A stretch of 794 nucleotides of DNA, from assembly GCF_003334765.1 (NCBI RefSeq), contig NZ_QOWT01000098.1; one strand, 5' to 3'. The notes beneath the pieces were generated by a model. It saw nothing but the letters and a program-made list of their open reading frames with translations. It was not told where the DNA came from and did not search any database. Shown here piece after piece: positions 1-794 of this stretch. How positions within the stretch are numbered: the first letter of the stretch is position 1; every line of letters begins with the position of its first letter. Position numbers and translations under genes: made by a program. Source of the stretch: Escherichia coli. GTDB taxonomy: Bacteria; Pseudomonadota; Gammaproteobacteria; Enterobacterales; Enterobacteriaceae.

Positions 1-79
1 ATGACTCATGATGAACCCTGTTCCATGGCTCCAGATGACAAACATGATCTCATATCAGGGACTTGTTCGCACCTTCCCT

Positions 80-118
80 AAAATAAACATTGCTTCATAT
101 GTTCAACTATGCGTTAAT
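80..118 (+). promoter_or_regulatory. Predicted sigma70 promoter of the csp gene: A-rich UP-like element (80..89, AAAATAAACA), -35 TTGCTT (90..95), 17-bp spacer, -10 GTTAAT (113..118); predicted TSS about 125..127
   Basis: Hexamers read directly from the sequence with canonical 17-bp spacing. The layout (AT-rich UP tract abutting a TTGCxT -35 and a cTTAAT-like -10) resembles the cspA promoter as I remember it. The predicted TSS sits immediately upstream of the cold-box-like element. Not experimentally mapped. Confidence 0.45.
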
Positions 119-126
119 GATTGCGT

Positions 127-143
127 CGGTTTGAAGAACAGAC
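127..143 (+). promoter_or_regulatory. Cold-box-like element at the 5' end of the leader (CGGTTTGAAGAACAGAC)
   Basis: Sequence CGGTTTGAAGAACAGAC closely resembles the cspA leader start (recalled as CGGTTTGACGTACAGAC), differing only in a central trinucleotide. In cspA this region is implicated in transcription attenuation and autoregulation. Comparison is from memory, not alignment. Confidence 0.5.
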
Positions 144-256
144 GATATACGAAGTAGTTTACTAAAGCAGTTCTCATTTCAGGTGTTATTCACTTATTCC
201 TTCTTTGAGTCTCTCCAATTAAGTACGAAGTCGTTTCTGTTATGCAAACCATTTAT

Positions 257-269
257 GCCGAAAGGCTCA
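257..269 (+). promoter_or_regulatory. Upstream box GCCGAAAGGCTCA, conserved cspA-family leader element; can form a GCC/GGC stem with a GAAA (GNRA) tetraloop
   Basis: Exact GCCGAAAGGC at 257..266, followed by TCA. The cspA, cspB, cspG and cspI leaders share a 13-nt upstream box (GCCGAAAGGCACA in cspA) just 5' of the SD that enhances translation. The short self-complementarity is visible directly. Confidence 0.6.
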
Positions 270-273
270 AGTT

Positions 274-278
274 AAGGA
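274..278 (+). promoter_or_regulatory. Shine-Dalgarno / RBS for the csp CDS (AAGGA), 7-nt spacer to ATG 286
   Basis: AAGGA at 274..278 within TAAGGAAT, optimally spaced to the start codon. Confidence 0.8.
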
Positions 279-285
279 ATGTAGA

Positions 286-501
286 ATGTCAAATAAAATG
301 ACTGGTTTAGTAAAATGGTTTAACGCTGATAAAGGTTTCGGCTTTATTTCTCCTGTTGATGGTAGTAAAGATGTGTTTGTGCATTTTTCTGCGATTCAGA
401 ATGATAATTATCGAACCTTATTTGAAGGTCAAAAGGTTACCTTCTCTATAGAGAGTGGTGCTAAAGGTCCTGCAGCAGCAAATGTCATCATTACTGATTA
501 A
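286..501 (+). CDS. cspB: Cold-shock protein, CspA family (CspB-like), 71 aa, complete ORF with stop TAA at 499..501
   Basis: ORF-track translation [71 protein letters not shown] has the cold-shock domain hallmarks: RNP1-like KGFGFI and RNP2-like VFVHF motifs, and the MSxKMTG(I/L)VKWFN N-terminus. The 71-aa length and the N-terminal MSNKMTGL match E. coli CspB as I recall it, not the 70-aa CspA, CspG or CspI. Start ATG 286 is preceded by SD AAGGA (274..278) with a 7-nt spacer. Paralog identity was not verified by search. Confidence 0.9.
298..312 (+). promoter_or_regulatory. Downstream-box-like motif ATGACTGGTTTAGTA within codons 5-9 of the csp CDS
   Basis: Matches the cspA downstream box (recalled as ATGACTGGTATCGTA) at 12 of 15 positions. 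The element is reported to enhance translation at low temperature, but the proposed base-pairing with 16S rRNA is disputed. It may simply reflect conserved codons for KMTGLV. Confidence 0.35.
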
Positions 502-612
502 AATTCATCGCTCGTCTGTATACGATAACGAAGAAGGCTGATGCCTGAGTAGAGATACGGACAGAGTAGTGAATATTGGATCTCTTTAATAAAAAGTAAG
601 GAGGTCCAATAC

Positions 613-648
613 ATGAAACAATGGCTAGCATATTTGGCAAAATCTTAA
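613..648 (+). CDS. Hypothetical 11-codon small ORF (MKQWLAYLAKS) preceded by a perfect 9-nt Shine-Dalgarno TAAGGAGGT (597..605) with a 7-nt spacer
   Basis: SD TAAGGAGGT is a full complement of the 16S rRNA 3' end and is ideally spaced to ATG 613; the ORF ends at TAA 646..648. No homology is recognised. The call rests only on the exceptional RBS, so it could be a leader peptide, a small protein, or coincidence. Confidence 0.2.
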   Translation: MKQWLAYLAKS

Positions 649-794
649 TCAGGAAAAGTATGCTAACCATTGTGGTGAAGTGCAGGTTTGCTGCATGAAT
701 AGTTTTACAGCAGAAGCTAAGGAAGGTGCGAATAAGCGGGGAAATACTTCTCGGCTGACTCAGTCATTTCATTTCTTCATGTTTGAGCCGATTT

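Follow-up and report, generated by a model that had tools for sequence, protein, structure and literature searches.

The cspB locus and its described relatives

The closest described counterpart of the locus analyzed here is cspB of Escherichia coli K-12 (b1557), which is tabulated as 'Qin prophage; cold shock inducible' (PMC4924334) and whose cold induction has also been stated elsewhere (PMC12360218). Leaders of the cspA type refold at low temperature; at 37°C, they permit Rho to bind and repression to take place (PMC12360218). The location of cspB in Qin, between the antitermination gene Q and the lysis genes, is already standard database knowledge, and a low GC content is familiar from textbooks as a feature of phage cargo. 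In Stx phages, the Q-to-holin slot is occupied by stx together with the tRNA genes ileZ-argN-argO. The other element relevant to this locus is IS5 (1,195 bp, transposase gene insH), the target of which is Py-T-A-Pu, often CTAA, and which favors AT-rich, easily melted DNA (PMC5493358).

Our analysis of the window, that is, of the whole 794-bp stretch of DNA, revealed a core at positions 78-720 (643 bp) that is 100% identical to the Qin cspB locus of K-12 MG1655, as found in a megablast search of 5,426 complete genomes of E. coli. Very probably, the window is a piece of the cargo region of a Qin-type lambdoid prophage, containing the cspB cassette and bounded by IS5 in situ. This identity extends over the putative promoter, the leader (161 nt), the coding sequence (71 aa), and 219 bp downstream of the stop codon. 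Outside the core, K-12 has cspF on the left side and a terminator followed by ynfU on the right side, whereas here IS5 ends are found at both places. In its relatives, the locus shares the slot itself with other morons of lambdoid Q-to-holin regions; it also resembles them in a predicted promoter for cspB and in a base composition that sets the cargo apart from the backbone, but differs from them in that the cargo consists of small genes of the cold-shock type, with cspF and ynfU directed opposite to late transcription. As for IS5, both termini are 97-100% identical to the known element, and CTAA is the likely target in AT-rich promoter-proximal DNA. The left copy may be compared with IS5 insertions beside the promoters of glpFK, bglGFB, fucAO, and flhDC; here, the transposase-start end is turned towards cspB and reads away from it.

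The cspB gene, its leader, and its 3' region

The sole convincing open reading frame in the window, according to the list of open reading frames, is located at 286-501 on the plus strand and encodes a cold-shock-domain protein of 71 aa. Its DNA is 100% identical to K-12 cspB, the encoded protein is RefSeq CspB (WP_000066484.1), and the PF00313 domain (CSD) is recorded for exactly this protein. The Rfam model of the cspA thermoregulator (RF01766, gathering score 78) matched the window at 125-517 over its full length (model positions 1-428) with a score of 158.8 bits (E = 2e-43). As window position 125 is aligned with model position 1, at which the mRNA begins, the predicted 5' UTR, a cold-shock thermoregulator leader of the cspA type, spans positions 125-285 of the plus strand and is 161 nt long. 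On the same strand, it contains a cold-box-like UGAAGAACAGA (132-142), a conserved GCCGAAAGGC box (257-266), and an AAGGA Shine-Dalgarno sequence (274-278). The 5' hairpin, the cold-box region, the GCCGAAAGGC box, and the pairings with the coding region all align with the model; in contrast, the alignment lacks the portion of the model that represents the 3' terminator. Instead, cspB has a long structured 3' region, with the K-12 cspB terminator about 200 nt further downstream.

A leader starting at 125 implies that cspB has its own promoter, and a candidate was placed at 82-124 on the plus strand based on the 5' end of the RF01766 match and on analogy with the cspA promoter. With the layout that we take the cspA promoter to have, the most likely hexamers are TTGCTT at 90-95 (-35) and GTTAAT at 113-118 (-10), separated by a 17-bp spacer; the latter is part of a TGc-GTTAAT motif at 110-118, an AT-rich stretch lies at 78-89, and transcription would start at about 125-126. 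This putative promoter was not flagged by a simple consensus scan of the window. Transcription of cspB would proceed from it independently of phage late transcription, and post-transcriptional control would presumably be exerted via the cspA-type leader, by analogy with the control known from the literature for cspA and cspB.

The proximal 3' region of cspB (502-720, plus strand) contains no annotated gene and is predicted to form a run of hairpins at approximately 503-574, 574-611, 618-673, 680-696, and 699-719. When positions 495-720 were folded, the plus strand yielded five hairpins with a free energy of -75.3 kcal/mol (z = -6.8), whereas the fold of the minus strand was much less stable (-52.7 kcal/mol, z = -4.25). 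Inverted repeats I1 and I3 were found in this region, which, in 1,638 genomes, is single-copy, always linked to cspB, and devoid of annotation. Only two haplotypes of the 3' hairpins exist, one of which, found in CFT073 and 2H10, has ten differences: four at paired positions, all of which keep the pairing via G-U, five at unpaired positions, and one that breaks a pair. These changes appear compatible with an RNA structure formed by the plus strand, and are suggestive in a sample too small for proof; the covariation is not significant, because about half of random transitions would preserve pairing. An 11-codon open reading frame at 613-648, preceded by a perfect TAAGGAGGT, is probably not a gene, as this Shine-Dalgarno-like TAAGGAGGT is the 3' arm of the hairpin at 574-611 and the frame differs in the CFT073/2H10 haplotype by three substitutions, none of them synonymous. 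In K-12, a strong bidirectional intrinsic terminator was found at positions 12706-12725 of the reference locus (L001), 62 bp to the right of the site corresponding to the IS5 junction. The K-12 cspB terminator thus falls beyond the right junction and is absent from the window.

IS5 junctions and the prophage cargo slot

The sequence termini at both edges of the window, which the initial annotation had overlooked, belong to IS5. Positions 1-77 (minus strand) correspond to the last 77 bp of the element, at the start end of the transposase gene, and are 100% identical to positions 13708-13784 of the reference locus L002, which contains an annotated IS5 of 1,195 bp; at the position of this segment K-12 has unrelated sequence. 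The insH coding sequence of the reference starts where window position 9 matches, its ATG being the reverse complement of positions 7-9, and only the first three codons (9-1, minus strand) are included in the window. Positions 721-794 (minus strand) correspond to the first 74 bp of the element, distal to the insH start, with 97.3% identity to L002 12590-12663 and 98.6% identity to the matching IS5 end in locus L003. The right IS5 end contains the terminal repeat GGAAGGTGCGAATAAG at 721-736, and the 16-bp terminal repeat GGAAGGTGCGAA(T/C)AAG is found both at 721-736 and, reverse-complemented, at 62-77. The two copies share the same orientation. The window may also be an assembler artifact, a short-read contig ending k bases into a repeat, but its IS5 overhangs of 77 and 74 bp, with the shared CTAA counted, do not fit a single k.

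A CTAA target abuts each junction: identity with the uninterrupted K-12 sequence begins at the left one (78-81) and stops at the right one (717-720), and in K-12 CTAA is present as a single copy at each site. The 4-bp duplicate expected at the far end of each IS5 would fall outside the window. In total, the core contains 14 Py-T-A-Pu sites. The left junction is upstream of cspB, at about 47 bp from the predicted start of transcription, and leaves the putative -35 and -10 hexamers and the proximal AT-rich stretch intact; effects of IS5 on expression are known from insertions in this range (PMC11894529, PMC2753651). The right junction lies 219 bp past the cspB stop codon. Other insertions were observed in the same stretch: in ES4, an inversely oriented IS5 occupies the CTAA of the left junction, and in Z226-5 it is located at the CTAA equivalent to window positions 663-666. 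In E16EC0562, a gene annotated as 'IS5 family transposase' is found just after Q, and it has no match to the IS5 ends of the window. The left junction had no exact match in genome contigs of GTDB representatives, viral contigs, or JGI metagenome contigs, and the right junction had none in genome contigs of GTDB representatives or JGI metagenome contigs. Neither junction in this form was present in the 5,426 complete E. coli genomes, plasmids, or phage records, and the maximum coverage of the window by any complete E. coli genome or PLSDB plasmid was 84%.

The initial annotation had placed K-12 cspB in Qin near cspF, between the late antiterminator gene and the lysis genes, and the K-12 gene order bears this out: ydfU, Q (ydfT/quuQ, antitermination), a small ORF of the ynfS family, cspF (minus strand), cspB (plus strand), ynfU (minus strand), and essD (holin), followed by ydfR, rrrQ (lysozyme), rzpQ, and cspI. 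The suggested comparison with other E. coli genomes for neighboring lambdoid genes gave the same picture, with Q, holin, and lysozyme genes flanking cspB in relatives. At least 80% of the window is covered in 1,604 of the 5,426 complete genomes, so that the core is present in about 30% and absent from about 70% of them; at least 80% of the 3.7-kb stretch from Q to lysozyme is found in 1,603 complete genomes. Where exactly this CspB protein is encoded in non-redundant public records, holin and lysozyme genes were located downstream in 10 of 10 cases and Q upstream in 9 of 10. The core is also 97-100% identical in six phage records, the order in phages Tritos and 2H10 being Q, (cspF), cspB, holin, endolysin, spanin, and cspI. 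Two matches of 100% to the core in plasmids, E. coli pE16EC0562-2 (19.7 kb) and Klebsiella oxytoca unnamed9 (9.5 kb, linear), proved to be Qin fragments with unchanged gene order and do not represent a separate plasmid location. In every relative examined, cspB lies between Q with the late terminator and the holin gene; in the window itself the immediate neighbors are IS5, and the phage genes are outside.

The extent of the cargo region can be delimited by comparison with prophages in PEC41 and E2855, in which Q is 89-90% identical. From Q, homology to these prophages reaches L001 position 11403, where a GC-rich hairpin ends; it starts again at 13152-13183, immediately ahead of the holin gene, which defines a swappable cargo region at approximately 11404-13151 in K-12; the window core corresponds to 12001-12643, in the middle of this region. 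The slot in PEC41 contains a hypothetical gene and tRNA-Ile/Lys/Thr/Gly genes, and that in E2855 contains tRNA-Ile/Arg/Arg genes and a SASA esterase gene. A layout of the latter type, with tRNA and esterase genes, is known from Stx-type phages. None of the loci examined contained an stx gene, and no tRNA genes were found in the window. The assumption that the csp gene is phage cargo holds for this sequence family, given its identity with Qin, the surrounding phage module, and the swapping of cargo next to a Q of about 90% identity.

The flanking non-coding DNA had further been proposed to hold late-region signals. What it contains is the predicted cspB promoter and leader, the 3' region, and the IS5 ends. 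A GC-rich hairpin that scans as an intrinsic terminator is located right after Q (L001 11380-11403), about 600 bp to the left of the K-12 equivalent of the window, and beside it lies a promoter-like site (11305-11334). This site and the hairpin likely constitute the pR'/tR' pair, next to Q and outside the window, and late-region signals within the window were rejected accordingly. In the window, the consensus scan detected a single promoter-like site, which is fewer than expected by chance and lies within the coding sequence on the minus strand, and three terminator-like sites: one inside the coding sequence, one inside IS5, and a weak one at 680-696.

Base composition, origin, and significance of the segment

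The GC content of about 38% that had been counted by hand is exact: G and C make up 303 of the full 794 bases (38.16%). By segment, it is 38.6% at 1-285, 35.2% in the cspB coding sequence (286-501), and 39.9% at 502-794; the Qin-derived core (78-720) has 36.4%, and the IS5 ends (1-77 and 721-794, 45.7%) slightly raise the average of the window. The AT-rich codon usage of cspB was likewise corroborated, with core paralogs from the same K-12 record as a control: its GC3 is 23.9%, compared with GC and GC3 values of 48.4 and 55.7% in cspA, 43.8 and 44.9% in cspE, and 46.7 and 49.3% in cspC. Being far below the values in the core paralogs, this codon usage is real and not a trait of the family.

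The inference from low GC to a prophage stands only in part. The GC content of the E. coli genome is about 51%. In a sample of about 25 kb of core K-12 DNA around cspA, cspE, and cspC, 794-bp windows had a mean GC of 48.2% (sd 5.5%), and 4.8% of them were at or below 38.2%. A value of 38.2% is low, not extreme, and is weak evidence of foreign origin, which cannot be proven by GC alone. Moreover, the backbone genes of Qin are host-like in composition (ydfU 52%, Q 48%, rrrQ 51%), while GC contents of 35-40% are observed in its cargo (cspB 35%, intergenic stretches 36-37%, ynfU 40%), with cspF (48%) as an exception among the low-GC cargo genes; ynfQ (34%) and ydfK (36%) are also AT-rich cargo. 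The low-GC patches in Qin coincide with the cargo cassettes cspF-cspB-ynfU, cspI-ynfQ-gnsB-ydfO, and ydfK-ynfT. Low GC is thus confined to cargo cassettes, and AT-richness flags cargo, not the prophage as such. Given the preference of IS5 for AT-rich, meltable DNA, it also accounts for the repeated IS5 hits in this stretch.

Very improbably, the AT-richness reflects a functional constraint on cold-shock genes instead of foreign origin, imposed by an AT-rich UP element, a leader that refolds as the temperature changes, and mRNA weakly structured enough to be translated at low temperature. The window's non-coding parts do include a regulatory leader, and the 300 bp upstream of core cspA are likewise AT-rich (40.3% GC); however, cspB has a GC3 of 24%, while that of cspA, identical in function and in the type of leader, is 56%, unrelated neighboring cargo is equally AT-rich (ynfU 40%, ynfQ 34%, ydfK 36%), and the locus is found in only about 30% of complete genomes, always in a prophage. 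That the window is core chromosomal DNA, AT-rich by chance and with no link to mobile elements, is practically untenable even though about 5% of the sampled core windows of 794 bp reach such a GC content: all contexts examined are lambdoid prophages or phages, which refutes it, about 70% of complete genomes lack the locus, and the window has IS5 sequence on either side.

Alternatively, the two IS5 copies and the 643-bp segment could form a compound transposon, or a unit bounded by IS5 that is amplifiable or was excised. Such a unit could have taken cspB and its thermosensor leader from the prophage to a different location, such as a chromosomal site, a plasmid, or a tandem array. The end of one IS5 on the left and the start of another on the right, in the same orientation, agree with such a unit, as does the absence of the junctions from the 5,426 complete genomes and the other collections, which marks the arrangement as unusual. 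Nevertheless, we regard it as quite improbable: both CTAA junctions are at ordinary single-copy positions of Qin, as expected of two simple insertions, lone IS5 insertions recur independently in this stretch inside intact Qin contexts, the unit was found at no other place in the collections searched, and it has no obvious selectable cargo. Also unlikely is the joint proposal that IS5-cspB-IS5 is a mobile or amplifiable unit and that, separately, the hairpin array at 502-720, which is unusually stable and specific to the plus strand, is an uncharacterized functional RNA element. If the former were true, a self-contained cold-inducible gene, with its promoter, thermosensor leader, and coding sequence, would have been carried out of the prophage. 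If the latter were true, the array could serve as a stabilizer or processing platform of the cspB mRNA or, alternatively, as a barrier insulating the cargo from Q-modified late transcription.

For the preferred explanation, a prophage cargo segment bounded by IS5 in situ, the most likely history is that of two simple insertions of same-orientation IS5 copies at CTAA targets. The segment between them carries cspB with its putative promoter, the 161-nt temperature-sensing leader, and a part of the 3' region; in relatives, the cassette (ynfS-cspF, cspB, ynfU) is located between the probable late terminator that follows Q and the holin gene. The IS5 pair would sever cspB from cspF on one side and from the K-12 terminator and ynfU on the other, and cspB transcripts may now enter the right IS5, antisense to insH. 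The source genome presumably keeps Qin beyond both IS5 copies, with cspB still functional and cold-induced.

The importance of these findings is slight beyond correct annotation. The outer ~75 bp on each side of the window are IS5, and it would be wrong to call these edges phage non-coding DNA. AT-richness marks swappable cargo rather than the whole prophage, and the AT-rich cspB stretch is a recurrent landing site of IS5. If the IS5 pair changed the expression of cspB or mobilized the gene, this would be a small addition to the literature on 'adaptive insertion' of IS5.

IS5 copies flanking the cspB segment

At each edge, the window consists of an IS5 end (positions 1-77 and 721-794). These two termini lie in the same orientation and each abut a CTAA target tetranucleotide; thus, the 643-bp cspB segment has one IS5 copy on either side. 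Neither the left nor the right IS5 junction was found in any of the collections searched (complete genomes, plasmids, phages, GTDB representatives, and viral and metagenome contigs). Independent insertions of IS5 or IS5-family elements were identified in the AT-rich stretch between the antiterminator gene Q and the holin gene in the loci of three other strains or plasmids: ES4 (L003 10819-12019), Z226-5 (L002 12590-13784), and pE16EC0562-2 (L013 7133-8101). As one of them shares the CTAA of the left junction of the window, in the opposite orientation, this stretch is a recurrent landing site.

Terminator hairpins around the cargo

In K-12, cspB and the convergent ynfU have in common a strong bidirectional terminator (L001 12706-12725 of the Qin region, equivalent to window positions of about 783-802), located 62 bp past the right IS5 junction. 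In the source of the window, the right IS5 parts cspB from this terminator, and cspB transcription may run into IS5, antisense to the transposase gene insH. A closely similar GC-rich hairpin is found at L001 11380-11403 (AAACCCGC...GCGGGTTT for the two hairpins), and the ynfS-cspF/cspB part of the cargo lies between the two. Homology with the alternative-cargo prophages (PEC41 and E2855) ends exactly at the hairpin L001 11380-11403, which is probably the late terminator tR'.

Leader and 3' region of cspB

The cspB 5' UTR contains a 13-nt direct repeat, TACGAAGTAGTTT at window positions 148-160 and TACGAAGTCGTTT at 224-236, the copies being spaced by 76 nt. The 3' region (window 495-720) is made up of five consecutive hairpins and has neither annotation nor an Rfam family. 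Compared with shuffled sequences, its plus-strand fold is much more stable (z = -6.8), with a weaker excess of stability on the minus strand (z = -4.25), and the substitutions of the second haplotype (CFT073/2H10) mostly keep the pairing via G-U pairs. Within window 598-648, a perfect TAAGGAGGT was observed 7 nt ahead of an 11-codon ORF, MKQWLAYLAKS. This ORF is probably not a gene, since the motif forms the 3' arm of the hairpin 574-611, and all substitutions seen in relatives (three of three) are nonsynonymous.

Database records and other neighborhoods of the cassette

The core of the cspB locus is matched at 100% by NZ_CP069920.1, a 9.5-kb linear record of Klebsiella oxytoca "plasmid unnamed9" with the gene order of the E. 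coli Qin late region and many protein accessions in common with it; it appears to represent contamination or a wrongly assigned contig, not a plasmid of Klebsiella. The RefSeq annotation of the MG1655 record NZ_CP032667.1 names both cspA and cspC "cspE" (L006 5113-5325 and L008 4162-4371), which is a naming error, and its feature tables should be used with caution. In one genome, GCA_052907965.1, the usual place of Q and cspF upstream of cspB is taken by non-phage genes and by the reverse transcriptase gene of a group II intron (L021 1991-3499); this locus is a truncated Qin remnant. Finally, phage PHB10 carries a diverged trio of cspF-like, csp, and ynfU-like genes (66-75% identity; L011 3501-4661) in a different neighborhood, with an integrase and an SOS-peptidase gene on one side and umuDC on the other, which suggests that the small cspF/csp/ynfU cassette moves as a unit.

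Follow-up and report, generated by a model that had tools for sequence, protein, structure and literature searches.

A start codon facing away from Escherichia coli cspB very likely belongs to the transposase gene of an IS5 insertion

The E. coli insertion sequence IS5 is 1,195 bp long, ends in 16-bp imperfect inverted repeats, uses CTAA as its target sequence and has an extremely weak native promoter (PMC11677980; the weakness also in PMC11894529). Its first 68 bp form the ins5A promoter region, PIS, which precedes the first codon of ins5A (PMC11894529). The promoter has been described with a -35 hexamer GTGCGA and a -10 hexamer GATCAT, 17 bp between them and transcription starting at an A, and its IS5 part spans -41 to +30 (PMC11894529; the -35 hexamer in the Fig. 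7C legend). In K-12, most of the ins5A mRNA is read-through transcript of a promoter outside the element, at a single locus (PMC11677980, PMC11894529), which is nmpC (PMC11677980). Where IS5 activates the glpFK and fucAO operons, ins5A is oriented as the activated operon (PMC11894529).

At bglGFB, glpFK, fucAO and flhDC, IS5 insertions upstream of the promoter alter the expression of the adjacent operon. The IS5 in the DNA studied here is like them in that its target is of the CTAA type and lies in AT-rich intergenic DNA with a regulatory role. The window, i.e. the whole stretch of E. coli DNA that was analysed, is 794 nt long (Table 1). Only positions 78..720 were cspB-locus DNA, as judged by megablast against 5,426 complete E. 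coli genomes. This segment of 643 bp was 100% identical to K-12 MG1655 and to many further strains, and the matches ended abruptly at 78 and 720 in all genomes among the matches listed. Its K-12 counterpart lies in the Qin prophage, with cspF on one side and ynfU on the other. In the window the segment was flanked by IS5 ends on both sides, in the order IRL, segment, IRR, and at both edges the transposase gene was on the minus strand.

Table 1. Features located in the 794-nt window. L001 is the locus in K-12, L002 in Z226-5, L003 in ES4 and L004 in E. coli FDAARGOS_1290.
Feature	Position	Strand	Basis
IS5 left end (IS5 positions 77..1)	1..77	-	77/77 identity to annotated IS5, L004 1401..1477
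First three codons of ins5A/insH, ATG AGT CAT (M-S-H)	1..9	-	ATG at IS5 69-71
AGGG, weak Shine-Dalgarno-like motif, 6 nt (TTCATC) before the ATG	16..19	-	Sequence
ins5A transcription start A, IS5 position 42	36	-	Mapped onto the window from the PMC11894529 numbering
Upstream in-frame ATG, would give 338-aa MFVIWSHGTGFIMSH...	43..45	-	ORF open after TGA 57..55
-10 hexamer GATCAT of the ins5A promoter	44..49	-	PMC11894529; 17 bp downstream of the -35
IS5 IRL, 16 bp, GGAAGGTGCGAACAAG	62..77	-	Sequence; 16-bp imperfect inverted repeats per PMC11677980
-35-like hexamer GTGCGA (within the IRL), weak ins5A promoter PIS	67..72	-	PMC11894529, located in the window
CTAA, IS5 target-site copy, left junction	78..81	.	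K-12 reads ...ggatgtCTAAaataaac here
cspB segment, Qin-type lambdoid prophage	78..720	+	100% identical to K-12 MG1655
cspB mRNA, cspA-type thermoregulator match	125..517	+	Rfam RF01766, 158.8 bits, model positions 1-428
cspB CDS	286..501	+	ORF list and annotation
CTAA, IS5 target-site copy, right junction	717..720	.	Sequence
IRR GGAAGGTGCGAATAAG, partner of the IRL	721..736	-	Sequence
IS5 right end, same orientation as the left end	721..794	-	97.4-98.7% identical to the L003 and L004 right ends

The identity of the left edge was clear from comparison with known IS5 copies. No mutation was found in positions 1..77 relative to annotated copies, and positions 1..81 were identical to the IS5 copy in Z226-5 (81/81, E = 2e-38). 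With the first 150 nt of the window as query, 2,505 E. coli genomes gave 8,938 matching places, and the matches listed lie on features annotated as 'IS5-like element IS5 family transposase'. The left ends in ES4 and FDAARGOS_1290 were also identical to that of the window, and these elements are 1,195 bp long with a 981-nt transposase CDS. A CDS of the same length is likewise annotated in Z226-5.

Compared with IS5 of E. coli, the window had the same left end over 77 nt, including the IRL, the -35 and -10 hexamers, the base of the transcription start and the start codon at position 69. It had the same CTAA target, and the partner IRR was present at its other side. The terminal inverted repeats, GGAAGGTGCGAA(C/T)AAG, were found at both edges (IRL 77..62 on the minus strand, IRR 721..736), and the two possibly come from different IS5 copies. 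In the element itself there was no difference as far as the window reaches. Judged by these identities, positions 1..77 are the canonical left (IRL) end of IS5, an element that is already known.

On the other strand, an ORF at 1..81 (MTHDEPCS...), antisense to the IS5 leader, was considered as a candidate and treated as a chance ORF. The plus-strand ORFs overlapping there on the IS5 of FDAARGOS_1290 were both short, with 58 aa (1305..1481) and 42 aa (1408..1536).

The minus strand of the window ended in ...ACAGGGTTCATCATGAGTCAT. As the original prediction had described, an ATG at 9..7 was followed by AGT (6..4) and CAT (3..1), i.e. Met-Ser-His, and then by the window edge. The AGGG that it had placed about 7 nt upstream was also found (19..16), but at a spacing of 6 nt.

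In FDAARGOS_1290, the transposase CDS assigned by PGAP (429..1409, minus strand) begins at locus position 1409, which corresponds to position 9 of the window. The prediction that a gene starts at the window edge and is divergently oriented was thus upheld, since the annotated transposase CDS starts on the same ATG. The CDS encodes a 326-aa protein, MSHQLTF..., in which QLTFADSEF... comes after M-S-H. This protein matched the NCBIfam model NF033581 'IS5 family transposase' at residues 24-313 with 365 bits (cut-off 140), a score that belongs to the protein of the identical FDAARGOS_1290 copy, the window itself giving residues 1-3 only.

The published promoter numbering led to the same codon. With the IS5 part of the promoter spanning -41 to +30, the ATG occupies +28..+30, equal to IS5 69-71 and to window 9..7. 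A transposase start at IS5 position 69, after a 68-bp promoter and leader, matched both the PGAP CDS start and the definition in PMC11894529.

Taken alone, the ATG with its AGGG signal was no better than chance. The two strands of the 794-nt window contained 44 ATGs, and a 3-nt purine Shine-Dalgarno-like core was present 5-14 nt upstream of 5 of the 44. The start signal was counted as real because its context was IS5, as established by the identity and by the annotated CDS start on the same ATG. We consider it very likely that the IS5 DDE transposase gene ins5A (insH, 326 aa) begins with the ATG at 9..7, in an IS5 inserted at CTAA in the cspF-cspB intergenic region. The rest of the gene beyond the three codons was deduced from identical IS5 copies elsewhere, and we infer that the IS5 copy in the source genome is of full length.

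Read on the minus strand from 77 downwards, this end would present first the 16-bp terminal inverted repeat, the site of transposase action. The IRL would be overlapped by a sigma-70 promoter of very low strength, with the -35 at 72..67 and the -10 at 49..44. The transcript would start from A36 and would carry a 27-nt leader with the AGGG at 19..16 before reaching the ATG at 9..7. The AGGG in this leader is a plausible weak ribosome-binding motif. The promoter, its transcription start and its weakness are taken from the literature, and the IS5 identity, the coincidence of the start codon, the insertion site and the protein family come from the present analysis.

Two small features were noticed in this region. 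A GATC, which is palindromic and a Dam methylation site, was located at 46..49, inside the -10 hexamer GATCAT. The leader of ins5A also contained a six-codon upstream ORF at 26..6 on the minus strand, ATG GAA CAG GGT TCA TCA TGA (MEQGSS*), of which the stop overlaps the ins5A start codon (ATGA). This ORF could have arisen by chance or could play some part in translational coupling.

At the left junction, K-12 reads ...gatggctggatgtCTAAaataaacattgc and the window reads ...IS5 end/CTAAaataaacattgc. The insertion point preceded the cspB ATG by 208 nt and the cspB transcript start, as set by the RF01766 match, by about 47 nt. Of the 4-bp target duplication that IS5 makes at CTAA-type sites, the inner copy adjoined each of the IS5 ends as CTAA (78-81 and 717-720), and the outer copies would lie outside the window. 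With IS5 at CTAA in the cspF-cspB intergenic region, the window runs into IS5 and not into cspF, which presumably still lies beyond the left IS5.

IS5 was also found near cspB in two other strains. In ES4 (L003 1318..2520), it was at the same CTAA between cspF and cspB, in the opposite orientation, so that the end of IS5 next to the cspB promoter is the right one, with the bent DNA. The ES4 element was complete, with 1,195 bp (L003 1322..2516) and CTAA on both flanks. In Z226-5 (L002 3086..4288), IS5 was at another CTAA, equivalent to window 663..666 and 54 bp upstream of the right junction of the window, in the same orientation as the right-hand IS5 of the window. The same-site IS5 in ES4 suggests a recurrent target site. 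On the sequences compared, the small A/T-rich cspB region is evidently a recurrent target of IS5. In the literature searched for IS5, cspB and cspF in combination, only two papers mentioned all three, and no report of an IS5 insertion at the present site was found.

The junctions themselves were searched for in several collections. By megablast in the 5,426 complete E. coli genomes, neither the left junction (1..150) nor the right junction (640..794) gave a place with at least 80% query coverage. When plasmids and phages were searched with the whole window, nothing matched across either junction, and the matches were to 78..720 or to the IS5 ends separately. The left junction was absent from the GTDB representative genomes in an exact 32-mer search, and from the JGI metagenome contigs in an exact 25-mer search. 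Z226-5 was first reported as a match to 78..794 in two pieces, which would have meant the same right junction, but this was a gapped artefact, and re-alignment put its IS5 at the CTAA at 663-666. Compared with IS5 elsewhere, what was not found in the collections searched was the combination of the site, the orientation and a second IS5 end 643 bp away.

Other explanations of the ATG were weighed against a transposase start. The original prediction had offered it as the beginning of a divergent cold-shock paralog, cspF or similar, from the divergence of cspB and cspF in K-12 over a few hundred bp and from the Met-Ser start of Csp proteins. Both of these premises were correct: the intergenic region between the two start codons in K-12 is 300 bp, and M-S was borne out in the Csp products examined (M-S-R in CspF). 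In its place, its divergence from cspB and the M-S start of its product, the gene in the window is indeed like cspF. It differs in the third residue (His versus Arg), in the start codon (ATG versus TTG) and in its DNA, which is IS5 and not the K-12 intergenic sequence. Continuity with the K-12 cspF-cspB intergenic region failed at 78, where identity ends and K-12 has ...gatggctggatgt versus the IS5 end, and positions 1..77 were 100% IS5. The cspF start of K-12 is 92 nt beyond the junction where the window enters IS5, and it reads TTG-AGT-CGT (CspF begins M-S-R-K-M-T-G) versus ATG AGT CAT here. Extension of the sequence and translation of the minus strand had been proposed as a check, with the lack of a Csp-like translation as the outcome that would speak against a paralog. 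Done on identical IS5 copies, this gave the 326-aa transposase, which lacks a cold-shock domain, and no Csp-like translation. The product did not have the marks of the CspA family (about 70 aa, MSxKMTG... and the RNP1 motif KGFGFI), no Csp family was among its NCBIfam matches, and it gave no BLASTP alignment with CspB at E <= 100. The IS5 identity, the NF033581 match and the absence of CspB similarity ruled out a csp paralog at ATG 9..7, and we give it practically no chance.

Within IS5, translation of the transposase might begin at the ATG at 45..43, to give 338 aa, with the Met at 9..7 as internal residue 13. The open frame reaches back to 45..43 (MFVIWSHGTGFIMSH), which makes a mechanical ORF of 338 aa. 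Older database entries gave InsH as 338 aa. With this in-frame ATG and its open frame, the initiation codon at 9..7 is not strictly proven. Read-through transcripts from outside promoters (nmpC; PMC11677980) would include the AUG at 45..43. On the other hand, this ATG shares bases with the -10 hexamer and precedes the published transcription start (IS5 42, window 36), and it would thus be missing from the native transcript. PGAP gave the 326-aa version in all four copies inspected, PMC11894529 places the first 68 bp upstream of the first codon of ins5A, and NF033581 starts at residue 24 of the 326-aa protein, so that the extension brings no conserved sequence. We regard the 338-aa form as unlikely and retain the ATG at 9..7 as the start. 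A further doubt is whether a full-length transposase gene follows it, which need not be the case if the 77 nt were a solo end of IS5 or a truncated one, if IS5 and the cspB segment formed a circle or a tandem unit, or if the window were an artefact of assembly. The window edges lie 77 and 74 nt inside the multi-copy IS5, a pattern expected of a short-read contig broken in a repeat and bounded by IS copies, and the window is probably such a contig. The right end may belong to another IS5 copy or to the same one as the left end. The order IRL, segment, IRR, with both ends in the same orientation, would fit a single IS5 with the segment in a circle or tandem, and it would fit two direct copies equally. 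The absence of both junctions from the complete E. coli genomes (5,426) also speaks for an arrangement other than two copies. Against this stand the 77 nt without mutations relative to annotated IS5 copies, and the independent insertions at nearby CTAA sites in ES4 (78-81) and Z226-5 (663-666). Given these two strains, two ordinary direct IS5 insertions in the chromosome would be the simplest reading, and a solo end, a circle or tandem, or an artefact appears improbable to us.

On the preferred reading, the ATG at the edge is the known start of ins5A. This is ordinary, well-known biology, with no new csp paralog, and it matters mainly for correct annotation; the unusual aspect is only the particular pair of IS5 insertion sites around cspB. 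Both window edges are in a multi-copy repeat, so that conclusions drawn from them concern IS5 rather than the local locus. In the source strain, IS5 parts cspB from its usual neighbours.

If cspF lies beyond IS5, the geometry described for glpFK and fucAO is matched: ins5A and cspF run in the same direction, and the right end of IS5 faces cspF. For cspB, it is the IRL end that faces the promoter, not the bent IB/IRR end. The separation of cspB from its neighbours might alter the regulation of cspF or cspB or might favour IS5-mediated deletion or amplification of the segment.

A stronger proposal would be that the IS5-flanked 643-bp cspB segment is a functional unit, i.e. a mobilising or copy-number cassette, or that the insertion was selected for rewiring the cspF/cspB promoters. 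We consider this highly improbable. As a functional unit, the segment would be a composite transposon, or else a cassette with a cold-shock gene that IS5 can amplify or excise. With selected rewiring of the divergent promoters, the right end of IS5 with its bent IB region would be directed toward cspF.

The match to RF01766, the cspA thermoregulator, was full-length and took in the 5' UTR and the coding region of cspB. Its beginning at 125 put the cspB transcript start near that position. By similarity to cspA, the core promoter of cspB would be TTGCTT (91-96) and GTTAAT (114-119), and this putative promoter, together with the adjacent A/T-rich stretch, would be intact in the window. The putative core promoter and the 5' UTR (from about 90 onward, with the transcript from 125) were not affected by the insertion. 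A consensus promoter scan of the window recovered neither the cspB promoter nor that of ins5A; both are non-consensus promoters.

Some minor observations were made around the two csp genes. In K-12, the RefSeq CDS of cspF (L001 1196..1408) has a TTG start and not an ATG, and a 29-codon (90-nt) CDS annotated as 'hypothetical protein' is found just downstream of cspF. Downstream of cspB in the window, a near-perfect Shine-Dalgarno sequence, AAGGAGG (598..604, plus strand), was followed 8 nt on by an 11-codon mini-ORF from ATG 613 to TAA 648. Its product would be MKQWLAYLAKS, and the K-12 RefSeq record has no annotation for it. A weak terminator-like hairpin, GTGCAG-GTTTG-CTGCAT, with a T-rich tail was located at 680..705 on the plus strand, some 25 nt short of the right IS5 junction.

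Follow-up and report, generated by a model that had tools for sequence, protein, structure and literature searches.

The cold-shock gene cspB of Escherichia coli, with its native promoter and leader, between two IS5 ends

The promoter and leader architecture of cspB has been studied since the 1990s, and its RNA thermometer was probed directly in 2025. In Escherichia coli K-12, each shift to a lower temperature raises the level of cspB mRNA, and each upshift lowers it, by as much as three orders of magnitude (PMC3704898). DMS probing of cspB, cspG and cspI RNAs of K-12 DH5alpha, transcribed at 37 °C or 10 °C, found that the 37 °C cspB RNA forms a large stem-loop that sequesters the RBS and the AUG, and that the 10 °C RNA forms a register-shifted, shorter stem-loop within the 5' UTR that leaves both free (PMC13271884). 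The insertion sequence IS5 is, for its part, a known activator when it lies upstream of promoters (PMC2753651, PMC11894529), and its activating region is the 177-bp 'IB' segment (that is, an IHF site and A-tracts) at its 3' end (PMC2753651).

Here we describe a window (that is, the whole stretch of 794 bases that was analysed) in which these two subjects meet, as it is tripartite, with IS5 at 1–77, cspB DNA at 78–720 and IS5 again at 721–794. Segment 78–720 (-47 to about +596 of cspB) is 100% identical to K-12 cspB and its flanks and is also found at 100% identity in E. coli strains unrelated to K-12 derivatives; among 5,426 complete E. coli genomes, about 1,600 have the cspB segment at 97–100% identity, and several temperate Escherichia phages have it within the same range. 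K-12 cspB (b1557) resides in the Qin prophage, flanked to one side by the Q-like antiterminator ydfT/cspF and to the other by ynfU, essD (a holin) and rrrQ (a lysozyme). The sole long ORF of the window (286–501, + strand, as are all cspB features below; 71 aa plus stop) carries the RefSeq annotation cspB, and its product passes the 130-bit cut-off of NCBIfam NF007679 (CspA subfamily) with 144.3 bits. We therefore regard it as highly probable that the stretch comprises the native promoter, 161-nt leader and CDS of E. coli cspB, a cold-shock 'moron' of Qin-type lambdoid prophages with Q antiterminator and lysis genes on either side. As one of four cold-inducible cspA-family genes, cspB is an ordinary member of its class; its cassette is already known, there is no novelty in the cassette itself, and the consequence is small apart from correct annotation. 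An 11-codon ORF occupies 613–648. A small ORF after cspB, considered as a remnant of ymcF or ynfQ (the followers of cspG and cspI, respectively), was rejected, having no similarity to them.

The first-pass annotation had placed a complete cspA-type cassette at 80–312 (that is, an A-rich tract, a promoter, a leader with a cold box, an upstream box, an SD and a downstream-box-like motif) and had called the architecture textbook rather than novel. All six elements are present in this order, far beyond chance, and the second point follows from the identity of the stretch to K-12 cspB. For the comparison, cspA, cspG and cspI from MG1655 were aligned with the cspB of the window, and 80 diverged homologues (72–92% protein identity) were taken from species-representative Enterobacterales genomes; a promoter footprint was drawn from 75 of these 80, anchored solely on the cold-box motif GGTTTG-N4-5-CAGAC. 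The A-tract TAAAATAAA (79–87, or -46 to -38), which agrees with AAAAAARNR at seven of nine positions and resembles a proximal UP-element subsite, keeps its spacing to the -35 in all three paralogues of the alignment, and among the 75 diverged homologues information peaks at -44 to -40 and the stretch from -46 to -38 is 82% A+T; judged by its sequence, it is the UP-like, AT-rich tract next to the -35 that characterizes the class. The -35 TTGCTT (90–95) aligns with TTGCAT of cspA, the TTG being kept at -35 to -33 in the 75 loci, and a 17-nt spacer separates it from an extended -10, TGc + GTTAAT (TGCGTTAAT, 110–118), which aligns with TGgCTTAAT of cspA and is identical in cspG and cspI. The form TGnNTTAAT occurs in 44 of the 80 homologues, and the footprint keeps TG at -15/-14 and TAAT at -10 to -7, so that the extended -10 typical of the class is conserved in the paralogues and in the 75 homologues alike. 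A generic sigma-70/terminator scan of the window returned no + strand promoter, and we attribute this to weak hexamers (3/6 and 4/6), for which the TG extension and the proximal A-tract compensate; cspB has a weak-hexamer sigma-70 promoter backed by both.

The information peaks of the footprint (-44 to -40, -35 to -33, -15/-14, -10 to -7 and +1) support this putative promoter, its TG extension, the UP-like tract and a transcription start at window base 125, which is +1 in the footprint and a purine in 64 of the 75 loci; position 1 of the Rfam model RF01766 also aligns at 125. We infer a start at about G125 (or T126), and the predicted 5' untranslated leader would then span 125–285 and measure 161 (or 160) nt, a start to which homology, the Rfam model and the footprint all point. 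A leader of 160–161 nt by homology compares with about 145–160 nt for the class, for which we had taken lengths of 159, 161, 156 and 145 nt. The published lengths are 159, 160, 155 and 145 nt, with 160 nt for cspB (PMC6719143).

At the 5' end of the leader, as in other members of the class, lies the cold box GGTTTGAAGAACAGAC (128–143), which in the mRNA would form the hairpin GGUUUG-AAGAA-CAGACG (128–144). The motif GGTTTG-N4-5-CAGAC was found in 75 of the 80 homologues, 147–207 nt upstream of the ATG, and in an alignment of 79 sequences, made without fitting to any structure, 97% of cells are paired at the hairpin, GC->UA double changes among them. The upstream box GCCGAAAGGCTCA / GCCGAAAGGCUCA (257–269), identical in cspA and cspG, ends 4 nt before the SD, in keeping with the class, in which GCCGAAAGGCNCA stands shortly before the SD; it contains the GCCGAAAGGC hairpin, GCC-GAAA-GGC (257–266). 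The upstream box named in the first-pass annotation is thus where it should be, but its exact form is limited to one clade: only 10 of the 80 homologues have the exact GCCGAAAGGC box, and the GCC/GGC stem is paired in 95% of cells, other genera having a longer loop or an extension of the stem. On these alignments the exact box appears as an Escherichia/Citrobacter trait and the GCC...GGC hairpin as general. The SD AAGGAA (274–279) lies 6 nt before the ATG at 286, and most of the 80 homologues have AAGG at -14 to -11. Two further leader segments are predicted partners in the closed form of the mRNA, namely the anti-SD UUCCUU (197–202), which pairs with the SD in the MFE fold (274–279 with 202–197), and UUUACUAAAGCAGUUCUC (158–175), the leader arm of a long-range closing helix with 300–314 in both the MFE and the consensus folds.

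In the alignment to the promoter-leader regions of cspA, cspG and cspI, which the first-pass annotation had put forward as a check, each element proved to be conserved: AAAATAA, TTGC, TG-N-(G/C)TTAAT, GGTTTG, GCC-GAAA-GGC, the SD and the first ten codons are kept in all four paralogues. Between cspB and cspG, identity amounts to 70.6% in the core promoter and 75.8% in the leader, whereas the flanks on both sides give 45–47%, which is background for the aligner used, and only 9 of 24 four-fold synonymous sites of the CDS are identical. The contrast of the leader with flanks and synonymous sites points to purifying selection on the leader well beyond the SD, so that a lack of leader conservation past the SD, named in advance as grounds for abandoning the cassette, was not what we found. 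Upstream, homology among the paralogues stops at -47.

The Rfam family RF01766 (cspA thermoregulator) matches the window full-length at 125–517 with 158.8 bits (E 2e-43; threshold 78), as compared with 500.8 bits for cspA, 159.3 for cspG and 112.8 for cspI. Given that the model spans the whole mRNA and that the leader alone scores 25.4 bits, this match reflects mostly coding-sequence homology. When the RF01766 consensus structure is laid on cspB, 73 of 97 ungapped pairs are standard (24 of 32 for leader–CDS pairs) and 15 more are gapped; across 79 homologues, 67% of cells are paired for the structure as a whole, as compared with 32–47% once partners are slid, and several of its helices fall below 50%. 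RNAalifold, run de novo on the MAFFT alignment of 79 sequences, found next to no consensus structure (-0.97 kcal/mol), for which reason named helices were tested instead, and the best 80 viral-contig cspB loci, being 97–100% identical, were uninformative for covariation. The MFE fold of 125–330 or 125–360 is one large stem-loop in which the SD (274–279) pairs with 197–202, the AUG with 187–189 and 300–314 with leader 158–175, and the four-paralogue consensus fold has the same closing helix. This predicted helix is paired in 76–89% of cells among 76 distinct sequences, as compared with 25–61% for the whole tested structure with slid partners. The perfect 158–166 with 306–314 pairing and its central C162:G310 pair belong to the cspB/cspG clade only (11 of 76 sequences). 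The long-range helices are conserved, yet true covariation in them is scarce, in part because one arm is constrained by coding. As a family-wide covarying helix, the pairing between the leader and the downstream box was rejected, the central pair being confined to cspB/cspG and the rest being a near-palindromic TTTA(G/C)TAAA kept on both sides. Leader 165–173 also serves as a partner in alternative long-range helices of the cspA model, and its two mutually exclusive partners are what a switch would need.

The folds computed here reproduce, as predictions, the 37 °C form described in PMC13271884. Equilibrium folding from 10 to 42 °C left the SD with an unpaired probability of 0.02–0.03, neither SD nor AUG became accessible in the cold (unpaired probability 0.02–0.14), and forcing 270–315 open cost 15.8 kcal/mol at 37 °C and 31.7 kcal/mol at 10 °C; thermodynamics alone therefore cannot model the switch. 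With the open form lying 16–32 kcal/mol above the closed one, the cold form would instead be a co-transcriptional kinetic trap. In the mechanism that we envision, the mRNA would start with the cold-box hairpin and its most stable fold would be one large stem-loop. In the closed form at 37 °C, the SD would be held on the UUCCUU tract, the AUG on 187–189 and codons 5–10 on leader 158–175; at 10 °C, a shorter, leader-only stem-loop would free the RBS and AUG, as the literature describes for the identical K-12 sequence, and this open form would arise as a kinetic, co-transcriptional trap. The cspB mRNA would accumulate only in the cold, as reported for K-12. The regulatory logic predicted in the first-pass annotation (that is, strong and mainly post-transcriptional cold induction) is the one documented for K-12 cspB (PMC3704898, PMC13271884); for the IS5-flanked strain, cold induction would be expected by analogy with this identical gene.

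The same folds bear on the 'downstream box', which had been listed in the first-pass annotation as a downstream-box-like motif. As sequence it holds up, ATGACTGGTTTAGTA lying at 298–312 from codon 5 as the class would have it and being kept in 75 of the 80 homologues; the mechanism originally attached to it, by which it would enhance translation in the cold through pairing with an anti-downstream box in 16S rRNA, is not accepted (PMC6386945). That original model can draw on the presence and conservation of the motif and on work of the Inouye laboratory, cited in the same paper, in which the downstream box was needed for cold induction. Enhancement occurs without mRNA–rRNA pairing, however, in O'Connor 1999 and La Teana 2000 (both as cited in PMC6386945, which has the 16S mechanism disproved by the studies it cites), and the conservation is accounted for by the KMTGLVKW codons together with pairing to leader 158–175, so that we consider pairing with 16S rRNA extremely improbable. 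In the predicted folds, AUGACUGGUUUAGUA(AA) (298–314) is the 3' arm of the 37 °C closing helix, with 300–314 on 158–175, and the downstream box would more likely act as a helix arm than through 16S rRNA. Tying the old 'downstream box' by folds to this arm is one of two points of some residual value, the other being the IS5-bracketed cspB described below.

The flanks are another matter. The left fragment (1–77, - strand) is the 5' end of an IS5 whose IRL ends at 77 and which is transcribed away from cspB, and it matches the terminal 77 nt of the 1195-bp IS5 of strain Z226-5 at 77 of 77 positions, the database sequences that it hits being annotated as IS5; it holds the weak ins5A promoter (-35 GTGCGA at 72..67 and -10 GATCAT at 49..44, elements as defined in PMC11894529) and the ins5A start codon (9..7), all on the - strand. 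The right fragment (721–794, - strand) is the 3' end (IRR side) of a second copy and agrees at 72 of 74 positions with the initial 74 nt of the same Z226-5 element, read on the + strand. Both fragments have the same (direct) orientation and bracket a 643-bp unit, and each abuts a CTAA, the IS5 target, that is native in K-12 (78–81, or -47 to -44 of the cspB promoter, and 717–720); Z226-5 has CTAA on both sides of its IS5, which is an independent insertion at a neighbouring CTAA (window 663–666). The 5,426 complete E. coli genomes, phage records, the best 80 viral-contig cspB loci and PLSDB plasmids yielded neither IS5–cspB junction, and the left junction had no exact match in JGI metagenomes. 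The left IS5 ends at -48, that is, 48 bases upstream of the predicted transcription start and one base before the A-tract. The word 'complete' in the first-pass annotation therefore holds from -47 onward, but the DNA further upstream is IS5 and not native. The IS5 context was absent from that annotation, and the cassette is complete only since IS5 landed one base outside it.

Could the left IS5 have materially rewired cspB transcription relative to K-12, whether by activation or derepression (as at bgl, glpFK, flhDC and fucAO) or by weakening the promoter? Its end at window 77, one base from the A-tract, the precedents for activation by IS5 upstream of promoters and the drop in A+T content at -57 to -47, from 71% in the family to 27% in the IS5 terminus, speak in favour of this. 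Yet the activating IB lies at the 3' end of IS5, which is proximal to the promoter in the glpFK type, and here the 5' IRL/ins5A-promoter end adjoins and faces cspB; nor does the ins5A promoter read through IS5 into its target as in the fucAO type, since ins5A is on the - strand and a fusion promoter reading from the IS5 5' end would point away from cspB. The K-12 DNA displaced at -57 to -48 (GGCTGGATGT) is, moreover, not A+T-rich either and paralogue homology ends at -47, which argues that no conserved promoter element was lost. We consider such rewiring unlikely; all conserved promoter elements are intact beside the left IS5, and the regulation of cspB is probably little changed. The right IS5 separates cspB from a strong native terminator, CCCGCTCAGGCGGGTTTTTT, which in K-12 lies about 70 nt past window 720, and with the native distal region and terminator cut off, cspB here could depart from K-12 in where its transcripts end and in its upstream inputs. 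In the other direction, the cspB A-tract now occupies -43 to -51 of the divergent ins5A promoter and may possibly raise transposase expression.

In a bolder reading, IS5–cspB–IS5 mobilizes a self-contained cold-shock cassette, either as a composite transposon or as a tandem or circular unit made by IS5. A composite transposon would have its cargo between two complete IS5 copies and a single target duplication, at the outer ends. The IS5 ends, in direct orientation, do enclose 643 bp that begin one base ahead of the A-tract and hold the whole gene, and both junctions are absent from the 5,426 genomes, the best 80 viral-contig loci and PLSDB (the left one also from JGI metagenomes). Both junction CTAAs are, on the other hand, sites present in K-12, as two independent simple insertions would predict; the independent IS5 of another strain at a neighbouring CTAA marks the region as a frequent target, and IS5 is visible for only 77 and 74 nt of its inner ends. 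That the IS5 pair excises a module from the A-tract to 219 nt past the stop, which could move or amplify as a composite transposon, tandem array or circle, thus seems to us rather improbable; were it true, cold-shock gene dosage would be a mobile trait. Finally, one or both junctions may be unreal, as products of an assembly that ended in repeat k-mers. The window has only 794 bases, and exactly 77 nt of IS5, a k-mer length often used by assemblers, make up its left flank, both of which suggest a repeat-bounded short-read contig; neither junction occurs in any other record searched. But each junction falls exactly at an IS5 terminus beside a CTAA target, the mark of real transposition and not of a chimera, and even a repeat-bounded contig needs reads that span each junction, so that we hold an artefact to be very unlikely. 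The IS5-bracketed cspB is a minor strain-specific curiosity, of interest only if mobile or amplified.

Compared with known systems, the locus shares with the IS5 activation cases (glpFK, bgl, flhDC and fucAO) an IS5 that sits in a CTAA some tens of bases ahead of the promoter, but it differs from glpFK in that the wrong IS5 end faces the promoter, from the fucAO fusion promoter in orientation, and from IS5-activated systems in that cspB is not a silent operon. K-12 cspB has the same leader and CDS, the same promoter as far up as -47 and the same 219 nt after the gene; there, cspF lies 300 bp upstream and a strong terminator and then ynfU follow downstream, whereas here IS5 lies beyond -47 and +596. 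The cspA thermosensor is like cspB in promoter type, cold box, upstream box, leader length (159–160 nt) and long-range leader–CDS pairing, yet its leader is only 61.8% identical to that of cspB, and the helix of the cspA model between leader 190–200 and CDS 317–325 would be largely broken in cspB. The closest paralogue is cspG, which has CTAAAATAAA, TGCGTTAAT, GTCGGTTTGAA, GCCGAAAGGC and the downstream box in common with cspB; it differs in being chromosomal rather than prophage-borne, in being followed by ymcF/ymcE and in its protein (56 of 71 residues identical to CspB), but scores at the same level against Rfam (159.3 bits) and displays the same two-state thermometer behaviour as cspB (PMC13271884).

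The 643-bp cspB unit is flanked by two IS5 ends in direct orientation (window 1-77 and 721-794), each of which is adjoined by a native CTAA target. Neither of these IS5-cspB junctions was found in 5,426 complete E. coli genomes, phage records, PLSDB or the 80 best viral-contig cspB loci, and a search of JGI metagenomes, made for the left junction only, returned none. Given that the left IS5 flank measures exactly 77 nt, we suggest that this is a short-read contig bounded by a repeat. In strain Z226-5, a separate IS5 insertion lies 3′ of cspB (window-equivalent 663-666), at a different CTAA, 54 bp away from the site occupied here; on the basis of this independent event, IS5 appears to target the cspB 3′ region recurrently. 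The cspB and cspG loci become similar exactly at CTAAAATAA (window 78), so the conserved module of the two paralogues has a boundary in common with the target site of IS5; cspB and cspG are also alike in that each is divergent from a cspF/cspH-type paralogue.

No convincing intrinsic terminator was found 3′ of cspB within the window, where a weak hairpin (680-696) is the sole candidate. The strong native terminator of K-12 (CCCGCTCAGGCGGGTTTTTT) is situated approximately 70 nt past window 720 (about 2200-2230 in the K-12 locus, L001) and is thus separated from cspB by the right IS5; as a result, cspB transcripts may read into this element, antisense to ins5A. Downstream of cspB there is also a small ORF of 11 codons (peptide MKQWLAYLAKS; within 598-648), which is opened by an ATG 6 nt past a perfect Shine-Dalgarno sequence (TAAGGAGGT, 598-606) and is without annotation in RefSeq K-12. 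Its context, GGTCCAATACATG, is exactly retained in 68 of the 80 phage-borne cspB copies, and AAGGAGG is intact in 66. Across the phage-borne copies the length is 11 codons in every case and the peptide varies (L5P; KS to IT or KP). Kinship with ymcF (3′ of cspG) or ynfQ (3′ of cspI) was considered and rejected, as there is no similarity to either.

Comparison of cspB alleles at window-equivalent positions in the IMG/VR loci (L007-L086) showed that G244A and A248G are the commonest leader polymorphisms (both in 13 loci, G244A alone in 4), and that the promoter changes C112A with T121C (23 loci) are among the commonest. Five further loci carry clustered differences at 78-103, which look like a 1-nt indel shift.

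The left IS5 contributes a weak ins5A promoter on the minus strand (−35 GTGCGA, 72..67; −10 GATCAT, 49..44), and the cspB A/T tract is now located at −43 to −51 of this promoter (window 44-96). The fucAO fusion promoter offers a parallel: in principle, the tract could serve the IS5 transposase as an element of the UP-like or ‘fusion promoter’ kind.

Follow-up and report, generated by a model that had tools for sequence, protein, structure and literature searches.

The window (the whole 794-nt stretch of Escherichia coli DNA analysed here) contains cspB and its leader, which starts at about position 125 (Table 1). The open reading frame at 286–501 is the sole convincing gene, and its product is annotated as CspB (gene cspB) at 100% identity in RefSeq genomes, comprising K-12 and about 1600 E. 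coli. Across 78–720 the sequence shows 100% identity to the cspB region as it occurs in the Qin prophage of K-12 and in about 1600 further complete E. coli genomes. An Rfam scan of the window returned a single match, to the cspA thermoregulator (RF01766) at 125–517 on the plus strand, covering model positions 1–428 (E = 2e-43). The covariance-model score lies above the curated threshold (158.8 bits against a gathering score of 78), and the matched RNA precedes a cspA-family cold-shock gene and extends into it. The leader start near 125 was placed from the start of the RF01766 model and from homology to the cspA +1 position; the cspB promoter itself was missed by a promoter scan.

Both ends of the window (about 1–80 and 715–794) are IS5 ends in the same orientation. 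They carry a 19-nt terminal inverted repeat (62–80 with 718–736), a CTAA target-site motif adjoins each of them (77–80 and 715–718), and two IS5 copies bracket cspB. Both insertions at these sites occurred together in no complete E. coli genome of the collection, in which the best matches span 78–794 or 62–720. The probable −35 hexamer, TTGCTT (90–95), lies ∼10 nt downstream of the left IS5 insertion, which could therefore alter cspB transcription.

Table 1. Features of the cspB leader and coding region, with positions in the window and their predicted partners or basis.
Feature	Position	Strand	Predicted pairing or basis
cspB 5′ leader, part of the cspA-family thermoregulator RNA	125–285 (about 161 nt)	+	RF01766; aligns with the cspA, cspG and cspI leaders
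Cold-box region GGTTTGAAGAACAGAC	128–143	+	Own hairpin, or base of the leader-only stem-loop (128–133:245–250, 138–142:236–240)
Repeat copy 1 TACGAAGTAGTTT, putative switch strand	148–160	+	Pairs with 220–232 (leader-only fold) or with coding positions 312–321 (long fold)
Third related unit TAAAGCAGTTC	163–173	+	Tandem of 13-nt period with copy 1; pairs with coding positions 302–309; 26-leader alignment and full-length fold
Anti-Shine-Dalgarno stretch TTCCTTCT	197–204	+	In the long fold, partner of the Shine-Dalgarno sequence
Repeat copy 2 TACGAAGTCGTTT	224–236	+	3′ arm of the leader-only stem-loop; 224–232 opposite copy 1
TCTGT box and CAAACC, cold-box partners in the leader-only stem-loop	236–250	+	Inverted repeat; folds
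Upstream box GCCGAAAGGCTCA, including a small GCC/GGC hairpin	257–269	+	Common to cspA, cspB and cspG
Shine-Dalgarno sequence AAGGAA (273–278) and start codon ATG (286–288)	273–288	+	Open reading frame list; folds
cspB coding sequence, 71 amino acids	286–501	+	Open reading frame; K-12 annotation
Coding partner of copy 1 and the third unit	301–321	+	Inverted repeat; pair probabilities 0.68–0.99

The leaders of cspB, cspG and cspI have been reported as RNA thermometers (Nat Biotechnol 2025, PMC13271884), and the cspB leader of the window is the same RNA. According to that article, at 37 °C these RNAs form a large stem-loop that includes part of the coding sequence and hides the ribosome site, and at 10 °C a shorter stem-loop, shifted in register and lying entirely within the 5′ UTR. 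A temperature-dependent change of conformer with an effect on translation is reported there, from in vitro DMS-MaPseq of cspB at the two temperatures and from reporter assays of cspG. The lpxP thermometer, as described in PMC13271884, likewise uses two exclusive stem-loops and a sliding strand, with one stem-loop freeing the ribosome-binding site in the cold, but its sequence is unrelated and it depends on the chaperone CspE. In another organism, the Staphylococcus aureus cspB and cspC thermoswitches (PMC8034633) are reported to be csp 5′ UTRs in which alternative pairings control translation in the cold. The cspA thermosensor (RF01766; Giuliodori et al. 2010, cited in PMC9947658) has a leader homologous to that of cspB and shares its cold box, its upstream box and, at 37 °C, its long 5′ UTR–coding sequence helix, and 5′ fragments of cspA that represent transcription intermediates fold like the cold form (PMC9947658).

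Within the cspB leader, the 13-mers TACGAAGTAGTTT (copy 1) and TACGAAGTCGTTT (copy 2) are identical at 12 of 13 positions and start 76 nt apart. The earlier note had described this direct repeat at 148–160 and 224–236, and both its coordinates and the degree of match are confirmed exactly. At least one pair of this quality occurred in 21% of 2000 dinucleotide-preserving shuffles of the whole 794 nt, with a mean of 0.36 pairs per shuffle, and the earlier estimate of 0.1–0.3 expected by chance was fair. The window itself holds a second 12/13 pair, 241–253 with 659–671, which is clearly meaningless. When the 161-nt leader was shuffled alone, a 12/13 pair arose in 0.4% of 5000 shuffles, a frequency that applies to a region chosen post hoc. 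The repeat is confirmed as real and is statistically modest. No similarity extends beyond the 13-mers: on inspection the flanks of the two copies are unrelated, the repeat search gave the 13-nt pair only, and Tandem Repeats Finder reported no array in the window at a score of at least 30. Because the flanks differ and Tandem Repeats Finder reports nothing, a segmental or tandem duplication was rejected as the origin of the repeat.

These frequencies bear on one alternative, which is that the 12/13 likeness is chance or a historical by-product without functional bearing, each copy having its own role in the thermometer or none. Both the shuffled-window frequency and the second, meaningless pair count for coincidence; the low frequency in the leader, a region chosen post hoc, counts against it. 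Further evidence on both sides came from homologous leaders.

Such leaders were collected from three sources: the K-12 paralogues cspA, cspG and cspI; plasmid and phage-plasmid copies; and a pattern scan of one genome per species that used elements outside the repeat (GCCGAAAGGC...AAAATGACTGG). A sequence alignment was made of 26 distinct cspB/cspG-type leaders. Across E. coli the cspB leaders are at least 95% identical, with cspG as the next relative at 77%. Population variation within E. coli is uninformative on the repeats, since the two variant alleles inspected alter positions 244, 248 and 249 and leave the repeats unchanged; in the natural cspB alleles of CFT073 (A248G) and Escherichia sp. 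E1V33 (C249T) the pairs with the cold box are retained as wobbles. A cspG-like gene behind a full thermometer-type leader is also found on phage-plasmids of ∼110 kb from E. coli (pLF82-like) and Klebsiella. Over the leader plus the first 45 nt of coding sequence (window 100–330) these copies share about 72% identity with the query, and in them a longer hairpin replaces the upstream-box loop GAAA.

The identity between the two copies falls from 12/13 in cspB to 10–11/13 in cspG of five Escherichia lineages, 8–10/13 in three Citrobacter leaders and 1–6/13 in sixteen more distant leaders of 55–60% leader identity. The 13-mer repeat is absent from the cspA and cspI leaders; cspA has UUAAAGCAGUGUA at the equivalent of copy 1 and AACGCUUCAAAAU at the position of copy 2. 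Judging from these alignments, repeat identity is restricted to the Escherichia/Citrobacter cspB/cspG clade. The two copies also differ in their own conservation. Copy 2 of cspB matches that of cspG at 10/13 positions, the background level for leaders that are 72–77% identical. Copy 1 is part of a widely conserved element, which in most leaders reads AAAGCAG-TTTAGT-AAAGCAG, a tandem of 13-nt period whose second unit corresponds to 163–173 in the window. By comparison among these leaders, this arrangement would be the form ancestral to copy 1 and the third unit. Loss of the likeness in distant leaders and the background-level conservation of copy 2 again fit coincidence, but the likeness kept in cspG and in the three Citrobacter leaders speaks against it.

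The cold box (GGTTTG...ACAGAC) and the upstream box align with cspA and cspG, so that the sequence elements of the family are present; GGTTTG and CAGA of the cold box, and the pairs of the upstream-box hairpin, are invariant in the 26 leaders. The names cold box and upstream box are those of papers from the Inouye laboratory. Strand for strand, the cold-box hairpin GGUUUG...CAGAC (128–143) resembles the segment CGUUUC...CAAACC (232–250), and the four strands can therefore pair either as two local hairpins or as one long-range duplex. Several distant leaders have CAGACC as their downstream element, which duplicates the 3′ half of the cold box, and GGUUU occurs twice more in the coding sequence (304–308 and 317–321).

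The full-length minimum-energy fold contains a long helix at both 10 °C and 37 °C. In this long fold, copy 1 pairs with 312–321 (codons 9–12), 163–170 pairs with 302–309, the anti-Shine-Dalgarno stretch pairs with the Shine-Dalgarno region, and the start codon is enclosed. The predicted long 5′ UTR–coding sequence helix thus occludes the Shine-Dalgarno sequence and AUG, as in the cspA thermoregulator. Across the 26 leaders the long fold is 76% paired, compared with 33–45% when partners are slid. Its helix between copy 1 and the coding sequence is 91% paired in the same leaders, and seven of the eight pairs between the Shine-Dalgarno and anti-Shine-Dalgarno sequences show compensatory changes. 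Copy 2 lies elsewhere in this fold, in an apical hairpin with 246–257 that is 55% paired across homologues.

TGGTTTA occurs twice, with a spacing of 13 nt (303–309 and 316–322), in the coding segment that pairs with copy 1 and the third unit, and the 13-nt period of the tandem on the 5′ arm is explained by this. The TGGTTTA units fall in codons 6–12 (L-V-K-W-F). The leader tandem appears, from the sequence, to be shaped by complementarity to a repeat that the protein sequence imposes.

The earlier note had proposed comparing folds at two temperatures, and for the full mRNA this comparison does not display the switch: the long fold is the same at 10 °C and 37 °C, and the switch shows by prefix folding only. 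Since the full-length minimum-energy fold does not change with temperature, the cold form has to be kinetic. For prefixes that end at window coordinates of about 255–279, the minimum-energy structure is a stem-loop lying wholly within the 5′ UTR. As the Shine-Dalgarno region and then the coding sequence join the transcript, this gives way to the long fold, at 279 under 10 °C parameters and at 295 under those for 37 °C. In the leader-only stem-loop, GGUUUG (128–133) pairs with CAAACC (245–250) and ACAGA (138–142) with UCUGU (236–240), the copy-1 and copy-2 regions lie opposite each other, and the Shine-Dalgarno sequence and start codon, sequestered in the full-length fold, are predicted to be free. 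Pair probabilities are about 1.0 for 128–133:245–250, 0.94–1.0 for 138–141:237–240 and 0.56–0.60 for 142:236. The cspA leader alone folds with the same architecture as cspB and, with 10 °C parameters, this fold persists in a 187-nt fragment. We infer that the predicted leader-only stem-loop of cspB corresponds to the published cold conformer. Its stability is at the level of shuffled sequences (z = −0.7).

When the leaders were folded independently without their coding sequences, the copy-1 region lay opposite the copy-2 region in 25 of the 26, including cspB. The facing sequences differ between lineages. In cspG, which has both repeat copies (UACAAAGUAGUUU and CACUAAGUAGUUU), the leader-only minimum-energy fold pairs the two together, with UAC-AA-AGU-A-GUUUA facing UGAAC-ACU-AA-GUA. 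In Enterobacteriaceae bacterium UBA2655 the copy-1 region UAU...AGC-A-GUUUAG faces UUAAGC-GCU...GUA, in plasmid copies UAU...GCA-...-UUUAG faces CUAAG..UGC...GUA (or AUA), and in Kosakonia AGCGGU faces AUCGUU. Placed on the plain sequence alignment, the structure derived from cspG leaves 86% of cells paired, compared with 32–48% in slid controls. A covariance model built from the same structure recovered all 59 leaders, including those of the cspA type, and 56 distinct sequences were aligned. In this alignment 80.5% of cells are paired against 35–54% in slid controls, values to be read with the fact that the alignment is fitted to a structure derived from one member, cspG, and that the controls keep phylogenetic relatedness.

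Both sides change in 17 pairs of the 56-leader alignment. The cold-box helices of the leader-only stem-loop are 75–96% paired in it, and the helix that joins the copy-1 core to the copy-2 region is 79% paired, with compensatory changes in five of its eight pairs. One example is U155:A225 of cspB and cspG, which is C:G in most other leaders (32 CG, 9 UA). From the sequence alignment of the 26 leaders RNAalifold recovered only the hairpins of the cold box and the upstream box and a CAAACC:GGUUU helix; the long helices are missing because alignment gaps hide them.

The predicted pairing of these regions in all but one of the 26 leaders, together with its compensatory changes, also counts against coincidence, and it explains the UAC...GUA part of the likeness. 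Taking the evidence on both sides together, we regard coincidence as a less likely but still substantial possibility for the likeness itself, even with both copies being structural.

The pairing across the family follows the register 149:231, 150:230, 154:226, 155:225, 157:224, 158:223, 159:222, 160:221 and 161:220, in which cspB has mismatches at 148:232 and 153:227. The first of these arises from the single difference between the copies, C232 of copy 2 in place of A, which breaks U148:A232 and creates G144:C232. For cspB itself the energy model prefers CGAU (143–146) with GUCG (230–233), at a probability of about 0.87, and predicts the pairing of copy-1 GUA with copy-2 UAC only weakly (0.15–0.33). 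The symmetric family register is 0.3 kcal/mol worse. For copy 2, 143–146 is a predicted alternative partner of 230–233, and position 236 is predicted to pair with A142. In the energy model the lower stem can adopt two near-isoenergetic registers, one with CGAU:GUCG and the other with AC:GU and GUA:UAC flanking a symmetric GAA/GAA purine loop.

The copies proper form only five Watson-Crick pairs in cspB, and pairing therefore cannot explain the identity of their GAA and GUUU parts. These parts may reflect a symmetric purine loop and pairing of the U-run to A-rich partners, or chance. A more elaborate possibility is that the helix is 'slippery': the shared unit UAC-GAA-GU(A/C) would give the cold conformer its two registers, and this degeneracy, or the purine loop as a chaperone platform, could set the induction temperature window of cspB and cspG differently from that of cspA. 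We consider this improbable.

The same comparisons bear on the suggestion in the earlier note that the copies are repeated sites for a Csp-type or other RNA-binding protein. Under this explanation the 13-mers would be two single-stranded sites for one protein, such as CspA, CspE, another Csp, ribosomal protein S1, Hfq or RNase E. CspA does footprint nucleotides 12–36 of cspA mRNA, which comprise the 3′ half of the cold box and the copy-1 equivalent, and it stimulates translation of cspB mRNA in vitro (PMC9947658). However, the CspA seed is a degenerate YYR bound with little specificity (Kd 1–5 micromolar; PMC9947658), the repeat core ACGAAGUAG is purine-rich, and YYR occurs in the repeat only at the U-run junctions. 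Both copies are, moreover, predicted to be mostly base-paired, and this in both conformers. The repeated sequence is also not conserved in homologous leaders, cspA and cspI among them, or anywhere outside the Escherichia/Citrobacter cspB/cspG clade. Asked whether the repeat is conserved among homologous leaders, the alignments give a divided answer: identity of the copies decays and their pairing persists. Decay of identity while complementarity persists argues against repeated protein sites, and we hold that explanation to be highly unlikely.

A further alternative makes the likeness of the copies itself the basis of the switch, with copies 1 and 2 vying for a shared partner at 246–257, AAACCAUUUAUG, and the winner setting the state. 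Copy 2 pairs with this segment in the full-length minimum-energy fold, and copy 1 could, by sequence, form the same pairs. Yet a structure with copy 1 forced onto 246–254 is less stable than the leader-only stem-loop, by 8.7 kcal/mol (37 °C) and 7.1 kcal/mol (10 °C), and less stable than the full-length fold by 20–27 kcal/mol. The cold box occupies 245–250 in the leader-only fold with a probability of about 1.0, and the hairpin of copy 2 with 246–257 is the poorly conserved one described above. Competition for 246–257 was rejected on energy and poor conservation, and is in our judgement very improbable.

The repeat exists in the DNA as well, where a DNA-binding regulator might use the two copies, which lie downstream of the cspB promoter, as operator-like sites. 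Nothing else was found that would favour such a signal; the repeat is not conserved as a repeat, its 76-bp spacing is not a whole number of helical turns, and the transcribed regulatory RNA already accounts for the region. We find this explanation barely credible.

The reading we prefer is that the two 13-mers are probably not two equivalent modules but the facing strands of a single helix region of the cspB mRNA thermometer. When the leader alone has been transcribed, or when the early fold is trapped in the cold, a stem-loop would form within the 5′ UTR, with the cold box (128–142) paired to TCTGT...CAAACC (236–250). Above this pairing the copy-1 region (148–161) would face 220–232, which includes the first nine bases of copy 2, and the Shine-Dalgarno sequence and start codon would be left free. 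In the more stable fold, expected to dominate at 37 °C, codons 6–12 (301–321) would instead be the partner of copy 1 and of the neighbouring AAAGCAG unit, and the upper part of the long helix would pair the anti-Shine-Dalgarno stretch with the ribosome-binding site. Since copy 1 is predicted to switch partner between the two folds, it would be the switch strand, with copy 2 and the coding segment as its alternative partners. The suggestion that the copies are paired structural modules of the leader RNA thus survives in part. Both are predicted helix strands that lie opposite each other in the leader-only stem-loop, but their positions are not equivalent: they occupy opposite arms, and copy 1 alone switches to the coding sequence.

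As to why the copies resemble each other, we infer three contributions. Their core is partly self-complementary (UAC...GUA); each contains a purine-rich stretch, from which a symmetric internal loop would arise; and each has a U-run at its end, which would pair with A-rich partners. This likeness is confined to one lineage and probably serves nothing beyond the pairing. By the alignments and folds compared here, the conserved property is complementarity and not the repeated sequence.

The repeat is an ordinary detail of an already known RNA switch and not a new element. It lies inside one of the best-studied bacterial RNA thermometers, and its significance goes little beyond annotation; the direct repeat of cspB and cspG receives no mention in the available portions of the text of PMC13271884. 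The useful content is a testable assignment of the cspB leader nucleotides that face each other in the translation-competent fold, and of the strand that switches to the coding sequence. A more general caution is that the copies of a direct repeat in a structured RNA can represent opposing helix arms if the repeat unit is partly self-complementary. Complementarity that is conserved without identity distinguishes such helix arms from repeated protein sites.

Several minor features lie 3′ of cspB. TAAGGAGGT (597–605) is a strong ribosome-binding site located 7 nt ahead of an ATG at 613, which opens a reading frame of 11 codons only (MKQWLAYLAKS, stop at 646–648). The gap between cspB and ynfU in K-12 has no annotated feature at this site, and the short frame could be the remnant start of a phage gene or encode a small unannotated peptide. 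The same region contains two imperfect hairpins, 574–588 with 597–611 and 618–635 with 656–673 (18 nt, 89% complementary), followed by a terminator-like stem and T-run at 680–696 (region 680–705). These hairpins and the terminator-like stem are candidate structures of the cspB 3′ end, and the first hairpin would, if formed, occlude the strong ribosome-binding site.

Follow-up and report, generated by a model that had tools for sequence, protein, structure and literature searches.

A U-less stem-loop at a putative hairpin-capped RNA 3' end in the cspB 3' untranslated region of Escherichia coli

The dominant RNA 3' ends reported downstream of the Escherichia coli cold shock-like gene cspB fall a few nucleotides beyond a perfect 15-bp stem-loop that has no U-tract, and on balance they are best read as a hairpin-capped mRNA 3' end, either related to Rho or produced by processing. 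The DNA analyzed here, referred to as the window, is a stretch of 794 nucleotides, and the region of interest within it, 502..612, appears to be the proximal part of a strongly folded cspB 3' untranslated region (UTR) that is about 300 nt long in K-12. As such, the structure would be a new, unannotated but ordinary case of an mRNA 3' end type already described, the U-less protective stem-loop.

The window contains the cspB locus of a Qin-type prophage between two IS5 ends (1..77 and 721..794). The cspB coding sequence occupies 286..501 on the plus strand, the strand of all transcript features described below, and encodes 71 amino acids; its TAA stop codon is at 499..501, where the original prediction had placed it. 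The frame was present in the open reading frame list and is annotated in RefSeq as "cold shock-like protein CspB", an annotation carried by the 71-aa frame in more than 1,600 complete genomes. Identity between the window and K-12 MG1655 was 100% and was confined to 78..720. In MG1655, cspB lies in the Qin prophage between a Q-type antiterminator gene and the lysis genes, where it is transcribed away from cspF and toward the convergent small gene ynfU. The cspB 3' UTR was found in 1,638 of 5,426 E. coli genomes, in one copy per genome and always with at least 90% identity, and it is also present in a few lambdoid phages.

Both boundaries of the K-12-like segment are IS5 junctions. The right end of the upstream copy (1..77, minus strand) is identical to the annotated IS5 end in E. 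coli Z226-5, whose reference element is 1,195 bp long and encodes the transposase on the minus strand; in the window, the complementary strand of 7..9 supplies the transposase start codon, the target site CTAA is at 78..81, and the match to K-12 starts at 78. At the left end of the downstream copy (721..794, minus strand), 72 of 74 bases are identical to the Z226-5 IS5 left end, and the insertion site is the CTAA at 717..720, after which the K-12 sequence continues with CTGCTGGCATGG. The IS5 terminal sequences, GGAAGGTGCGAATAAG... and ...CTTGTTCGCACCTTCC, adjoin the CTAA at 78..81 and 717..720, and in both copies the transposase is encoded on the minus strand; the ends are directly oriented. 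A 643-bp segment, comprising cspB, its leader, and 219 nt of 3' UTR, is flanked by these two ends. The shortness of the IS5 stubs, 77 and 74 nt, and the total length of 794 nt suggest an assembly break of short reads at the repeat, and neither junction was found in 5,426 complete E. coli genomes, the PLSDB plasmids, or the GTDB species representatives. The upstream IS5 adjoins an AT-rich stretch (ctaaaataaaca, within 78..100) just 5' of the likely cspB -35 region (ttgctt, ~91..96); IS5 insertions 5' of promoters alter expression at bgl, glpFK, and flhDC. In Z226-5 (locus L002, 3586..4784), an IS5 element of the same orientation occupies a different CTAA, at the window equivalent of 663..666 in the 3' arm of hairpin 3 (see below), and the cspB 3' UTR has therefore been struck by IS5 at least twice independently.

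The original prediction that 502..612 holds no recognizable intrinsic terminator was borne out, and the same was true up to 720. A consensus scan with a minimum of 5 T among 8 bases returned nothing in 502..679, and an enumeration of hairpins with T-tails over 495..720, scored by a d'Aubenton-Carafa-type formula, gave a best d-score of only -33.5 and no positive site. Hairpin 2 (574..611), the stem-loop that immediately precedes the mapped ends, is stable and contains G+C pairs, and it has no U-tract behind it: its tail is CAUGAAAC, with a d-score of -53.5 and an nT of 1.08. The sole positive site in the K-12 locus was the native canonical terminator, AAACCCGCTCAGGCGGGTTTTTTATT (locus L001, 3706..3725; window equivalent 786..799; d +33.5, nT 4.98), which is located 285 nt after the stop codon. 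This terminator is bidirectional, with a core stem that starts at window equivalent 786, just before the convergent ynfU, and ynfU transcripts end at its hairpin (1641060, plus strand) in the Term-seq data of Adams 2021 (PMC7815308). The IS5 insertion at 717..720 separates cspB from this site, and the native terminator, if it is still present in the source genome, is at least 1.2 kb further downstream owing to IS5. When cspB is aligned to the Rfam cspA model (RF01766), the terminator hairpins at the end of the model prove to be either missing or mispaired. A stop codon with no terminator in the next ~110 nt is, taken alone, nothing unusual.

The region after the stop codon was found to be heavily folded, contrary to the earlier description of "only short hairpins" following TAA. 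Folding of 495..700, a check named in the original prediction, gave -71.2 kcal/mol, versus -40.9 ± 3.8 for shuffled sequences (z = -7.95), and the fold includes a 72-nt hairpin and a perfect 15-bp hairpin. The former, hairpin 1 (503..574), is an imperfect stem-loop of -25 kcal/mol (z -4.0), and none of 200 shuffles folded as well. The motif GGC-TGAT-GCC is indeed present at 536..545; rather than forming a short hairpin of its own, it is the tip of hairpin 1. Hairpin 2 is an inverted repeat in which 15 base pairs run without interruption up to a loop of 8 nt (-17.7 kcal/mol, z -6.9), and its stem is unusually long, with an A/U-rich base. Together the two hairpins form a compact RNA (503..616) of -42.9 kcal/mol (z -6.7).

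The "strong RBS" noted previously, TAAGGAGGT at 597..605, is a 9/9 match to the anti-Shine-Dalgarno (anti-SD) sequence, which was found in none of 200 shuffles, but it lies wholly within the 3' arm of hairpin 2, with all nine bases paired. The 3' tail of 16S rRNA is UUGGAUCACCUCCUUA, and the arms of hairpin 2 (576..588 and 597..610) mimic an SD/anti-SD duplex, as the 5' arm, UUGGAUCUCUUUA, resembles this tail and the 3' arm, UAAGGAGGUCCAA, equals the complement of the tail minus three bases. Among 15 distinct K-12-type sequences, no double compensatory changes were found in hairpins 1 and 2, because these relatives are 97% identical. One-sided variation that preserves pairing affects seven pairs, and a few singletons break pairs: hairpin 1 has four variable pairs, all one-sided with pairing kept, and three singleton changes that each break a pair, and the hairpin 2 variants C88U and G110A both keep their pairing. 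This pattern is compatible with selection on the two proximal helices and equally with its absence.

The RNA 3' ends were taken from the published Term-seq data for MG1655 (Supplementary file 1 of Adams 2021, PMC7815308), in which the dominant steady-state ends map to 614..616 of the window. Position 1641226, which corresponds to 614, had a count of 604,404 (LB, OD 0.4), and position 1641224, which corresponds to 616, had counts of 1,233,565 (LB, OD 2.0) and 2,464,295 (M63); the ends at both positions were classed as "orphan" in that study. Their location in the window was fixed via the printed flanking sequences, the layout of which (50 nt upstream plus 10 nt downstream) was verified on sgrS and other terminators. 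The caption of the file gives 40 nt upstream, while each printed string has 61 nt and places the 3' end at position 51. Across the three conditions, all at 37 °C, the ends are within 2 nt of each other, and they lie 3 to 5 nt past the base of hairpin 2 and fall on the start codon (ATG, 613..615) of an 11-codon open reading frame. A sharp RNA 3' end just downstream of 501 had been put forward as evidence against the original prediction; a sharp end of this kind does exist and counts against read-through, the one departure being its distance of 113 to 115 nt from the stop codon.

The counts at 614/616 were 10 to 40 times as high as that of the 5'-UTR end (206) and exceeded those at the rpsT, dapD, and can terminators among the minus-strand entries examined, a comparison that holds only within one strand, since the minus-strand counts in this data set run at ~25 times the plus-strand scale (lowest values, ~23,469 and ~850, respectively). 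An artefactual peak is disfavored by the single-copy state of the 3' UTR in K-12. Mis-mapping of 16S rRNA was rejected as a source of the peak, as 16S-like reads would land on the opposite strand and end at 597. No further cspB-sense 3' end is present in the curated list between 1640900 and 1641399, either at hairpin 3 or at the canonical terminator; the list has a count threshold, and weaker downstream ends may go unlisted. All RNA data came from 37 °C cultures of MG1655.

The cspB gene is itself a documented target of Rho, which bears on the origin of these ends. Its 5' UTR (125..285) is a cspA-type thermoregulator leader: the match to Rfam RF01766 reached 158.8 bits, above the gathering score of 78 (E = 2e-43), and spans 125..517, and the cloning primer JW10188 of Adams 2021 (PMC7815308) starts at window position 125, which places the start of transcription near this position. 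The same study reported a Rho-dependent leader 3' end at MG1655 1641634 (window 206), 80 nt 5' of the ATG; a bicyclomycin-sensitive region with its maximum at 1641537 (window 303, early in the open reading frame; Rho score 5.58, p = 1.4e-57); and a >2-fold de-repression of cspB reporter fusions in rhoR66S (Adams 2021, PMC7815308). According to the summary of Delaleau 2024 given in PMC12360218, Rho binds the cspA, cspB, and cspG leaders at 37 °C. Given the published end at 206 and the bicyclomycin maximum at 303, cspB transcription at 37 °C is largely aborted 5' of the 502..612 region. The Rho score was computed from 800-nt windows and peaks early in the open reading frame, and the end at 614/616 lies below that resolution. 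Rho-dependent termination, which the original prediction had offered as an alternative to read-through, is thus consistent with the action of Rho on cspB, but the documented effect is centered on the leader and the coding region.

In the reading favored here, hairpin 2 most likely serves as a barrier that defines the RNA 3' end. RNA polymerase would pass hairpin 2 and be released further downstream, by Rho or at the distal intrinsic terminator, after which 3'-to-5' exonucleases would trim the RNA to the foot of the 15-bp helix and leave the ends at 614/616. The resulting cspB mRNA (125..614/616) would be ~490 nt long, with a 3' UTR of 113 to 115 nt. Both trimming, as opposed to direct release, and Rho as the releasing factor are inferred steps of this scheme. 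The downstream structures weigh against release far away followed by simple trimming: exonucleases should be blocked equally well by hairpin 3 (-19 kcal/mol) and by the hairpin of the terminator, and no ends are listed after either, so that release would have to occur before ~673 or the ends would have another origin. In addition, the C/G ratio is 0.47 to 0.90 in 60-nt windows from 607 to 771, a G-rich composition unlike the C-over-G enrichment of rut-like regions, and values above 1 are reached only from ~727 (K-12 coordinates), shortly ahead of the intrinsic terminator.

The absence of listed ends further downstream is, conversely, what would be expected if few polymerases passed 616. It would fit a rather unlikely alternative in which hairpin 2 is a non-canonical intrinsic terminator, or a pause site for Rho loaded in the leader, with direct release at 614..616 and no trimming. 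The stem is long and perfect, and the ends lie 7 and 9 nt past its G+C-rich core (ending at C607), the usual distance of intrinsic release. The tail behind it, AAUACAUGA, however, has only two U, and its d-score of -53.5 contrasts with the +33.5 of the true terminator; furthermore, the end moves between 614 and 616 with growth condition, which suggests nibbling by an exonuclease, and the count threshold of the Term-seq list may hide weaker ends downstream. Trimming to hairpin 2 remains the preferred account.

The sequence beyond 616 belongs to a second structured element, which is shared with phages that lack hairpins 1 and 2. Hairpin 3 (618..673), an inverted repeat of -19 kcal/mol (z -4.4), is its first helix, and one of its pairs shows a compensatory series across phage relatives, from U-A through C.A to C-G. 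It is followed at 669..720 by the 5' half of a covarying multi-hairpin element that is cut by IS5, as seen in the consensus fold of 12 divergent loci, which include PHB10-type phages without hairpins 1 and 2. Three pieces are retained in the window: the long-range helix contributes its 5' strand (669..677), a hairpin is present at 680..696, and a further hairpin (709..727) is represented by its loop and 5' arm. In the consensus, the long-range helix forms between 669..677 and the K-12 equivalent of ~769..777 and encloses three hairpins. Paired positions accounted for 98.4% of the cells in the 12 loci, and 7 of 32 pairs showed double compensatory changes, a number reached in 0 of 500 shuffles, with slid controls giving at most 2. 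One single-stranded motif, AAAGUGCGUAAG, does not vary among the loci. The IS5 insertion that interrupts the element falls in the loop of the CAGCAG-AAGCTAA-CTGCTG hairpin. In divergent lambdoid phages, the element lies between a csp moron and the lysis genes. A search of Rfam (E <= 1) with the window and the K-12 locus (L001, 2200..4300) returned the cspA thermoregulator only, leaving the distal element without a family; matches to isrK, the Trp leader, and P9 were below threshold and were driven by the terminator hairpin. Literature searches for the hairpin sequence or its coordinates returned nothing relevant.

A protein-coding origin of the distal conservation was also considered. A Cys-rich frame over 665..720 is shared with a "hypothetical protein" of phage PHB10, in which a 41-aa product is annotated on the homologue of the distal element (locus L007, 750..875). 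The frame was rejected: the 11 substitutions relative to K-12 (counted by hand) are spread 3/4/4 over the codon positions, a 2-nt indel does not interrupt the conservation, and in-frame stops precede the frame. Given the lack of codon-position bias and the conservation across the indel, the 41-aa frame of PHB10 is probably mis-called over a structured RNA.

The mapped ends fall in the 6-nt single-stranded linker (612..617) between hairpins 2 and 3, and an endonucleolytic cut there, although quite unlikely, would account for their position without trimming or release. Such a cut would part the cspB mRNA from the distal RNA element, and the latter would be degraded or have a separate fate. The end does fall exactly between the proximal module, which is absent from PHB10-type relatives, and the covarying element that begins at 618, and a cut would explain why the downstream hairpins do not mark a 3' end. 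RNase E prefers a U two bases downstream of the cut, and the site ACAU|GA|AAC is unlike this preference; moreover, a stable downstream fragment would yield a 3' end at the distal terminator, and none is listed.

A more ambitious and doubtful proposal is that the cspB 3' UTR consists of two functional RNA modules, a hairpin-capped RNA extending to 614/616 and a distal element of ~150 nt. If this were true, the first module could serve as a stable RNA with a regulatory or decoy role, or could gate the small open reading frame by temperature; its terminal helix places the perfect 9-nt SD sequence opposite an anti-SD-like strand, UUGGAUC-UCUUUA, comparable to the 16S rRNA tail UUGGAUCACCUCCUUA. 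The second module would be a new phage non-coding RNA element running from 618 to the native terminator. The leads of wider interest here are only the covarying distal element and the abundance of the hairpin-capped RNA.

The evidence did not support the view that read-through from the cold shock promoter places the small open reading frame and the DNA beyond 794 under cold-shock control. The frame (613..648) encodes 11 codons, MKQWLAYLAKS, behind the sequestered SD, and none of 1,639 E. coli records annotates it. Relatives carry three substitutions in the frame, L5P, K10I, and S11T, each of them nonsynonymous, and in one phage a G-to-A change weakens the SD while keeping the base pair. As a conserved peptide gene it was therefore rejected, on the grounds that all of the substitutions are nonsynonymous, the SD is fully paired, and the major RNA ends lie on the ATG; 613..648 is probably not such a gene. 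With hairpin 2 formed, the SD would be sequestered in the helix, and most RNAs would stop on the ATG of the frame.

A transcript that is not terminated at all, carrying the small frame and the downstream DNA under cold-shock control, is accordingly very unlikely on the present data. There is no canonical terminator before 720, and the native one has been removed by IS5 in this genome. Proteins of the CspA family are reportedly antiterminators at low temperature, which would also favor read-through. Against this stand the sharp and abundant end at 614/616 at 37 °C, which contradicts read-through at that temperature, if not necessarily in the cold, the SD locked in a 15-bp helix, and the lack of conservation of the peptide. 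The native locus has a terminator and the convergent ynfU as its next features, and therefore no co-oriented gene to bring under cold-shock control; in this genome, the DNA beyond 794 is IS5, antisense to the transposase. Any polymerase that proceeded beyond 616 in the source genome would enter IS5 in this antisense orientation. The same end at 614/616 would be expected in the IS5-flanked strain if hairpin 2 acts as proposed.

The very high 3'-end count at 37 °C, a temperature at which cspB is repressed, together with the compact two-hairpin fold, could also point to an independently transcribed, unannotated small RNA gene at 503..616 whose product accumulates to high levels. This is highly improbable: a consensus scan found no promoter-like site upstream on the plus strand, and the putative RNA has no U-tailed terminator, Rfam match, or annotation in the 1,639 E. 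coli records. The abundance would be explained equally well by an mRNA that is much transcribed but unstable and leaves a stable remnant on decay. A hairpin-capped cspB mRNA end, defined by hairpin 2, is retained as the preferred interpretation.

Several consequences follow for annotation and for this locus. The lack of a U-tract terminator after a stop codon need not mean operon-like read-through, and what looks like a textbook-perfect ribosome binding site may form half of a hairpin at an RNA 3' end. The mature cspB mRNA is likely ~490 nt long with a 3' UTR of 113 to 115 nt, and the end at 614/616, classed as "orphan" in published data, stands out as abundant yet unannotated. In the genome studied here, IS5 has both cut off the native terminator and broken a conserved downstream RNA structure, and with IS5 in place of the terminator, polymerases escaping 616 would make RNA antisense to IS5.

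Among known systems, the closest parallel is provided by Rho-dependent transcripts with precise 3' ends right after stable stem-loops that lack a U-tract (Dar & Sorek 2018, PMC6061677). In the model proposed for that class, diffuse release downstream is followed by trimming by PNPase and RNase II to the protective hairpin, and the sequence downstream of the stem-loop is enriched in C over G in a rut-like manner (Dar & Sorek 2018, PMC6061677). The cspB end resembles these protective stem-loops in lying a few nucleotides past a stable hairpin, in a gene that is subject to Rho, and by both sequence and scoring hairpin 2 has neither a U-rich tail nor an upstream A-tract. It differs from the class in three respects: there is no C-over-G region within ~110 nt downstream, the documented loading of Rho on cspB occurs in the leader rather than behind the hairpin, and equally strong hairpins downstream mark no end. 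In comparison with canonical terminators, such as those of cspA and of cspB/ynfU in K-12, the cspB end shares a stable hairpin and a 3' end 7 to 9 nt past its G+C-rich part, whereas hairpin 2 lacks a U-tract, scores negatively, and has a 15-bp stem with an A/U-rich base. With the cspA mRNA family (RF01766), cspB shares a 5' UTR and coding region that score well above the threshold of the model; in cspA, however, the terminator directly follows the stop codon, while in cspB the hairpins of the model are absent and a structured 3' UTR of ~300 nt takes their place. Finally, like small RNAs of the CpxQ and SroC type that derive from 3' UTRs, cspB has an abundant, stable end within an mRNA 3' UTR; those RNAs end at a U-tailed, Hfq-binding intrinsic terminator, whereas the cspB end is U-less.
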